Part shown: piece after piece, positions 1 to 64,000 of the stretch | How positions within the stretch are numbered: the stretch's first letter is position 1 | Layout of the letters: the number at the start of each line of letters is the position of its first letter | Assembly: GCA_020348445.1 (NCBI GenBank) | Contig: CP070751.1 | Coordinates: forward strand, 3,436,248 to 3,500,247 | Direction: 5' to 3' | Source of the DNA: Thermoplasmata archaeon | GTDB taxonomy: Archaea; Thermoplasmatota; Thermoplasmata; GCA-020350865 | DNA length: 64,000 nt | Program-made: the position numbers and the translations under genes | Notes under the pieces: model-generated | The model's database searches: none | What the model was told of the DNA's origin: nothing | The model's input: only the letters and a program-made list of their open reading frames with translations

Positions 1-2
1 CA

Positions 3-1703
3 GTTGGTGGAAATATAGGTGAAGTTGAGTTTTTGGTGACCTCAGGGCCTATTATGCGCATGAACGGAAATCATCTTCTTCTCCGCCAAGAACAGGATTA
101 CAGCCTCATTTCCGGAAGGATAAAGGACGTTTCAAGCCTTGAATACATATCTGGTGAAAATGGAAGTATCGAGGTGTTATTCACCCAAGAGAACGCAATA
201 AACATCTCATTGAACGATACAAGAGGCGAGGGAATCTCGGCAGACCTTATAATCGATCCTTTGCCCAGCTCCATATCTGTTAACCTTTCCGGACTCTTTT
301 CAACTGATAATGGGGTTTTCACACCACCACAACTTGATACAAGTGGAGTAATGGGATTTGCAGAAATAATCTTTGGATTTGCCACGCTCGGTAATGAGAT
401 ACTAAAGATCATCGATGATGCAACCCATGATGCTTTAAGTAATGTGGGAAATATAATTGAGAACCTTTCTTTTTCCTATAGAACCACCACCCATATTACC
501 CTAATAGGTAAAATCCTGAGGGGGAAGACCTATACACTTGAGGACGTTGATTGGGTACACGGCATTTCTGGAAGACAGGAAAGTACCTCCAATCAAACAG
601 CAATGGCAGCCAAACTGTATTTTACCGGGCTTCCTACCGAGGCCAGCATGGCAACAAAGATACAAGGCGATGATATATTCCTCGATTTTCACCTCAAGGA
701 TTACACCCCGATCCACGACTGGTTATTAATTGATGTAAAAGGTCTTAGGGATAGAGACGTGATGTTATACCTAAACGATATTCCAAGCAAGATGGATCTG
801 GATTTAAGTGTGGATCTTACAGCTAGTTTCAGCACCATACCCCAAAGTGCAGATGGCAGTATTCGTATGGACTCTGACAAGCCGATTGGCTCTCTGTATG
901 GAAGAATGAGACAGACCATTCCAGAGATCACCATAAGCGAAATCTTCCTGGATACGGTGCCAAAGACCCTTGATTGTGAGTTCAACCTAAGTGGTAATGT
1001 AGGGATCATGTTCAATGCAAACATTGGAATAGAGTATCTGTTTATCAAAAACACAAAATCCAGGGACGATGAATTTCACGATATTTACGCCATACTGCAT
1101 GAAGTTCCTGAAGAAATGGTTCTGTCTGTGGTTCCTGCCATAGATTATGATATAGACGGCTCACTCCTTCAAACCCTGCCCACACTTGACATGTATTCTT
1201 CTGGAGATACCCTTGATGCATACATTTTAGCAGACGGGAAAGGAATAGGTCAAGTGGGTGTGGTTGAGCTTCAAGTTGTAAATGCCCCAAGTACCCTGAC
1301 TGGATCTTTCTCTGGTGATAAATATAGGGTAAAATCAGCAGGCGTTGACTACCTGTGGATACATGTTATGGACCTTCCCATCATGAAAGATCATGAAACC
1401 AAATCCATTGAGTTGGTTGGTAAGGATATCATGAGCTTTGACATCAATGTGGACCAAATATTTGGAAATTATCCGGTGATAGGGATCGAAAATACAAAAG
1501 GTGGTGAAATACAGGTTGTGCTCGATCACGAGGTTGACGGCTCGAAGGTGGGGCTAGCTCTTGTCGACTTCCAAATAAAGGGCGGTTTGCCGCAATCCCC
1601 TAAGATCCTTATAAACGGGGGTTCCATAGACCTAGATAAGGACTCCTCCCATGTGATTATCCCAGCACCTGTTCTTACCTTATTCCTATCGGTATTCAGT
1701 TAA
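3..1703 (+). CDS. Hypothetical secreted/membrane-anchored protein, 5'-partial (begins upstream of the window)
   Basis: Frame is open from nt 3 with no stop before ORF 33..1703; beta-rich acidic sequence, hydrophobic C-terminus; no family motif recognised. Confidence 0.75.
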   Translation, partial: VGGNIGEVEFLVTSGPIMRMNGNHLLLRQEQDYSLISGRIKDVSSLEYISGENGSIEVLFTQENAINISLNDTRGEGISADLIIDPLPSSISVNLSGLFSTDNGVFTPPQLDTSGVMGFAEIIFGFATLGNEILKIIDDATHDALSNVGNIIENLSFSYRTTTHITLIGKILRGKTYTLEDVDWVHGISGRQESTSNQTAMAAKLYFTGLPTEASMATKIQGDDIFLDFHLKDYTPIHDWLLIDVKGLRDRDVMLYLNDIPSKMDLDLSVDLTASFSTIPQSADGSIRMDSDKPIGSLYGRMRQTIPEITISEIFLDTVPKTLDCEFNLSGNVGIMFNANIGIEYLFIKNTKSRDDEFHDIYAILHEVPEEMVLSVVPAIDYDIDGSLLQTLPTLDMYSSGDTLDAYILADGKGIGQVGVVELQVVNAPSTLTGSFSGDKYRVKSAGVDYLWIHVMDLPIMKDHETKSIELVGKDIMSFDINVDQIFGNYPVIGIENTKGGEIQVVLDHEVDGSKVGLALVDFQIKGGLPQSPKILINGGSIDLDKDSSHVIIPAPVLTLFLSVFS

Positions 1704-1737
1704 AACTTTTCCTTTGAAGTCCGTGGTAGGTTAGAAA

Positions 1738-2391
1738 ATGATTGGGGAAGAAGGAATCTGGCTATGTCCGGAATGCGGTCTTAAACTCTATCAACCTGTT
1801 TCTCAATGTCCAAGATGTCATTTATTGATAACACCCCAGCCTATCACACCTCAACCTCCTTCTCAACCTCCGTCTCAACCAGCTGTGGTCCAGGGGACCT
1901 ATTATCCAGAAATGACGCAAAAACCCCCGAAAGAGGAAAAAAATGTCAAACGAACAATGATGATAATACTTGTTATCGTTATAGCGGCATGTTTGATAAT
2001 AGTTCTCTCATACCATTTCGTGATACCCAGAATCGAGCTTAAAGTTGTCACCGTATACAGAGAGAGTTCGGGTTTGTCCATAAATGTGGACTCTAAGCTT
2101 ATGAACGAAGGTACACTGGACATCAAACATTTCTCAATGAATATAACGGTACTCAATTCCAGCAACGAGGTGGTTGCTAATGGTGTGCACAATGTCTCTT
2201 CAGTGGATGCACATTCTAAAAAAAGTTTTGATAACATACAATTTTTTGGAGACCAATACGAGCCCTATAAGATCGTCATCAAAATCGAATTTGAGAGCGG
2301 TGGAAAGGGTTATTCAGAGGAATATCGCCATAAAGTTGGAAAATACATGCATTCGAATTTCGAGGATAAATTCTTGAAATGGGGCGGTTGA
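1738..2391 (+). CDS. Zinc-ribbon, Pro-rich, single-TM membrane protein
   Basis: N-terminal CPEC..CPRC, PQPP-rich linker, hydrophobic helix MMIILVIVIAACLIIVL, extracellular beta domain. Confidence 0.8.
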   Translation: MIGEEGIWLCPECGLKLYQPVSQCPRCHLLITPQPITPQPPSQPPSQPAVVQGTYYPEMTQKPPKEEKNVKRTMMIILVIVIAACLIIVLSYHFVIPRIELKVVTVYRESSGLSINVDSKLMNEGTLDIKHFSMNITVLNSSNEVVANGVHNVSSVDAHSKKSFDNIQFFGDQYEPYKIVIKIEFESGGKGYSEEYRHKVGKYMHSNFEDKFLKWGG

Positions 2392-2487
2392 GGGGATTTG
2401 CTCCTTTATTCATTTGAGAATAGCAATTCTTTTAGCGTCGTCGCTATATTTTAATAGCACAATGCAGATACAGTTTGGCGTAAAAAA

Positions 2488-2552
2488 AGGAGCCAATTGA
2501 ATCCATTACCGCTACGCAAAATACCGCTTAATGCCGCGGTAACTCAGTTTGG
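2488..2552 (+). repeat. Copy 1 of an exact 65-bp direct repeat (tRNA-Phe leader plus tRNA nt 1-20)
   Basis: AGGAGCCAATTGAATCC...GCCGCGGTAACTCAGTTTGG identical at 2488-2552 and 2601-2665. Confidence 0.95.
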
Positions 2553-2600
2553 TCTCGTGGCGCATGCGCGCCACTGACTCCCTCGCATGTAATGCTCGGG

Positions 2601-2665
2601 AGGAGCCAATTGAATCCATTACCGCTACGCAAAATACCGCTTAATGCCGCGGTAACTCAGTTTGG
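2601..2665 (+). repeat. Copy 2 of the 65-bp direct repeat, overlapping the 5' end of the intact tRNA-Phe
   Basis: Identical to 2488-2552; offset 113 bp. Confidence 0.95.
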
Positions 2666-2749
2666 GAGAGTGTCAGACTGAAGACCTTGTGGATAAGGTC
2701 CTAGGGTTCCGAAATCTGAAAGTCGCGTGTTCGAGTCACGCCCGCGGCA
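2646..2749 (+). tRNA. tRNA-Phe(GAA) with a 30-nt intron at the canonical 37/38 position (2684-2713); CCA not encoded
   Basis: Acceptor GCCGCGG/CCGCGGC, D stem ACTC/GAGT, anticodon stem TCAGA/TCTGA, T arm GCGTG-TTCGAGT-CACGC; removing 2684-2713 gives loop CTGAAGA. Confidence 0.95.
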
Positions 2750-2845
2750 TCCAATATCCATCATCATAAAGAAAAAATGCTCATCCTTAAATATCAGTTC
2801 GGATATAACTATCCAACGAGGCGAGGCAAAAAGGTTGTGATTTAT

Positions 2846-3229
2846 ATGCCAGTTCCTTTCAGCAAGAGGGATAAATACTCGACACCGGAAATAGATGAGG
2901 CGAAAAAGATTAGGGACGCTGCTAAAACCGAGCATAAGATCGCAAAGCTCAGAGAAAAGGCCGCAACAAAACGTAACAAGTCAGCTCATCAGAGGGAAAA
3001 GGCAGCTTTGTTCAGGAAAAAGGCTGCAAAGGCCAGGGAATTGAGCCTTATCTACAAGGAAGAGGCAGAGCAGCTAGAAATCCAGGCCAATGATCTGGAA
3101 AAAACTCTCAGGCCCATCTATCCTCATGAGAAAAGGGGGACAGGATACGGAGGAAGAGGAGAAGGAACTGGAGGCTACGATAGAAGGGACGGTAGAAGAG
3201 GTAGCTACGATAGAGATGACGAGTGGTAA
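2846..3229 (+). CDS. Basic coiled-coil protein with G/R/D-rich low-complexity tail
   Basis: ORF 2777..3229; likely start ATG 2846 after a GGTTGTGA SD-like site; K/A/E-rich helix then GYGGRGEGTGGYDRRDGRRGSYDRDD. Confidence 0.7.
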   Translation: MPVPFSKRDKYSTPEIDEAKKIRDAAKTEHKIAKLREKAATKRNKSAHQREKAALFRKKAAKARELSLIYKEEAEQLEIQANDLEKTLRPIYPHEKRGTGYGGRGEGTGGYDRRDGRRGSYDRDDEW

Positions 3230-3279
3230 TGTATTTTCTACCTAGAAAAATATGATTTTTAATTACCTAGCAATTACAT

Positions 3280-3912
3280 TTAGATTTGCAGGCTTTCTGC
3301 TGTTTTTTTAAGGTTTGAGGCCACAAAACCGCCTAGAACAGCCACATCCTCGGTTGGAAGAAGCTCTGCAATTGATGCATCAAAGAGCATGTTGGAGGAG
3401 GAGGGAACCTCCTCGTCACCCTTCCACAGTATTACGGTAACTGGAATTTTAGGAAAGGCGTTAATTATAATGGAGATATCGCCGTGGACTCCTTTCATGG
3501 CATTGATACGATTCCCCACCTCAGTGAGAATCTCGGGATTCTGCCCAAAAGCCTCGGTTATTTTATTTATGGCCCGTGCACAGAATGCACTGTAGTATAT
3601 ATCTCCACCTTCAAGTTCCCGAAAGGAAATCAATTTGCCTTCAGGCTCTATATCCTTTGCATTTGTAAGGTAGTGAAGAAGAAGAACTGCTAAAAAAGGG
3701 TACACGTCCTGATTCCGTGAATCTTTTACCTTTCTTTTTTCTGGAAAAACGTGATATATCTCTCCTAAAAATGGTAATATATAATAACCATCGTCAGAAT
3801 TGTAGGTAACTCTAGCATTCCTTACAACTTCATCTGGTTCTACAGCGCAAAGCTCATCCCAAGCATTATTGATGGCAGCCTCATAAGTTACTTTTTTCAG
3901 TTGCTGACTCAT
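3280..3912 (-). CDS. DUF3786-family protein
   Basis: Motifs LLLHYL, ISFRELEGG..Y, FPKIPVTVILWKGDEE, MLFD, LPTED; start taken at MSQQ. Confidence 0.75.
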   Translation of the reverse strand: MSQQLKKVTYEAAINNAWDELCAVEPDEVVRNARVTYNSDDGYYILPFLGEIYHVFPEKRKVKDSRNQDVYPFLAVLLLHYLTNAKDIEPEGKLISFRELEGGDIYYSAFCARAINKITEAFGQNPEILTEVGNRINAMKGVHGDISIIINAFPKIPVTVILWKGDEEVPSSSNMLFDASIAELLPTEDVAVLGGFVASNLKKTAESLQI

Positions 3913-4019
3913 GGTTCTTCGACCTTTAATCAAATAGGGTAAGGTCGACTTGAATTTGAAAGTTTCTACACATAAGTTTTAAATCACTATATCATATTTC
4001 TCAACTGCCAGGTAATAAG

Positions 4020-4532
4020 ATGATCACAGTGCTAAGGTTGGGACACAGAAGAGGAAGGGACAAGAGGATCACGACACATGTGGGGCTTGTTGCCAGGGCC
4101 TTTGGCGCAGACGAACTTCTTATTTCTACAAAGGACGGGGGCATCGAGGATACGTTAATGGATGTTAGCGCCAGGTTCGGGGGGGAATTTAGGGTGAAAA
4201 GCGGAATAAAGTGGAGAAAGGTCATTCAAAGATGGGAGGGGATTTCGGTTCATCTTACCATGTACGGGGAGCATGTGGATGATGTCATGTTAAAAATGCA
4301 AAAGGACAAGGATCTGCTCATAATAGTTGGGGCGGAAAAGGTGCCCCCTGAGGTGTATAAAGCCGTGGATTTCAACGTTGCGATGGGAAATCAGCCCCAT
4401 TCCGAGGTGGCAGCACTGGCAGTCTTCATGGACAGGTTATTAGGTGGAGGAGGATTGAGAAAAGATTTTTACGGGAACGTTAAAATAATACCCTCAAAAA
4501 AAGGAAAAAAGGTCGTGGAAGTTTGTGACTGA
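4020..4532 (+). CDS. trm56: tRNA (cytidine(56)-2'-O)-methyltransferase, SPOUT family
   Basis: LRLGHRRGRDKRITTHVGLVARAFGA, VHLTMYG, VGAEKVP, GNQPHSEVAALAVFMDRL. Confidence 0.95.
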   Translation: MITVLRLGHRRGRDKRITTHVGLVARAFGADELLISTKDGGIEDTLMDVSARFGGEFRVKSGIKWRKVIQRWEGISVHLTMYGEHVDDVMLKMQKDKDLLIIVGAEKVPPEVYKAVDFNVAMGNQPHSEVAALAVFMDRLLGGGGLRKDFYGNVKIIPSKKGKKVVEVCD

Positions 4533-5052
4533 AGTATTGCCCACAAGAAAGGATTGCCTTTCCCTACTAAAAGATACAAATTGCAGTGAGAATGTGATTG
4601 CTCATTGTAAAGCTGTGGAAAATCTGGCCATTAAAATCGCTAAAATGACAGATGCCAATAAGGAGCTTGTGAGCCGGGGCGCCCTAATACATGATATTGG
4701 CAGGGGAAGGACACATGGAGTAAAACATGCGTATGAGGGGGCAAAAATAGCCAAAAAGCTCGGTTTACCAGATAACATTATCCTGATAATCGAAAGGCAT
4801 ATCGGGGCAGGATTAACCAAGGATGAGGCTAAAAGCGTGGGGCTGCCTGCAAAGGATTATATACCAATTACATTAGAGGAAAAGATCGTTGCCCATGCAG
4901 ATAACCTAATCGATGAAAACGAAAAAAAGCCTGTTGCTGTGGTAGTAAAACGTTTCAGAAAATTGGGTTATAATGCCGCTGCAGACAAGATTCTGGCTCT
5001 CCATAAAGAATTGAGTAAAATCTGTAAAAAAGACCTGGATAGTATCAAGTGA
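4525..5052 (+). CDS. HD-domain protein (homologous to the C-terminal domain of Thermoplasmata Trm56)
   Basis: HCKAV, ALIHDIG, IIERHIGAG, EEKIVAHADNL; GTG start overlaps the trm56 stop. Confidence 0.88.
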   Translation: MTEVLPTRKDCLSLLKDTNCSENVIAHCKAVENLAIKIAKMTDANKELVSRGALIHDIGRGRTHGVKHAYEGAKIAKKLGLPDNIILIIERHIGAGLTKDEAKSVGLPAKDYIPITLEEKIVAHADNLIDENEKKPVAVVVKRFRKLGYNAAADKILALHKELSKICKKDLDSIK

Positions 5053-5113
5053 TTATTTTCGGATATAAATAAGACCAAAAATGATATTAACGAAAAGAAC
5101 TATCTTTTTGAGG

Positions 5114-5797
5114 ATGAACGAGACAGGTGTTCCTGATGAACTGCTTTTAGATATCACCAAGATATTTGTGGCCATGCTATGTGGTGGTATAATCGGCTTT
5201 GAAAGGGAGCTTAAGGACAAACCTGCGGGTCTGAGAACCAATATATTGGTCTCCACAGGCTCATGCCTGTTCGTGATATTCGGATTAAAAGCAGCTGGCA
5301 TGTTCGATGAGGAGGCTGGCCGCATTATCGGGCCGATAATAACAGGTATCGGTTTTCTGGGAGCGGGGACCATTATCAGGGCCAGGGGGTCGGTTAGGGG
5401 CCTTACATCAGCTGCAACTATCTGGGTGGTAGCGGGTCTTGGCATGTCAGCAGGGCTGGGATTGTTCTTTTTAGCACTCACAGTATCAATTCTGGTGTTG
5501 TTCATTCTCCTGATTCTGCCCAAGGGTGAGGAGGCGATATCGATACTTGGAGTAACTGACCTGGAATACGTTATTGTTACTAAACCCACTCAATCTGCAA
5601 TCCTTAGAACAAGACATATTTTAAAAGAGCTGTCCATCAATTACTTCAGGTTCCAGGTAATCAAAGATGATGGATCATACGAAATTAGATTCTTTGCACA
5701 TGGCAGGCATGCAGAATTATCCAGGTTGATTCCAAGATTGCTCGAGTTAAAAGAGGTAATGGAGGCTAAAATGGAGAATCCTAGGTATTCCTATTGA
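5114..5797 (+). CDS. MgtC/SapB family membrane protein
   Basis: GGIIGFERE...PAGLRTNILV, ITGIGFLGAGTII, GLTSAATIWVVAGLGM; likely start ATG 5114. Confidence 0.9.
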   Translation: MNETGVPDELLLDITKIFVAMLCGGIIGFERELKDKPAGLRTNILVSTGSCLFVIFGLKAAGMFDEEAGRIIGPIITGIGFLGAGTIIRARGSVRGLTSAATIWVVAGLGMSAGLGLFFLALTVSILVLFILLILPKGEEAISILGVTDLEYVIVTKPTQSAILRTRHILKELSINYFRFQVIKDDGSYEIRFFAHGRHAELSRLIPRLLELKEVMEAKMENPRYSY

Positions 5798-5828
5798 ACT
5801 GACTTTGGATTTTTCTGGAGGGGGATTT

Positions 5829-6221
5829 TTGAAAAAGGTATTGTTTATATGCGTAGGTAATTCCTGCAGAAGCCAGATGGCAGAAGGTTTTGCCCGACAT
5901 TTGGAGGGTAAGAATATTGAAATCAAAAGCGTAGGTACAAAACCTGCCCTATCAGTCTCTGGCAAAGCAACACAGGTTATGGCTGAAGAGGGTATTGATA
6001 TATCCTCCCAGTATCCAAAACCGCTTCTTGATGACGACCTAGAATGGGCAGACAGGATAATCCTTATGGGCTGTGGAGTCGAATGCCCAAATATCGGCTC
6101 TGTAAAGGATAAGGTGGAGGATTGGGGTATAGACGATCCCATAGGGCAGCCAATCGAGTACTACCGGGAGATTCGGGATGAAATAAAGGCCAAAGTTAAG
6201 AACCTGCTAGATAGGCTTTAA
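5829..6221 (+). CDS. arsC: Arsenate reductase / low-molecular-weight phosphatase family
   Basis: VLFICVGNSCRSQMAEG P-loop, MGCGVECP, DWGIDDPIG; likely TTG start 5829. Confidence 0.88.
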   Translation: MKKVLFICVGNSCRSQMAEGFARHLEGKNIEIKSVGTKPALSVSGKATQVMAEEGIDISSQYPKPLLDDDLEWADRIILMGCGVECPNIGSVKDKVEDWGIDDPIGQPIEYYREIRDEIKAKVKNLLDRL

Positions 6222-6244
6222 AAACCTAATTGAAGAGATTTCTA

Positions 6245-6919
6245 CTACCACACCCTGCCACCGCATTCAGAGCAGAATTTGGATGTAGTAGATATAGAGG
6301 CCTCACATCTTGGGCATTTTCTAGTTTCATTGTAATTAGATGGAGGTATATCGTATGATCCCTTCTCCTCCCATTTTTGAAGCGCCCGTGCAGGAAGGTA
6401 TGAAATGGGTATTAAAAGTACAGATGACAAGAAAAACAGGAATCCACCTCCACCCTGGATTATTCCTTGTTCTCCTAATCCGCTTGCAATAAGACCAAGA
6501 AAAATAAAACGTGTGAGCATTGCAGTAATTCCAACACCTAAGGCCATCTTCTTACCTGCTTTTGAGCCTATATAGAACAGAACCAGTATCAGTAAAAGAA
6601 ACATAAATCCTGTGCTGAAATCCGGAAATCTCAACTCCCAAACCGGTACCGTCAGGATGGAAAGAAATATCACTATGAAGATGAAAAGTATCCTAAACGG
6701 GAGTCCGTATCCGTAGATCTGTTTGTACATTTTTGCAGCTTTACGGGGCGAGTCCATTTCTGCAATCACTGTAGATTCCATCTCGGGTCCACCTGCAGCC
6801 TGTGCAGATTCCACGATATGACTGCGAAGTTCCTGGATTATTCCCTTCCTTGTCTTTCTCGGCATACTGAACATCCAAAGCTTTACCCTTGATAGATAGC
6901 GCTCTGTCTCCTGGGTCAT
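6245..6919 (-). CDS. DUF1700/HAAS-like membrane protein with C-terminal zinc ribbon
   Basis: YLSRVK...IIQELRSHI N-terminal helix, several TM segments, CPRC..CSEC tail; ATGA overlap with the PadR stop. Confidence 0.75.
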   Translation of the reverse strand: MTQETERYLSRVKLWMFSMPRKTRKGIIQELRSHIVESAQAAGGPEMESTVIAEMDSPRKAAKMYKQIYGYGLPFRILFIFIVIFLSILTVPVWELRFPDFSTGFMFLLLILVLFYIGSKAGKKMALGVGITAMLTRFIFLGLIASGLGEQGIIQGGGGFLFFLSSVLLIPISYLPARALQKWEEKGSYDIPPSNYNETRKCPRCEASISTTSKFCSECGGRVW

Positions 6920-7272
6920 TTTCCCGCCTCCATAACCTCTTTTATGCGCAACACCATGGTATTCCATTCTGCTTTCACCTCTTCCAATGCTTTAACTCCC
7001 TTTTTAGTTAAGGCGTAGTACTTTCTCGGCATTCCCTTATCCTTGGTCACCCATTCACTCTTCAAATAGCCTCTTTTTTCCAGACGGTGAAGGGCGGGAT
7101 ACAGGGTTCCTTCCTTGAGATCGTAGTAGCCGGATGATGCCTCCCTCAGCTCTTTTATGATCTGGAATCCGTACTTTTTTCCAGAGCTGAGCACTGTCAG
7201 TATGCAAAGCTGTATCGAGCCTTTTTTTAGCTCCCTTATCCATTCTTCTCCAATGCTCTTCATCTTGGCCAA
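6916..7272 (-). CDS. PadR family transcriptional regulator
   Basis: LKKGSIQLCIL, YGFQIIKEL, EGTLYPALHRLEKRGYL, PRKYYALTKKG. Confidence 0.93.
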   Translation of the reverse strand: MAKMKSIGEEWIRELKKGSIQLCILTVLSSGKKYGFQIIKELREASSGYYDLKEGTLYPALHRLEKRGYLKSEWVTKDKGMPRKYYALTKKGVKALEEVKAEWNTMVLRIKEVMEAGK

Positions 7273-7287
7273 TGGTATCCCCTACAC

Positions 7288-7320
7288 TCTATTTTTTAAT
7301 TGTGCTAAATAAAAAATAGA
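7288..7320. promoter_or_regulatory. Perfect 11-bp inverted repeat upstream of padR (operator or terminator)
   Basis: TCTATTTTTTA-N11-TAAAAAATAGA. Confidence 0.4.
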
Positions 7321-7340
7321 ATGAGGAGTTCTATCCACCC

Positions 7341-8963
7341 TCATGGAGGCATGGGGGGCGGTTGGGGTGGAATATAGTTATTATCCTCATCCATTAAATG
7401 AGACTCTCTTTCAAGTACTTTTCTTTCCTTGCGGCGTCTTGCAGCAACTACAGCTCCTACAATAAAAACTGCCATCAAAGAGAGTAGAAACTGTCCTGCA
7501 ACAAGGTTCCCTGGTAGTAAATTTAGAGCCCAGCCAATATCGAAAAGCAGGGCTGTAGCAATCAGGGATGGATCGTGGTAAATATCCTCACCCGCGGGGT
7601 AGATGTATCCCCCCTGGATAATGAAACCTGTGAGGTACAAGGTTTCTTCCTTACTGTTCTTGGGTTCTGTTTCCCCTTCAAATTTCTGACCTCCGTGGAC
7701 TTGATAGGTAATATTCTCATCTTCACCATCAATAACTGCATCACTGACCCAGGTAAGCTCGCCTATCTCCTGCCAGTTGTCCTTGAACCTGATGACGTCC
7801 TTGCTTACAACCTTTGCATCAACAATTCCGTCGCCATCTGCATCCTCATCTTCGGTGGCATTTGTTCCAACAACCGCACCCACTGCATCCTCCTGATTTG
7901 GATCAAGGGCTTCGTATTCTGCCTTTCCGCCGCCCTTGAGTTTGTACATGAACTGCTCTCCCATCCAATCCTCCACTGTTTCAGGAATACCGTTTGCAAA
8001 GAATCCGTGATTAATAAGTACAAGACCATCACCACCTGAGTAATCCCAGCCTTCAATTAGATGGTCAAATTTAAAGTCAGCAACAACCGAGGTTCCCACA
8101 TAATCCTTGGTCTTAACAAACTTAGAATCAATAACAGATTTATGGTTTCCAGAATCCACTGTCACCTCGTACCATGGCACACCTATGATGTCCACCTCTT
8201 CAACATTTGCAGTTATATGGAACGTGAATTCCAGTTTCTCTAACTTGTTGTCAGGGTCCCCGAGAACATGTCCCCATTCCTCTGTTTCTATACCGTAAGT
8301 GATATTTTCAGCTTTCAAGGAGAAATCCCATGATTTGGAAGTGGTATCCTCGGGATTGCTTGTTTCCACCACAGGAGATCTTTCCCATGCCCGATTAAGG
8401 TCTATAGCCTTGGTTACTGTCTCATGTCTGTCACTTATTGCCCATAATCCAGGGTCCTCTTCCCTTTTTTCGAAATCAAAGACTCCATTTCCCTCGTATT
8501 CTTCATAATAATCATAAGTCGTTGGTATGGGCTCGGCAAAGCGCCCATCATCCTTGTACTCGAAAAGAACATGGAGTCTCTGTCCAAAGACAGTTACAAT
8601 TGGTATGGGCTGCCTTCTAAGAAAATTCCCATTGGCCTCGTAAACATCTGCAGCACCCAGGAACCTTATATACAGACAAAAAATCAAAATCCCATTTGGA
8701 TCTTCCTCTGTCCCGTAAATGACGCCAAACCAGGATAGGGCACCACCTTTGGTCATGTTTATTGCAACATAATCTCCCTGATCCCAGTTGTCATCATCTG
8801 GTTTTTCTTTTGTCCCGGTCTCCAAAAACAGGTAATCATCAATATCCAGATCTTCTTCCTCATCATCCGCGCTCACAAATCCTGTGGTTCCAAGTGCACC
8901 CAAAAGCATGAGTAATACCAGAATCACAGACATCCAGAGGGTCTTTCTTTCGCCTTTTTTCAT
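7341..8963 (-). CDS. Acidic secreted protein with signal peptide, C-terminal TM anchor and Pro-rich tail
   Basis: N-terminal KK plus hydrophobic stretch, DADGDG Ca-binding-like loop, TM followed by ARRRKERK and PPQPPPMPP. Confidence 0.85.
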   Translation of the reverse strand: MKKGERKTLWMSVILVLLMLLGALGTTGFVSADDEEEDLDIDDYLFLETGTKEKPDDDNWDQGDYVAINMTKGGALSWFGVIYGTEEDPNGILIFCLYIRFLGAADVYEANGNFLRRQPIPIVTVFGQRLHVLFEYKDDGRFAEPIPTTYDYYEEYEGNGVFDFEKREEDPGLWAISDRHETVTKAIDLNRAWERSPVVETSNPEDTTSKSWDFSLKAENITYGIETEEWGHVLGDPDNKLEKLEFTFHITANVEEVDIIGVPWYEVTVDSGNHKSVIDSKFVKTKDYVGTSVVADFKFDHLIEGWDYSGGDGLVLINHGFFANGIPETVEDWMGEQFMYKLKGGGKAEYEALDPNQEDAVGAVVGTNATEDEDADGDGIVDAKVVSKDVIRFKDNWQEIGELTWVSDAVIDGEDENITYQVHGGQKFEGETEPKNSKEETLYLTGFIIQGGYIYPAGEDIYHDPSLIATALLFDIGWALNLLPGNLVAGQFLLSLMAVFIVGAVVAARRRKERKVLERESHLMDEDNNYIPPQPPPMPP

Positions 8964-9014
8964 GGTTTCACATCCTTTCTACATAGCGGGGCTATTATCC
9001 TAACACTGCTATGC

Positions 9015-9031
9015 ACATAGTATCACTATGT
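9015..9031. promoter_or_regulatory. Palindrome, possible operator upstream of the 8963-start gene
   Basis: ACATAGT-ATC-ACTATGT. Confidence 0.3.
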
Positions 9032-9297
9032 ATTTATGACTATTTAAGGTTTTCTATGAAGGAATTTTTAATTAAAAATTTTCAATATAATAGATAATAT
9101 ACATATTTAATTAAAGAAATGCAAAGTAAGCCATATAAATCCTCCAAAAGATTTAATATTTACAAAAACAGTATAGGAGCCCGTAAATCCTAAAATAGTG
9201 CAAAGAATCGCCTTTAATAAAGGTCAAGTGTTGGAGAAAAATCGATATTGAATTCATTCAATTTAGATTTTCACACAGTTTCATACTCATTTTAGGA

Positions 9298-9576
9298 TTG
9301 CAGGAAGTGTGTATGAAGATGCAGCATGATAGATATGGGATGGATTCTATGAGAGTACCCCCGGTTAAAGAGGGGAACACCTATAAGGTGAAAATCGAAA
9401 GCTTAGGTAGGGAAGGTGATGGAATAGCAAAGGTAGATGGCTTCGTGGTTTTCATCCCTGGAACCCAAGTTGGAGAAGAATTGGATGTGAGAATCAATAA
9501 AGTCACAAGAAGAGTAGCCTTCGGAGAGAAGATTGCTGAAGAGCAAATCACCGAGGATGAGAGCTCAACTGAATAA
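9298..9576 (+). CDS. Single TRAM-domain protein (archaeal RNA-binding/chaperone type)
   Basis: PPVKEG.TY.V.IESLGREGDGIAKVDGFVVFIPG; true start probably one of the downstream ATGs. Confidence 0.9.
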   Translation: MQEVCMKMQHDRYGMDSMRVPPVKEGNTYKVKIESLGREGDGIAKVDGFVVFIPGTQVGEELDVRINKVTRRVAFGEKIAEEQITEDESSTE

Positions 9577-9582
9577 TGATTA

Positions 9583-9849
9583 TTAAAACTCCGTAATCTC
9601 CTCCCTCGCCATGGCAACCCGCTTAGGGAAGTATTTTAGAATCACAACGTCTCCGATTGCCTGTATCCATCTATATGGAATATTGATGCTTCTTGATCCC
9701 TCCACAAGCAATGGATGTGTTTCTCTTAAGAATATTCCATTTACAATGCAATCATCCATATCCATGACCAGATTATCCACGTTACCGAGGTAAATTCCTT
9801 CAGGTGTATACACCTGCATACCGATGATTTCTGAGGCCTCCTCAAGCAT
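9583..9849 (-). CDS. PRC-barrel domain protein
   Basis: SEIIGMQVYT.EG.YLG.VDNLV...IPYRWIQAIGDVVIL. Confidence 0.88.
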   Translation of the reverse strand: MLEEASEIIGMQVYTPEGIYLGNVDNLVMDMDDCIVNGIFLRETHPLLVEGSRSINIPYRWIQAIGDVVILKYFPKRVAMAREEITEF

Positions 9850-10014
9850 ATTTTATCCACCTAAGGTTTTTTCCCCTATGGTCTTACAGGTTAATGAACC
9901 CTTCGGTAATTTCGAATTTTGCTGCAAATGTGTATAATGCCAGCCCTAGAGAAAAATATAAGTACTTCTGAGATGGTGACTTTTAAATGTACATTGCAAA
10001 TGGTGAGATTGCTC

Positions 10015-11157
10015 ATGGATGGCCCCTATCCTTATCCACCCGAAGAGGATGTCGATGGAGTTACAACCATCCCACCAAGGGGAGAAGGTTGGGAATCTGA
10101 CCAAATACCACAGAAGAGACTTTTTAATATCGGCAAATTGCAGATTGCAGGCATCCTACTCATAATAGTCTTTATTTGGGGACTGGTATCTGCCATCGCA
10201 ATCTCCATGTTCGAAATCCATGTCCTTGCGTTAACAGAGTTTGAGGACGATGGCAAGGGGGATATTTATGGATATGTATACGATGAAGAGGGTTACGCTC
10301 TTACAGATGTAACCATTGCTATACACGGTAGTCAACACTTCACAAAAACCAATGAAGAGGGATTCTTTTCAATTGAAAATGTGAAGGAAGGGGATTATAA
10401 AATCGAGGCTTCAAAGGAAGGTTACCAAAACGTGACAAAACGTGTATCCATTGAGTCTCATACACCTTTGATGGTGAGATTTACCCTCAAAGAAGGTGGA
10501 TTTGATATAACGGAAGATGAGCGATACGGCTCAAATCTTTCCGATTTAAGGCATTTGAATTATGCCACCGCGGTTTTCATAGTTGTATACGGCTCTTTTG
10601 CACTGTTGGGAGGAATCCTCGCCTACCTTCAAAGGCTTTACTGGCTTACCATGTTCGGAGCACTTTGCGGGATCGTTTCCGGTATTTTTTCAATTGGTAT
10701 TATCATCGCACCCATACTGAGCATCATCGCATTGTATTATATAGTCAATAACAAAGATGAGTTCCCAACTTCAGATGCTTCTTTCTTGGAGCGCCTCTTT
10801 GGTGTCCGTCGAGCAGAGACGAGACCTGTAGGTGTACAAAGACCAGTTCCCAAGAAATTATTATTACATAAAGCCCACACACGACCAAGGGCTTCTGGGA
10901 TGTCAAAAGCCCCTGCATACACCGATTATCAACCCCCTCCTCCGCCACCACCTCCTTCTCTGACTCGATCGAGAGACGAAGTACCCCCGTCTTTAGATTA
11001 TCCTCCAGAAATGGACATACCGCCCTTTAAATGCAGAGCCTGTGGAGGTGTTGTAAAAACCGAAGCGCAGGGAATAGTATGCCAATGTGGTGCAAATTAT
11101 CATAAATTCTGCGCAGGCTCCATCTCAAGATGTAAAAGTTGCGGTGCTCCACTTTAG
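10015..11157 (+). CDS. Membrane protein with carboxypeptidase-regulatory-like beta domain, Pro-rich region and C-terminal Cys-rich zinc finger
   Basis: GYVYDEEGYALTDVTI...TNEEGFFSIENVKEGDYKIEASKEGY; TM helices; PPPPPPP; CRAC..C.C..HKFC..CKSC; likely start ATG 10015 (ORF from 9919). Confidence 0.8.
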   Translation: MDGPYPYPPEEDVDGVTTIPPRGEGWESDQIPQKRLFNIGKLQIAGILLIIVFIWGLVSAIAISMFEIHVLALTEFEDDGKGDIYGYVYDEEGYALTDVTIAIHGSQHFTKTNEEGFFSIENVKEGDYKIEASKEGYQNVTKRVSIESHTPLMVRFTLKEGGFDITEDERYGSNLSDLRHLNYATAVFIVVYGSFALLGGILAYLQRLYWLTMFGALCGIVSGIFSIGIIIAPILSIIALYYIVNNKDEFPTSDASFLERLFGVRRAETRPVGVQRPVPKKLLLHKAHTRPRASGMSKAPAYTDYQPPPPPPPPSLTRSRDEVPPSLDYPPEMDIPPFKCRACGGVVKTEAQGIVCQCGANYHKFCAGSISRCKSCGAPL

Positions 11158-11201
11158 AATTATATATTATTTTTATATTAACTAATAGGCCAGATTTGGA
11201 T

Positions 11202-11603
11202 TCAAATATATTCTGCCCTTTCTTTGAACCTGGCCCTTGCACCAAGCACACAGAATAGAATGTTCGAAGCGTATGGAATACAAATCAGAAAAATTTCCCA
11301 TCCGCCGATTGTTATATCGTAGCTAAATGGAAGTGCAGCCATAACTATCAATATGAACAGAAGGATAAAAATCGTGGACCAAATCACTCCAGCTAACAGG
11401 CCTACCTTTCTCCAATCAACTGAGTAGTTACCACCCCGATAACCTGCTACATATGCACCAAGAGTGATTGCGATCATAAAACCTATCAACGGGATGAATA
11501 TGAAAAGGGAAAAGAGAGCCATGTAGCCGATTGTGATGAGAAGGGCCTTGATAAAATTCTCCTCAGGTTCATCCGCCGCAATGGCTGCCATCATGGATAC
11601 CAA
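11202..11603 (-). CDS. Small integral membrane protein
   Basis: Four hydrophobic segments, GxxxG-rich. Confidence 0.75.
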   Translation of the reverse strand: MVSMMAAIAADEPEENFIKALLITIGYMALFSLFIFIPLIGFMIAITLGAYVAGYRGGNYSVDWRKVGLLAGVIWSTIFILLFILIVMAALPFSYDITIGGWEIFLICIPYASNILFCVLGARARFKERAEYI

Positions 11604-11648
11604 TTACGGGGAGAGCATCTGATGGTATAAGTTTTATGGTAAATATAT

Positions 11649-12788
11649 TCATTTCAGAAGGCTTGATGCGATAACCAGTCTCTGTATCTCTGAGGTACCT
11701 TCGTATATTTCTGTAACCTTGGCATCCCTGAAAAACCTCTCCACAGGATAATCCTTGATATAACCGTATCCACCATGAATCTGGAGCGCTTTTATGGTTG
11801 AGTTTCTGGCAACATAGGAGGCATAGAGCTTCGCCATGGCCGCCTCCTTTGAAAAATCAACGCCTTTATCCTTTAAAAAGGCAGCTTGATAGGTAAGCAT
11901 TCTTGCGGCCTCAATCTCGCAGGCCATGTTTGAGATCATCCATTGCACCGCCTGGAACTTGGCAATGGGACGCCCAAACTGCTCCCTTTCCTTTGCATAT
12001 TTTATACTCTCATCCAAGGCGGCCTCAGCAATTCCCAAGGCCTGGGCTGCGATTCCGACTCTTCCTCCATCAAGAGCCTTCATTGCTATGGTAAAGCCCA
12101 TACCCTCAGAACCCAGGAGGTTTTCCTTGGGCACCTTGCAGTTCTCGAATACCAATTCACTGGTATCAGAGCCTATCATACCCATGGTCTTCTCCTTGGA
12201 ACCTATGGTAAAACCCTCTGTATCCTTCTCCACGATGAGGGCAGAAATGCCCCGATGACGTTTGCTCTTATCTGTCATTGCCATTACCACGACAGAACCT
12301 GCCACACCTCCATTTGTTATAAAAATCTTGCTTCCGTTTAAGATGTAATTATCACCTTTTTTAACTGCCGTGGTTTGAACAGATGCTGCATCTGAACCTG
12401 CTCCAGGCTCGGTAAGGGCGAAGGCACCTATTCTTTCGCCTTTGGCCAAGGGAACAACGAATTTCTCCTTTTGCTCCTTTGTGCCAAAAATGTAAATCGG
12501 GTATGTTCCAACAGAAGTATGAACTGAGACTATCACTGCTGTTGATGCGCATCTTTTTGCGATCTCCTCAATAGCAATGGCATAGCTTATTGTGTCAACT
12601 CCTGCACCACCGTATTCAGTTGGTATCGGAAGACCCATGAGGTTTAATTCAGCCATTTTTTTAATGGTCTGCCAAGGAAATTCACCTGTCTCATCGATCT
12701 CTTTTGCAAGGGGTTTTATTTCCTTTTCTGCGAACTCCGAAACCATGTTTCTTATCATTTCCTGTTCCTTTGTGGGACGAAAATCCAT
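11649..12788 (-). CDS. Acyl-CoA dehydrogenase (butyryl/short-chain type)
   Basis: GAFALTEPGAGSDA, LNGSKIFITNG, ALDGGRVGIAAQALG, REQFGRPI, RDAKVTEIYEGTSEIQR. Confidence 0.95.
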   Translation of the reverse strand: MDFRPTKEQEMIRNMVSEFAEKEIKPLAKEIDETGEFPWQTIKKMAELNLMGLPIPTEYGGAGVDTISYAIAIEEIAKRCASTAVIVSVHTSVGTYPIYIFGTKEQKEKFVVPLAKGERIGAFALTEPGAGSDAASVQTTAVKKGDNYILNGSKIFITNGGVAGSVVVMAMTDKSKRHRGISALIVEKDTEGFTIGSKEKTMGMIGSDTSELVFENCKVPKENLLGSEGMGFTIAMKALDGGRVGIAAQALGIAEAALDESIKYAKEREQFGRPIAKFQAVQWMISNMACEIEAARMLTYQAAFLKDKGVDFSKEAAMAKLYASYVARNSTIKALQIHGGYGYIKDYPVERFFRDAKVTEIYEGTSEIQRLVIASSLLK

Positions 12789-12933
12789 GGTGCATCACAA
12801 ACTCTCAGTAAAATGTTCTTAGCGCTTATATAAGTTTTTGATTAAAGGAGCCAATAAAGGCCACTGTTGTGATTTAAGGCAAGCAAATTATGTAGACAGA
12901 TATCCGTGTTAGAAGAGTAGATATATTGTGCTC

Positions 12934-13170
12934 TTATGGCTTCATAAGAGCGCTTATAAGACGTGAGACCTTTGAGGGATTTACTGATTTCTTCATATCC
13001 CTTGCCAAGGCATCGTAATATGCTACCTGCTCTCTTATTATATCTAATTCTTCCTGTTTTGCCTGCCTTTCGCCCTTTGGAGTGGTCTTTATCTCCCTTA
13101 GAACCTCTTCCTCCCTCTCCCTCCAACGCTCTCTTTCCTCAAGAGCAAGAAGTATCTTTTCTGTGTCCAT
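12934..13170 (-). CDS. Small helical hypothetical protein
   Basis: ORF 12934..13191; likely start MDTEK at 13170 after a GGAGG/GGTAA-like site; charged amphipathic helices. Confidence 0.6.
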   Translation of the reverse strand: MDTEKILLALEERERWREREEEVLREIKTTPKGERQAKQEELDIIREQVAYYDALARDMKKSVNPSKVSRLISALMKP

Positions 13171-13335
13171 GCCCTTTACCTCTTTCCGCAAACATTATCC
13201 TATGGAAAAAGCAACATTCTTAATACCTTATAAAGTTTTTGTTTTAGGGTCCTTTTAGGTTGATTTCAGGGATTTTGAAGGATTATCTATGGACATTAAA
13301 CAAAACATATAATCTTCAAAACCTATCCACATCCA

Positions 13336-15468
13336 ATGAATGTCGAGGATCTTGAAATTGACGCGCAAATCATCCATATCCTTAAGAGCCAGGGTATTAC
13401 AGAGCTGTACCCTCCACAGGAGGAGGCAATTGAATATGCTCTGCAGGGCATGAACCTTGTATTGGCAGTGCCCACAGCCTCTGGAAAATCCCTTGTGGCT
13501 TATCTTGCAGTTTTGAAATGGGCCATGCAGGGACATAAGGTCCTTTATATTGTGCCGCTGCGGGCTCTTGCATCAGAAAAATACGAGGACCTAAAGGAAT
13601 TTGAGGTTCTTGGTGTTAAAATAGGCATTTCAATGGGAGACTACGATATTCCTGATCCAACATTAAGGAGATTTGATATTCTTGTTGCAACATCTGAAAA
13701 GGCTGATTCACTACTTAGGCATAAGGTGGATTGGTTAAATAAACTAAAATTAATAGTTGCTGACGAGGTTCATTTAATCAATGATTCTTCCAGGGGACCC
13801 ACTCTGGAGGTTATACTTGCCAGGTTCAAGCAGATAAATCCCGACGCCCAGATCATAGCCCTTTCAGCAACCATTAAGAATTCATCTGAGTTGGCAGATT
13901 GGCTTGAGGCTGTACATATAAAAAGTGATTGGAGACCTGTTCCCCTCAAAGAGGGGATTTTTATGAAAAACGAGATACAGTATACAGATAACTCCATTCA
14001 AGAAATAGACCCTGAAGGAGAGGATGTGCATTCCCTTATTCTCGATTGCGTGAAAGACAACTACCAGTGCTTGGTTTTCGTTAACAACCGCAAATCTACT
14101 GAGAGCTTGGCAGGTAAAGTTGGGAAGAAGATAGCCAAAATCTTAGATGAGAAGGAACTAAAAGCATTAGATGATGTCTCTCTTGAGATCCTTGAAAGAC
14201 AAAGTGAGCCCACCATCATCGGAAAAAGGCTCGCCTCTTACATCAAAAACGGTGCTGCTTTTCATAATGCTGGCCTCACAAATCAGCAGAGAAAAAGTGT
14301 GGAGTCGGCATTTAAAAACGGACACATAAGATGCATCGTGGCCACACCAACTTTGGCAGCGGGAATCAACCTGCCTGCAAGAAGGGTTATTATACGGGAT
14401 TACAAGCGGTATGAAGCCAACTACGGGAGCATACCCATACCGAATCTTGAAATAAAGCAGATGTCGGGAAGGGCTGGAAGGCCCCAGTACGATGACGTGG
14501 GCGAGGCTGTACTCATGGCCAAATCAGAAAAGGAGAAGGACTTCCTTTTGGAAAATTACCTGCTAAGCGATACAGAAGCAATAACCTCGAAACTTGGAAC
14601 AGAACCTGCCCTTAGAAATCATCTTCTGGCTCTAATTGCGTCAGAGATTGCGGAAACTGAAGAGGAGATCGACAGGTTCATCCAAGGTACTTTCTTCGCC
14701 CATCTTGAGGATATCTGGACGATTTCGGGAAGGATCCAGTCTACCCTGATATTCCTTGTGGAAAATGATCTGGTTCAGTACGATGATAGATATCGTGCAA
14801 CAAGATTTGGTAAAAAGACATCTTCACTTTATATCGACCCTCTTTCTGCAGTGCGGTTAAGAGCGGCAATAGAGAATGTTGCCCAGGGAAAAGTTCTGGA
14901 ATTGGCCATTCTTCACGCTGTTTCTGCAACACCTGATATGATAAAACTGTATCTGGGAAGAGGGGACTATCCCTGGGTCTCTGCTAAGGTAATGGAGCAT
15001 GAGAAGGATTTCCTCTTGCTTGTGCCAAAAGACGAAAATGAATTTGATTTTTTCTTAGCTGAGGTTAAGACAGCCTCACTTCTGGAGGCCTGGATTTCCG
15101 AGGTTCCCGAGGATGAGATCGTGAGGAAGTTCAACGTGGGCCCAGGGGACATCAGAAACAAGGTGGAAACTGCTGAATGGATAACCTACTCTATGCTTGA
15201 GCTTGCCAGATTGTTTAAATGCCCGCATCTGCAAACAATGGAGGAGCTCGTCACGAGATTAAGATACGGAGTAAAGAGGGACCTGATGCCCCTTATTCAA
15301 CTGGAGCAGGTCGGTAGGGTGAGGGCTAGGGCATTATACGGTGCGGGATTTCATAAATTGGAGGATCTGAGAGGAGTCCCAGTGGGGAGACTGGCCACGA
15401 TTCCCACTATTGGACCAAAGATCGCAGAGAATATAGTTGAGCAGCTCGAGAAAGGAAGACTGGTTTGA
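13336..15468 (+). CDS. hel308: Ski2-like SF2 DNA helicase Hel308
   Basis: PTASGKS, DEVH, ALSAT, ATPTLAAGINLPA, QMSGRAGRP, C-terminal HhH with RARALY. Confidence 0.95.
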   Translation: MNVEDLEIDAQIIHILKSQGITELYPPQEEAIEYALQGMNLVLAVPTASGKSLVAYLAVLKWAMQGHKVLYIVPLRALASEKYEDLKEFEVLGVKIGISMGDYDIPDPTLRRFDILVATSEKADSLLRHKVDWLNKLKLIVADEVHLINDSSRGPTLEVILARFKQINPDAQIIALSATIKNSSELADWLEAVHIKSDWRPVPLKEGIFMKNEIQYTDNSIQEIDPEGEDVHSLILDCVKDNYQCLVFVNNRKSTESLAGKVGKKIAKILDEKELKALDDVSLEILERQSEPTIIGKRLASYIKNGAAFHNAGLTNQQRKSVESAFKNGHIRCIVATPTLAAGINLPARRVIIRDYKRYEANYGSIPIPNLEIKQMSGRAGRPQYDDVGEAVLMAKSEKEKDFLLENYLLSDTEAITSKLGTEPALRNHLLALIASEIAETEEEIDRFIQGTFFAHLEDIWTISGRIQSTLIFLVENDLVQYDDRYRATRFGKKTSSLYIDPLSAVRLRAAIENVAQGKVLELAILHAVSATPDMIKLYLGRGDYPWVSAKVMEHEKDFLLLVPKDENEFDFFLAEVKTASLLEAWISEVPEDEIVRKFNVGPGDIRNKVETAEWITYSMLELARLFKCPHLQTMEELVTRLRYGVKRDLMPLIQLEQVGRVRARALYGAGFHKLEDLRGVPVGRLATIPTIGPKIAENIVEQLEKGRLV

Positions 15469-15480
15469 ATTAGTAGAATG

Positions 15481-15513
15481 AGTGCATCAGCTTTGATGTA
15501 CTTTTCTTTATTT
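15481..15513 (+). terminator. Hairpin plus T-rich tract after hel308
   Basis: AGTGCATCA-GCTT-TGATGTACT (one G-T pair) followed by TTTCTTTATTT. Confidence 0.55.
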
Positions 15514-15534
15514 GGTCGTAAAATTAGGGTGGGA

Positions 15535-15635
15535 GTCCTGAGGTTTAAGACTTGAACGTTTTACAGTATAACCGAGGGATAAAGTGTTCCTTATATCTCT
15601 TTTAAAAAGAAATTAAGAGGAACATGATAGAGAGG
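15535..15635 (+). ncRNA. Copy C (divergent) of an unassigned two-hairpin intergenic repeat element
   Basis: Same 9+28+9 first hairpin spacing, conserved GGYTTAAGA/TTTA/ATAACC motifs and second 9-bp stem as copies at 37280 and 50549, with compensatory changes. Confidence 0.6.
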
Positions 15636-15699
15636 TAGGTTGACACTTTTAAAAAACTGAAAAACTATAAATACACTTCAAAACCTAAATCCCAATCAT

Positions 15700-15933
15700 A
15701 TGTTCGAAGGAGTACATAGAGAAAAAACAGCTGTAATTCTCGTTTGTTTTGCCTTGTTGATACTTTTTTCTTATCTTGCTGGCCAAGCATATATCATATT
15801 CTTAAGACCCAGTTTCGGCCTCAGATACGCCAACCCATTCTTCATGATTTCTTTTTCAATAATATTCTTTTCACTGGTATATGTCTACCATAGTTGGATT
15901 ACCAGGATTGAGGGGGAAGAGAAGGACTCTTAA
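15700..15933 (+). CDS. Small two-TM membrane protein
   Basis: Two hydrophobic helices; CTATAAATA box ~28 nt upstream of ATG. Confidence 0.55.
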   Translation: MFEGVHREKTAVILVCFALLILFSYLAGQAYIIFLRPSFGLRYANPFFMISFSIIFFSLVYVYHSWITRIEGEEKDS

Positions 15934-16039
15934 ATCCTATTTCCAAAATAAGTATTACGAGTATTATAAGTATGAAACATATATTAAATCCTTAAAAACG
16001 AGGGAATATGAAGGAAAATACCTCGATATCCTTTTTTTA

Positions 16040-16801
16040 TTACACCCTATTCTTCAAGTAAATCAACAATATAATCACGACTATTATAATTATAACTGCA
16101 ATAAGAATCAGGGGAAGAAGACATGCCCCATCATCCCCTTTATCGCCTCCACCATCTCCACCGTCGCCATCTTCACCATCTATAACTGGACTTATCTCTC
16201 CCGGATGCCCTGGAATCTCATATACATAATCTATAAATGTTCTGTTCCACTCTTCCTTCCATGTATATGCATCTATGTAGTAGTAAGTGATGTTGCTCAA
16301 ATATTTAATCTTCGAAATCTCCACCTTCAGAACCTCGCCATCGTCGGTTGTTGATGTATTAATTGTAATATCATCTTCTATAGTGCCATTCAAGTTCGTG
16401 ATTTTTGTGGTTCCATTTATAAATGTAATATTATAACCTGTAGAATTGTCTTGACTTGTAGAAATCCTGAACACATACTTTGTTTGATTGGAAATTTCTA
16501 TCTTATTTTTGCCTTTCAAATCCATTGTGAGAACCACATTACCCAAGGTATCGTTTTTAGATTCGAGCCATTTTATATCTAATTGATCTTGACCTTCTGC
16601 AAAACCCACATTGCTCCAAGTCTCATTGAATTCTATCACATCCCCTGCGGGATCCTGATAAGGGGGCAAATCAAAATTCACCTCACCAACCACACAGTTT
16701 AACATCATAAATATTGTTAGAAGGGATACCATGAAACCTGGACCGATATTATTCAATTTTCTCTTGGATTTCGCACTCATCTTACCCTTTATATGAATCA
16801 A
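16040..16801 (-). CDS. Secreted protein with C-terminal TM anchor
   Basis: Signal-like hydrophobic stretch, DPAGDV/QDQLDI beta domain, GD-rich linker, TM plus KNRV end. Confidence 0.8.
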   Translation of the reverse strand: MIHIKGKMSAKSKRKLNNIGPGFMVSLLTIFMMLNCVVGEVNFDLPPYQDPAGDVIEFNETWSNVGFAEGQDQLDIKWLESKNDTLGNVVLTMDLKGKNKIEISNQTKYVFRISTSQDNSTGYNITFINGTTKITNLNGTIEDDITINTSTTDDGEVLKVEISKIKYLSNITYYYIDAYTWKEEWNRTFIDYVYEIPGHPGEISPVIDGEDGDGGDGGGDKGDDGACLLPLILIAVIIIIVVIILLIYLKNRV

Positions 16802-16898
16802 AGCAACTCCTTATTATAACTTTGGTTGTTATTCGCAAAAATTTTAAGTATCAACATTCTAATAGGCCTCAATATGGTATGTAAAAGGGGATGTTGAT

Positions 16899-17153
16899 AT
16901 GGGTATCTTAGACAAGACAAAGGAAATCGGAAAGAAAGGCGTAGATGTTGGTGTTAAGGCCGGTAAAAAAGGTGTCGAGGTGGGAAAAAAGGGTGTAGAT
17001 AAGACAAAGGAGGCTGTTAGGACAAAAACATGTTCTGAATGCAAACATTACGAGCCAATTGATGAAAATAAAGGAAACTGTCCCATTGCAGGAGAAAGGC
17101 TTTCCACAGCCAATGTAAACGTATGTCCTCAACGAGCATTTGCTCCAAGATAG
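16899..17153 (+). CDS. Small protein: K/G/V amphipathic repeats plus Cys4 domain
   Basis: GKKGV x3, KTKE x2, CSECKHY..CP..C; GGGGATG SD-like site. Confidence 0.7.
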   Translation: MGILDKTKEIGKKGVDVGVKAGKKGVEVGKKGVDKTKEAVRTKTCSECKHYEPIDENKGNCPIAGERLSTANVNVCPQRAFAPR

Positions 17154-17247
17154 ACACAATATACCATGACACTTTTTCATTTTATTCAAGCCAGTATATT
17201 TTTTTCCAATCTACTTTTTTTCGAGGGAAAAAGAGCCAGTATCTTTA

Positions 17248-17685
17248 ATGGCAAAAAGCCCTTTCGAGACAAAATATAAATATAGTAGCTTAGATATATT
17301 ATTTCTCATGCGAAGAGAAGCCAGTAATTTCGCATTCAATATGAGGGACCGCGAAATAATCGATCTGATGAACTCAATTGGAGTCAACAAGAATATATCG
17401 AAGGTAGTGGTTTTTCTCGATAGGACAGGCGAGGCCAAATCCCGTACTATAGAGGATTCAGTTGACCTGAGACAATCCGAGGTCTCCATCATTACGACAT
17501 GGCTTAGAAGCAAAGGGTGGGTGACCTTTCGAACCATCAAGAAAAAAGGGAAGGGTAGACCAACAAACATGTTCAAAATGCGATACTCGCTAGGCAGGAT
17601 AGTCAAGGAGATCGAAGCAGAGAAGATAACCGAAATGGAGGATATTAAAAAGAGGATAAATCATTTAAAGCGGCTTGCTAAATAA
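17248..17685 (+). CDS. Winged-helix (TrmB/ArsR-like) transcriptional regulator
   Basis: SRTIEDSVDLRQSEVSIITTWLRSKGWV..KKKGKGRP. Confidence 0.82.
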   Translation: MAKSPFETKYKYSSLDILFLMRREASNFAFNMRDREIIDLMNSIGVNKNISKVVVFLDRTGEAKSRTIEDSVDLRQSEVSIITTWLRSKGWVTFRTIKKKGKGRPTNMFKMRYSLGRIVKEIEAEKITEMEDIKKRINHLKRLAK

Positions 17686-18339
17686 TTTTCCTCCGTCCTC
17701 AGTGCCGATTATTACGATGTCTGCGATACCCAGAAACAGACCATTCTCCATAACCCCAGGGATGTTGTTGATTTCAGATTCCAGGTTCTCTGGATTACCG
17801 ATTTTTTCGAATGAGCAGTCCACGATATAGTTGTTGTTATCACTTAGATAGGGTGCGCCTTCTTTTAACCTGAGCTTTGCTTCGCAGCCGAGCTTTTTCA
17901 ATTCATTTTGACAGTTTTTCCATCCAAAGGAAGCAACTTCAACAGGCAGGGGTGATTTTGTTCCGAGAATGTCCACCATCTTCGATGGATCCACTACGAT
18001 GACCTCCATTTTTGTTGCACTTGCCACGATTTTCTCTCTGAGAAGTGCACCTCCCATACCTTTTATGAGATTCAGGTTTGGATCCACCTCATCTGCACCG
18101 TCGATTGTCACATCTATTTCTGGATGCTCCTCAAGAGTGGTGAGCCTTATGCCCGACTCCTTGGCGATCTTTTCAGTATGAATCGATGTGGGAATTCCTA
18201 TTATTTCGAATCCCTCTGCAACCATCATACCAAGTCTTTTGATGGTAAAATAGACTGTACTTCCCGTACCAAGGCCCACCACCATGCCGTCCTTCACATA
18301 TTCTACTGCTCTTTCTCCTGCAACCTGTTTAAGATCCAA
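17665..18339 (-). CDS. rpiA: Ribose-5-phosphate isomerase A
   Basis: VGLGTGST, DVTIDGADEVD, IKGMGGALLREKI, SDNNNYIVD, IPGVMENGLF. Confidence 0.97.
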   Translation of the reverse strand: MDLKQVAGERAVEYVKDGMVVGLGTGSTVYFTIKRLGMMVAEGFEIIGIPTSIHTEKIAKESGIRLTTLEEHPEIDVTIDGADEVDPNLNLIKGMGGALLREKIVASATKMEVIVVDPSKMVDILGTKSPLPVEVASFGWKNCQNELKKLGCEAKLRLKEGAPYLSDNNNYIVDCSFEKIGNPENLESEINNIPGVMENGLFLGIADIVIIGTEDGGKLFSKPL

Positions 18340-18487
18340 AATCTGCCCCCCATCTCTTTCGGTAATGGTTTTACTCGAACTTATAAATTGTCTTTGAATA
18401 TACTTTCAGGGAATATTGGTCATTTTAATAAAAAATTGGTTGATAACAATCTTTAAACTTATCAAAGGACATACCCGCCCCTCTTAG

Positions 18488-19144
18488 GTGGGTGCTTTGA
18501 AATACAAATTCATAGCCTTTGATTTGGACGGCGTGCTGGTCGATACCTTCAGCTCTTGGGTCTGGATGCACAAACACTTCAACGTGAACAATGATGAATC
18601 CCTGTATGCCTATCAGAGGGGAGAAATCGATTACGCAGAATTCATGAGACGTGATATTGCGCTTTGGCTTGAAAAGAAAAAGGACATGACAATAAATGAT
18701 GTAGAGGAGATACTTTCTTCTATACCCCTTGTAAAAGGAGCCAAGGAAGTTGTGGCTGAACTTAAAGAATATGGTGTTAAAACAGCGATTATCAGCTGCG
18801 GAATCGAGGTTTTGGCAAATCGAGTGGCCAAGAAGTTCGGCATCGATTTCGTGGTGGCAAATGGATTGGTTGTGGATGAGGATGGTAGGCTTACAGGTGA
18901 GGGGACTCTGAGTATCGAATTGGCAGACAAGGGCAAACCCCTACGAAAATTACTTCTTCAAAACAGTGTAAAAAAAGAGGAAAGCGCCGCAATTGGAAAC
19001 AGTTACGGTGACGCGGCCATGTTCGATGTTTGCGGGTTTGGGATAGCTTTCAATCCCCAGGATGATATCACTAGGGAGAAAGCTGATTTGATCATACAAG
19101 GGGATGATCTGAGAGGGATTTTACCTTTCATTCAAGTTGAATAG
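18488..19144 (+). CDS. HAD-IB family phosphatase (phosphoserine phosphatase-like)
   Basis: FDLDGVL motif I, IISCG motif II, DK, AIGNSYGD motif IV. Confidence 0.88.
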   Translation: MGALKYKFIAFDLDGVLVDTFSSWVWMHKHFNVNNDESLYAYQRGEIDYAEFMRRDIALWLEKKKDMTINDVEEILSSIPLVKGAKEVVAELKEYGVKTAIISCGIEVLANRVAKKFGIDFVVANGLVVDEDGRLTGEGTLSIELADKGKPLRKLLLQNSVKKEESAAIGNSYGDAAMFDVCGFGIAFNPQDDITREKADLIIQGDDLRGILPFIQVE

Positions 19145-19165
19145 ATAAAAAAAATAGAAAGGAGC

Positions 19166-19465
19166 TTAGTAGTGACCCCAGACTGGGAAATCTTCTGATC
19201 CTCTTTGATATGTCCTAATGGAATAGTACATCTTGTAATTTCTAAGGGTTTCATGTACTTTATTTATGTACTCAAGGAACTCATGGATGTTCGTATCCTT
19301 GTTGCCCCAATTGTTTCCCCAATCATATACATAATCATATCTGCCATAGCAAGGTTTCCATCCGTACTTTCCTAGCGTCTCAGTTAGTTCAGTTGGTGTC
19401 ACTCCGTCTGAGCAAAAGCTCACTTCCATATATGTTACATATTCTGTCATATTTATATCTCCCAT
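19166..19465 (-). CDS. Conserved small hypothetical protein
   Basis: TYMEVSFCSDGVTPTEL..LG..GW.P..GRYDYVY.W, alpha/beta pattern. Confidence 0.7.
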   Translation of the reverse strand: MGDINMTEYVTYMEVSFCSDGVTPTELTETLGKYGWKPCYGRYDYVYDWGNNWGNKDTNIHEFLEYINKVHETLRNYKMYYSIRTYQRGSEDFPVWGHY

Positions 19466-19568
19466 ATTATTTTGTTACAGACTGACCCTTTTCTGCAACT
19501 TGCGTGATTCATTAAAATTCCACCCTATAAACGTATTTGTAAAAATATCAGAACTGAGAATAATATGG

Positions 19569-19651
19569 CGTCCCCAATCCCAGTCAGGAGGAAAAATTAT
19601 TGGGTCAGATAGCCGCGTAAATTATGCGAGGAAGGATTGGGACTGGGGACG
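19569..19651. repeat. 17-bp imperfect inverted repeat enclosing 49 nt
   Basis: CGTCCCCAATCCCAGTC / GATTGGGACTGGGGACG, 15 of 17 Watson-Crick pairs. Confidence 0.8.
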
Positions 19652-20005
19652 TTTTATATATTATGTAGTTAGCCAGGGATATAATATGTCATACGGTTAT
19701 CTTCCATGATTATCAAACTCAACCAAAATTTGCCCATTTAAGGTCCCTATAGGTGGAAAACCATGTAAAAGGCAATTGAATGGAAAAATACATTATAATA
19801 TCTCATAAACAACCCAACCAAAGACTTTATACATATAAAATATATCTTTAAATAAATGGAGTGGAAAATTTATCTTGCACTTTTATTAATAATCATTTTT
19901 TTCATTGTGGTTAGACTTTATTTCATTCTTGTTATTGGATTCTAGTTTCTTAGTAATTTCACCCACCCCCCTCCCTCAATTATAAATAAACTCAAGACGA
20001 TAGGG

Positions 20006-21220
20006 TTGCAGGGTGTAAAGCTGAGTGAGATTGTTGTTGTGGGCGATATTCACGAGGGCATCAACTTTGGCTATAATATCGATGCCGAATTCGGGATTTC
20101 TAAAAGAGCCCTGGATATCCACCGCAACTTCGCCAAAACAGCCAAATATGCCATAGAAAATTCGGCTAGGCTGCTTGTGGTCCTGGGGGATATGTTCGAT
20201 AGGACGCACGTGAGCCCCACATTCAGGGAGCTTATTAGGCGTGATGTCATAGAACCACTGGAAAAGGAGGGCATCGAAATCTGGATCATGGCAGGCAACC
20301 ACGATCAGCCTCATGGCGAGAAGAAGGGCACCTCAATTGACGATTTCCGCGGATATAAAAACGTTAAGGTGTTTCGCAAGCCCAGTGTAGAGGAAATCGA
20401 GTTAGAGGGAAAGAGTCTGGGCATAATCATTGTGCCGTACCTGCACCCAGAGCAGGTAGCCAGGCTTGTTAGGGAGAAGGAGGGAACAGAAATTGAAAGG
20501 GAGCAGATGTTCCTTTTGGGCCAAAAACTGCTGAAACAGTGGATAAACAACAGATGCGATGAATTTGATACTGACTACAGGATCCTGCTTGGGCATTATT
20601 ACCTGGAAGGGGCTAAGCTCAGAGAGACCGCTTGTCCTGAGATACTGCCTGGAGAGTTTTCATTTACACGGGATATGATCCCCGAAACTTTGGATCTGGC
20701 TGTATTTGGCCATGTTCACCTTCATCAGGTAATGGGATCAACGCCTGAGTTCATCTATACCGGTGCAATTGAACGGATAGATTGGGGTGAAAGAGACGAT
20801 AAAAAAGGTTTTGTAATAATTTCCCCAGAAAAGGAGAATCTATGGCAATTTAGGGAACTTCCGGTTAGAGAGATGGTTAAGATTTCCCTTGAGATTACGT
20901 CCGAAGAAGAGCCCACCAAAAAAATCCTTGATGCAATCCCCGAAAAAGTCGAAGAGAAAATGTTTCGCTTGGAAATAGCATTAGATGAAGGAGTGAGGGA
21001 GCGCATCTCTGAGTCGCGTATCTCCGAGAAATTGAAAGGTGCATTCTATTATGACGTGAGATGGAAGGAGCTTTCATCTGAAAAGTTAGGCTATATGGAG
21101 TTCACGATGAACCCCTACCAGCTCCTTAGAACCTTCCTTAAGACCAATTATGGTGAGCATCCAAAATATGAACAGATTCTCAAGGAAGGTGAGGATGCTT
21201 TAAACGAGGTGCTGGGATGA
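20006..21220 (+). CDS. mre11: DNA double-strand break repair nuclease Mre11/SbcD
   Basis: GDIH, GDMFD, GNHD, LGH, GHVH phosphoesterase motifs; first gene of the operon; start codon uncertain (TTG). Confidence 0.92.
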   Translation: MQGVKLSEIVVVGDIHEGINFGYNIDAEFGISKRALDIHRNFAKTAKYAIENSARLLVVLGDMFDRTHVSPTFRELIRRDVIEPLEKEGIEIWIMAGNHDQPHGEKKGTSIDDFRGYKNVKVFRKPSVEEIELEGKSLGIIIVPYLHPEQVARLVREKEGTEIEREQMFLLGQKLLKQWINNRCDEFDTDYRILLGHYYLEGAKLRETACPEILPGEFSFTRDMIPETLDLAVFGHVHLHQVMGSTPEFIYTGAIERIDWGERDDKKGFVIISPEKENLWQFRELPVREMVKISLEITSEEEPTKKILDAIPEKVEEKMFRLEIALDEGVRERISESRISEKLKGAFYYDVRWKELSSEKLGYMEFTMNPYQLLRTFLKTNYGEHPKYEQILKEGEDALNEVLG

Positions 21221-23655
21221 AGACCCTTGAGGATTTCATAACAGAGGATTCTACGTCAACGGAATATTTGGAGGAGCAAATTCCCAAGACGAAGATAGTG
21301 GCAGAACCCTCCCAAGGCTTCATTATTAAGGAAATAGAAATGAAAGGTTTTATGAGGTACATAGAGAAAACAACCCCACCCATTACATTTCCCGGCAAAT
21401 TCACAGTGATTACTGGTAAGACCGGCAGCGGGAAAACCTCTATTTTAGATGCCATCACATTTACACTGTACAAGAGGACTTCCAGGACAGATATCCAAGG
21501 TATCAAAATCTCGGACATATGCAGATCTGGAGGTTATGTAAGGGTTTCGTTTTTCCAAAGTGCTGAGGAATATGTGGTAGAAAGGGGTTTTTCATCATCC
21601 TCTTTACCTTATCTGACACTAAAGAAAAATGGAAAAAACATAGAAGGAAATATCAAAGAATTGGAAGGTGCAATCGAGGATATAGTCGGCCTTGATTATG
21701 ACGGTTTTAGAAATTCGACATTTGTTCGCCAGGAGGAGATGAAGGAGCTAGGTTCTGAAAGCGGTGCAAGGAGGTTGAACATATTTCAGAAACTGTTTCG
21801 ACTGGAGACCTTCGAGAAGGCCCATAATTTAGTGGATCGCAGGTACAGTCAGATACAAAGACACATCCAGGTAAAAGAGGCCGAACTTAAGGTGGAGAAA
21901 AAACATGCCGAGAAACTGCCAGAACTAAAGGACTTATTGAAGAGATTGAAAAGAGAACGTGACGAGAAAAAAGGAAAGGAAGATACCCTCAAGAAAGAAT
22001 TGAAGGCAAAGGTGGAACTTCTTGAAAAACTGGAAAAGGATCATGAAGAATACGTGCGAATACAAACCGAGCTGAAAGGCACAGCAAAGATCTTAGAGAG
22101 GATCGAAAAGAAGATTGAAGATGCCAAAAAACATGCTTCGAAGTTCAATGAATTGAAAAAAAAGGCTAAAGAACTGGAAAGGGAAACCCAAAAATTTGAC
22201 GAACTCAGGGAAGAAGCCGACAAATTAACAGAGCTTAAGAACAAGGTCCAAAGGATTAAGGATAGACTCCAGATTCTTAAAGAGCAAGAGAAATTATTGA
22301 AGAAGAAGAGCGATGAGAATAAGAATAAACTGGAAAAGGAGCTGAAAATCCAAGAAAAAAGAATATCCAGCCTCACAACGGGGCTGGATAAAGATGAGGC
22401 CTTTGGCCTTCTTAGGGATGAGGGGGGACTCAAGGAAAGGGTCGCCAGAATCTCGCTTGAACTGGATTGGTTAAAAGAGAACCAGAAGCTAGTTAAGGAG
22501 CTTACAAAAGAGCAGGCCAGGGCAAATTCCGCACTAACGAAGTTGAGCAAGAAGGTTTCAGATATCAACGCCGATTCATTTATCCTATCCGAAATAAAGG
22601 ATCGAGTTAAGAGCATAAAAAGTCGCTTTCATGAGTTGGAAAAGGTGGGTCTGGAAGAATCTGAAAAGCAAAAAAGAGGTATAAACGAACTTGAAAAAGA
22701 GCTTTCAGAAATTGGATTTAAAGATAAAGAAGAAAAAAAGCTTTTGAATATAAAAAAAGAGCTGAAAGAAATGCATAACAAGAGGGGAAATCTAAAGAAT
22801 ATCAGAAAAAAGTTGGATGAAATAGGGGACCTGTCCAAACTTATAGAGGAACTTGAAATACAGAAAAAGGAGAAGACATCTGAAAAAGAGGATTTGAAAG
22901 CAAAGTTCCAGAAACTCACCGAAACAGAGAAGGACTATCTCGGGATCAAAGGGGAAATAGAAGGTCTCAAAAAGGAAGAAAAAAAGCTGACTAGTGATAT
23001 CTCACAGATAGTGGGTAAAACAAGCCAGATTGCTTCACAGTTAGCAGATCTTGAGGCTGCAGAGCAGAGGATCAAGGATACAGAATCTGAACTTGAAGGA
23101 GAAAGGGAAAGAGCTGAAATCTACGATATTTTGAGAAACCAGATATTCCATAAAAGGGGCATAGTGATGTACGCAATAGACCAGCTCTTACCTCAACTTT
23201 CACTGGAAACATCTACCAACCTCTCTGACATGACGGACGGAAGATTTTCCAAAGTGAGGCTAAACTCCTACGAAGAGAACAACAGATATGGTATTAGAAT
23301 AGAGGTTTCGGGGGCAGATGGTAAATGGCATGACGTGCAGGAGTTCTCTGGTGGAGAGAAAACACAGATAAATGCAGCTTTGAGGTTCGCAATAGCCAAG
23401 GAGCTTGCTAGCATGCCCCAGGTGGGCAGGACTTACGGAAGGATGAAGACGCTTTTCATTGACGAAGGAGACCTAGGCTCCCTTGACAACGAGAGCTCAA
23501 GAGAGCTTTTTATCTCAAAGCTCTTCTCCATGGGGGAGTTCTTTGAGAAGATAATCCTCATCACCCATCTTTCTGAGGTTGCAGAAAAGTTTCCTGGTAG
23601 GCTCATGGTGTACATGACTCCTGAGGAAGAATCAAAGATCAAGGTGATGGCTTGA
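21217..23655 (+). CDS. rad50: Rad50/SbcC-type ABC ATPase (no CxxC hook seen)
   Basis: Walker A GKTGSGKTS, FVRQEE Q-loop, long coiled coil, FSGGE signature, LFIDEG Walker B, ITH. Confidence 0.9.
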   Translation: MKTLEDFITEDSTSTEYLEEQIPKTKIVAEPSQGFIIKEIEMKGFMRYIEKTTPPITFPGKFTVITGKTGSGKTSILDAITFTLYKRTSRTDIQGIKISDICRSGGYVRVSFFQSAEEYVVERGFSSSSLPYLTLKKNGKNIEGNIKELEGAIEDIVGLDYDGFRNSTFVRQEEMKELGSESGARRLNIFQKLFRLETFEKAHNLVDRRYSQIQRHIQVKEAELKVEKKHAEKLPELKDLLKRLKRERDEKKGKEDTLKKELKAKVELLEKLEKDHEEYVRIQTELKGTAKILERIEKKIEDAKKHASKFNELKKKAKELERETQKFDELREEADKLTELKNKVQRIKDRLQILKEQEKLLKKKSDENKNKLEKELKIQEKRISSLTTGLDKDEAFGLLRDEGGLKERVARISLELDWLKENQKLVKELTKEQARANSALTKLSKKVSDINADSFILSEIKDRVKSIKSRFHELEKVGLEESEKQKRGINELEKELSEIGFKDKEEKKLLNIKKELKEMHNKRGNLKNIRKKLDEIGDLSKLIEELEIQKKEKTSEKEDLKAKFQKLTETEKDYLGIKGEIEGLKKEEKKLTSDISQIVGKTSQIASQLADLEAAEQRIKDTESELEGERERAEIYDILRNQIFHKRGIVMYAIDQLLPQLSLETSTNLSDMTDGRFSKVRLNSYEENNRYGIRIEVSGADGKWHDVQEFSGGEKTQINAALRFAIAKELASMPQVGRTYGRMKTLFIDEGDLGSLDNESSRELFISKLFSMGEFFEKIILITHLSEVAEKFPGRLMVYMTPEEESKIKVMA

Positions 23656-24704
23656 TAGGTGAAAACGACGAGCAGGGGAATATAGAAAAGCAGATCGCCA
23701 AAAATCTCGGTATTATACAGAAATTTCGCCTTCTGCCTGAGGCCAAAGAAAAGGAGCTATCCCTAAATGTTAGGACCTTTTCTCCCTCAGAAGAGATAAT
23801 GGACCTTGTTGCCATCGACGGTTCCTATTCCTTTCTTTTGAACCTCTCCAGCATGTGGCTTGCCGTAATCAGAGTGGGTGCGCTACATTACAGATACTCA
23901 AAGGACAAGGGTTACGAGCTTGTGGATTCCATAGCAAAGGAAAGAACTGCCCTTGTTTCCACCAAAAAGGATGTCATGGAAAAGATGGGGGATACACACG
24001 GAAAACTTCACGAGGCCACAGGGTACGCTTCCGAGCAGCATAGGGAGATGGTCAATCAACTAAGACGCCTTTTGGAGGAGGAGATGGCCTTTGAGCTTGC
24101 GGGAACAAAGAGCAATGTCATCATAGCAATGGATGGAACATTAACACCACTTAAGGCTACAAAAATTCTTGAGAAAGCCCAAAAGGCGTGCATAGAAAAC
24201 GACAATATACTATTAGGTGTCTCCAAGGATTCGTATACACATGCATTCAAATCGCACAGAACAGACGAGGAAGTGCTTGGAAAATTGAATTTTCAAGGCA
24301 TGGGATACACAAGCGCACCATTGATTTCATCTGCAAAGAAAAGCAGTCTCCTTTACGATAAAATGCTCGGCGATGTTTACTTTGCAAAACTGCATCCAGA
24401 GGCAAAAAAATGGTTCAGGATCGATGTGGGAACAGTAAAAGAAGAGCCTGACAGAGTATTTTCACAGCTTGCGCACTACTGCAAATCCAGTCTTTGCCTT
24501 GGATACATATACCCCCTTTTAGAGGCTCACAGGTATGTGGTCACTGTCCGGCATTTTCACAGCATTTACGAGGATATGATCCTCGATATGGCAAAAGAAT
24601 TTGACATCTCATTGCAGGAAGCAATATCTGCTCTGACGCATATTGAGGGCAGCAGAAAAGGTGCGTTTCATGAATATCTTGATAAAGTGGCAAGGGAGGT
24701 GTGA
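23652..24704 (+). CDS. nurA: NurA 5'-3' nuclease
   Basis: VAIDGS, IAMDGT, LGVSKDS, GYIYPLLEAH; coupled to rad50 and herA. Confidence 0.88.
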   Translation: MIGENDEQGNIEKQIAKNLGIIQKFRLLPEAKEKELSLNVRTFSPSEEIMDLVAIDGSYSFLLNLSSMWLAVIRVGALHYRYSKDKGYELVDSIAKERTALVSTKKDVMEKMGDTHGKLHEATGYASEQHREMVNQLRRLLEEEMAFELAGTKSNVIIAMDGTLTPLKATKILEKAQKACIENDNILLGVSKDSYTHAFKSHRTDEEVLGKLNFQGMGYTSAPLISSAKKSSLLYDKMLGDVYFAKLHPEAKKWFRIDVGTVKEEPDRVFSQLAHYCKSSLCLGYIYPLLEAHRYVVTVRHFHSIYEDMILDMAKEFDISLQEAISALTHIEGSRKGAFHEYLDKVAREV

Positions 24705-26266
24705 TTGTGAATAAAGAGGAAGTAACTGGTATAGGGGAAGTGGTATCAGCAAGTGTACTTTCAGGTCTTGAGGTCAAGCTGGCTCTGGACAATCCTGAGG
24801 ATTTGAGAATAGGCTACCCCGCCATAGTGGAGGGAAAAAAATACGACTTCTACTGCATGGTTCATGATATAATCAACGAGAAGATGGAGATCGCCGAGAG
24901 ATTAGCGGGCTCGAACTTAAAAGAGTCGGTTGTACCTGTTTCTGACCTGCACGAAGGTTACGGAGGAAGGATATTTTATTCAAAGGCAAAGCTCAAACCC
25001 ATCCAGCTCATCGAAAAAGGAAGTGGGAAACTTTCTGAGCCTGAGACAATACCTCCCTACTTCTCGGAGACGAGGCACGCATCAAAAAGTGATGTTGAGA
25101 AGCTTTATGAAGTTACTCCGAGTTCGGCTCCGATAGGCAGCTTAAGAGGAGTAGCAAAATTCGATGTGAACATCGATTTCGGCAAGTTGGTTAAAAAGCC
25201 TTTTGGCATCTTTGGAAGGACAGGCTCTGGAAAAAGCATATTCAACAAGATACTCTGCACCTCGATTTTGGCAAGGAATAATGCGAACATACTAATATTT
25301 GACATGCACTCCGAGTACGGTATTTATTCAAAAACCGACAACACAGAGGGATTGAAATTTTTCTTCCCAGAAAAAGTGGAGATCTTCTCGTTGGATTTCG
25401 AAAACAAGGAGGCTAAACCCTTTATCATATCACCTAAAGAGATCAGACCCGCAGATATAATTGTAGCGTTCCAGGACCTTTCAGGAGGGATGATCGATGC
25501 TTTATTTGCGGTAAATAGGCACAAGAGCGATTTAGATCTCGTAACAGCCATTCAAAATGCAGATCCTGAGGATTTCAGGGAAGGTGAGCTGCATCCCACA
25601 TCTCTCTCTGCATTGCAGAGGAGGATTGCCAGAATAGATAGGTTTCAGTTCGTAAGAGAAACAGAATCGGAAGCTTTCGGAATGATTCAGGGCCTTGTAA
25701 AGGCCGGAAAATCCATAGTGCTTGACTTTGGTAGGTACGGTACAAATCAAATGGCCTACCTGTTTGTTGCCAACGTGCTGGCAAGGAGATTCTTTGACCT
25801 GTATACAGAACACAACGAGGATTATCCCAGGCTGGTTATATTCTTAGAAGAGGCACATAAATTCTTGGAGCCTGGTATTGCTCAGTTCACAATATTTGAC
25901 AGGCTTGCAAGGGAGACCAGGAAGTTCAATCTCATTTTGGCACTTATAGACCAGAGACCCTCGAGAATAGATGACGAGGTGCGAAGCCAGCTGGCCAATA
26001 GACTGGTTCTGTCCCTAAAGGAGCCTTCTGACATGTCCTCTGCCTTAGCTGGTGTCCCTGACAGAAGTGCCTGGGAGAACATTGTGGGCACCATTCCACC
26101 CAGGACTGTTGTTGTATTTGGTGATGCCATAAGGGTGCCCACGGTAATAGATGTGATGCATTACAATGCCAAGAATGTCAAAAGAGGTATAATCGGAGAT
26201 AACAAGGATTTAGATGGTGTCCAAATAAAGAAGATTGCTGAGAAGGCCGACGAGATATTTGGATGA
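24701..26266 (+). CDS. herA: HerA helicase/translocase
   Basis: N-terminal HAS barrel, GRTGSGKS, IFDMHSEY, FLEEAHKF, ARETRKF, DQRPS. Confidence 0.92.
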   Translation: MIVNKEEVTGIGEVVSASVLSGLEVKLALDNPEDLRIGYPAIVEGKKYDFYCMVHDIINEKMEIAERLAGSNLKESVVPVSDLHEGYGGRIFYSKAKLKPIQLIEKGSGKLSEPETIPPYFSETRHASKSDVEKLYEVTPSSAPIGSLRGVAKFDVNIDFGKLVKKPFGIFGRTGSGKSIFNKILCTSILARNNANILIFDMHSEYGIYSKTDNTEGLKFFFPEKVEIFSLDFENKEAKPFIISPKEIRPADIIVAFQDLSGGMIDALFAVNRHKSDLDLVTAIQNADPEDFREGELHPTSLSALQRRIARIDRFQFVRETESEAFGMIQGLVKAGKSIVLDFGRYGTNQMAYLFVANVLARRFFDLYTEHNEDYPRLVIFLEEAHKFLEPGIAQFTIFDRLARETRKFNLILALIDQRPSRIDDEVRSQLANRLVLSLKEPSDMSSALAGVPDRSAWENIVGTIPPRTVVVFGDAIRVPTVIDVMHYNAKNVKRGIIGDNKDLDGVQIKKIAEKADEIFG

Positions 26267-26793
26267 GCTTACAGGTGATTAGTTTGAGGTACGACGGTGA
26301 GAGTAAAATACCTGACGGTTATACTGATAAAGAGAAAGAAGAGATAGAAACCACTATCAGGGAGTTTGAGCATCAGTTCGCTTTTGTCGAGGAATTCGGT
26401 GAGAGTGCCCTTACGATATGGAAGAGGATCAACGAGGAAAGGGGATTTAAAAAGGGCAAATTCCTGATTAAAAAGTATGGAATAGAGGGAGATGATATCC
26501 AGGCGGTAAAGAGGCTCATAGAAGCCTACATAGAAGACGACCCAGGAAGAACAGCAAAGCCAGATATCATGATAAAAAAAGGTAAGTTAATTATTGAGAG
26601 CAATGGATTTTGTCCTTTAATAATATCAGCGAAAATTTTAAAAATCGACATGAAATATACATGCCCGTATTCCACAAGACCCTACTTCCTTGCAATGTGC
26701 AGGGCCGTGAATCAGAAGGTAAAGCATAAGAATACCAAATGGAGGGCGGAAGGAGAAAAAGTATGTCAGGAGGTATTTTGGATAGAGGGATAA
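26263..26793 (+). CDS. Hypothetical protein resembling ATC-hydrolase/V4R-like small ligand-binding domains
   Basis: FCPL...C.....YF..M......W...G..VCQ pattern; ATGA overlap with the herA stop. Confidence 0.55.
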   Translation: MSLQVISLRYDGESKIPDGYTDKEKEEIETTIREFEHQFAFVEEFGESALTIWKRINEERGFKKGKFLIKKYGIEGDDIQAVKRLIEAYIEDDPGRTAKPDIMIKKGKLIIESNGFCPLIISAKILKIDMKYTCPYSTRPYFLAMCRAVNQKVKHKNTKWRAEGEKVCQEVFWIEG

Positions 26794-26796
26794 GCA

Positions 26797-27225
26797 ATGG
26801 CCATCATAAGGGATGCTAAGAAGAGGGATCTGGAGCAGATCAACAATATACTGGAGATAAATGGACAGATCGCCGATGTTAGAAAGGAGGATATTAAAGG
26901 TTTTGTTGTCGTAGAGGAGAATAGAAGTGTTGTGGGCTGCGGTATGTTAAAGGAATACAAGGACAGTGTCGAGATAAGCAAGGTATCTGTTCTTCCCAAT
27001 CACCAAGGAAAGGGTTATGGGATGGAGATAGTGCTGACCCTTGTTGGAAGGGTGAGGGGAAGGCCGTGCTGGCTTTTATCTGTCCATTCACACAGTTTCT
27101 GGGAGCTCTTCGATTTCCATGTAGTACCTAAAGAAGAGGAGCCTGAGAGGATGAAAAGGCAGTGCAGGCACTGCGATCGAAGAAGTGGTTGCGACAGGGT
27201 GGTTATGTTCAAGAAGGGGATCTAG
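26797..27225 (+). CDS. GNAT family N-acetyltransferase (short ArgA-like)
   Basis: EISKVSVLPNHQGKGYG acetyl-CoA motif A; C-terminal CRHC..C. Confidence 0.88.
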   Translation: MAIIRDAKKRDLEQINNILEINGQIADVRKEDIKGFVVVEENRSVVGCGMLKEYKDSVEISKVSVLPNHQGKGYGMEIVLTLVGRVRGRPCWLLSVHSHSFWELFDFHVVPKEEEPERMKRQCRHCDRRSGCDRVVMFKKGI

Positions 27226-27285
27226 TATCATCTCGATTCCCAAGTATTCTGAAAAATCAAATATCCTAATCTTTGGGATTATTCT

Positions 27286-29739
27286 TTACTCAGGCGGAGG
27301 GGGTGGAGGAGGTGGAGGGGGAGGTGGTGGAGGCAATTTCTTTTCTGTTTTTGGTGGGGGTGGAGGGGGAGGTGATTTCGATTCTTTCTCCGAGGGCAAA
27401 GGAGTTGGTGGAGGTGATTGAGCTTCAGACTCTGATGGTAGAGGAGTTGGTTGAGATGATGGCTTTGGCTTTGTAAATTTCGGTTTAGCCCTTTCTCTCT
27501 CTTGAGAAGTATAGGGTCTTTCCTCCGAAGGCTCTGGGCTTACCTTTATGAGCTCCCCAAAAGGAACACCTTCCCATTCTGGAATTGGGGCCACCTTCGG
27601 TCTACTTGCCATCCTCCTCTTAACTAACACAGCAATGATGCAAATGATAACTGCAGCTATTAAAGCCGGCAATATCAGGCTCCAGTTCACATCTGGAAAT
27701 TCTTCTTTTTCCCACTTACTTGAGTCCAAAGGAAACGCATCCTCATCATCAGGGTGCCCGTCATTATCATCGTCGGTATCTGCATTGTTGCCCACACCAT
27801 CTTTGTCTGTATCCAGCCATTCTGTGGAATTCAAGGGAAAGTCATCCTCGTCATCCAAGTATTCGTCATTGTCGTCATCTGCATCCAATGAATCAGGGAT
27901 GAGATCCCCATCGGTGTCTGTTGGTATGGAGCCGGAGTTAAGCGGATCAGAACCTTCGGATTCTTCTATTGTATCGCTATAGCCGTCATTGTCATCGTCC
28001 AGGTCCGTGTTGTCTCCGATTCCATCGGAATCTGTATCCAGCCATTCTGTTTCGTTTAAAGGGAAATCATCGTTTACGTCCAGGTACCCATCATTATCGT
28101 CATCGCTGTCTTCAAGATCCGGAGTGCCATCATCATCTGTATCAATTAATAAATCAGTAGCATCCAGACTTTGGTCAAAGTATGCTTCAGAATAAGTCCC
28201 TGTGTTTATATTAAGATCAATATAGATAAATGTCCAGGCACTTATTTCAAAATCTGTTTTATTATCGATAAATGAGAGCGGGATAATAATTCGTAATGTG
28301 GATGTCCCAAAACCAAATGCGTCAACGTCCTGTATTTCTCCTGTAGCTTCATTTTCAATATCTGTTATACCCAGGCCACTGTGTACAATGTAGTCACTGT
28401 CCTCAGCGTCTTTTGGATCGTCTGTTTCATCCATATAAAGTCTCAGTGCATAAACGATATAATCGGAATCTTCTACATGGTCTTGTACAATCCCCACCAC
28501 ACTCATTTCATAAAGGAGATAATCACCAACCTTCCATATGGAAATATTGGTCATGTCAATATTTGGATATCCACCGACCTGCACTTCAGTTTCGTTCATG
28601 ACATCTTGGGTGCCATCCTCCATAGAAAAAAGAGTTTTCTCTGCTACATAAACTGTCATGGAATCCTGAGAATGATGGCCTTGCTTGGTTGTTACACTTA
28701 AAGTCACAGTGAAAATTCCTCCATTTGGGTAAGTATGTTTGGGGGCATCTCCCTGCGCATCTTCTTGTATCCCATCAGAATCATTAAAGTCCCACGATTT
28801 ATTCACGATTGTTCCATAATCAATGGTTTCATCATATAAACCAAAATCGATTTCTTGATTTATTGAGATGAAAATGGTGCCATTTAGATCTGCCCTTTCC
28901 ATAATTAAAGGATATCGGTCTTCTGCCCCTCCTGATATGCCATAGGGAGTATCGCCAATACCGTCTTTATTTTCATCTTCTCCCGTATAATCTTCCCAGT
29001 AATTACCCTTTGAACCGTTATCCCATTGATTTGAGCCTTCATCATATGCATTTAAGGTATTGTCACTTTGGATATTATTGTGAAAAATAGTGTTGTTGTT
29101 TGATGAATCCTCTAGATAGATGCCATAATAATTATCAGAGACATTGTTTGCTAAGATGCTGTTATTTAATGCTCTCCAAAGATGAATTCCAGATCCTTTG
29201 CTTGATGTTATATTATTATTAATGATGTTGTTGAATGTGCATCTAAATACCGAGGTCCCTATCACTGAGTAACCATCAAAAAAGATTCCATCATTATTAT
29301 TTGATGAGATGTCGTTGTTTTTTATGATGTTGTCTGAGGATACATAAAAATAGATACCATGCTTGTTATTTGAAATGATCGAGTTCTCTACAGTTCCATT
29401 CTTAACACGGTGAAGGTAAATTCCATATTCTGATGATCCACCGTCATGCACATAACAATTTCTTATTATGAAATAAACATCGGTATCCCTGATTTCTATT
29501 CCATTTGCACCTGAGGACGTAATATCGTAATCCTCTATAATATAGGGATCTCCCTGGCTTCCATCCCCAGTCCAACCTTCATTTGCAGCCTGTGCAGCAA
29601 AATCACTATCTCCATTGATGAGTATGGGATCATGGAGAGTGTAGCCACTCACCACTTCCAAATCATATGAAATGGATCCGAGAAATCCAAAGAACGCCAT
29701 CAATGCTATAATGCATATCGATGACAACTTGCTCTTCAT
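27286..29739 (-). CDS. Cell-surface protein: NosD/CASH beta-helix, PKD domain, thrombospondin type-3 repeats, TM, polyproline tail
   Basis: NN.I.NN repeats, GNYWEDY.G.D...DGIGDTPY, WDFNDSDG/HTY PKD, DTDxDG repeats, TM, P-rich C-terminus. Confidence 0.9.
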   Translation of the reverse strand: MKSKLSSICIIALMAFFGFLGSISYDLEVVSGYTLHDPILINGDSDFAAQAANEGWTGDGSQGDPYIIEDYDITSSGANGIEIRDTDVYFIIRNCYVHDGGSSEYGIYLHRVKNGTVENSIISNNKHGIYFYVSSDNIIKNNDISSNNNDGIFFDGYSVIGTSVFRCTFNNIINNNITSSKGSGIHLWRALNNSILANNVSDNYYGIYLEDSSNNNTIFHNNIQSDNTLNAYDEGSNQWDNGSKGNYWEDYTGEDENKDGIGDTPYGISGGAEDRYPLIMERADLNGTIFISINQEIDFGLYDETIDYGTIVNKSWDFNDSDGIQEDAQGDAPKHTYPNGGIFTVTLSVTTKQGHHSQDSMTVYVAEKTLFSMEDGTQDVMNETEVQVGGYPNIDMTNISIWKVGDYLLYEMSVVGIVQDHVEDSDYIVYALRLYMDETDDPKDAEDSDYIVHSGLGITDIENEATGEIQDVDAFGFGTSTLRIIIPLSFIDNKTDFEISAWTFIYIDLNINTGTYSEAYFDQSLDATDLLIDTDDDGTPDLEDSDDDNDGYLDVNDDFPLNETEWLDTDSDGIGDNTDLDDDNDGYSDTIEESEGSDPLNSGSIPTDTDGDLIPDSLDADDDNDEYLDDEDDFPLNSTEWLDTDKDGVGNNADTDDDNDGHPDDEDAFPLDSSKWEKEEFPDVNWSLILPALIAAVIICIIAVLVKRRMASRPKVAPIPEWEGVPFGELIKVSPEPSEERPYTSQERERAKPKFTKPKPSSQPTPLPSESEAQSPPPTPLPSEKESKSPPPPPPPKTEKKLPPPPPPPPPPPPPPE

Positions 29740-29870
29740 TTTGCCCCATCCTTTTAAATCCTTATGGGATTTCTTCCTATCAATCTTTCGCTATTTAGGG
29801 ATTTAACAATCACTTTCGATTGTGTCTTTAGCTTTGTAATCCTTTTTTGTGGGTCTTAATTAAAACGTCC

Positions 29871-32800
29871 TTATTGCGGTCCTATCGTGGTCAGCTCACC
29901 ACACATGGGACACCTGGCCACCATTGGCTGCTCAGGAATCGGTGCCGAAAAGGGATTCTGGCAATGTGGACATTTGTAGCTGAAAGCCACTGGTTGATAG
30001 GGAGGAACCTGCTCCGCTTCTCCAATTTCTGCTAAACCAACCTCCCCTTCAGGGGGCGCCTCCCCCTCCGTAACTATCCCTCCAAAAGCAACCTCACCTT
30101 CTGGGGCCAGGCCTTCTTCTGCGGCCTTACCTCTTTTCCTTTGTATCAATAATAAAACAACGATAACAACGATTACAACTGCCACGACAACCAATATAAT
30201 CCAGATCATACCATCTGAGGGTTCCTCGTCTGCCTTTTTCCATTTGCTTGAATCCAAGGGAAATGCATCCTCAGTATCTGGATGCCCGTCATCGTCGTCG
30301 TCTGTATCTGCATTGTTGCCGATACCATCTCCATCTGTGTCGAGCCATTCAGAAGCATCCAAGGGAAAGGCGTCTTCATCATCCAAGTAGCCATCATCGT
30401 CGTCGTCGGTATCTGCATTGTTGCCTTCTCCGTCGGAGTCGGTGTCAAGCCACTCAGTAGAATCTAAAGGAAACGCATCATCTACATCTGAATATCCATC
30501 ACCATCATCATCAGCGTCTGCGTTGTTACCAATTTCATCGGAATCAGTGTCTATCCATTCTGTGTTATCCAAGGGAAATGCATCGTTATCATCCAAATGT
30601 CCATCATTATCGTCGTCAACATCTTCCACATCCGGAGTGCCATCGTTATCTGTGTCTAATAGCAAATCAATGGCATCCAGGCTCGTATCAATGAAAGCTT
30701 CTTCATATGTTCCAGATATTAGATCGAAGTTAACATATATAATTGAGTTAGCATCTATCTTAAAGTCAGTTCTATCGTTTATGAATGAAAGAGGGATAAG
30801 GATTTTTAAGGTTGAATTACCAAAGCCAAAGGCTTCAAGGGATTGTGATTCTTGAGAGGTCGTATTTTCAATGCTCACCATGCCTAAAATACAATTAATT
30901 GTGAAGTCAGCATCATCATTATTTTCAGGATCATCGGTTTCGTCCATAAAGAGATATAAGCCATAGTAGTAAATATCGGATTCCACAATCTGGTCCTGGA
31001 TAGCCCCTACTACTTCCACTTCATATAGGAGGTAATCTCCAACTTTCCATATCGAGATGTTGGTCATATCGATATTTGGATATCCGCCAACCTGCACCTC
31101 ATTCTCGTCCATGACGTCCCCGATCTCATCGATCAGTAAGATCAATGACTCGTTGATGATGTATACCTCAAACCAAATGATAGCATCATTTCCAAAGGTA
31201 TCGTTTGCCTTGATATGTACCATAATCCGGCCATCGGACCACGAAGAGGTGTTGATAATGTACGGAGGTGCTAGTGTAGAATATTCTCCCCCATCTATCG
31301 AGTACATTACAGCGTCCGTATCAGGATCCGTGATATCGAGTTGGATTAATTTCCCGATAGAAATAATGGAATGGTTAAGATCGGGATCAATTGTGATGGT
31401 TGGAGGTGTGGAATCAATTGTGAAGAAGAACCAGGAAGAATTTGAATTGTTTGTTATGTCTATAGCATTGATCAATACTGTGTAATCTCCAGACTCCCAG
31501 CCTGATGTTGGGATTTCAAAAGGATCTGAGAATGGAATGTCTACGCCTTGGTTTACAGAATAATTAGCTTGGAACAGATTTGGATCAACTACTGAAAAGT
31601 CCAGGAGTGTTCCTCCTCCAATGAGTGTGTTGTTCTCGGGTGAATTCAGAACGATTGCAGGTGGTGTCGAATCCACTGTAAAGACAAACCATAAAGAAAC
31701 AGAGTTGCCCACCATGTCCAGCGCGTTAATTTGAACTATGTAATCATCATCTGTCCATCCAGTTGTAGTGATATTAAATGGATCGGAAAGTGAGATGTTG
31801 GCTCCCCCGTTAACAGAATAGTTGACTTGTAGTAGGTTTTCATCGACAATTAAAAAGTCTAAAACTGTTCCCTCATTTATAATAGCGTTGTCTTCGGGAG
31901 ACACCAAGATGATATCAGGTGGTATATCATCAATTGTAATATTATACCAGGAAGAATTTAAATTCCCTGCCAAATCCGTTGTATTGATTAGGATAATATA
32001 ATTCCCATCTGACCAGCCTGAGGTGGAAATATTGAATGGATCCAAAAGGGGAGTTTCGACCCCTCCATTTACAGAATAGTTAACATGCAAAAGATTTGAA
32101 TCTATGATAGAAAAGTTAAGAACTGTTCCTTCATCTATTATTGAGTTGTTTCCTGGGGACCCAAAGATAATAATGGGTGGTGTGGAATCAATTGTAAAGT
32201 AATACCAAGAGGAATTTGAGTTTCCAGCCATATCCACTGCATTTATTTGGACAGTATAATCTCCGTCCGCCAAATCAAATATCGAGATGTTAAAGGGATC
32301 TAATAAAGAAATGTTGACTCCTCCGTTTATGGAATAATTGACATGCACTAAATGTGGGTCGGAAATTGTGAAGTTTAGAATCGTGCTGTTATGTATGACT
32401 GAATTATTTTCCGGTGTATTTAGAATGATAATTGGTTTGCTAGAATCGACTGTGAAGTTAAACCAGGAGGAATTTGAGTTTCCTGCCTTATCCAAGGCAT
32501 TGATTTGGACTGTGTAATTTCCATCTGCCCATCCTGCTGTAGAAATATCAAAGGGATCTGAGAGGGAAATGATAGAACCCCCATTTATAGAATAGTTTGT
32601 ATTATTAAAATTGGATTCATCAATAGAAAAGTCGAGGATAGTTCCATTTGGAATAACTGAGTTGTTTTCAGGACTGTTTAATAGAACCTGAGGTTTTGTG
32701 GAATCTATAGTGAATGAAAACACTGAGGAATTAATATTGCCCGCTTCATCAATTGTATTTATTTGAATATTATAAACATCATCTGACCACCCTGTGGTGG

Positions 32801-35800
32801 GAATATCATAAGGATCTGTAAGTGGGTTGTTTACTCCTCCGTTTACAGAGTAATTGACATGTGATAGATGCAAGTCTATTATAGAGAAGTCAAGAACCGT
32901 TCCCTCTGTAATCACTGCGTTATTCTCAGGAGTATTCAATATGATTTGAGGCAATGTTGTATCAACTGTAAAGAAATACCAGGATGAATTTGAGTTTCCT
33001 ACCAAATCCACGGTATTGATTTGGATTGTATAATCTCCATCAAGCCAGCCAGAAGTGGATATATCAAAGGGATCTGAAAGAGGGATGTTAGGTTCTCCGT
33101 TTATGGAATAGTTGGCTTGCATTAAATGAGGATCGGTAATTGAAAGGTCTATAATTGCCCCACTGAGTATAATTGAGTTATTTTCTGGTGAATTAAGCTG
33201 GATTATGGGTTTTGTTGAATCAATGGTAAATAAAAAAGACAAGGAGTATCGATTTCCTGCTGCATCATCGGCAATTATTGTAATTATGTAACTTCCATCA
33301 GCCCAACCAGTAGTGGGAATATCATAAGGTGATGTAAGCGTTTGCTCTGATCCAAAATTAATAGTATATTTGGTTTGTGAGAGGTGAGGGTCGTCAATAG
33401 AGAAGTTCAATGATGTGCCACTGGGGATGATAGATTCATTCGCCGGAGAGTTCAAAATGATCGTAGGTGGTACCGAATCTATCGTAAAGTTATACCAGGA
33501 GAAAGCTGTGTTCCCAGCCGTATCTTGGGCATTAATTTGAACTTTGTAGACTCCATCTGTCCAACCGCTGGTGGTTATGTCATATGGATCAGAGAGAGGG
33601 GTATCGACTCCTGCATTTACAGAATAATTGACGTGATCTAGATTTGAATCAGAAACCGAGAAGTCCAATAGAGTATCTGCAGGGATAATGGAGTTGTTAA
33701 CAGGGGAATTGAGCTGGATTGTGGGTTTTGTGGAATCTATAGTAAAGAAGAACAAGGATGAATTTAGGTTTCCTACTATATCTTCTGCATTGATTAGTAT
33801 AGTGTATCCTCCGTCTGCCCATCCCGATGTCGATATATCATATGGATCAGTGAATAAAACATCAGGTTCACCATTTCTGGAGTAGGTGACCTGACTTAAA
33901 TTGGGATCTATAATAGAGAAGTCCAATATTGTGCCACTGGGAATGACTGAATTGTTAAACGGGCTGTTTAAAATAATTGTAGGTTTGGTTGAATCTATTA
34001 TAAAGGAGTACCAGGAAGAGTTTGAGTTTCCTGCCTGATCTTGCGCATTAATTTGAACTGTGTAGTCTCCATCAGACCAAACGCCGGTGGAAATGTCATA
34101 TGGATCTGAGAGTGGAGTATCAACTCCTGCATTTACTGAATAATTGACGTGATCTAGGTTTGGATCAAAAACCGAAAAGTCCAAGATAGTACCAGCAGGG
34201 ATAATAGAGTTATTAACAGGGGAATTAAGCTGAATTATTGGTTTTGTGGAATCGATTGTAAAGTTGAACCATGAAATGGTTGAATTCCCTGCAATATCTA
34301 ATGCATTGATCTGAACAGTATAGTCTTCATCTGCCCATCCCGATGTCGATATATCGAAAGGATCAGAGAGTGAAATATTCAATTCTCCATTTACGGAATA
34401 ATTGACGTGATCTAGGTTGGGTTCAATTATAGAGAAATCTAAAATAGTACCAGCTGGGATGATTGAGTTATTTGCTGGGGCGTTTAAGATGATTATTGGA
34501 GAAGCAGAATCTAATGTAAAGAAGTACCAGGAAGAGTTTGAGTTTCCTGCCTCATCTTGCGCATTAATTTGAACTGTATAGCCTCCATCAGCCCATCCAA
34601 CTGTTGATATATTATATGGAGCCGGGAGTGTGACATTCGAGCCGCCATTAACTGAATAATTGACGTGATCTAGGTTTATATCAATCACAGAAAAGTTCAA
34701 AAATGTTCCACCAGGGATTAGGGAATTATTTGCAGGTGAATTAAGAGATATGAAGGGTTTAATTGAATCGATTGTAAAGAAGAAAATCCGAAGGATAGAA
34801 TGATTGCTAAGATCTGTGGCATTTATCGTTACGTTATGTAATCCCTCAATCCAACCTGAGGTTGAAATATCAAATGGTTCTGGGAAAGTCTGTTCTATTC
34901 CGCCATCTATGGAATAATTTACAATATCGAGATCCTCATCATAAACGAGGAAATCAAGGATTACACCTGGTTGGATTACAGAATTGTTTAAAGGATAAAT
35001 CAATTGAATTCTGGGACCTATTCCTTCAATTGGTCCCATTAATGGATAGTAATCATATGATTTTCCTGTTACATTGTCGATATCTACATACCAATCATCC
35101 ACTATCCCATCGCTGCCTTCTATATCCTGATTATGGCCTGTATAGTTATCATATGCTCCTTCAATGGGCTCGTCAAAATCGCTCCAATAGTTACCACCGA
35201 TAGGATATGTCATGTTCCAAGTGTTATTACCATCCTCGTCATAAGCTTGGTACGTGTTGAACCAGAGGATATTATGGTAGATGAGGTTGTCACCAGATGT
35301 CAAGTAAATTCCATAATTGAAATTCATGGAGATGTTGTTCTTTGTGATGTTGTTGTCATGGGATAAGGTTTGTATATATATCCCATCGTTGTTGGAAAAT
35401 ATCCTGTTTGAAGTTATATTGTTGTTATCGCATAAAGATAAACGGATTCCCCACATACTGCCGGAAACGGTGTTGTTCTCGATGTTGTTCCCTGAAGAAG
35501 AATAAAGGAATATACCTCGCCAGTAAAAATTATGACTGAATATGCTGTTGTTAGATATATCGTTTTTATCTGATTCGGAAAGCCATATACCATAATTGGT
35601 GACATTAGAAATTTCACAGTTTTGAATTTCATTTCCTGTGGATTGCTCGATGTAAATTCCGTTCGTGGCGTTGGTGATATTGCAGAATTTAATAGTGGCA
35701 AGGCCTGTTGAGTTTATTTGGATTCCGGTCCAAGTGAACGAGTCATTTGAATTTGTGAACTTAATCATGTTAGGTGGATTCCCCACGGCCTTGAGGGTTC

Positions 35801-36062
35801 CGTTGCCTATGTAAAGTCCATAACTACCGTTGAAAATAACCTCCACACCTGCCTCAATGGTCAGGGTTGCGTTGTTCTCCACATATACATCGCCCTGAAT
35901 GTAATATGGACTGTTTCCTATATCCCATATGTCATTGGATGTTATCTGGCCCCCAGGAATCTCTATTCCCGAGACTGTATTATTTGGTACTATGAGAAGC
36001 CCACTCAAACACCCAATTACCAATATCCAAATGGTTAAAACCGACGAAATAGCCTTTTTCAT
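29871..36062 (-). CDS. Giant (2063 aa) cell-surface protein: beta-helix, 15 Ig-like repeats, TSP3 repeats, TM, C-terminal zinc ribbon
   Basis: Signal peptide; NosD-like region; 86-aa repeats; DTDxDG repeats; TM; CPHC..CPMC. Confidence 0.92.
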   Translation of the reverse strand: MKKAISSVLTIWILVIGCLSGLLIVPNNTVSGIEIPGGQITSNDIWDIGNSPYYIQGDVYVENNATLTIEAGVEVIFNGSYGLYIGNGTLKAVGNPPNMIKFTNSNDSFTWTGIQINSTGLATIKFCNITNATNGIYIEQSTGNEIQNCEISNVTNYGIWLSESDKNDISNNSIFSHNFYWRGIFLYSSSGNNIENNTVSGSMWGIRLSLCDNNNITSNRIFSNNDGIYIQTLSHDNNITKNNISMNFNYGIYLTSGDNLIYHNILWFNTYQAYDEDGNNTWNMTYPIGGNYWSDFDEPIEGAYDNYTGHNQDIEGSDGIVDDWYVDIDNVTGKSYDYYPLMGPIEGIGPRIQLIYPLNNSVIQPGVILDFLVYDEDLDIVNYSIDGGIEQTFPEPFDISTSGWIEGLHNVTINATDLSNHSILRIFFFTIDSIKPFISLNSPANNSLIPGGTFLNFSVIDINLDHVNYSVNGGSNVTLPAPYNISTVGWADGGYTVQINAQDEAGNSNSSWYFFTLDSASPIIILNAPANNSIIPAGTILDFSIIEPNLDHVNYSVNGELNISLSDPFDISTSGWADEDYTVQINALDIAGNSTISWFNFTIDSTKPIIQLNSPVNNSIIPAGTILDFSVFDPNLDHVNYSVNAGVDTPLSDPYDISTGVWSDGDYTVQINAQDQAGNSNSSWYSFIIDSTKPTIILNSPFNNSVIPSGTILDFSIIDPNLSQVTYSRNGEPDVLFTDPYDISTSGWADGGYTILINAEDIVGNLNSSLFFFTIDSTKPTIQLNSPVNNSIIPADTLLDFSVSDSNLDHVNYSVNAGVDTPLSDPYDITTSGWTDGVYKVQINAQDTAGNTAFSWYNFTIDSVPPTIILNSPANESIIPSGTSLNFSIDDPHLSQTKYTINFGSEQTLTSPYDIPTTGWADGSYIITIIADDAAGNRYSLSFLFTIDSTKPIIQLNSPENNSIILSGAIIDLSITDPHLMQANYSINGEPNIPLSDPFDISTSGWLDGDYTIQINTVDLVGNSNSSWYFFTVDTTLPQIILNTPENNAVITEGTVLDFSIIDLHLSHVNYSVNGGVNNPLTDPYDIPTTGWSDDVYNIQINTIDEAGNINSSVFSFTIDSTKPQVLLNSPENNSVIPNGTILDFSIDESNFNNTNYSINGGSIISLSDPFDISTAGWADGNYTVQINALDKAGNSNSSWFNFTVDSSKPIIILNTPENNSVIHNSTILNFTISDPHLVHVNYSINGGVNISLLDPFNISIFDLADGDYTVQINAVDMAGNSNSSWYYFTIDSTPPIIIFGSPGNNSIIDEGTVLNFSIIDSNLLHVNYSVNGGVETPLLDPFNISTSGWSDGNYIILINTTDLAGNLNSSWYNITIDDIPPDIILVSPEDNAIINEGTVLDFLIVDENLLQVNYSVNGGANISLSDPFNITTTGWTDDDYIVQINALDMVGNSVSLWFVFTVDSTPPAIVLNSPENNTLIGGGTLLDFSVVDPNLFQANYSVNQGVDIPFSDPFEIPTSGWESGDYTVLINAIDITNNSNSSWFFFTIDSTPPTITIDPDLNHSIISIGKLIQLDITDPDTDAVMYSIDGGEYSTLAPPYIINTSSWSDGRIMVHIKANDTFGNDAIIWFEVYIINESLILLIDEIGDVMDENEVQVGGYPNIDMTNISIWKVGDYLLYEVEVVGAIQDQIVESDIYYYGLYLFMDETDDPENNDDADFTINCILGMVSIENTTSQESQSLEAFGFGNSTLKILIPLSFINDRTDFKIDANSIIYVNFDLISGTYEEAFIDTSLDAIDLLLDTDNDGTPDVEDVDDDNDGHLDDNDAFPLDNTEWIDTDSDEIGNNADADDDGDGYSDVDDAFPLDSTEWLDTDSDGEGNNADTDDDDDGYLDDEDAFPLDASEWLDTDGDGIGNNADTDDDDDGHPDTEDAFPLDSSKWKKADEEPSDGMIWIILVVVAVVIVVIVVLLLIQRKRGKAAEEGLAPEGEVAFGGIVTEGEAPPEGEVGLAEIGEAEQVPPYQPVAFSYKCPHCQNPFSAPIPEQPMVARCPMCGELTTIGPQ
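31164..35018 (-). repeat. Intragenic tandem array of 15 degenerate ~258-bp (86-aa) repeats
   Basis: Unit consensus TIDSTKPxIxLNSPxNNS..GTxLDFS..VNYSVNG..DPxDISTxGWxDGxYxVQINAxDxAGNSNSSW counted 15 times in the translation. Confidence 0.9.
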
Positions 36063-36167
36063 ACCCCTGACACTCCTTTACGGCCAGAAATGTGGTTTTT
36101 CTTTATCAACGTTTCGCAAACAAATCCAGCTTTCTCTTAAAAAAACAAAGAAAAAGCATTTCGAACG

Positions 36168-37193
36168 TTATATTCCCTCTAAATCATCCTCAGTATTATT
36201 TTTAATCCTTCTCTCATACTGGGCAATGGCCACTCCGCATATAATAAGTGCAGCGAAAACCACGGTGCTTAGGGTAATTATCTCCCCTGGCCAGAAATAT
36301 GAAATCGCGCTAGCAAATACTGGTATGAGATAGATGAACAAAATTATCCTTGAAAGCTCGCTTGTCCTGAGTATCCAGTACCACACGAGAAGGGCAAAGG
36401 ATCCGGGAAACAGCGCGAGAATTACGATGATATTCCATGAATAAAGGGAAATGGAAGGTACCTTTTCATGCGGAGACTCTAAAATTGAAAAAACAGCCAG
36501 AATTACAGTACCAAGAAGCATACTTATTATGGCAACTGTCAAGGGATCATATTTTTCTAGTATCTTCTTGCTCATAATGGAAGAGAAGGCATATGAAATT
36601 GCCGACATCAAGATGAGGATGTTGCCCAAGAAGATCGAATCTCCTAGGCTCAAACCCCCTCCCGTTACAAGTAGCAATGTTCCAGACAAGGCGATCACGG
36701 TGCCTATCACCTTGTTTGCGCCCAAGGGCTCTTTTAGAATTAGAACTGCCATAATTATGGTGAATATTGGACCAGAAGCCTGTATTATGCTGCTCAGATG
36801 GGCAGAAGTCATGGTCATACCGTAGTTCTGAAACAGGTTTGGAAGTGTAATACCCACCAGACCTAGAATTAGGAAAAAGAAGAAGTCCTCTTTTAAAGAT
36901 TTTATTATTCTATTGGAATCTTCTTTGACTATTAAGAATAAAAAGAGGGGTATTATCGCGATCGTGTATCTTAGTACAGCCAAGGTTATTGGTTCAACTT
37001 CGTCCAAGGCGATCTTCAAAAGCGGAAAAGAAAGCCCCCAGCAGAAGACAGCAAAGAACATTCCCATCCATCCAAAATAGTTCAAAGGGCGATTTTTGGG
37101 TTTTTGGGATTCTGCATGTTCGCCAGATGCCTTTTGATTGGGCCCTGAGTCCACCAAATCTTGAATTTCAGAATCCGGGATTGTCTCCGCCAT
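36168..37193 (-). CDS. EamA/DMT family transporter
   Basis: About ten TM helices, WGLSFP, LRY, QNYG, IIQASGPIFT, YLIPVF. Confidence 0.92.
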   Translation of the reverse strand: MAETIPDSEIQDLVDSGPNQKASGEHAESQKPKNRPLNYFGWMGMFFAVFCWGLSFPLLKIALDEVEPITLAVLRYTIAIIPLFLFLIVKEDSNRIIKSLKEDFFFFLILGLVGITLPNLFQNYGMTMTSAHLSSIIQASGPIFTIIMAVLILKEPLGANKVIGTVIALSGTLLLVTGGGLSLGDSIFLGNILILMSAISYAFSSIMSKKILEKYDPLTVAIISMLLGTVILAVFSILESPHEKVPSISLYSWNIIVILALFPGSFALLVWYWILRTSELSRIILFIYLIPVFASAISYFWPGEIITLSTVVFAALIICGVAIAQYERRIKNNTEDDLEGI

Positions 37194-37279
37194 TGGCCCA
37201 CATAACCAACTTTATGGATTTAAAGAATTCGAACTTATTTTCTTGTATTCTTTTCCAATAACGGTGTTATTGGGTGTGA

Positions 37280-37378
37280 GCCCTTAGGCTTAAGATAACA
37301 GCTCTTTATTGCATAACCTAAGGGCTAAGTGGACTATGAAAAAATCATGTAGGAAATGGAATAGGCCACGAAGGAGGG
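37280..37378 (+). ncRNA. Copy A of an unassigned two-hairpin intergenic repeat element
   Basis: GCCCTTAGG-N28-CCTAAGGGC then GTGGACTAT-N23-ATAGGCCAC; 88/99 identical, ungapped, to 50549-50647. Confidence 0.7.
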
Positions 37379-37475
37379 CGTCCTTGGGGGAGGGAAAAGG
37401 TAATATCAAAGATAAAAACTGAAGAATGTCGTTTCTTTCAAAAACCTTCTTAAGGCTCATATCCATTCTGAATCC

Positions 37476-38057
37476 ATGCTGAGGGACAAGAAAGAAAGAA
37501 TGAAAAAGTTGGACGATAAGATATGTGAAGGGGAGGTGGACAAGGAGATACTGCCGATTATCGAGAAGATAAACTCAAATCCCAATTACTTCACCACAAG
37601 CAGTTGTGCAGGAAGAATCGCAGTAATAGGGCTTTCAGAAATAGGCGATAAGGAAGGAGCTGAATTCCTGGGCAAATGGCATCGAGAAGTTGAAGTTCAG
37701 GAGGTAGTGAAGGCCTATTCAAAGGTCAAGGACTACAAAAACATCTTCCTTTTGGCTCAATCACCAATTATCCATGTGAGGTGTAGAACACTAGAAAGCG
37801 CTGTTGCACTGAGGAACCTCGCAGCAGAATCCGGATTGAAGTACTCAACCATAAAATCACTCACCCTTGATTCAAAAAATGATCCTCAGAAAATAGTGGT
37901 TGAAATTCTCAGTTCCGAAAATATTCATGTGCCAATTGCAAGGGATGCTAAGGTATACCCAGATGAGGATTACCTCTCTTTTTTGGTAGAAAACGCCAAT
38001 TTAGCACTTAAAAGGGCAAGGCAAAAATTAATGAAATTCAAACAAAACCTGCCCTAA
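37476..38057 (+). CDS. taw3: tRNA(Phe) wyosine-derivative methyltransferase Taw3/Tyw3
   Basis: VDKEILPII..IN....FTTSSCAGRI, KWH, PIIHV, SGLKYS. Confidence 0.93.
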   Translation: MLRDKKERMKKLDDKICEGEVDKEILPIIEKINSNPNYFTTSSCAGRIAVIGLSEIGDKEGAEFLGKWHREVEVQEVVKAYSKVKDYKNIFLLAQSPIIHVRCRTLESAVALRNLAAESGLKYSTIKSLTLDSKNDPQKIVVEILSSENIHVPIARDAKVYPDEDYLSFLVENANLALKRARQKLMKFKQNLP

Positions 38058-39280
38058 AGTTCGAATTCCTCCATTAATTTTGGTAAATAAAAATTGTACG
38101 AATCCTTGAGTTCCTCGTAAATGGCCTCCCTGTTGTCGCTGTGGCATAAAATGACATTCTCAGGCTCGCATCCATGAATGAAGTCCACAAGTTCCTTATG
38201 TCCAGAATGTGCAGAGAAGTCAAAGAAACATACCTCGCAGTTAACCTTCTGAGTCACGCCCTGTAGTCTTATTTTTCCCTCATCCATAAGTAACCTTCCA
38301 TTGGTTCCCTCAACTTGAAAGCCCGTAAGAAGTATGGCGTTTTTTGGATCGCCCTTGAGCTTCTGAATGTAGCTTAAAACCGGACCCCCATCCAGCATTC
38401 CGCTTGTTGTTATTATCACCTCGCCTTTTAAAGCGTATTTTCTTCCTTTGAACGAGCGCACCATCTTGATTTTGTTCTTCATCCTCCTCAGTTCCTTGGG
38501 TGATCTTATGAACTCGGGTTTATTCAGGTAAATATCTGTGATGGAGTTTCCCATGCCATCCACATATATCCTATGTTTCGAATGCTTGAGAATTAGCATG
38601 ATCTCCTGGGTCCTTCCAATGGCAAAGGCTGGAATTATGACCTTTCCTCCACGGGAAACGACCTCATCGATTTTCTTTAGGAATTCGTATTCCAGCTTCA
38701 CCCTGCTTGGATGATTTCTCCCGGCATAGGTCCCCTCGATTATCAGTGTATCACATTTGACAGGTTTGGTACCTAGAAGCAGATGGGTGTTTAGGGTGTT
38801 TATGTCCCCTGTAAAAAGTGTTGTTTTCCCTCCTCTTAGCTCGAACATCGTGGCACCAGGGATATGGCCAGCATAGTGAAATTTGACCTCATAGGGACCT
38901 ACTTCCCTCTCATCACCGAACTTCGCGGTATCAAAGCTTCGTTTCGCGGTTTTTATATCGTATTTGTCGTACATCTGGGGATATCCTTCTAGGTCACTTA
39001 TCTTGAGGTTATCATCGAATAGGACCTCGCTGACCCGCTGGGTCATGACTGTTGAGATAACTGGAGTTTCATATCGACCGCACACCCACGGCACCATACC
39101 TGAATGATCCAGATGGGAATGGCTCAAAAGAAGAAAATCCACAGGAGGGACCTCTACAGGATATTTTGGTGGATCTGTTGCTGAAAGGCCGTAATCGAAA
39201 AGGAGCCGGAATTTACCCTGGGAAACCAACATACCAAGTCTTCCGACTTCATCCGCACCACCAAGGAACTTTATACGCAT
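38054..39280 (-). CDS. MBL-fold beta-CASP ribonuclease (aCPSF2-like, no KH domains)
   Basis: FLGGADEVGR, SHSHLDH, GHIPGA, TGD, EGTY, FAIGRTQE, SGMLDGG, FSAH. Confidence 0.9.
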   Translation of the reverse strand: MRIKFLGGADEVGRLGMLVSQGKFRLLFDYGLSATDPPKYPVEVPPVDFLLLSHSHLDHSGMVPWVCGRYETPVISTVMTQRVSEVLFDDNLKISDLEGYPQMYDKYDIKTAKRSFDTAKFGDEREVGPYEVKFHYAGHIPGATMFELRGGKTTLFTGDINTLNTHLLLGTKPVKCDTLIIEGTYAGRNHPSRVKLEYEFLKKIDEVVSRGGKVIIPAFAIGRTQEIMLILKHSKHRIYVDGMGNSITDIYLNKPEFIRSPKELRRMKNKIKMVRSFKGRKYALKGEVIITTSGMLDGGPVLSYIQKLKGDPKNAILLTGFQVEGTNGRLLMDEGKIRLQGVTQKVNCEVCFFDFSAHSGHKELVDFIHGCEPENVILCHSDNREAIYEELKDSYNFYLPKLMEEFEL

Positions 39281-39440
39281 GCCACAGGTAATGAATTATG
39301 TTCTATTAATAGATTTGATGGGCTATTTATGTGAATCCTTGCCGTTTTGGATACTTTCTGGTCAAATAGGTGATAATTTCAGCGCTTAAAATAAATATAA
39401 GTATATTGTATTATATTAACCGACAGAACAAGGGATTTGG

Positions 39441-39989
39441 ATGCAAACAAATGTTGAAAAGAAGGTCTGCCTTCTCGGTGATTGGGGAGTGGGCAAGACC
39501 TCGCTAATTCGGCGTTACGTTTACAATGCCTTTGATGACCATTATCTGAGCACTCTCGGCGTAAAGGTCTCAAAAAAGGGTTTTTTAATCAAGGATTTTA
39601 AAAAAAGGCCCTTTCTCAAGGTGAACCTCACCATGCTCATTTGGGATTTGGTGGGCCAAAGGGGCTTTCAATATCTGCAGGCTTCTGCATTTAAGGGTAC
39701 AAATGGAGCGCTTGTTGTATGCGATATTACACGGCCGGAAACAATTTCCGCCATGGAGAAATGGGTGTCCTCCATATTCGCCGAGACAAAGCCCATCCCC
39801 CTGATATTCCTCGTCAATAAAGTTGATTTAACGGAAAATGGCGTGCCTTTGGAGTTGAAAGCCGATATAGAAAAGCTTGTGGATAAATATCACGGTCAAT
39901 TCTTCCCCACAAGTGCTAAAACAGGTATGAATGTGGAAGAGGCTTTTCAAACCATTGGGAAGATACTCACAAGGAAATTTTTTGAATAA
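39441..39989 (+). CDS. Rab/Ras-like small GTPase
   Basis: G1 GDWGVGKT, G2 STLG, G3 WDLVGQ, G4 NKVD, G5 TSAK; 182 aa, no extra domains. Confidence 0.92.
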   Translation: MQTNVEKKVCLLGDWGVGKTSLIRRYVYNAFDDHYLSTLGVKVSKKGFLIKDFKKRPFLKVNLTMLIWDLVGQRGFQYLQASAFKGTNGALVVCDITRPETISAMEKWVSSIFAETKPIPLIFLVNKVDLTENGVPLELKADIEKLVDKYHGQFFPTSAKTGMNVEEAFQTIGKILTRKFFE

Positions 39990-40032
39990 AAGCAATTTAT
40001 CGATTGTCCTCAAATAAGAGGACGAAATGAAC

Positions 40033-41784
40033 TCACATCCCCCAGAACTGGTTATTCTTCCTCTTGATTTCACAGACCTTGTCTAAAACTTCCTTTTCGT
40101 CCACATTCAACTCAGTCTCACAGAGGCATTTGTAGTCATCCCCAGGAATATCCACGTATAATATATCCTCGACACATAGTTGGCGGCCCACTGTGACACC
40201 ATCAACAGAAATCGCGATTTCATCCCCGGAAATTGCCTCCTTTAGGCTCTTTCCTTCGCTTTGGATGCTTTTGATCCTTCCCACCACCTTCCCATCAGGT
40301 CTGAGAATCCCCTGACCAGGCCTGATTCTCCCTGCCAGTACCCTCACACCGATTATTGCAGGCTTGCTCACTCTAAAAACACAGTCGGGAAGAACCTTGA
40401 ACATCCCGGGATGGGGCCTCTCACCCCGTGCCTCCTTATCCAGTTCAATCTTCCTCTTCTCAGTCCACTCCTCATAATCTTTCATGAGCTTGTATATGAT
40501 TGAGCTTTCGAAAACCACTGGACCAACACAGCGCTCGATCTCATCTTTTGCATCTGAAAGAAGCTTCACATTGAAGGCCAAAATCGCCTTTTTTAAAGGC
40601 TCGTTGGAGGTTGCAGCCTCGATTACATCCCGCTTGGACACATCACCAACCCCAGCCTTCTTAATTGGAATCCCCCTGTCTTTGAGCTCATATGCAAGGG
40701 CTTCCAAAGAACCGATGGCATCTGCCTTGACAACTAGGCCCTCATCTGCGGTTTCTATTTCGAGCTTCATCTCAGATTGTATCTCCTTTACTATTCCCTC
40801 TTCATCCTCCACTGCAACCTTAAGAGGCGCCCCTGCAATGACGGCTTCAAGATCTGGGGCCGATATCTTTACACCTGCCGCTGCTGATATGCTGTCGCAT
40901 AAATCGAACTGATCTTTTGGATCCCTTATTTCGTCCAGGGGTCTTGGCCTAAGGAGCGCTTTTACCTTGGTGACCACAGCTTTCTGGGTTGTGCCAATCA
41001 CGATTTTGTCTCCCCTGTTTAAAGTTCCATGGTGGATTATTACATCGACTGTGGTGCCAAGGCCCTTTTCTTCCTTGACCTCAAGGATCGTACCTTCAGC
41101 AGGGCCTTCCTCTTTCTCAAGCTGTTTTTCAAGATAACGCTGTGCCAATCCTACTAATATTAACAGAAGGTCTGGAATGCCCTCTCCATACTTTGCAGAC
41201 ATCGGGACCAATGCGATTGTCTTTTGAAAGTCCTCGATTTTATCGTATCTTTCTGAAGGGAAGCCCTCGGCATATAGCTTGCCCACCAGATTGTATAGAA
41301 TTTCATCGAGCTTTTCCTGAACCTGCTCTGATTGAGTTTCTAAAGACTCGTGAAAACAAATATCCTCCTGGGATCTCCATCCCGCCAATCTGTCGATCTT
41401 GTTCACGGCCACGACAAAGGGAGTTTTATATCGTCTCAGAATGTTTATGGATTCCAGGGTCTGAGGCTTTATTCCCTCCATTATATCGATTACCAATACA
41501 GCCAGATCGGCCAGGGCTCCTCCTCTGGATCTCAATGTGGTAAAGGAATAATGGCCTGGAGTATCGATGAAAAGCAAACCCGGGACAGTAAAATCCTTAC
41601 CTTTCATCAATTTACCACAGATATGTTTTATCGTGTCAATGGGCACTTCTGTCGCCCCGATGTGTTGTGTGATCTTGCCCGCTTCTCGTGAGGCCACAGC
41701 GCTACCCCTAATATTGTCAAGAAGGGTTGTCTTTCCGTGGTCCACGTGACCTAAGACCGATACTATGGGCTGACGGATTTTCAT
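40033..41784 (-). CDS. infB: Translation initiation factor aIF5B (IF-2)
   Basis: GHVDHGKTTLLD, ITQHIGAT, IDTPGH, NKID; no intein. Confidence 0.97.
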   Translation of the reverse strand: MKIRQPIVSVLGHVDHGKTTLLDNIRGSAVASREAGKITQHIGATEVPIDTIKHICGKLMKGKDFTVPGLLFIDTPGHYSFTTLRSRGGALADLAVLVIDIMEGIKPQTLESINILRRYKTPFVVAVNKIDRLAGWRSQEDICFHESLETQSEQVQEKLDEILYNLVGKLYAEGFPSERYDKIEDFQKTIALVPMSAKYGEGIPDLLLILVGLAQRYLEKQLEKEEGPAEGTILEVKEEKGLGTTVDVIIHHGTLNRGDKIVIGTTQKAVVTKVKALLRPRPLDEIRDPKDQFDLCDSISAAAGVKISAPDLEAVIAGAPLKVAVEDEEGIVKEIQSEMKLEIETADEGLVVKADAIGSLEALAYELKDRGIPIKKAGVGDVSKRDVIEAATSNEPLKKAILAFNVKLLSDAKDEIERCVGPVVFESSIIYKLMKDYEEWTEKRKIELDKEARGERPHPGMFKVLPDCVFRVSKPAIIGVRVLAGRIRPGQGILRPDGKVVGRIKSIQSEGKSLKEAISGDEIAISVDGVTVGRQLCVEDILYVDIPGDDYKCLCETELNVDEKEVLDKVCEIKRKNNQFWGM

Positions 41785-41906
41785 TGCCGTTCCTCTGTTT
41801 CTCTTGGAATATGGGATTGGATATATGTATTTTGTGGCAAATAAAAAAATTTATACCTCATAAGTCTTATATTAATTGATAGTGAAAGTCAGCAACCGGT
41901 GAGATT

Positions 41907-42344
41907 GTGGGAATGTTACCCAATTCTCCTAACGTTTATGAAGGAGAAAACTACATTGAAGAAAATCCCAGGGAATTCAAAACACTTGCATTAACAGCAA
42001 GAATAATATTAATTATATGGGGTGTCATTGTTATTATTATGGGAGTATACCTTCCAATAATGATATCTTCCAAATATTCAGGTTATACTGGGGCTGAGAT
42101 GGCAAGCCAAGTTACTGGAACCGTCTTTCCTATTGTTGGAACAATGGTTGTGGTTCTTGTCATTACCTCATTTTATAGAGCCCAAGACAGCCAATGGACA
42201 AATTCTGCGATCTTATCGGGGATATTTGCAAGTATTTTACTTTGTGACGGGATGCTCAATGTGGGGGTATTAGGTTTGGTATTATGTATAACTGCTCTTT
42301 TGCTTCTAATTCTTTCGAAAACACAGGGAGTGCATAAATTATAA
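41907..42344 (+). CDS. Four-TM hypothetical membrane protein
   Basis: Hydrophobic helices; GTG start. Confidence 0.65.
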   Translation: MGMLPNSPNVYEGENYIEENPREFKTLALTARIILIIWGVIVIIMGVYLPIMISSKYSGYTGAEMASQVTGTVFPIVGTMVVVLVITSFYRAQDSQWTNSAILSGIFASILLCDGMLNVGVLGLVLCITALLLLILSKTQGVHKL

Positions 42345-42395
42345 GGCCTGATTCGATTTACAAAGGTGTTAGACCTTATTTAATTTGATACAACA

Positions 42396-43304
42396 TTAAA
42401 ACCTATACCCAACATCGCTTACCAAAGCAGCCCAAGAGCCTTTTTTCTGTGCAGTAAGAGATGCAAAATACGTACCCATTCCAGCCGCTTTTTTGGCATC
42501 TTTTGAAATCAGATAATCTCCTAAAAAGCCTCCAATATAAGAATCCCCACAACCTGTGGTATCCACAACTGTAACTTCATTTGCATTCATGTAATGCATA
42601 TTTCTACCATCGTAAACCAAGGAACCTTTGCTGCCCAGTGTGATTACTGCCAAATCCACACCTTCTGAATGGAATATCGAAGCCATATCCTCTGGTTTAT
42701 CTAGACCCGTTAAGGTTCCGGCCTCTTTCTCATTGGCAAATACGAGGTCCAAGTACTGCCAATTGAGCTTGGCAAAAAAATCCTCCTTCTTGTAATCATC
42801 GATAAAATACTCGGATAGGTTGAGGGATAGGATATCACTGTGTCCTTTCAACCTCTGTACCAATTCCATTTGTTCTTGCGGCTTTATAGGGCAAATGTGT
42901 ATGCCTTCTGCTCTCGGCAGGATTTTAATGGCTAAATTCGAAGATACAGCATCGCTGCACTCAATAAGCTCTTTGTTTCCTTTTTCATCGTATATGATCT
43001 TGACCTTTAAGCTCTCATCCTTATCTGATATTTCCACCTTTGAGATATCGATGCCCAGATTCTCGAGTACAGAGAGCCATTCTGATGAAAAATCCTTCCC
43101 CACTTTGGAATAAATCGAAGTCACAACTCCCGTCTGAACCGAAGCAGTCGCCACAGCGGCTGCAGAACCTCCGGGTAGAGAACGAACCCCAAGGATCGGA
43201 TGTACAATCTCGTCTATTGCTAGATGACCTATTATTCCTAAAGAAGGCTTTGTTTCACTGGGTAACTCGGCTCTCATTAACGGATTAGGAGGTAATTGAT
43301 GCAT
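42396..43304 (-). CDS. PfkB family carbohydrate/nucleoside kinase
   Basis: PGGSAAAVA, ANEKEA, ITLGSKGS, VDTTGCGDSYIGGF. Confidence 0.92.
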   Translation of the reverse strand: MHQLPPNPLMRAELPSETKPSLGIIGHLAIDEIVHPILGVRSLPGGSAAAVATASVQTGVVTSIYSKVGKDFSSEWLSVLENLGIDISKVEISDKDESLKVKIIYDEKGNKELIECSDAVSSNLAIKILPRAEGIHICPIKPQEQMELVQRLKGHSDILSLNLSEYFIDDYKKEDFFAKLNWQYLDLVFANEKEAGTLTGLDKPEDMASIFHSEGVDLAVITLGSKGSLVYDGRNMHYMNANEVTVVDTTGCGDSYIGGFLGDYLISKDAKKAAGMGTYFASLTAQKKGSWAALVSDVGYRF

Positions 43305-43422
43305 ATTATCACTCTGGCAATGCTATTGTATCTATTAAGGATTATGCTTTTTACCTCGAAAGTTATTTTACTGGTCAAACCTTTGCAGTAAAGTTGTAAT
43401 ATATCACTTACAGGGTTTTTCA

Positions 43423-44220
43423 ATGAGGCTCGGAGTCAAGGCAAGATTCACAGACGCTGAATCAATGGCAAGATTGGGTACAGATTTGATTGAGGTTTTT
43501 GTCGGTGAGAGGGATCTTTCTCAATATGAAAAGGAGATGGTAAAGACCTTTTGTGGAATTTCTGCGAAATTAAAAATAGAATATGTGATACACAATCAAG
43601 AGTACTTTACTGATGATAAAAACTATCATCTTGTGGATTTGGCCTCGCAAGATGAGAACTTAAGGAAACAGGCCATTAAAATAGTCAAAAAGACCCTGGG
43701 TTTTGCAGAAAAAATCTATGCCTCATACGTCATTATTCATCCAGGTGGGATATCACCTGAAGTTGAGGATAAGCAAAAGCTCTTAAACACACTAGAAAAG
43801 TCACTTGTAGAGATCGGGGATAAAAGATTAATTTTGGAGAACATGCCTTGGTTCTATATCATGCGCAATGGCGAGATCTGGAGAAGCAACATCTGTGTAG
43901 AACCTGAGGATTTTTTTAATTTCTCGGATCTAGTCGGTGGTGTGACATTTGATATATGCCATGCTTACCTCTCCACAAAAGAAGGAGGAAACCATCATAT
44001 TCATAATATGAAACAAAACCTAAAAGATATGATACGTCATGTTCATATCGCCGATGCAAAACCTCCACATAACGAAGGAATACAGATAGGAGAGGGAAAT
44101 ATCGATTTCACCATGCTTGCTGATTTTAAAGTGGGAGTAGTACCAGAGATAATAGGCGGTCACGAAAATGACGGAGAGGGGTTTAAAATAGCTATTGCCA
44201 GGTTAAGTAACTATCAGTAA
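43423..44220 (+). CDS. Xylose-isomerase-like TIM-barrel protein (sugar phosphate isomerase/epimerase family)
   Basis: VIIHPG, LENMP, TFDICHA, HVHIADA, IGEGNIDF, PEI metal-binding pattern. Confidence 0.85.
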   Translation: MRLGVKARFTDAESMARLGTDLIEVFVGERDLSQYEKEMVKTFCGISAKLKIEYVIHNQEYFTDDKNYHLVDLASQDENLRKQAIKIVKKTLGFAEKIYASYVIIHPGGISPEVEDKQKLLNTLEKSLVEIGDKRLILENMPWFYIMRNGEIWRSNICVEPEDFFNFSDLVGGVTFDICHAYLSTKEGGNHHIHNMKQNLKDMIRHVHIADAKPPHNEGIQIGEGNIDFTMLADFKVGVVPEIIGGHENDGEGFKIAIARLSNYQ

Positions 44221-44222
44221 CT

Positions 44223-44331
44223 GGGTTGATTGCAGAATCACTTTGAACCCTGCCTTGCCTGCTGCCCTCGGCAACTTGATCAAATAGCATCCTTTGGAAT
44301 GGGTGCCTCGCCAAATTACAGTGTGGATGCT
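44223..44331. other. GC-rich multi-hairpin segment between convergent genes (candidate ncRNA or structured 3' UTR)
   Basis: GGGTT/AACCC with inner GATT/AATC; GCTGCC/GGCAAC; AGCATCC/GGATGCT with inner TTTGG/CCAAA. Confidence 0.35.
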
Positions 44332-44351
44332 GAGTTCTTCGTGTAATTTCT

Positions 44352-44675
44352 TTAACCGAAGAGTGCACCGAGACCTGCTGCAGCGTCCTCTTCTGATGCT
44401 TCTTCTTTTTCCTTCTTCTCTTCCTTCTTTTCGCCTTTCTTCTCCTCTTTTGCTGGGGGCTCTCCAGTTGCGGGTGCAGGAGCTGCGACAGCTGCAATCT
44501 GGGCGGGTGTGGCCATGGCCTCTTCTATGTTCACTCCCTCTAATGAGGCTGTTAAAGCCTTTACCCTGGCTTCGTCAGGTTTCACACCTGCTGCTTGCAG
44601 TACCTTTGATATTCCCTGCTCCGTTATTTCCTTTCCAGCAGCGTGGAGCAACATGGCGCTGTATATATATTCCAT
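44352..44675 (-). CDS. rpl12: 50S ribosomal protein P1/L12
   Basis: [14 protein letters not shown]-rich hinge, GLGALFG terminus; start at 44675 (ORF from 44711). Confidence 0.96.
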
Positions 44676-44710
44676 CTTTCTCTCCTCCGTTTTATTAATC
44701 CTTAATATCA

Positions 44711-45637
44711 TTATTCAGATTGGGGGCTTTCTTCCCCCTTCTCCTTTGGTTTTTCTTGTTTCTTATCCTTCTTTTCTTTTCCACCCATGACCTCTGGTAC
44801 ATGGGATGCCAGCGATAAAGCCTGCATTTGAGCCTTTGAAAGCAACATTCCCATGGAATCAAGTGTGGGTATCTCGGCGTTAAATGTCAAGTTGAGCGCG
44901 TTTTGATGCGCATTTCGCAACATGAGGTGAATGTTCTGGGAAGTTGGATAACAGATGAACATGGATAAATTGAAAGCAGAGGAAGAGGCAATTTTCATGT
45001 TTCTGATGTAGCTTTGAACATCCACATCAAGAACATCCCTTAAAAAGACGGTATCAGCTTCAAATCCCGCCATGAGATTCAGACCCACGGTCATTGGATA
45101 TATCTCCAGTCTCGTGAGCATTTTGGCCACGTCCCTTGGAATGCGCTCACCCTTTTTTACCAAGGTCTTGTCCTTCTTTATGACGACCTTCCCCCTTTCG
45201 ATAGCCGCAGGGAAACCAGCCTTCTGCAGCTCCCCTACAATTGGGCCGGGTTTAAAGGGTGTGTCCCCCTCCTTTATCTCGATGTCGTCGGGAGCAACCT
45301 CACCCCCTTTTGCAGGGGCCTTTATCATAGTGGCTTCCATGGCCCGAAACAACCTGAAGGCATTGATTTCGGATGCTAAAAGACCTCTTTGACCATCCAG
45401 AGAATCCATGAGTTTTTCGATGTTCTTCTTCTGCTCAGATGCCCTGTTCAATGCTATTCGAAGCAATGTGTTCTTCGTGACCACGAACTTGCTCCCAGAA
45501 GGAAGATTCTTCCTTATCTGCTGAAGCTGGGATGCAGGAATACCTTCGATGTCAACTATACCTATAACAGGATTTTCCAGGAGCATCTGGGTGAGTGCCT
45601 CGACCTTGCTCTTTTTGTATTTTGCCACATGTGTCAT
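44711..45637 (-). CDS. rpl10: 50S ribosomal protein L10/P0
   Basis: [31 protein letters not shown]. Confidence 0.96.
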
Positions 45638-45649
45638 ATTCTACACCCC

Positions 45650-46294
45650 CTACATCAGCCTAACAGATTTTCCCATAGTGGTTTTAATGTACACCGAGGC
45701 AATGTTCATTTTTCCCCTCTCCAGTTTTCCAATGAGCCTTTTTATGATCTCATCAACATTCTCAGCCAAATCCTCGATGCTCATTTCTTTAGTTCCCACA
45801 GGTGCATGAAATGTTCTTCTATCCTTAGAGCGAATTCTAACAGTTCTTCTGAGATTATTTATGAGCGGTGCTGGATCGGCAGAAGGTGGTATGGGCTTTG
45901 GCATCTTGCCCCTGGGACCCAAAACGACCCCGAGCTTCTTACCTATGACTGGCATAAGAGGTGCCTCAGCCACAAAGAAAACGTGGTCATTTGCCAGTTT
46001 CTTTGCCTGCTTTTTGTCATCAGCTAAATCATCCAGTTCTTCTGGTGTGATTACCAAATCCGCGACCTTTTTTGCCTTGATTGCCAGCTCGCCGCTACCA
46101 AAAACCGCTATCTTAATTGGCTTTCCCCTACCATTGGGCAGTAAAACCTCGTCATCGACTCTATTTTTAGGAATAGACAAATCGATATCTTTTAAGTTTA
46201 TAGCCAAATCCACACTTTCTGAAAATTTACGTGCCTTTGAGGTTTCAATGGCGTCTTTTACAGCCTTGAGGGTTTTTTTCTCAGCCAAATGCAT
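45650..46294 (-). CDS. rpl1: 50S ribosomal protein L1
   Basis: RKFSESVDLAINLK, LGPRGKMP, VYIKTTMG. Confidence 0.97.
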   Translation of the reverse strand: MHLAEKKTLKAVKDAIETSKARKFSESVDLAINLKDIDLSIPKNRVDDEVLLPNGRGKPIKIAVFGSGELAIKAKKVADLVITPEELDDLADDKKQAKKLANDHVFFVAEAPLMPVIGKKLGVVLGPRGKMPKPIPPSADPAPLINNLRRTVRIRSKDRRTFHAPVGTKEMSIEDLAENVDEIIKRLIGKLERGKMNIASVYIKTTMGKSVRLM

Positions 46295-46300
46295 TCCCCC

Positions 46301-46336
46301 TGTAGTTTTGCGAGAACAGCCGGGTTCTCTCCTACA
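46301..46336 (-). promoter_or_regulatory. L1-binding autoregulatory mRNA leader
   Basis: Minus strand UGUAG-GA-GAGAAC-CCGGCU-GUUCUC-GCAAAA-CUACA: two helices around a GA/GCAAAA asymmetric loop, the architecture of the known L1 site, 6 nt before the ATG. Confidence 0.8.
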
Positions 46337-46405
46337 TGCGAGTTCTTTCTTTTTGCGGGTTTACCCTAATAATTCCCCTTGTTTATAAGGCTTTGCATTA
46401 TCGAT

Positions 46406-46807
46406 CTAGTCCCATATTGTCCTTATGGTTTTATTTTTCCCTACCTCTTCATCATTGGTGATAACCTGGGCGTCTTTACTTTTTGCTATAGCACAGATCA
46501 TCCTGTCATGAAGCTCGGGTATGTCCAAAGCTAAAAATTCCTCCCAAGCCGTATAATCCATACCAACAATATCAATATATTTTGAACTGTCCATTGAAAT
46601 TAAAACTTCCATTATCAAGCTCTTTGGATTCGAGGTTTTCAATCTACCTTTTAAGGAAATATAGATAAATTCACCTATTACGATTTCCGGGATTAGCAAT
46701 CTGCATTTATTTTGTTCAGCCAATTTAAATATCTTATCAGCGTTCGCTGGTAAATCATTTTGCAGATAACTTACCAATCCAATTGTATCAACCAAATATT
46801 CTCTCAT
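46406..46807 (-). CDS. PIN-domain (VapC-type) toxin
   Basis: YLVDT, IVIGE, LHDRMICA, ITNDEE; ATGA overlap with the antitoxin stop. Confidence 0.9.
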   Translation of the reverse strand: MREYLVDTIGLVSYLQNDLPANADKIFKLAEQNKCRLLIPEIVIGEFIYISLKGRLKTSNPKSLIMEVLISMDSSKYIDIVGMDYTAWEEFLALDIPELHDRMICAIAKSKDAQVITNDEEVGKNKTIRTIWD

Positions 46808-47058
46808 AACACCCATTCCTTTCTCAGAGCTCTGATATCTTTATCAAATCCTTTGACATCGATCTTACCGGCTAACATCCCCCTAAGAGGTGTTTTTTTA
46901 TGTTTTAACAGAATTCCTTCCTCTGTTGGGAGCATTATAACTTCCTCTCCTTCGAGTATATGATAACCGTCGCGAAATTCCTTTGGAAGGGTTATTTGGC
47001 CTTTTGAGCTGACAGTAGCCGAGCGAATTTTGATATGATCACCAAATAAAATATACAA
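46804..47058 (-). CDS. AbrB/MazE/SpoVT-family antitoxin
   Basis: TVSSKGQITLPKEFR...LEGEEV; start codon uncertain. Confidence 0.88.
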   Translation of the reverse strand: MYILFGDHIKIRSATVSSKGQITLPKEFRDGYHILEGEEVIMLPTEEGILLKHKKTPLRGMLAGKIDVKGFDKDIRALRKEWVL

Positions 47059-47062
47059 CTGT

Positions 47063-47081
47063 TAGTAAATAAACTTTACTA
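47063..47081. promoter_or_regulatory. Inverted repeat overlapping the TATA-like box of the TA operon (probable antitoxin operator)
   Basis: TAGTAAA-TAAAC-TTTACTA directly upstream of the antitoxin gene. Confidence 0.5.
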
Positions 47082-47233
47082 TTGGTAAAGAAGATATAGA
47101 TAATATGCTTGTAATTTGGAGAATTGAATATATGGGTGGTTATACCCTAATTAATTACATATTCTGTAATATAAATAGATGTTGAAATGTACTAATTACA
47201 TGATGTTTTTAATCTGCTTAATTTGATTTATAT

Positions 47234-47620
47234 TCAATCAAACTCTTTCCAATTGATAATCACGGCCCCAATCATTATGTTGTCGCCACTTTTTGCACCC
47301 ACAATTTGAATTGTGTTTCTTCCTTGCCTTAGGATTCCTTCAGGGATAACATCCGTGACATCCTGCCATTGGTTTTCACGAGTCCTTATTATGTCCTCAC
47401 CTGGAAGGTCCTCTCCATTAATAATGATTTTATGTCCCTTGTTTTGAACATCATACACTTGTACAATAATATAGCCATTTCCCGTTGGAACTCCAGGAAT
47501 GTTGAAGGTTCTTTTAGTGGTTTGATCTCCTACGTAGACGTACCAAGGTACATCGATTTCCCCTTCTTCATCACCAATTTGTTCATTGAAAATAATTATG
47601 TCGAAGTTAGCAATTGTCAT
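47234..47620 (-). CDS. Hypothetical beta-sandwich protein
   Basis: GGAGGTGA SD; beta-strand pattern, IINGEDL, LRQGRNTIQI. Confidence 0.8.
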   Translation of the reverse strand: MTIANFDIIIFNEQIGDEEGEIDVPWYVYVGDQTTKRTFNIPGVPTGNGYIIVQVYDVQNKGHKIIINGEDLPGEDIIRTRENQWQDVTDVIPEGILRQGRNTIQIVGAKSGDNIMIGAVIINWKEFD

Positions 47621-47969
47621 TGTATATCACCTCCTTCTTATTGTTGATCTCATTCTTTAAAGTGGTAGGGGGCCGTCTATGAATATCTAATTTATGGGAC
47701 AAATCTTCAATAGAATTCACAATCCCCTTGTCAATCTTTCCTCGCTTATTTTCATTCTTCTCGGTTAGATGCGTTTTTCCCCTAGAAAGCGGGCTTAAAC
47801 TTAGAATCCTCCCTATAATCTTACACCCCCCAACTATATTGGTTGATACACATCATTTTATTAATATTTTACCAAGATTCATGTAAAGTCCTCTAAATAT
47901 CCGAATTGTATGGCTTTTATTAGAAGTAGACAAATATACTTATTTACCCTAAATTCATACCCAAATTTC

Positions 47970-48557
47970 ATGGGTTTGGCAGAGAGCATCATTGATATCC
48001 TACAGGGGCTTCCCTCTTGGCTTATTATCATTTTTATTGCAATGATCCCCTTCATCGAACTTAGGGGAACCATATTGTTGTGGGCAGCCCAAGGAGGGGA
48101 TTTCTCTTTCGCCGGTTTCCCGTACCCTGAAGGTTGGATCCCAATTTATATTGTCTCAGTGATAGGTAATATGATCCCAATTCCTTTTATCTTGCTCTTT
48201 TTTCCATGGGTTGAAAAGAAGCTTAGACGATGGAAGATTTTCGACCGCTTCTTCGACTGGCTCTTTGCCAGAACCCGGAAAAGGACAGGCAAGTCCGTGG
48301 AAAAATACGAAGAGCTGGCCCTTGTACTTTTTGTTGCTATACCACTGCCCATAACCGGAGCCTGGACCGGCTCACTTGTGTCCTACCTATTCGGACTGGA
48401 TCGTGCCAAATCCATAATCTTCATTTTCATAGGTGTTTTAATTGCAGGAGCCATTATGCTTGCTTTGGTTCTCATATCCCTGTGGATTGCACTCGCGATA
48501 ATAATTGGGCTCACGATAGCTTTGATTTTACTTGGGCGAATTGAAACACGAGAATGA
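47970..48557 (+). CDS. Small multidrug export family (COG2426-like) membrane protein
   Basis: AMIPFIELRG, GNMIPIPF, FVAIPLPITGAWTG; likely start ATG 47970. Confidence 0.88.
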   Translation: MGLAESIIDILQGLPSWLIIIFIAMIPFIELRGTILLWAAQGGDFSFAGFPYPEGWIPIYIVSVIGNMIPIPFILLFFPWVEKKLRRWKIFDRFFDWLFARTRKRTGKSVEKYEELALVLFVAIPLPITGAWTGSLVSYLFGLDRAKSIIFIFIGVLIAGAIMLALVLISLWIALAIIIGLTIALILLGRIETRE

Positions 48558-48619
48558 ATAAAAGGATACTAGGCTCCTTTGATTTGATCTGCCCGGGTCT
48601 AGCTGATAGTAAAAAAACC

Positions 48620-49537
48620 CTATCCCAAAGTGATATCGTATTCGTTCAGAATAAGAGATATTAACTGATGAGGATTCATGGTCCCAATATCCTGGGTTGT
48701 AAGATCCTCAATCATGCTTTTTAGCTTATCTGCGTAATCTTTGGGCAATTTTTCGAACTTTTCAATTAATTTCTCTCTCAGATCATCTGGGAACTTCTTG
48801 CTCTCTATGCCTACATCCACGCCCTCTATGACGATGCCTATGCCCTTGAAAATCGAGTAAGGATGGGAGATTGTGGAGTGCCAGCTGCTTCTGGATTTGA
48901 CTATCCTCATCCTGGTGTCGACCTTTGCTATCCCCAATCCATCTAATCTCTCGATCGTCGAGGTTGTGGGGTGGGATATGTATCGAAGATGTATAACGGC
49001 ATCAGAAAGATACATTGGTATGATTGTTTCCGGACCCGAGAGATCCCCGAAGGTGCCGTGCTCCTCAAGTGTCGCAATTACAGTGCCCACCTTCTTGGTT
49101 TCGTTGAACAGGGTTGATATGAGTTCTCTTTGCTTGTACTTGTCTTGGGCAGTCCAAACAATTGGAGTTAGTGGGTCTATTGCGATCCTCGCATGAATAC
49201 CTGCCCATTCAGCCACAAATTCCGGCAACTCCTCTTTGATGAAATCAGAGAATTCCATTCCCCCTGCCTCAATAAACACAAGTTGACCATCTTCCAGGTA
49301 ATCCTTCAAATCGGCCCATCCCATCTCTGCAGCTTCTTTTAGGATCTGATCCTTTTGCTCTTCCAAAGTGATGTATATCGCCTCTTCTTCTTCCTCAAGA
49401 CCGCGGTGTAAGAATTGGGTTACAAATGTCGTTTTTCCCGTACCTGTCGCCCCAACTATTGTGGTAACAGAATTTTTGTTAATTCCATTATCGAGAAGGG
49501 GATTTAATCCGTATACACCTGTTTTAATTTTTTCCAT
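48620..49537 (-). CDS. KaiC/RAD55-family RecA-like ATPase (single domain)
   Basis: KTGVYGLN.LL..GI, GATGTGKT, YITLEE, RIAIDP, IVKSR. Confidence 0.9.
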   Translation of the reverse strand: MEKIKTGVYGLNPLLDNGINKNSVTTIVGATGTGKTTFVTQFLHRGLEEEEEAIYITLEEQKDQILKEAAEMGWADLKDYLEDGQLVFIEAGGMEFSDFIKEELPEFVAEWAGIHARIAIDPLTPIVWTAQDKYKQRELISTLFNETKKVGTVIATLEEHGTFGDLSGPETIIPMYLSDAVIHLRYISHPTTSTIERLDGLGIAKVDTRMRIVKSRSSWHSTISHPYSIFKGIGIVIEGVDVGIESKKFPDDLREKLIEKFEKLPKDYADKLKSMIEDLTTQDIGTMNPHQLISLILNEYDITLG

Positions 49538-49672
49538 ATCATGGGCCTTCCTGTTTTGTATCTGGATTTTTTATCATTAATTGTCTGGGCTTTTAAGAAT
49601 GGATTAATGGGTTATATAAATTTTGGAAATATCTACGTTTTTTGATTTTGACATCTGGCATCAATTCAAAAC

Positions 49673-50407
49673 TTATGTTATATTCCCACCTTTTGGATGG
49701 GGTAAAAACCTGGGAACCAGATTCAAATTCACCTTCAATATCATCTTTTCCTTGCCTGATTCTATTTGGATTACGAGCACATCACCACGACTCCGTATGA
49801 TCTCTGGTTTTGTACCATCCCTTTTTAATGCCCTTAAAAGGGTCTTTTTGAAGTGGTTCCTCCTCTTCCTGTCAGAGCGCAGAACCTTGTCCAGGTTTTC
49901 ACTAATGTAGTAGTGCTTGTATTTTCCATCTCTTATGCAGTTGATAATCGCGTATTCAGTTAATTTGGAGGTGTACCACCCGCATTCCTGCTGGTACATC
50001 CCCAGCTTTTTGCAGAGCTTCTTTTGTGTGATACCGGGATTTGCGGCAATTGTGTCACAAATGAACCTTGCCTTATCACCGCTTAATAGCGCCAGGACCT
50101 CGATATCCTCTGACTCGATCATCTCCGCGGGGTAGTAAATCCTGTTTTTACCCACTTTTTTTGTGGTAACTAGGCCTTTCTCCGTCATTTTCTTAAGATG
50201 CCAGTCTACAGTGGGGACTGCAAGGTCCAAAGTCCTTGCTATGACCCTCAATTTACTGCATGGATTCTTGCACAGATACTGGAATATCACCAGTCTAGTG
50301 GGATTTAAAAGCAGCGATTCCTCACCCTTTTTGCTCTTCTCTACCTCACCCACGGCCCTTTCCTGTGCTATCGCCCTCTTTAAAGCATCGCCGATCTTCT
50401 CTGGCAT
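49673..50407 (-). CDS. Double winged-helix transcriptional regulator
   Basis: LLNPTRLVIFQY...HLKKM; second NPGITQKKL HTH. Confidence 0.85.
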   Translation of the reverse strand: MPEKIGDALKRAIAQERAVGEVEKSKKGEESLLLNPTRLVIFQYLCKNPCSKLRVIARTLDLAVPTVDWHLKKMTEKGLVTTKKVGKNRIYYPAEMIESEDIEVLALLSGDKARFICDTIAANPGITQKKLCKKLGMYQQECGWYTSKLTEYAIINCIRDGKYKHYYISENLDKVLRSDRKRRNHFKKTLLRALKRDGTKPEIIRSRGDVLVIQIESGKEKMILKVNLNLVPRFLPHPKGGNIT

Positions 50408-50548
50408 GGACTTTTTCCTCGCAACGAGTATTGTATGGGTTGATATTTACCTTTTTTGTTTGATTTATATGAACAAATCCTTTTCATAGTTTTTTTAGTT
50501 CCTGGGTGGGTGGAGGGAGGTAGGTGGTGGGTAGATCTTTATGCGGGG

Positions 50549-50647
50549 GCCCTTAGGCTTAAGATATCAACTCTTTATCGCATAACCTAAGGGCAAAGTG
50601 GCCTATGAATTAATCATATAGGATATGGAATAGACCACGATGGAGGG
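50549..50647 (+). ncRNA. Copy B of an unassigned two-hairpin intergenic repeat element
   Basis: GCCCTTAGG-N28-CCTAAGGGC then GTGGCCTAT-N23-ATAGACCAC; 88/99 identical to 37280-37378. Confidence 0.7.
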
Positions 50648-50727
50648 GGGATGGTGGGAGGGATGAAGATGATAGATAAAAAACGATATCAAAAATATAT
50701 TATCACCCAAACCCAATTCCTTATGTC

Positions 50728-51480
50728 ATGAAACTCGAACCAATCCCAAATGAACCTGCTCTACTTCTAAAAGGCAAGAAAAATACCTTGATCGTGGCCG
50801 ACCTTCATATTGGAATAGAAGCCGAGCTTAGAGAATCAGGGATAAACATTCCCAGCCAGACAGAGAAAATGGCATTGCACCTCATTGAACTTTGTAAAGA
50901 GCATGAGATTCACGACCTGGTTATTGTGGGGGATGTGAAGCATAATGTTCCAATGACGAGCGGACAGGAGTACTTCGAAATCCCAAGGATTTTTGAGAGA
51001 TTGAAAGAACATGTGGAAAAGGCCCACATCACGATGGGAAACCACGATGGGAATCTTAAAAACTATCTCCCGGATTGGGTAAAAATCCACGGAACCAAGG
51101 GTTTTACTTATAAAGGAATTGGGATTTTCCACGGCCATACATGGCCTAAAAAAGAAGTCATGCAGTGCAGCCAAGTAGTAATTGCCCATCAGCATCCCAC
51201 GATATTGTTCGTAGAAACACTCGGGGAAAGGGATACCAGGCAATGCTGGGTGAAAGCAGATTTCATTACCAAGGTTACAGAAGAACGTTATCCCAAATCA
51301 AATCCAAAGCTCATAATCATGCCCACTTTCAACGATCTTTTAGGAGGAATCGCGGTAAACGAGAGGGATTCTGAGCTTCTAGGACCAATTATGAAAAACA
51401 AACTCGTGGATTTGGATAATGCCGAAATTTACCTACTAGATGGTACATTTTTAGGGAAACTTAGTGATTTGAGGGTGTAA
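50728..51480 (+). CDS. Metallophosphoesterase (Lhr-associated MPE type)
   Basis: ADLHIG, GDVKH, GNHDG, FHGH, HQHP, MPTFN. Confidence 0.9.
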   Translation: MKLEPIPNEPALLLKGKKNTLIVADLHIGIEAELRESGINIPSQTEKMALHLIELCKEHEIHDLVIVGDVKHNVPMTSGQEYFEIPRIFERLKEHVEKAHITMGNHDGNLKNYLPDWVKIHGTKGFTYKGIGIFHGHTWPKKEVMQCSQVVIAHQHPTILFVETLGERDTRQCWVKADFITKVTEERYPKSNPKLIIMPTFNDLLGGIAVNERDSELLGPIMKNKLVDLDNAEIYLLDGTFLGKLSDLRV

Positions 51481-51481
51481 G

Positions 51482-54223
51482 ATGAGTTTTGATATGCTTT
51501 CTCCTGCTATTATAAAAGCTATTGAAAAGAAGGGATGGGGAGAATTAACTGAGCCTCAAAAAAAGGCCATTCCAGTGGTTTTAGATGACAAGGATCTGCT
51601 TCTTATCGCTCCCACAGGTTATGGAAAGACCGAGGCTGTAATGTTACCGCTTTTTCACAAGATTCTAAAAGAAAAACCAGAGAGAATCAGCCTTCTTTAC
51701 ATAACACCATTAAGAGCACTTAACAGGGACATGCTGCAAAGAATGCTATGGTTCGCCAACGAACTGGATATTAAGGTTGCGGTGCGTCACGGCGACACTC
51801 CCCAGCATGAAAGGGCAAAAATGTCAAAGTCACCACCTGACATCCTCATCACCACTCCTGAGACGTTTCAGATCATGTTCACTGGCAAGCACCTCAGAAG
51901 GCATTTAAGTAATGTGAAATGGGTGGTAATCGACGAGATCCATGAACTTGCCCAGGATGAAAGAGGTGCCCAGCTTGCTGTAGCAATGGAAAGGTTATGT
52001 CAATTAACAGGAAGGGAGGTTCAGAGAATTGGATTATCAGCAACAGTGGGCAGCCCTTCGGAAATAGCACGGTTTTTAGGAGGAGTACAAAGAAAGGTGG
52101 AAATCATAAGAACCAGGCTCCCAAAGGATATCAAAATACAGGTGGAGAGCCCCATTCCAAAAAAAGAGGATGAGAAGCTTGCAATGGAACTTGGCACAGA
52201 ATCCAAACAGGCCGTCTGTCTAAGAAGGGGAAGGGAACTGGTGGAAGAACATAGGTCAACCCTATACTTTGTAAATACAAGGGATACTGCAGAGACCCTT
52301 GCCACAAGATACCATCTATGGGACAGTGCCTTTCCAGTTGGAGTACATCATGGCTCACTATCCAAGGGTGTTAGGGTCCAGATGGAGGAGGATTTCAAAT
52401 CCGAGAAATTAAAGGGTCTGATATGCACATCCTCACTGGAACTTGGAATAGATGTGGGTAGTGCAGATTTCACAATACAGTACAACTCCCCGAGACAGGT
52501 GACCAGACTGGTTCAGAGAGTGGGAAGAGCAGGTCATGCAGTTGGAGAGGTTTCCAAAGGAACTATCATAGCCATATCCAATGATGACGTACTAGAGAGC
52601 TGTGCAATTACAAGAAGGGCACTTGCCGAGAAAATCGAAGCCTTTAAAATTAGGGAAAATCCACTATCTGTCTTAGCCAATCAGATCCTCGCAATCGCCG
52701 TGACCTCCAAGGACAATACCCTTAAAAGCTGCTATTCACTGATTAAAAAGGCCTACCCATTTCGAAATTTGAAACAAAAAACGTTCCTGGATGTTGTGGA
52801 ACTTTTAAGGGATGAAAGGGTCCTGTGGATTGAAGATGAAAGATTTGGAAGAAAAAGACCCTCATTCAACTACTTTTATGATAACCTATCCATGATCCCT
52901 GACGAGAGAACTTTTAAGGTCGTTGATATAACAACCAGGAAAACCATTGGAACCTTGGACGAAGGATTCACAGCCAATTACATTCAACCTCATGCACGAA
53001 TCATTATTAAGGGTCGACCATGGGAAGTTGTGGAGTTCGAGGAGGATATACTTGTTACCCCCTCAGCACTTGTTGGTGCAGTGCCAAATTGGGTAGGAGA
53101 GGAGATTCCTGTTCCAATAGAAGTGGCCCAAGAGGTGGGAAGGATAAGAAGAATGGGGGACCTAGGGGGATATCCTATTGATGATGGTGCTAAAAAAATA
53201 TACTTTGATACCCTAAAAAAACAGAAAAAGCAACATCCAGTGCCTACTGATAGACTGATCACAATCGAATCTGACAAGCGAACGATCATAGTAAATGCAT
53301 GTCTTGGAAGCAAGGTAAACGAGACAGTGGGAATGCTGCTTTCAACTCTTCTCGCGGCAAGGGTGGGAGAGAGCGTTGGTATGAGAACAGACCCTTACCG
53401 AATCATTCTGGATCTGCCAACTCCCATGAATCCTGATATCGTAAAAGCAATTCTTCTTGAAACAGAACCAGAGGGAGTTGAAGATATCATTCGAATGGCT
53501 CTGAAACACTCCTCATATCTGAGATGGACATTAATTAATGTGGCTAAGAAATTCTGTGCACTTGAAAAAGAAGTGGATTACAAGAGGATCTCCATCAAGA
53601 GACTAGCTGCCGCTTTCATGGACACACCTTTATATTCAGAAACAGTGGATAAAACAATCTGGGAAAGGATGGATATTCAAAAGACAAAGGAGGTCCTTCA
53701 GAGCATACAGGACAGGGAAATAGACCTTCGAGTAACTAGCCTTTCACCCATTGGACTAGAGGGTGTGGAAGCTTTCAGAAGACTCGTTGCTCCCCAGAAA
53801 CCTGATCGGGCAATTCTAATGACCTTGAAACACCGGCTCGAGGACGAGAGAGTCAAACTTTTGTGCCTTTCCTGCAAGAGGGAATACTTGAAGAGAATAA
53901 AGAACATCCCAGAAAAGATAACTTGTCAGAACTGCGGCGGAAAGATGATAGCCGCCGTGCCCACCTACGAGGATGCAGGGCCCATTCTTCGAAAAAAGAA
54001 ACCCAAGGAAAAAGAGAAAAGGACTATAAGGAAATTATTCACAAACGCAAACCTGATTCTGAGTCACGGTAAAAAAGCAATTCTGGCAATGAGGGCAAGG
54101 GGAGTCGGCCCAAAGACTGCCGCTCGAATCCTTGCCATGCACTACGAGACCGAAGAGGAGTTTCTAAGGGAGATTTTATCGGCAGAGATTCTGTATGCAA
54201 GGACGAGAAGGTTTTGGGATTGA
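51482..54223 (+). CDS. lhr: Lhr-family DEAD/DEAH helicase
   Basis: APTGYGKT, DEIHE, GLSAT, HHGSLS, TSSLELGIDVG, QRVGRAGH, C-terminal CLSC..CQNC. Confidence 0.93.
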   Translation: MSFDMLSPAIIKAIEKKGWGELTEPQKKAIPVVLDDKDLLLIAPTGYGKTEAVMLPLFHKILKEKPERISLLYITPLRALNRDMLQRMLWFANELDIKVAVRHGDTPQHERAKMSKSPPDILITTPETFQIMFTGKHLRRHLSNVKWVVIDEIHELAQDERGAQLAVAMERLCQLTGREVQRIGLSATVGSPSEIARFLGGVQRKVEIIRTRLPKDIKIQVESPIPKKEDEKLAMELGTESKQAVCLRRGRELVEEHRSTLYFVNTRDTAETLATRYHLWDSAFPVGVHHGSLSKGVRVQMEEDFKSEKLKGLICTSSLELGIDVGSADFTIQYNSPRQVTRLVQRVGRAGHAVGEVSKGTIIAISNDDVLESCAITRRALAEKIEAFKIRENPLSVLANQILAIAVTSKDNTLKSCYSLIKKAYPFRNLKQKTFLDVVELLRDERVLWIEDERFGRKRPSFNYFYDNLSMIPDERTFKVVDITTRKTIGTLDEGFTANYIQPHARIIIKGRPWEVVEFEEDILVTPSALVGAVPNWVGEEIPVPIEVAQEVGRIRRMGDLGGYPIDDGAKKIYFDTLKKQKKQHPVPTDRLITIESDKRTIIVNACLGSKVNETVGMLLSTLLAARVGESVGMRTDPYRIILDLPTPMNPDIVKAILLETEPEGVEDIIRMALKHSSYLRWTLINVAKKFCALEKEVDYKRISIKRLAAAFMDTPLYSETVDKTIWERMDIQKTKEVLQSIQDREIDLRVTSLSPIGLEGVEAFRRLVAPQKPDRAILMTLKHRLEDERVKLLCLSCKREYLKRIKNIPEKITCQNCGGKMIAAVPTYEDAGPILRKKKPKEKEKRTIRKLFTNANLILSHGKKAILAMRARGVGPKTAARILAMHYETEEEFLREILSAEILYARTRRFWD

Positions 54224-54491
54224 TAGGTAGAAGATTTTAAAAACTTTTTAACATTTTATTACGTTATTTTATTATTTTCAAGTTAACACTGTTATACAAA
54301 TCCAGACTGACGTTTTATTCAATAAAATAGTATCAATATCTGACAACTTTTAAATATCTTTATATTATTCCCCCCAATGCCCAGATTTAAAAAAATGGAA
54401 ATATGGGAAAAATACCGTATTTGGGGGTATCAATAATAAAGAATGTTATGGTTAATAGTGATTTTTTAAAAATATATAAGGAGGTAAGAAT

Positions 54492-55838
54492 ATGAGTAGC
54501 TCAGAAACAAATCCATTTAAAATTGCACAGAGTCAATTGGATAATGTAGCAGATCGGTTGGAACTAAAAAAGGGGATCCATCTATTTCTCAGGACCCCGC
54601 GAAGAGAGCTTTCAGTAAATTTTCCTGTAAGGATGGATAATGGTGAAATAAAGGTTTTTCAAGGATACAGGGTGCAGCATAACATGGCTAGAGGACCTTG
54701 CAAAGGTGGCATCAGGTATCACTGGAACGTTTCACTGGATGAGGTCAGGGCCCTGGCAATGTGGATGACATGGAAATGCGCAGTGGTTAACATTCCTTAT
54801 GGTGGTGCAAAAGGTGGAATAATATGCAATCCAAAGGAAATGTCTCAGGCCGAATTGGAACGCATGACAAGAAGGTTTACCACAGAAATATCCATCATTA
54901 TCGGACCTGAAAAGGATATCCCAGCACCTGATGTCTATACAAATGCCCAGACAATGGCATGGATAATGGATACATACAGTTCAATTAAAGGTTATTCGGT
55001 ACCAGGGGTGGTCACAGGAAAACCCATCCATGTAGGCGGGTCCCTGGGTAGAAACGAGGCTACTGCAAGAGGTTGTATGTTCACAATACGAGAAGCCTTA
55101 AAACATTTTGATTTAAAGGTTATTCCACCCGAACAGTGGCGAAAGGAATGTTCGGAAGAAGAATTGGACAAAGATATTTGTGATGGTGATGAGGGAACAG
55201 GATACAAGCTAAATAAGGCGACCGTTGCCATACAGGGTTTTGGAAATGCGGGTTCCATATCTGCAGCACTGTTATCAGCCAAGGGAGCGAAGATCATTGC
55301 AGTAAGTGACAGCAAAGGAGGAGTTGCGAATAAAGAGGGATTGGACATTCCAAAGCTTATAGAGCATAAGAGTAAAACCGGCAGTGTAATAGGATTCGAA
55401 GGTGCAAACGATGATCTTGGTCCAAAACAGGTTCTTGAATTTGAAGCCGATGTGCTGGTCCCCGCCGCCCTGGAGAATCAGATAACGGATGAGAATGCAG
55501 ACAATATAAAGGCGAAAATAGTTGCCGAGGCTGCAAACGGTCCCACCACTCCAGAGGCAGATAGGATTCTTCATGAAAAGAATATCTTTCTAATACCTGA
55601 CATTCTCGCAAATGCTGGCGGTGTAACTGTTTCATATTTCGAGTGGGTTCAGGGCTTGCAGCAGTTCTTCTGGTCTGAGCGTGATGTGAACGTTCAGCTG
55701 AGGGAAATCATGACAAAGGCCTTCCATGAAGTGTTACAAATAAGCGAAAAGGAAAAGGTGGACATGAGAACCGCAGCTTATATGGTAGCTGTGAAAAGGG
55801 TGGCAGATGCAATTGAGCATCGCGGGATATTTCCGTAA
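54492..55838 (+). CDS. gdhA: Glu/Leu/Phe/Val dehydrogenase (glutamate dehydrogenase)
   Basis: RGPCKGGIRY, PYGGAKGG, DIPAPD, VVTGKP..GGSLGR, QGFGNAG, EAANGP, NAGGVTVSYFEW. Confidence 0.95.
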   Translation: MSSSETNPFKIAQSQLDNVADRLELKKGIHLFLRTPRRELSVNFPVRMDNGEIKVFQGYRVQHNMARGPCKGGIRYHWNVSLDEVRALAMWMTWKCAVVNIPYGGAKGGIICNPKEMSQAELERMTRRFTTEISIIIGPEKDIPAPDVYTNAQTMAWIMDTYSSIKGYSVPGVVTGKPIHVGGSLGRNEATARGCMFTIREALKHFDLKVIPPEQWRKECSEEELDKDICDGDEGTGYKLNKATVAIQGFGNAGSISAALLSAKGAKIIAVSDSKGGVANKEGLDIPKLIEHKSKTGSVIGFEGANDDLGPKQVLEFEADVLVPAALENQITDENADNIKAKIVAEAANGPTTPEADRILHEKNIFLIPDILANAGGVTVSYFEWVQGLQQFFWSERDVNVQLREIMTKAFHEVLQISEKEKVDMRTAAYMVAVKRVADAIEHRGIFP

Positions 55839-55907
55839 AATATCATGTTTTTTATTGCTACATCCAAGAATAAATTGACTATATTTAAGGCTGTAAAATC
55901 AGATTAA

Positions 55908-56438
55908 CTAGGGTACAAAATCCCTAAGTTTTTCTAATTCAGGATTTATCTTACCCTCGGAAACGAGACAGAAATTCAAGTCGATCATAACAGGTTTCTC
56001 AAGAAGATATTCATCGTATAGATATCGTAAGGTCTCGTAATATCTCCTTGCAGTGGGGTGATCCGGGGCAGAGAATCTCAAAACCCAGTCATATTCGCCA
56101 TTTACGATCCATAGATCTTGCAGTCTCACATTCTGCTTCTCCTGCTCCTTCCCATGTAACCTTAGTAACATAAGGTCCACCAATTCTTTAGTCATGGGTT
56201 TCATTTTAAGTAACATTACATATGATACATGATTCAGTTTTCTTTCATCAACAACCGCGGTATATCCCCATATTATATGTTCTTCCTCCAGCTTTCTCTT
56301 TTCACGCCATATTTTTTGTCTATAACTTTTTAGCTCTTTTGCTATGATCCTTAAACTCTTTGTAGGATCATCTAAAAGCGCGTGTAATATTTCATTGTTA
56401 TATATGTTTTTGTTACTTTTTGATGCTTTATTAGACAT
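55908..56438 (-). CDS. Lrp/AsnC family transcriptional regulator
   Basis: N-terminal HTH, LEEEHIIWGYTAVVD, GEYDWVL. Confidence 0.82.
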   Translation of the reverse strand: MSNKASKSNKNIYNNEILHALLDDPTKSLRIIAKELKSYRQKIWREKRKLEEEHIIWGYTAVVDERKLNHVSYVMLLKMKPMTKELVDLMLLRLHGKEQEKQNVRLQDLWIVNGEYDWVLRFSAPDHPTARRYYETLRYLYDEYLLEKPVMIDLNFCLVSEGKINPELEKLRDFVP

Positions 56439-56558
56439 TTTTTTACCACCTGTAACATATAGTTATAACATATCTCTATGTTGTTTTAGATATATAATGA
56501 TATTGAAGATAATAAATATTTCACTGGATGAGACATCATAAAAATAGGAGGCCTGTGA

Positions 56559-56951
56559 ATGGTAAAAAAATGGAAAGGAATAAAAGAAATCGTAGAAAAG
56601 GCGACTAAAGAACTGATTGAAACGAAAGAGGATGGCTATTTATTTTACTCAGCACCAGAAGGTCAAAAACTAATCCTATTAGTTGATATTAAAGATCTAC
56701 CAGCTTGGAGAAAGGAAATAAAGGATTTTGGTATCCCAATAAATGGAGAAAAGAATCGGATTTTCTGTCGAGGTTTTTCAGATGAAGATGAAGGAATTGT
56801 AACGGAAGGCTATAATCCATTACTTGAATTGGTAGAGGAAGAAAGAATGGGTGCGGATGAAATTAAAAAAAGGATTAAGGAAGAATGGAAAGAATCAAGA
56901 TTACGCGTTCAAGGAAGAAAGTTTCCAAGGACATTTGAGGAGGAAACATGA
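56559..56951 (+). CDS. Hypothetical protein
   Basis: GGAGG SD, 130 aa, ATGA overlap with the next ORF. Confidence 0.65.
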   Translation: MVKKWKGIKEIVEKATKELIETKEDGYLFYSAPEGQKLILLVDIKDLPAWRKEIKDFGIPINGEKNRIFCRGFSDEDEGIVTEGYNPLLELVEEERMGADEIKKRIKEEWKESRLRVQGRKFPRTFEEET

Positions 56952-57160
56952 CTGTATATAAACGAGGATCCATGTATCTTATTTGTCTGGTGTGTGGAAA
57001 TAGGGATTTTGACATCGTTAAGCATTTCTCTGTGGGAGACAAAGTTCTGAGGTGTAAAAATTGCGGATTTATGATTAAGGAAAGCGGGTATTTCAATATA
57101 ATATCTGGAAATACACTTGAATCTCCAGATGAACAACCGTTACCTGCTGTGAAGAAGTAG
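56948..57160 (+). CDS. Small zinc-ribbon protein
   Basis: CLVC-N17-CKNC. Confidence 0.65.
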   Translation: MTVYKRGSMYLICLVCGNRDFDIVKHFSVGDKVLRCKNCGFMIKESGYFNIISGNTLESPDEQPLPAVKK

Positions 57161-57191
57161 GAATGGGGGATTCAGATAAGGAGGTGATAAA

Positions 57192-57419
57192 TTGGATGTA
57201 CAAACGAAGATACTCAATGAATTCAACACAAAATATGATGAAATAAAAGAGAAAGTTGCAGATATAAACAAACTCTTCCTTGAACTGACAAATCAACACA
57301 TGACGCTCAACGAATCGTTTTACATTGTTAAGAAGGACTTAAATTTGCTCCATAACGAAATGGATTCCATCAGAAAGTTTAGAGATCAACTTAAGCGAGA
57401 GTTAGGCATCGTTGATTGA
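57192..57419 (+). CDS. Small coiled-coil protein
   Basis: GGAGGTGA SD before TTG; heptad pattern. Confidence 0.65.
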   Translation: MDVQTKILNEFNTKYDEIKEKVADINKLFLELTNQHMTLNESFYIVKKDLNLLHNEMDSIRKFRDQLKRELGIVD

Positions 57420-57623
57420 GAGGTAAGTCACTTTCGGATATAAGGGCTAAAGGCATAACTTTGGGAGCGTCTTCCAAGGGCGACAATGGGTAACGGAATT
57501 AAACAGTATCTGGAAAATAATGCTATTGCTACAATAAATTTGTTGTTCATGAGACCAGTATATTCGAGAATAAAAGCATGTGTTCTGAATGTATATAATC
57601 TAAACAACCAAGAGGTAGAAAAC

Positions 57624-57794
57624 ATGTTAATGAAGGTTAATGTTGATTGATGCGACGGATGCGGTGCATGTGTGGAGGTATGCCCAAATGAGGCGATCAT
57701 TCTCAATGAATATGCACACGTGGATGGGGAGGAGTGTGCAGAATGTGAGGCCTGTATAGATGAATGTCCTAATGATGCAATATCGATGGACTGA
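57624..57794 (+). pseudogene. 2x[4Fe-4S] ferredoxin interrupted by an in-frame TGA at codon 9 (pseudogene, sequencing error or read-through)
   Basis: Not in the ORF track; reads MLMKVNVD*CDGCGACVEVCP...CAECEACIDECPNDAISMD*; AGAGGT SD; TGA at 57648-57650. Confidence 0.85.
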
Positions 57795-57859
57795 CTCCCA
57801 TTACTTGGTACAATTGAACGTTGATTAGAAAAAAAGATACATGAGGAAGTTGATGAAAC

Positions 57860-59158
57860 ATGATAATAAAAGAAGCTAAGGAAGGGTATTTATCACCAGA
57901 GTTTTTGGCCGCTGCGAGACATGAGGGTATAGACCCAGAAAGATTGAGACGGTTGGTAGCCTCAGGTCGTGCTGTCATACCTAAGAATGTAAATCATCAC
58001 TTCAGCGAGATAAGAGCTATAGGCGAGGGGCTAAAAGTCAAAGTTAATGTGAATCTGGGCACATCAAAAGATTATATCAACCTTGATGAGGAACTTGAAA
58101 AATTAAGGATAGCTGAGAAATACGGTACCGATACGATAATGGATCTCAGTACGGGGGGCGACCTACGAGCCATAAGGAAGCGTATCATAGGAGATAGTAA
58201 TCTGACGGTCGGTACTGTACCAATTTATGAGGCGGGTATATCTAAGGCCAAGCTACCAAGCAAGGCTGTTGTGGATATGACCGAGGACGATATGTTCAAT
58301 ACATTAGAGCAACATGGAAAGGATGGTGTGGATTTCATCACGGTACACTGCGGGGTCAATAAAACTAGTATTAAGCGCCTGAAAAAGCAGGGCCGAAGCA
58401 CAGGTGTTGTGTCCAGAGGTGGTTCCTTCCTTCTAGCGTGGATGCTACATAACGATGCTGAAAATCCGCTGTACGCAAATTACGATTATCTCCTTGAAAT
58501 CGCAAAGGAGTATGAGATGACAATTAGCCTTGGTGACGGTCTGCGGCCAGGTGGTATTGCAGATGCAACTGACAGGCCTCAGATAGAGGAGCTCATTACA
58601 CTTGGAGAGCTCGTGGACAGGGCTAAGGCGGCTAATGTACAGTCGATGGTCGAAGGACCAGGACACATACCTATCCATCAAATAGCCACAAATGTCCAGA
58701 TTCAGAAATCTCTATGCAGGAATGCTCCATTCTATGTTCTAGGTCCGATTGTGACCGACATATTCCCGGGATACGATCATATAACCTCTGTAATTGGTGC
58801 GGCGATAGCAGCCATGACAGGTGCAGATTTCCTTTGTTATGTAACACCTGCGGAGCACTTAGCTCTCCCAACTGTTGACGACATCAAGGAAGGGTTAATT
58901 GCGATGAAGATAGCTGCACATGCAGTTGATATCTCAAGGGGAATTGATATACACCTCGATCATGAGATGGATATTGCCCGATATGCTTTAGATTGGGATA
59001 AACAGTTTGCATTGGCTGTGGACAAAGAAAAGGCGAACATGTACCGGAATCAGAGAAGACCAAGAACAGATGAAGTTTGTTCCATGTGCGGTGATTTCTG
59101 TGCTATAAAGATGACCAAAGATTATCTCAATAGTGATATTAAAACAGTAGATGTATAA
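57860..59158 (+). CDS. thiC: ThiC-family radical SAM enzyme (HMP-P synthase, or its paralog BzaA/B/F)
   Basis: KVNVNLGTS, MDLSTGG, SRGGS, GDGLRPG, EGPGH, DHIT, EHL, CSMCGDFC. Confidence 0.88.
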   Translation: MIIKEAKEGYLSPEFLAAARHEGIDPERLRRLVASGRAVIPKNVNHHFSEIRAIGEGLKVKVNVNLGTSKDYINLDEELEKLRIAEKYGTDTIMDLSTGGDLRAIRKRIIGDSNLTVGTVPIYEAGISKAKLPSKAVVDMTEDDMFNTLEQHGKDGVDFITVHCGVNKTSIKRLKKQGRSTGVVSRGGSFLLAWMLHNDAENPLYANYDYLLEIAKEYEMTISLGDGLRPGGIADATDRPQIEELITLGELVDRAKAANVQSMVEGPGHIPIHQIATNVQIQKSLCRNAPFYVLGPIVTDIFPGYDHITSVIGAAIAAMTGADFLCYVTPAEHLALPTVDDIKEGLIAMKIAAHAVDISRGIDIHLDHEMDIARYALDWDKQFALAVDKEKANMYRNQRRPRTDEVCSMCGDFCAIKMTKDYLNSDIKTVDV

Positions 59159-59181
59159 GAAAGCCCTTTGTCATGGCTTTC
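59159..59181 (+). terminator. Hairpin immediately after the thiC stop
   Basis: GAAAGCC-N9-GGCTTTC. Confidence 0.35.
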
Positions 59182-59293
59182 CTCAGAAGTGAACAAACCG
59201 TGTGCACTAGTATAAGGAATTAAAAGACATCAATCCAAGTATAAGAGCCCTTGTCAAAATAATTGGAGATGCAAGCTTCGGGGTGAATAAAAA

Positions 59294-59746
59294 ATGAAAT
59301 TAACTTTCGAACAGGTTGTATTTGACGAAAATGGCAACTTAAAGCTCATGCCTGATGAGAGATTATTGGCAAAAAAGATGCTCTCGTGTTTTATTTATCT
59401 AAAGGGGCTTCAACTGAAAAGGGGCTCCGCTCCAGCCGCGATTTTCTTTACAGATTCAGGGATTATTTATAGAACAGATCAAAGAATTATATGCACTAAA
59501 ATCCTGGACGAAGGGGTTGTGGAAGATGATGTATGTATCGAAGTGCCCCTTGATGAGATTATAGCATGTAGGAGGAGTCTATTCCGTCTAACGCTCGTTT
59601 GCAGGGAATCGAATGGGGATATATATTTCATCGACCTGATTCCTCGAAAATCAGCCAAGGAATTTTTGGGTGAGGTGTTAAATATAAACATGAGGTGTAA
59701 AGTTGAGAGAGAAATTTTCGTGCCAAAACCCTCAAAAAGGAGTTGA
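59294..59746 (+). CDS. Hypothetical protein (possible PH-like fold)
   Basis: GGGGTGA SD; beta-rich core ending in a helix; fold guess only. Confidence 0.65.
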   Translation: MKLTFEQVVFDENGNLKLMPDERLLAKKMLSCFIYLKGLQLKRGSAPAAIFFTDSGIIYRTDQRIICTKILDEGVVEDDVCIEVPLDEIIACRRSLFRLTLVCRESNGDIYFIDLIPRKSAKEFLGEVLNINMRCKVEREIFVPKPSKRS

Positions 59747-59775
59747 AAGCTGCAGGACTTCCATAAATTATCGCT

Positions 59776-60324
59776 ATGGCGGACGTTAGCATGATGAATT
59801 TAAGAATACATAATCTCGTTTGTACAACAATAATAGCTGAGAATCTCAATTTAGAGCGTATTCACAATATGATGAAGGAGGTAAAATACAATCCTAAGAC
59901 ATTCCCGGGACTAATTCTACGTTTAAAAGATCTGAAAACCACCCTGCTCATTTTTAAAAGAGGACGGGTTGTATGCACTGGTGCAAAGGACATAGAAGAT
60001 GTTAATCGAAGTATACGAACTCTAATCAAAATTCTTGAGACTGCAAACTTTGAGGTGAATAAAAATCCGAAGATTACAATTCAAAACATCGTGGGAACAT
60101 ACAATTTGGGCATTTGGTTGAATCTAAATAACGTTGTAGTTAGACTGGGCTTGGAGAATGTAGAATACGAACCCGAGCAATTTCCGGGTCTCGTGTACCG
60201 TATTGATGAGCCCAAAACCGTTCTATTGCTTTTCCAAAGTGGAAAAGTCATTTGCACCGGTGCAAAACAAATCGAGGACCTAGAAATCGCTATAAATAAA
60301 CTCAAAAATAACTTATTCATATAA
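59776..60324 (+). CDS. tbp: TATA-box-binding protein, divergent
   Basis: Two repeats: YNPKTFPGL..LLIFKRGRVVCTGAK and YEPEQFPGLVYR..LLFQSGKVICTGAK. Confidence 0.95.
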   Translation: MADVSMMNLRIHNLVCTTIIAENLNLERIHNMMKEVKYNPKTFPGLILRLKDLKTTLLIFKRGRVVCTGAKDIEDVNRSIRTLIKILETANFEVNKNPKITIQNIVGTYNLGIWLNLNNVVVRLGLENVEYEPEQFPGLVYRIDEPKTVLLLFQSGKVICTGAKQIEDLEIAINKLKNNLFI

Positions 60325-60325
60325 C

Positions 60326-61348
60326 TTGAGGCTGAAGTTCATGAACATAAGAAGGAAGATATCTATCTCGATAATAACGATCATCAGCATTTTTATAATA
60401 GGGTTCTTACTTGGAGCAACTATCTTTACAGGATATCTTGAATACTCGGAACATAGCTTCATTCCCGGTGAAATCTCTGCTCCTACTTGGGAAGCTGGAA
60501 AATACTGGACATATTCTTTCAAGACTCCGGAGATAGAGGATGTAATATCAAGAATCGTTGTCGCTTCCGATGATGGGGTAGATTATCTGGTTGGCGTGGC
60601 GTCTCGCCTCGATGCGCAGCGGCATGCTGTTCTGAACTACAACCCTATGCTCGGCAGAATAGCGATGAGGAACCTTTCTATCTACGAGAAAGGGATACCA
60701 CAGCCCCTCTTCTCATTTCCTTTGAAGAAAAACTCCCAATGGACTTTCTCAATGTTTGACGTAGAGGAGTTTAAAGCCAAGGTGATTTCAATAAGATCTG
60801 TCAACCTGCCCATTAATGGGAGCACTATCCTTGTCGATATTGAAGCTACTGCACCAAGTGGAGAATTACTCACTTATTCATATGATACCTCCGCAGAGTG
60901 GATACGCTCATTAATGTTTGAAGATTCCTCAGGAAACGTTATTCTTGATATGACCTTAGTTTCATATGGTATGGGTTTTGCTGGCGAAGTTTACTTCATT
61001 CGCGCACAAGATCTTTTTAACGAAACTTACACCTCAGAGCGAGGTTCTCCTGCCATGGATTTTTATAATAGCTTCTATGATCTGGGCCATCCGAATTGGG
61101 GACCGTGGGATTATCTTGTCTACTACTATGAGGTCATTACTGGGGAAAATTCTGGGGAAACAATAACAGTGACCGACCCATTATCAAAGGAGACTATGAG
61201 ACGTATTATTAGTCCAAACACCTTTGAAAGTACCTTGGGCACCATCCCAAGTGAATCCGGAGAATGGAAGGTTTCAGTGGTTCTTGGTGGTGAATCTTAT
61301 CTCAGATTACGAATTGCCGGAGGAATTGAATATATCTGGACCGTGTAG
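60326..61348 (+). CDS. Secreted/membrane-anchored hypothetical protein
   Basis: RRK plus hydrophobic N-terminal helix, beta-rich body; start may be ATG 60341. Confidence 0.8.
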   Translation: MRLKFMNIRRKISISIITIISIFIIGFLLGATIFTGYLEYSEHSFIPGEISAPTWEAGKYWTYSFKTPEIEDVISRIVVASDDGVDYLVGVASRLDAQRHAVLNYNPMLGRIAMRNLSIYEKGIPQPLFSFPLKKNSQWTFSMFDVEEFKAKVISIRSVNLPINGSTILVDIEATAPSGELLTYSYDTSAEWIRSLMFEDSSGNVILDMTLVSYGMGFAGEVYFIRAQDLFNETYTSERGSPAMDFYNSFYDLGHPNWGPWDYLVYYYEVITGENSGETITVTDPLSKETMRRIISPNTFESTLGTIPSESGEWKVSVVLGGESYLRLRIAGGIEYIWTV

Positions 61349-61616
61349 TTGGATTTACAAATCTTTAACATATTGTCTAAAAATCTTGAGTTCTTAAGTA
61401 TTTAACCTCATAATTTAATATAAAATCTTTTAGCAGAATTTATTATATTATTTTATTGAAACAAGAATATGTTACTATTTGATGTTATTTTAAATATTTA
61501 TTAATCATATGTAACAAAATGTTATTACCAACCTCTATACTGTCTCAAATACATTAGGTTGACGAGAGCAATAGAAATGAAATAAAAAGATGGGGGAAAC
61601 TTTGTTATGAAATAGA

Positions 61617-62165
61617 ATGGAGTTGCGCATCGATATGACAGATGAAGTGGAAGTAGTGGAGAAAAAAGCGAAATTGGTAAACCCTGAGTTTGTTGAGGAG
61701 GTGATCAAAGCCGGTGCTGTGAGTGTCAATCTGTGTTGGCAGTGTGGGACGTGCACCGCTAGTTGTCCTTCAGGATTGCATACTGCTTTTCGAGTAAGAA
61801 AATTGATCCGTAGAGTCCAATTGGGGTTCATGGACGAAGTCCTGCCAGCGGATGATATGTGGATGTGCACAACCTGTTATACATGCCATGAGCGCTGCCC
61901 CCGCGATGTGAAAATCCCAGAGATCATATTCACTTTACGAAATATGGCAGTTAAAATGGGCTACATGGCTGAAACGCATAAAAAGGCTGCGACTTTGTTA
62001 GTAAAAACAGGTCATACTATACCCTTGGATGATAAAGCAAAGGCGCTCAGGAAAAAGGTTGGGCTGATTGAGACGCCATTAACAACACTATCCAATTCAG
62101 AAGCATTAGAAGAGGTGCAGAAGATCCTCAGGCATACCGGTTTTGACAAAATAGTAGGAGCGTGA
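61617..62165 (+). CDS. hdrC: Heterodisulfide reductase subunit C
   Basis: CWQCGTCTASCP, WMCTTCYTCHERCPR, TGH..P, ALEEVQKI..TGFD tail. Confidence 0.93.
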   Translation: MELRIDMTDEVEVVEKKAKLVNPEFVEEVIKAGAVSVNLCWQCGTCTASCPSGLHTAFRVRKLIRRVQLGFMDEVLPADDMWMCTTCYTCHERCPRDVKIPEIIFTLRNMAVKMGYMAETHKKAATLLVKTGHTIPLDDKAKALRKKVGLIETPLTTLSNSEALEEVQKILRHTGFDKIVGA

Positions 62166-63031
62166 TATAGATAGTCAATTATACCTTCTTTCCAGGTTGT
62201 GTGGCCCCATTACGTTACCCGGGCATCGAGAGTGCAGCTCGTGCTGTGTTGAGTGCATTGGATGTACAATTCTCGGATTTAAAGGATGTGTCATGCTGTC
62301 CTGCACCTGGAGTTTTTCGTTCATTCGATCAGCAAACTTGGTTGGCGATTTCTGCAAGAAACCTCGCGCTCGCAGAGGTGCAAAATGCGGATATCATCAC
62401 GATATGTAATGGTTGTTTTGCCTCCCTATTTGAGGTAGCATATATATTAAATAATGATAGAGAAAAGTTGGATGAAATCAATGCAATTCTCGCTGATATA
62501 GATCTTGAATATAATTGCACTACCAATGTTAAACATTTTGCAGATATACTTTTTAAGGATATAGGCGTTAAAAAAATCGCCGATTCGGTAAATTATCCAT
62601 ATAAAAATTTAAAAATCGCGGTGCATTATGGCTGTCATTTTCTTAAACCTTCCAATGTAAAAAATATTGATGATCCCGAAAGACCGATGATTCTTGATAA
62701 ACTTGTTGAAGCTGTAGGTGCCACAAGTGTCGATTATATGGATAAAAACCGCTGCTGTGGTGCCGGCGGGGGTGTGAGAGCAAGAGCGAAAGAAGTAGCA
62801 TTAAAAATGACTGCTGATAAATTAGAAAATATTGAAAAGGCAGGAGCGAACTGCATAGTCGACATCTGTCCATTTTGTCATCTCCAATTCGATATGGGAG
62901 CAATGGAGTTAGGTAAAACAAACATCCCTGTGGTTAATCTAGCGCAGTTATATGGATTAGCATTTGGAATTGATAAGAGTAAATTAGGATTGGATATACA
63001 GGCGGTACCAATAAAATTAGACAAGGGGTAG
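62162..63031 (+). CDS. hdrB: Heterodisulfide reductase subunit B (true start upstream of the called GTG 62201; see findings)
   Basis: YTFFPGC, RYPGIE, SCCPAPG, CNGC, VHYGCH, CCGAGGG, CPFCHLQFD. Confidence 0.92.
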
Positions 63032-63035
63032 TTAT

Positions 63036-63209
63036 TTGATTGGTAAATTGAAGGAAAGAAAAGAAGATGCGAAGGATCTTTGGAGGATGCTCGATGCTGA
63101 TATAAAACACGTTAACCTGGATTGGATATCAGCATCAGAAGGCGAAAAATTTGTTGAGGTCATGACCGAGTTTGTCTATAAAGTTAAAGGGTTATACATG
63201 AGCCCCTAA
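63036..63209 (+). pseudogene. mvhD: C-terminal fragment of MvhD (methyl-viologen-reducing hydrogenase delta subunit)
   Basis: 57 codons from TTG: ...HVNLDWISASEGEKFVEVMTEF...SP*; no Cys. Confidence 0.8.
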
Positions 63210-63238
63210 ACCACCATAAAGACTGGGGAGGTAAGTTA

Positions 63239-64000
63239 ATGACCGATGGATACCCTCCTTTGATATTGGAAAATAAGGCTTACTATTGCGTAGAATGTGG
63301 AAAATGCAGTTCTATATGCCCGATGAATAGAGGAGAACATGGGATATCTCCCAGGAGGATCGTCAAGAAAATACTTGAAAATTATGAGATTGAGGTAATC
63401 GAGGATCAATGGCTTTATTCATGTCTTATTTGTGGTCTTTGCGATGAGGTTTGTCCGTCTATGATTTCCTTTTCGACGCTTATAAGGGAACTGAGGCATA
63501 GAGCACTACAAAGCGGGAATAGAAAGCTCTGCTCTAAATCAGGGTTACTTTTACAGGTTGGGGGCATAATGATGCGCCCCTCTCTGAAGCAAAACCGCCT
63601 TGACTGGCTGCCGAAAGACACAAAGATTTCGGAAAAAGGTGATATAATGTATTTCGTAGGTTGTCTGCCCTTTTTTGATGTGATATTTAAGGATATCGAT
63701 CCAAAAACTATTGACATAGCAAAGGGAACCTTAAGGATGCTAAATGCAGCAGGAATTGAGCCTATTGTTTCTAATAATGAACGGTGTTGTGGACACGATC
63801 AACTTTGGTCTGGTGATATTGTAGAATTCGAATTTTTGGCCAAGCTTAATGTCGAACATTTCAAGGAGCTTGGAATAAAAAAGCTGCTAGTTTCATGTCC
63901 GGAATGTTATGAGACTATAAGCAAGTACTATCCTAAATATATCGGTGATTTGGACTTTGAAGTCATTTACACCATGGAATATATCTCAGAGCTTATTGAT
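63239..64000 (+). CDS. HdrD-like Fe-S/CCG-domain oxidoreductase, 3'-partial
   Basis: Not in the ORF track (runs off the window); GGGGAGGT SD; CVECGKCSSICP, CLICGLCDEVCP, YFVGC, ERCCG, SCPECY. Confidence 0.9.
   Translation, partial: MTDGYPPLILENKAYYCVECGKCSSICPMNRGEHGISPRRIVKKILENYEIEVIEDQWLYSCLICGLCDEVCPSMISFSTLIRELRHRALQSGNRKLCSKSGLLLQVGGIMMRPSLKQNRLDWLPKDTKISEKGDIMYFVGCLPFFDVIFKDIDPKTIDIAKGTLRMLNAAGIEPIVSNNERCCGHDQLWSGDIVEFEFLAKLNVEHFKELGIKKLLVSCPECYETISKYYPKYIGDLDFEVIYTMEYISELID

Follow-up and report, generated by a model that had tools for sequence, protein, structure and literature searches.

A diverged two-hairpin repeat downstream of hel308 in a Thermoplasmata archaeon belongs to a genus-restricted family that folds on one strand and may move as DNA

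The short element downstream of the hel308-like helicase gene, which we call copy C, is a true but diverged member of a two-hairpin repeat family, since a covariance model built without it (R1) still scores it at 72.8 bits. It was studied in a window of 64,000 nucleotides of contig CP070751.1, the whole stretch of DNA analysed here, which contains two other copies, A and B, and was compared with four sister genomes of the same genus (G001 to G004). We interpret copy C as an old member, of the subfamily called type II below, of a genus-specific and gene-less module of ~95-115 nt. Of its five parts, the two outer ones are G-rich half-boxes, and between them lie, in order, hairpin 1 (a stem of 9 bp that co-varies, an extrahelical base, and TTAAGA...ATAAC, which are invariant and unpaired), the linker AAAG, and hairpin 2 (co-varying stem GUG...CAC). 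We give about even credence to the explanation that this module would be a non-autonomous mobile hairpin element whose folded single strand, as DNA, would be recognised by the enzyme that copies or moves it.

Copy C lies in the 231-nt spacer between the hel308-like gene, whose stop codon is at 15466-15468, and a gene for a small membrane protein. The features of the window needed below are the following.

13336-15468, + strand: hel308-like helicase gene, 710 aa, from the ORF list; upstream neighbour of copy C.
15501-15514, + strand: T-rich tract CTTTTCTTTATTTG, read directly from the sequence.
15527-15535, + strand: 5' G-rich half-box GGGTGGGAG, whose final G is the first base of hairpin 1.
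15535-15580, + strand: hairpin 1 of copy C, with arms 15535-15543 GTCCTGAGG and 15572-15580 CCGAGGGAT and a 28-nt loop.
15584-15625, + strand: hairpin 2 of copy C, type II, with arms 15584-15592 GTGTTCCTT and 15617-15625 GAGGAACAT and a 24-nt loop.
15626-15640, + strand: degenerate 3' G-rich half-box GATAGAGAGGTAGGT, from the alignment with the nearest copies (subfamily consensus GGAGGAGGGG).
15660-15673, + strand: BRE/TATA-like promoter AAAAACTATAAATA of the downstream gene, conserved in sister genomes.
15700-15933, + strand: ORF of the small membrane-protein gene, 77 aa, start codon at 15700; the true downstream neighbour of copy C.
37272-37384, + strand: copy A, type I, including the G-box halves; 123.6 bits with model R1.
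50541-50653, + strand: copy B, type I, including the G-box halves; 127.2 bits with model R1.

The genes on both sides of copy C are conserved: orthologues of hel308 with 80-85% identity are present in 4/4 sister genomes, and in each of them the orthologue of the membrane-protein gene lies directly 3' of hel308. The T-rich tract is likely the oligo-T terminator of hel308, and tracts of the same kind are found in G003 (CTTTTCTTTAATT) and G004 (CTCTTTTCTC). Similarly, the BRE/TATA-like sequence is the putative promoter of the downstream gene, with counterparts in G003 (AAAAACTATAAATA), G004 (AAAAACTATTAATA) and G001 (GAAAAATATTAATA) located 25-35 nt upstream of the start codon. The sequence-only reading had placed the element past the hel308 terminator and ahead of the TATA box of the next gene, and the positions of these two signals agree with that placement. 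Copy C was unchanged in a second sample (contigs of two DNA runs), with one SNP at 15659, outside the element, and no joints. The 9-mer GGGTGGGAG is found immediately 5' of hairpin 1 in most type-I copies too.

The 9+28+9 geometry of hairpin 1 is common to copy A (37280-37325), copy B (50549-50594) and copy C (15535-15580), with an identity of 43/46 between A and B and of 31/46 between B and C. Copy C keeps the motifs GGTTTAAGA, TTTA and ATAACC, its loop contains the family-invariant TTAAGA and ATAAC, and the pattern TTAAGA-N-ATAACC was observed three times in the window versus 0.39 expected. The nine positions of its hairpin-1 stem are, in order, G.U, U-A, C-G, C-G, U.G, G.A, A.G, G-C and G-C, the second being C-G in A and B. 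In hairpin 2, 9/9 positions are paired, with G.U at positions 1 and 9 and Watson-Crick pairs at the remainder, and both arms are changed at positions 4, 5, 7 and 8 relative to the A/B arms GTGGNCTAT/ATAGNCCAC. All four wobbles of copy C become A.C on the minus strand. Reading the sequence again, pair by pair, we recovered what had been described there from the letters: the coordinates, the geometry, the identity to B and the motifs, the exchange of C-G for U-A, the two G.U pairs and the tandem G.A/A.G of hairpin 1, the complete pairing of a hairpin 2 with four swapped pairs, and the wobbles that work on the + strand only. The other marks of the family are also present, namely N-TTAAGA...ATAAC, the AAAG linker and the GUG...CAC foot of hairpin 2, where CAC is replaced by CAT to give a G.U pair.

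Membership of copy C was addressed with model R1, which was built from 11 type-I copies and from which C and its closest relatives had been left out. In the window this model gave 124-127 bits for A and B and 72.8 bits for C, the latter over the full model length and with an E-value of 4.6e-20, and it matched nothing in the window besides these three; copy C is thus scored by a model of the other copies far above noise. With A, B and C as seeds, nhmmer found 27 matches genome-wide, and the genome holds ~16 two-hairpin copies and ~30 further hairpin-1 matches. The two-hairpin copies fall into two types according to hairpin 2. Type I (GTGGNCTAT...ATAGNCCAC) includes A, B and about nine more copies in this genome and is also present in G001 and G003, and type II (GTGYTCCNN...NRGGARCAC) includes C and three more copies in this genome and is also present in G002 and G004. 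The two types are homologous, as five features are common to them: hairpin 1 and the G-rich half-box 5' of it, the linker AAAG, the motif GRAATKRA in the loop near the 3' arm of hairpin 2, and the continuation CACG-GGNGG(G).

The nearest relative of copy C, at genome position 2291274, has 75% identity to it and shows how the stems are spared: 4/36 stem bases differ (a C-G pair changed on both sides to U-A, and two G-C pairs turned into G.U) and 0 pairs are broken on the + strand, while by eye at least a third of the bases has changed in the variable loop centres and in the G-rich flank on the 3' side. Other species share the older subfamily of which copy C is a member, and on these comparisons its hairpin-2 swaps relative to A and B were not acquired at this locus but are subfamily history that arose in the source lineage. 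The compensatory changes may reflect selection for copying or moving rather than for a host function.

The pairing of the stems is conserved across the whole family. In a set of 62 aligned matches from five genomes, with an alignment fitted to the model, which favours structure, 92.1% of the stem cells were in standard pairs, versus 71.9% with shuffled partners and 33-42% with slid partners, and 246 stem cells showed double changes versus 65 expected, a count reached by 0/500 shuffles. Counting pairs arm by arm, which is independent of the alignment, gave for the 42 distinct arm pairs of hairpin 1 a total of 306 Watson-Crick, 40 G.A, 22 G.U and 1 A.C pairs, and for the distinct arm pairs of hairpin 2 in the two-hairpin class 172 Watson-Crick, 13 G.A, 12 G.U and 2 A.C pairs. 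Both hairpins together therefore present 34 G.U versus 3 A.C on the + strand, and because each G.U of the + strand corresponds to a mismatched A.C in the minus strand, it is the + strand that must fold. At position 4 of hairpin 2, the stepwise path from C-G through U.G to U-A can be followed in different copies (GTGCTCC/GGAGCAC, GTGTTCC/GGAGCAC and GTGTTCC/GGAACAC). The arms of hairpin 1 vary freely (GCCCTTAGG, GTCCTGAGG, GTGTTCGAG, ATGTTCAAG, GTTGCGAAG and CTCTTCGTG are all found), and what is fixed in it are an extrahelical base and two unpaired motifs, TTAAGA and ATAAC. Conservation concerns how the + strand folds, together with a few bases that stay unpaired, and this fits a protein reading a folded single strand.

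Comparison with the sister genomes showed that the element is mobile as DNA. The spacers between hel308 and the membrane-protein gene in G001 to G004 keep the T-rich tract and the BRE/TATA and have no hairpins and no G-rich box, and in G003 the two signals are only ~7 nt apart; because these four spacers are empty, it was in this lineage alone that copy C with its G-rich half-boxes was inserted between T-tract and promoter. The earlier inference that selection acts on a single-stranded structure of defined polarity, and not on a double-stranded protein-binding site, is upheld by the covariation and by the 34 G.U versus 3 A.C, while a functional RNA at the locus of copy C, such as the ribozyme or riboswitch at which the checks suggested with that inference were aimed, becomes unlikely in view of this lineage-specific insertion between T-tract and promoter. 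At the site of A, G004 has a seamless hairpin-less box, GGGTGGGAG joined directly to GAGGGGG, G002 a G-rich stretch and G003 nothing; at the site of B, G004 has a solo G-box, and G001, G002 and G003 have neither hairpins nor a canonical G-box. The elements at genome positions 395367 and 70958 are absent from all sister genomes compared, and that at 2191769 is absent from G001, the sole sister genome compared there. About a dozen hairpin-less solo boxes (GGGTGGGAGGAGGGGGT...) are present in this genome. Taken site by site, the alignments indicate that the hairpin pair comes and goes within G-boxes and that the G-boxes come and go too.

The copy at genome position 2621034 has its orthologous site filled in G003, with stems and motifs kept and with the centre of the hairpin-1 loop almost wholly diverged, a retention that hints at selection on the resident copy, which a purely selfish element would not need. 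At the six loci where filled and empty sites were compared, a seamless junction was obtained only for the hairpin pair within the G-box (A versus G004), and the larger unit gave fuzzy or replaced sequence. Neither clean element ends nor target-site duplications were definable across the loci compared; possible 5-bp duplications are seen at two loci (TAAAA at C and ATATT at 395367), in an inconsistent pattern, and the module has no terminal inverted repeats.

The G-boxes and partial units deserve a description of their own. Solo G-boxes GGGTGGGAGGAGGGGGT, for instance at G000:C1:235458, 834769, 3936467, 4769968(+), 5018527, 2152766 and 674983(-) of this genome, are sharply abutted on the 5' side by A/T-rich DNA and followed by GGAGG-rich purine tracts, and those at 235458 and 2844961 run on into a common ...TTAAnTTGnnATCCTCAAATA module; they may represent promoter-side elements prone to form G-quadruplexes. 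At G000:C1:2969887-2970099 (-) (locus L011), hairpin 2 of a two-hairpin copy is split by a ~130-nt insertion, downstream of which the 3' arm and GATGGAGGGGG recur. At G000:C1:1385400-1385590 (-) (locus L004), the 3' arm of hairpin 2 and the G-rich box (ATAGGCCACGATGGAGGGG) are present three further times downstream, without hairpin 1, and form a partial-unit array like those at tRNA ends.

The family has a narrow distribution. Searching with R1 detected it in 4/4 genomes of the same genus and in none of the 56 genomes searched from the rest of the class. When one genome per GTDB species was scanned with the exact pattern, the family was found in two of the sister genomes, recorded as Methanomassiliicoccales archaeon bin396 (CP070739) and as an uncultured Thermoplasmata MAG, and outside the genus in one 5-kb contig binned as Candidatus Aminicenantes, the other matches being chance singles. 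The copy on the Aminicenantes-binned contig (WVZK01000024.1, 4601-4715, -) is a genuine two-hairpin copy scoring 65.7 bits, and the contig is probably a mis-binned one of this archaeal genus. The pattern scan had 0 matches in viral contigs, and in metagenomes a single locus was found, to which the model gave no confirmation. On these searches, the family is confined to one uncultured genus, known from Methanomassiliicoccales/Thermoplasmata MAGs, and no description of it was found in the literature searched.

Searching the whole window with Rfam 15 returned one tRNA and nothing else at gathering score; the best sub-threshold match, near copy A, was RsmY with 16.3 bits (E 0.07) for a gathering score of 57. 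A ribozyme or riboswitch was considered and rejected, there being no Rfam match and, on inspection, no hammerhead-like core. The intron-containing tRNA at 2646-2749 was reported by Rfam and missed by ARAGORN, and an exact 65-bp direct repeat (2488-2665) brackets its start. Other repeats were noticed in the window. At 19570-19652 lies a long imperfect palindrome (GCGTCCCCAATCCCAGTC ... GGATTGGGACTGGGGACG), for which the contig depth is ~3 to 6 times higher in both DNA runs, with many contigs breaking and leaving loose ends, and which seems to represent a further family of multi-copy hairpin repeats in this genome. At 31400-34900 on the minus strand, ~13 tandem repeats of 258 nt (86 codons) with 60-80% identity are found inside a 2063-aa ORF (29871-36062, minus strand), a large repetitive gene resembling those of surface proteins.

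Hairpin 1 also occurs at the 3' ends of tRNA genes, where it is the core of attached modules whose equivalent of hairpin 2 is formed by an inverted copy together with the real tRNA end. In the full form of these tRNA-linked modules, the strand that folds is antisense to the tRNA, and its wobbles are G.U only and never A.C. Behind tRNA-Pro(CGG) and tRNA-Leu(GAG) (G000:C1:3233486-3233660 and 3218823-3218994) there is a hairpin-1-only unit in the sense of the tRNA, followed at tRNA-Pro(CGG) by a direct copy of the tRNA 3' end. The core hairpin can then sit either way round, because these two units are sense and the full modules elsewhere antisense.

The first alternative to a mobile single-stranded DNA is a role in RNA, which we regard as possible, though rather unlikely. 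According to it, the hairpins, co-transcribed or carrying a promoter that was not recognised, would bind a protein and stabilise, terminate, insulate or regulate the neighbouring transcripts, while still being a mobile repeat. There are precedents, as REP, BOX and Correia elements act in transcripts once located there. The one-sided G.U and G.A tolerance is a classic RNA signature, and calculated with RNA parameters the + strand of copy C folds into exactly both hairpins with -25.1 kcal/mol, versus -17.6 kcal/mol for the minus strand. With DNA parameters the whole element reaches -8.1 kcal/mol (z -0.7), no better than shuffles, and hairpin 1 is marginal; this weak fold, and the G.U and tandem G.A pairs that are more typical of RNA helices, count against the single-stranded DNA reading. 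For A and B, which are perfect palindromes, single-copy thermodynamic z-scores did not separate the strands. The orthologous copy shared with G003, which keeps stems and motifs around a diverged loop centre, also speaks for a role in RNA.

The genomic context of the 31 two-hairpin copies bears on this role in both directions. The downstream gene is co-oriented with the module in 24/31 copies, and at two loci the insertion follows a TATA-like box that is conserved in the sister species, a position that would make the module part of a 5' UTR. The flanking genes (upstream, downstream) are oriented (-,+) in 16 cases, (+,+) in 8, (-,-) in 5 and (+,-) in 2, so that of the copies within co-directional gene pairs, 8 are sense and 5 are antisense to either neighbour, and the remaining 2 copies are flanked by convergent genes. 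The module thus prefers promoter-bearing spacers, with no strict orientation to transcription. No TATA-like box was found at a fixed distance upstream of the copies, and the family has no promoter of its own by this measure. Copy C itself, past a conserved T-tract and ahead of a conserved BRE/TATA, would be transcribed by read-through only; the full tRNA-linked modules fold antisense to the tRNA; and the family has no Rfam match, RsmY at ~16 bits being the best. We also looked at orientation along the chromosome: the hairpin-1 loci cluster (25/30 for the best two-arc split, permutation p ~0.014), the two-hairpin class alone does not significantly (p 0.32), no replichore pattern emerged from cumulative GC skew or long-ORF orientation, and this clustering was not counted as evidence.

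We find it improbable that the hairpins are a by-product of templated inverted duplication of local sequence, by which the compensatory changes would have no selective meaning. The tRNA-linked relatives suggest the idea, since both of their hairpin-2 arms copy the host tRNA 3' end and arms can thus be re-made to order, and the type-II arm GTGCTCC resembles the tRNA-derived GTGCCCC. However, none of the 38 tRNAs predicted by ARAGORN has a 3' end matching the hairpin-2 arms of the two-hairpin class, and the hairpin-1 arms co-vary yet copy nothing nearby. Furthermore, such a process would yield perfect complements and leave unexplained the 34 G.U versus 3 A.C, the recurrent tandem G.A and the U.G intermediates, and types I and II have linker, GRAATKRA loop motif and flanks in common, which points to homology and not to independent captures. 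Finally, a double-stranded site for a dimeric regulator upstream of promoters, which the location of most copies in promoter-bearing intergenic regions and the capacity of inverted-repeat arms to bind dimers might evoke, is highly improbable and already close to refuted: a symmetric site is ruled out because the arms are free while complementarity, unpaired motifs and one-sided wobbles are kept, the conserved TTAAGA and ATAAC are asymmetric, the strand-specific mismatches would be invisible to double-stranded recognition, and the placement relative to the TATA box varies.

Returning to the mobile single-stranded DNA element, the module is mobile as DNA and lands mostly in promoter-bearing intergenic DNA, often within G-rich boxes. 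Its most likely reader would be an enzyme that copies or moves it as folded single-stranded DNA, comparable to the HUH/Y1 enzymes acting on REP and on IS200/IS605 ends; integrases acting on folded attC sites offer an alternative model. The compensatory changes and the one-sided wobbles would result from the propagation of only those source copies still folding on the + strand. Candidate enzymes exist, as Y1 (HUH) transposase genes are present in 5/5 genomes. None of these genes adjoins a hairpin-1 match, the flanks of five Y1 loci in this genome are without the motif, and the IS200-like element of this genome, the one IS compared, has end hairpins (AATGAATAC-CAGAGCC... and ...TGCACCCC...) unlike hairpin 1 or hairpin 2. 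All-against-all comparison of the ORFs flanking 66 loci returned syntenic orthologues only, and no protein family recurs beside the copies.

Several known systems resemble the module. REP, BIME and REPIN sequences are bacterial extragenic palindromes mobilised by RAYT (Y1 HUH) transposases, and like the module they are short, gene-less, multi-copy, intergenic and imperfect hairpins with strand-specific mismatches, variable between relatives; recognition as a folded single strand and the ability to act in RNA once transcribed may be further points in common. In contrast to them, no RAYT-like gene is flanked by module repeats in the five genomes, the module lacks a conserved 5' tetranucleotide of the GTAG kind, it has a large loop with invariant unpaired motifs and two dissimilar hairpins instead of an inverted REP pair, its host is archaeal, and a tRNA-end-linked sister class exists. 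BOX, RUP and Correia elements are modular, structured bacterial repeats near promoters that alter or join transcripts and whose mobilisation is partly unknown. They share with the module a modular, highly structured character and the proximity to promoters, but the module has no terminal inverted repeats or clear target duplications, its sequences are unrelated and its host is an archaeon.

Integron attC sites, which have reportedly been seen in Archaea as well, are similar in that structure is conserved above sequence, one strand is folded and extrahelical bases are present, and the ATAAC of the module resembles the inverse core RYYYAAC. However, the partner of ATAAC is not GTTRRRY, pairing occurs only by UAA/UUA with TTAAGA, and there are no gene cassettes between two-hairpin copies, which are single and dispersed in ordinary intergenic DNA instead of arrayed. 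The IS200/IS605 elements and their gene-less derivatives, the PATEs (PMC3119063, PMC10055086), provide a comparable arrangement, in which either end has a sub-terminal hairpin, a single strand is active, non-autonomous copies exist and insertion takes place beside a short specific sequence without obvious target duplication. Here the differences are that the left and right hairpins of the module are unlike each other, that the ends of the resident IS200-like element (one IS compared) are unrelated, and that the module has no scaffold of omega-RNA size. As judged from these comparisons, the module works like REP/REPIN, PATE, attC and MITE-like repeats, but it flanks no RAYT gene, its hairpins are unlike the ends of the resident IS, it bounds no cassettes, and it shows no terminal inverted repeats and no regular target duplication. 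We can only tentatively propose that hairpin 1 would be the folded-strand recognition site of an undescribed archaeal system of single-strand recombination or transposition, installing modules at promoter-proximal G-rich boxes and at tRNA 3' ends by means of an enzyme not linked to the repeats, or else that the module would be a new protein-binding RNA domain spread by that system.

For annotation, the compensatory changes of copy C are to be read as the history of a repeat subfamily and not as signs that this locus encodes a riboswitch or ribozyme. More generally, small hairpin repeats that fold on one strand mark transactions of single-stranded DNA or control at the RNA level, both of which are poorly charted in Archaea. 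The evidence is clean in the present case, with heavy covariation, a 34:3 wobble asymmetry, and sites that are filled, empty and orthologously retained, and one conserved hairpin joins two types of targets, the ends of tRNAs and the G-rich boxes on the promoter side. Finding the partner of the module, whether an enzyme or an RNA-binding protein, would define a new archaeal mobile-element or RNA-protein system.

Follow-up and report, generated by a model that had tools for sequence, protein, structure and literature searches.

Results

A twin-hairpin module lies between eamA and taw3

The DNA that we analyzed is a stretch of 64,000 nucleotides (the window) from the 5.16 Mb, single-contig genome of an uncultured Thermoplasmata archaeon, here called G000. 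The spacer between the divergent eamA and taw3 genes holds a G-rich element with two hairpins (copy A), and two further copies (B and C) lie elsewhere in the window. Their features, in window coordinates, are as follows; R1 is a covariance model of the element, and the G-run motif is defined below.

37270..37384, + strand: copy A, the twin-hairpin module with its immediate G-rich flanks (full match to model R1, 115.3 bits)
37272..37280, + strand: left G run of copy A, a degenerate first block of the G-run motif (from comparison with solo motifs)
37280..37325, + strand: hairpin 1 of copy A, with a 9-bp stem, a 1-nt bulge, three further pairs and a loop
37326..37328, + strand: linker between the hairpins of copy A, TAA (from alignments)
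37329..37369, + strand: hairpin 2 of copy A, with an invariant GTG/CAC foot and an inner stem that is swapped with full compensation between subfamilies
37370..37400, + strand: right G-rich tail of copy A, which continues the G-run motif (from reading of the sequence)
50504..50531, + strand: solo G-run motif slightly upstream of copy B (from motif comparison)
50539..50653, + strand: copy B (model R1, 120.3 bits; 88.9% identity to copy A over 99 nt)
15525..15640, + strand: copy C, of a subfamily with a different, compensated hairpin 2 stem (model R1, 102 bits, E 1e-26)

The arms of hairpin 1 (37280-37288 and 37317-37325) enclose a loop of 28 nt whose ends, TTAAGA and ATAA, are invariant across family A, the name that we use for the branch of hairpin-1 elements without a tRNA that includes copies A, B and C. 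The left G run and the hairpin 1 stem overlap by one base, a G that closes the former and opens the latter. The linker, which is TAA in copy A and AAA in most copies, is followed by the invariant GTG of hairpin 2, the arms of which (37329-37337 and 37361-37369) contain one A.G mismatch. The first part of the purine-rich right tail, which extends to ~37400, repeats the left G run directly but imperfectly. Reading of the sequence confirms the layout that a first-pass annotation had drawn for 37272-37378, namely two hairpins with a 28-nt loop, a 3-nt linker and a purine-rich tail. The inner ATGA/TCAT hairpin that it also described is present in copies A and B but is not kept family-wide, and RNAalifold does not predict it.

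Copy B aligns with copy A over 99 ungapped nucleotides with 11 mismatches (BLASTN, E 7e-31), exactly as had been counted by eye for 50549-50647. Copy C has 55% identity to copy A in the model alignment and is missed by a BLASTN search with copy A. It nevertheless retains both hairpins, its hairpin 2 stem being replaced with full compensation, and the covariance model recovers what had been proposed as a more divergent copy at 15535-15635. A, B and C are thus homologous, with matches far beyond those expected by chance. An open reading frame of 58 codons on the C-rich strand (window 37290-37466, minus strand) overlaps copy A and is most likely spurious, given the indels in the hairpin loops among copies.

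Genome-wide, BLASTN finds ~18 close copies of family A in G000 at 73-89% identity, with homology that ends within ~125 nt. The mean density is ~1 close copy per 290 kb, and the three copies within the 64 kb of the window are a local excess. The covariance model, trained on 16 copies, gives ~45 matches in G000, of which the weaker ones have hairpin 1 alone in common. By direct pattern count, hairpins of the hairpin-1 type number at least 48 and use 35 different stem pairs, the core being a 9-bp stem of nearly any sequence, a 1-nt bulge, three pairs and unchanging loop ends. Some copies are decayed, for example by an internal deletion at 205027 or by an insertion that splits the copy at 2969887-2970096. 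The best identity between any two G000 copies is 89%, with no near-identical pair, so the activity of family A in G000 is old with no sign of recent movement there; G002, one of four congeners introduced below, has copies that are ~96% alike. A literature search found no description of family A.

The fold is maintained on the G-rich strand

We tested the structure on 32 family A copies from five genomes. In this set 96.6% of cells pair as compared with 90.4 ± 0.7% in shuffles, none of the 500 shuffles reaches the observed value, and 35-41% of cells pair when the partners are slid. Helix 1 is paired in 99% of cells, four of the eight pairs of helix 2 change on both sides and, in total, 42 cells are changed on both sides, pair counts that are not independent events because the copies are related. 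Paired columns of family A contain 26 G-U as against 1 A-C combinations, the same bias is seen in the other hairpin-1 copies (13 G-U against 3 A-C), and in 18 of 31 copies a tandem G-A/A-G replaces two Watson-Crick pairs of hairpin 1. Despite the kinship of the copies, these patterns point clearly to a fold selected on the G-rich strand only. Selection of the fold on one strand means that a single-stranded form, be it RNA or DNA, is what counts. The covariation and the G-U/G-A bias fit RNA and folded single-stranded DNA alike.

Family A copies sit inside a genus-restricted G-run motif

The first-pass annotation overlooked two relationships: the purine tail and the 5' G run are the halves of a single motif, and hairpin 1 is common to elements at tRNA ends. 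The G-run motif spans 30 nt: G blocks of 16 and 10 nt, in this order, are separated by an AT spacer of 4 nt, and ATTATT usually precedes the motif. Family A is always found inside this motif. Specifically, in copies A and B and those akin to them the module interrupts the first G block, and it interrupts the second in a G000 subfamily that includes the copies at 2291274 and 3916054, in all G002 copies and in copies from metagenomes. The module is flanked by a direct repeat of the target of 4-8 nt. This repeat is a perfect 6 nt at one metagenome locus (L099); it is 4 nt in the G002 copies, where one position is either C or T but agrees between the two sides; and it is imperfect in G000. It is readable either as a duplication or as the target together with the element's own terminal oligonucleotide. 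The invariable placement of family A in the motif, with a short target repeat around it, is the new observation of this analysis.

The motif also occurs alone. There are 35-40 solo motifs in G000, often in tandem, with examples at 204996, 674984, 2139233/2139309, 3936466, 3946560 and 5018528, among others. A 16-mer pattern of the motif occurs 21 times in G000 and 4-24 times per congener, with reversed-pattern controls at 0-1, and it occurs once each in two of 36 other Thermoplasmata genomes. The G-run motif is thus restricted to the same genus as the module. It could fold as a G-quadruplex. On the minus strand at G000:C1:2155509-2155756 there is an array of four units with a 72-76-nt period and a G-run motif at the start of each unit; a hairpin-1 copy without hairpin 2 breaks up the last of these units.

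Relatives of hairpin 1 are found behind tRNA genes

Of 69 tRNA calls in G000, 22 have a copy of hairpin 1 located ~75 nt past the 3' end. Hairpin 2 of these tRNA-linked copies forms between the tRNA end and an inverted copy of it, and hairpin 1 is preceded by a direct copy of that end. The direct repeats of these relatives, 10-13 nt in length and accompanied by the inverted copy of the target, stop at the border of T-stem and T-loop. None of A, B, C and the other close copies adjoins a tRNA gene; they lie in the G-run motif instead. In 19 of the 22 tRNA-linked cases the fold forms on the strand antisense to the tRNA, and it has the same sense at tRNA-Leu(gag) (3218908-3218994), tRNA-Ala(ggc) (4789719-4789809) and tRNA-Pro(cgg) (3233486-3233563). 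Since both orientations occur, hairpin 1 with its 3-nt linker can sit either way round in the closing stem.

Tandem arrays of units also adjoin tRNA genes, and in these every unit is followed by another copy of the tRNA end. One array (G000:C1:4082935-4083428, + strand) has six tandem hairpin-1 units with three stem types beside an intron-bearing tRNA gene (4083404-4083534, minus strand). Ahead of most units stand the final 12 nt of the tRNA gene, complete or degenerate, and a short AT-rich stretch follows each unit, so the array looks like repeated insertion into a regenerated site.

Several forms lie between the two kinds of element. For example, G000:C1:4428211-4428309 (+ strand) has hairpin 1, a hairpin 2 of its own and then a sense copy of the tRNA-Pro end. 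In two others (3594985-3595096 and 1269920-1270031, both on the minus strand) a Watson-Crick closing stem encloses both hairpins, and these forms are three-way junctions, tRNA-like in shape.

Other tRNA-associated regions differ. A cluster of 25 tRNA genes at G000:C1:4640570-4643566 (minus strand) has no hairpin modules at all, unlike the dispersed tRNA genes, and this dense cluster may be of foreign (viral) origin. The tRNA introns of G000 were searched as carriers of the module and none contains a hairpin 1. The 88-nt intron of tRNA-Thr(tgt) (G000:C1:5034552-5034716, minus strand) forms a long hairpin that is a loose look-alike, with a bulged C and TTTAAGA after the 5' arm; the 3' loop end is absent. 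A row of integron-like cassettes in G000 was likewise considered and set aside, its folded repeats not being of the hairpin-1 type.

Copies are missing from orthologous loci and cluster by genome

We compared the loci of G000 with those of four congeners (G001 to G004), the comparison that decided our interpretation. At eamA-taw3, the site where a comparison for empty sites had been suggested, G003 has a short clean spacer, G002 has G-rich debris only and G004 carries an internally deleted remnant made up of the G run, the 5' arm of hairpin 1 and the 3' arm of hairpin 2. In an exact-protein look-up for empty sites in other strains, every further contig that encodes an identical TYW3 has a spacer of equal length, and a second protein gave no record. 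At the metallophosphatase locus of copy B, the spacer of G004 contains the G-run motif alone, and motif and hairpins are both missing from G001, from G002 and from the match in G003, the upstream region of which is different. The archease locus is empty in G001, G002 and G003, and the ThyA-like locus is empty in G001 and G004, where the protein is 89-92% identical. Overall, none of the four G000 loci checked has an intact copy in a congener, and one carries a decayed remnant. Loci that are empty in congeners also lack the G runs, so the motif and the module are gained and lost jointly or one shortly after the other.

Conversely, only one of 14 copies from the relatives lies at a locus orthologous to a G000 copy. 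This is the locus upstream of the TP_methylase gene, which is occupied in both G000 and G003. In the tree, copies cluster by genome (G001 with support of 100/99, G003 with 99/98), seven G000 copies including A and B form a clade at 98/92, and the two copies of the one orthologous pair do not group together. Clustering by genome could also arise from gene conversion. The overall pattern is that expected of an element that has spread, or been homogenised, within genomes and that decays in place.

The covariance model gives 15-32 matches in each of the four congeners and no match in the 36 other Thermoplasmata genomes searched. An exact pattern of the commonest tRNA-linked stem, run against 185,579 species representatives, matches only four MAGs of this group, one of which is a closed 3.2-Mb chromosome labelled Methanomassiliicoccales archaeon bin396. 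Two metagenome contigs contain family A copies that are built in the same way. Phage and plasmid collections gave no match by BLASTN, and neither did viral contigs in two exact-pattern scans. All matches are thus confined to one genus of uncultured Thermoplasmata. The cumulative GC skew of G000, examined for replication-strand bias, showed no clear origin or terminus.

Taken together, the four loci without an intact copy in congeners, the clustering by genome, the tandem arrays and the restriction to one genus lead us to favor a mobile element, and they fit the second of two proposals of the first-pass annotation, a non-autonomous mobile element. The first, a dispersed stand-alone noncoding RNA, is addressed next.

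Promoters, neighboring genes and the possibility of a structured RNA

Under this alternative, family A would be a structured RNA made from the G-rich strand, either a stand-alone small RNA or a portable 5'-leader or upstream module, and the hairpins, the tandem G-A pairs and the GGAGG-rich flanks would act as RNA, for example by binding a protein or ribosomes. The one-strand compensated hairpins, with their G-U excess and tandem G-A pairs, are what such an RNA would show. In addition, the gene next downstream is on the same strand for 12 of 17 copies (13 of 17 loci by a looser count), so that some copies may be transcribed in leaders. At the archease locus, a conserved TATA-like block precedes the insert and the start codon follows it, so the insert could be part of a long leader, and the TP_methylase upstream locus is occupied in two species.

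However, the 80 nt upstream of family A copies contain no TATA-like box at a fixed distance, and the downstream genes, which code for TYW3, ThyA-like, archease, metallophosphatase, TP_methylase, radical SAM and cyclophilin-like proteins and for UbiA, GT2, an epimerase and an HTH protein, are functionally unrelated. Family A therefore has neither the conserved 5' UTR position nor the functionally related genes across species by which a riboswitch or leader is recognized. As for a stand-alone noncoding RNA gene, it has the covariation-supported secondary structure, but it lacks a promoter at fixed distance and its synteny is kept at one locus only. At eamA-taw3, copy A lies between two blocks that adjoin the gene starts and are conserved in four species. 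This places it outside both likely promoters, as had been concluded from apparent TATA boxes, and upstream of the conserved taw3 promoter block; at this locus copy A is probably neutral. The loci without intact copies, one of them with a decayed copy, and the separation of the orthologous pair in the tree also speak against an RNA gene, as does the antisense orientation of the fold in 19 of the 22 tRNA-linked relatives.

The view that no known RNA family matches is borne out by Rfam. At gathering threshold, Rfam 15 returns one tRNA only for the whole window, and with E values up to 10 the region 37150-37500 returns only RsmY, at 16 bits as compared with a threshold of 57, a chance-level match attributable to the GGA-rich tail of copy A. 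On this evidence we regard a structured RNA as unlikely, and the specific suggestion of a dispersed stand-alone noncoding RNA is not sustained.

Three smaller candidates were also discarded. C/D-box, H/ACA and K-turn assignments for hairpin 1 fail on reading, as the boxes and the 3-nt bulge are absent. A short peptide encoded from the right G run would lack its ATG in many copies. For the tRNA-linked copies, a promoter located in the AT-rich loop would be wrongly spaced for a transcript that includes the closing stem.

The search for a mobilizing enzyme

The first-pass annotation had named HUH/RAYT enzymes as the agent of mobility. G000 has five Y1 (IS200-type) transposase genes, and no hairpin 1 is found within 5 kb of any of them. 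A 661-bp IS200 is present in two identical copies with an intact Y1 transposase (G000:C1:2860419-2860769 and 3339079-3339429). This pair is the only clearly recent mobile element seen here, and its end hairpins are unrelated to those of the module in both sequence and shape. With 35.3 kb of G000 masked, the search for tyrosine recombinases found two C-terminal fragments and no full-length copy, and the search for reverse transcriptases found none. The integrase fragments (1864225-1864380 on the + strand and 2412539-2412649 on the minus strand) adjoin tRNA-Leu(taa) and tRNA-Met, as would be expected of SSV-type integrases that were split by their own integration.

A second alternative is that family A is a PATE- or REP-type derivative of the IS200/IS605 family that a Y1 (HUH) TnpA moves in trans as single-stranded DNA. 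Hairpins 1 and 2 would then be the left and right ends, and the apparent target repeat would consist of the target plus the terminal oligonucleotide. In its favor, family A has no terminal inverted repeats, its two near-terminal hairpins fold on one strand only, it is too short to code, five Y1 genes are at hand in the genome, and it fits the definition of a PATE (PMC3119063). Several features argue against this origin. The hairpins of the resident IS200 and the surroundings of the Y1 genes show no link to the module, as described above. Hairpin 1 is unlike hairpin 2, whereas the ends of IS605-type elements usually resemble each other, and its 28-nt structured loop is unlike the tight hairpins recognized by TnpA. 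In the geometry of IS608, a guide segment is expected beside the hairpin foot; the left repeat of family A abuts the hairpin foot and would leave no room for one. We therefore consider movement by a Y1 enzyme improbable, and HUH/RAYT mobilization, as originally proposed, is not borne out, with neither hairpin present at the element ends or in the surroundings of the five Y1 genes. Note that this HUH-specific version overlaps with a more general mobile element, so the likelihoods that we attach to the readings do not partition a whole.

Discussion

We think that family A is probably a non-autonomous insertion module that uses a folded, single-stranded intermediate to be copied into a short G-rich target. 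Copy A is one copy of a gene-less module of ~105 nt, composed of hairpin 1, linker and hairpin 2 inside a 30-nt G-run motif, and family A is one branch of a genus-restricted family whose other members, with the same hairpin 1, reside at tRNA 3' ends. The module would be selfish DNA that reaches new sites by way of the folded single-stranded form of its G-rich strand, landing in a short G-rich target such that its ends become flanked by a 4-8-nt direct repeat of that target. The resulting order of target copy, hairpin 1, linker, hairpin 2 and target copy is what the integration of a small circle by one crossover in the target sequence would leave behind, and the tandem arrays behind tRNA genes may reflect repeated integration events of this type. 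Mobility as a process, the nature of the single-stranded intermediate as DNA and not RNA, and the logic of target and repeat are what we infer from the repeat family itself, in which decay, the association with G runs and the other patterns are observed directly. Against this reading stands the observation that no transposase or recombinase is linked to the family. In addition, no classical transposition scheme explains the 10-13-nt repeats together with the inverted target copy of the tRNA-linked relatives.

A bolder version, which we rate as doubtful, would be a new type of miniature mobile element in the form of a single-stranded circle or dumbbell of ~100 nt that would find its landing site, a tRNA 3' end or the G-run motif, by a match of one arm or flank to it. 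Re-tailoring of this arm would give access to new targets, and in family A a G-quadruplex made of both G-rich flanks would replace the Watson-Crick closing stem.

Least likely of all, in our estimation, is a DNA-level structural or regulatory motif of promoter-bearing spacers that the host would maintain and that recombination or gene conversion would disseminate. Promoter-bearing spacers are indeed preferred: of the solo motifs none of 24, and of the family A copies 2 of 17, lie in convergent spacers, the left-hand gene reads away in 19 of 24 and 13 of 17 cases, respectively, and the G-run motif is strongly over-represented relative to its reversed-pattern controls, but there is no fixed spacing to gene starts, copies decay, and the whole unit including the G runs is missing at orthologous loci with well conserved flanking genes.

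If the favored reading of a non-autonomous insertion module is correct, then one genus of sediment Thermoplasmata carries very small hairpin insertion modules without a recognizable transposase, and these use two quite different landing sites, namely tRNA gene ends and a genus-specific G-run motif. This would make the genus a tractable case for finding a new route of mobilization in archaea. For annotation, these sequences should be recorded as repeats and not as riboswitch or small RNA candidates, and the G-run motif should be treated as a second, separate feature that travels with the modules.

Comparison with known systems

Two known classes are readily set apart from family A. It is not a MITE, an element with terminal inverted repeats that match a DDE transposon, as it has no inverted termini and its ends are direct G-rich repeats. 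In the attC sites of integrons, the outer R boxes carry a 5'-terminal AAC and a 3'-terminal GTT, accompanied by cassette ORFs and a nearby IntI. The GTT/AAC pairs of family A, in contrast, are internal to hairpin 1 and reversed in order, cassette ORFs are absent, and the tyrosine recombinases of G000 amount to the two fragments described above.

REP/REPIN elements with their RAYT enzymes, and the BIME mosaics, resemble family A in being dispersed intergenic hairpins with compensatory change, strand asymmetry and, in some cases, tandem mosaics. Family A differs from them in that no RAYT-like gene is flanked by its hairpins and in its low copy number. REPINs are inverted doublets of one 20-40-nt palindrome, whereas family A is ~105 nt long and has two unlike hairpins arranged in direct order.

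The nearest described class is the PATEs, palindrome-associated transposable elements of haloarchaea, which are non-coding derivatives of IS200/IS605 that are short, lack terminal inverted repeats, have near-terminal palindromes and cause no target duplication (PMC3119063). Family A shares with them the small size (105 nt) and lack of coding capacity, the shape, with near-terminal palindromes and without terminal inverted repeats, the heterogeneity of its copies and a presence or absence that varies between related genomes. Unlike in PATEs, its palindromes are unrelated to the IS200 ends of G000, a comparison that covers the ends of the two 661-bp IS200 copies and the surroundings of the five Y1 genes. 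In addition, its two hairpins are dissimilar and a short flanking repeat is present, which may or may not be a target duplication.

The att repeats generated by SSV-type and pNOB8-type integrases are direct repeats of a tRNA 3' end, as are those of the module's relatives, and integrase fragments abut two tRNA genes in G000. The module is unlike these systems in being a gene-less unit of ~100 nt with one conserved hairpin that is found at many tRNAs as well as at a non-tRNA motif, and in that no intact integrase was found in G000.

Closest of all are the tRNA-end modules of the same genus. Family A differs from these in that no tRNA gene adjoins it, hairpin 2 is its own and not an inverted tRNA end, it lands in the G-run motif and its repeat is 4-8 nt as compared with 10-13 nt. 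Nevertheless, the two kinds of module have in common the core of hairpin 1, the restriction to one genus, the wobble strand bias and a direct repeat of the target, and they are bridged by intermediate copies such as that at G000 4428211.
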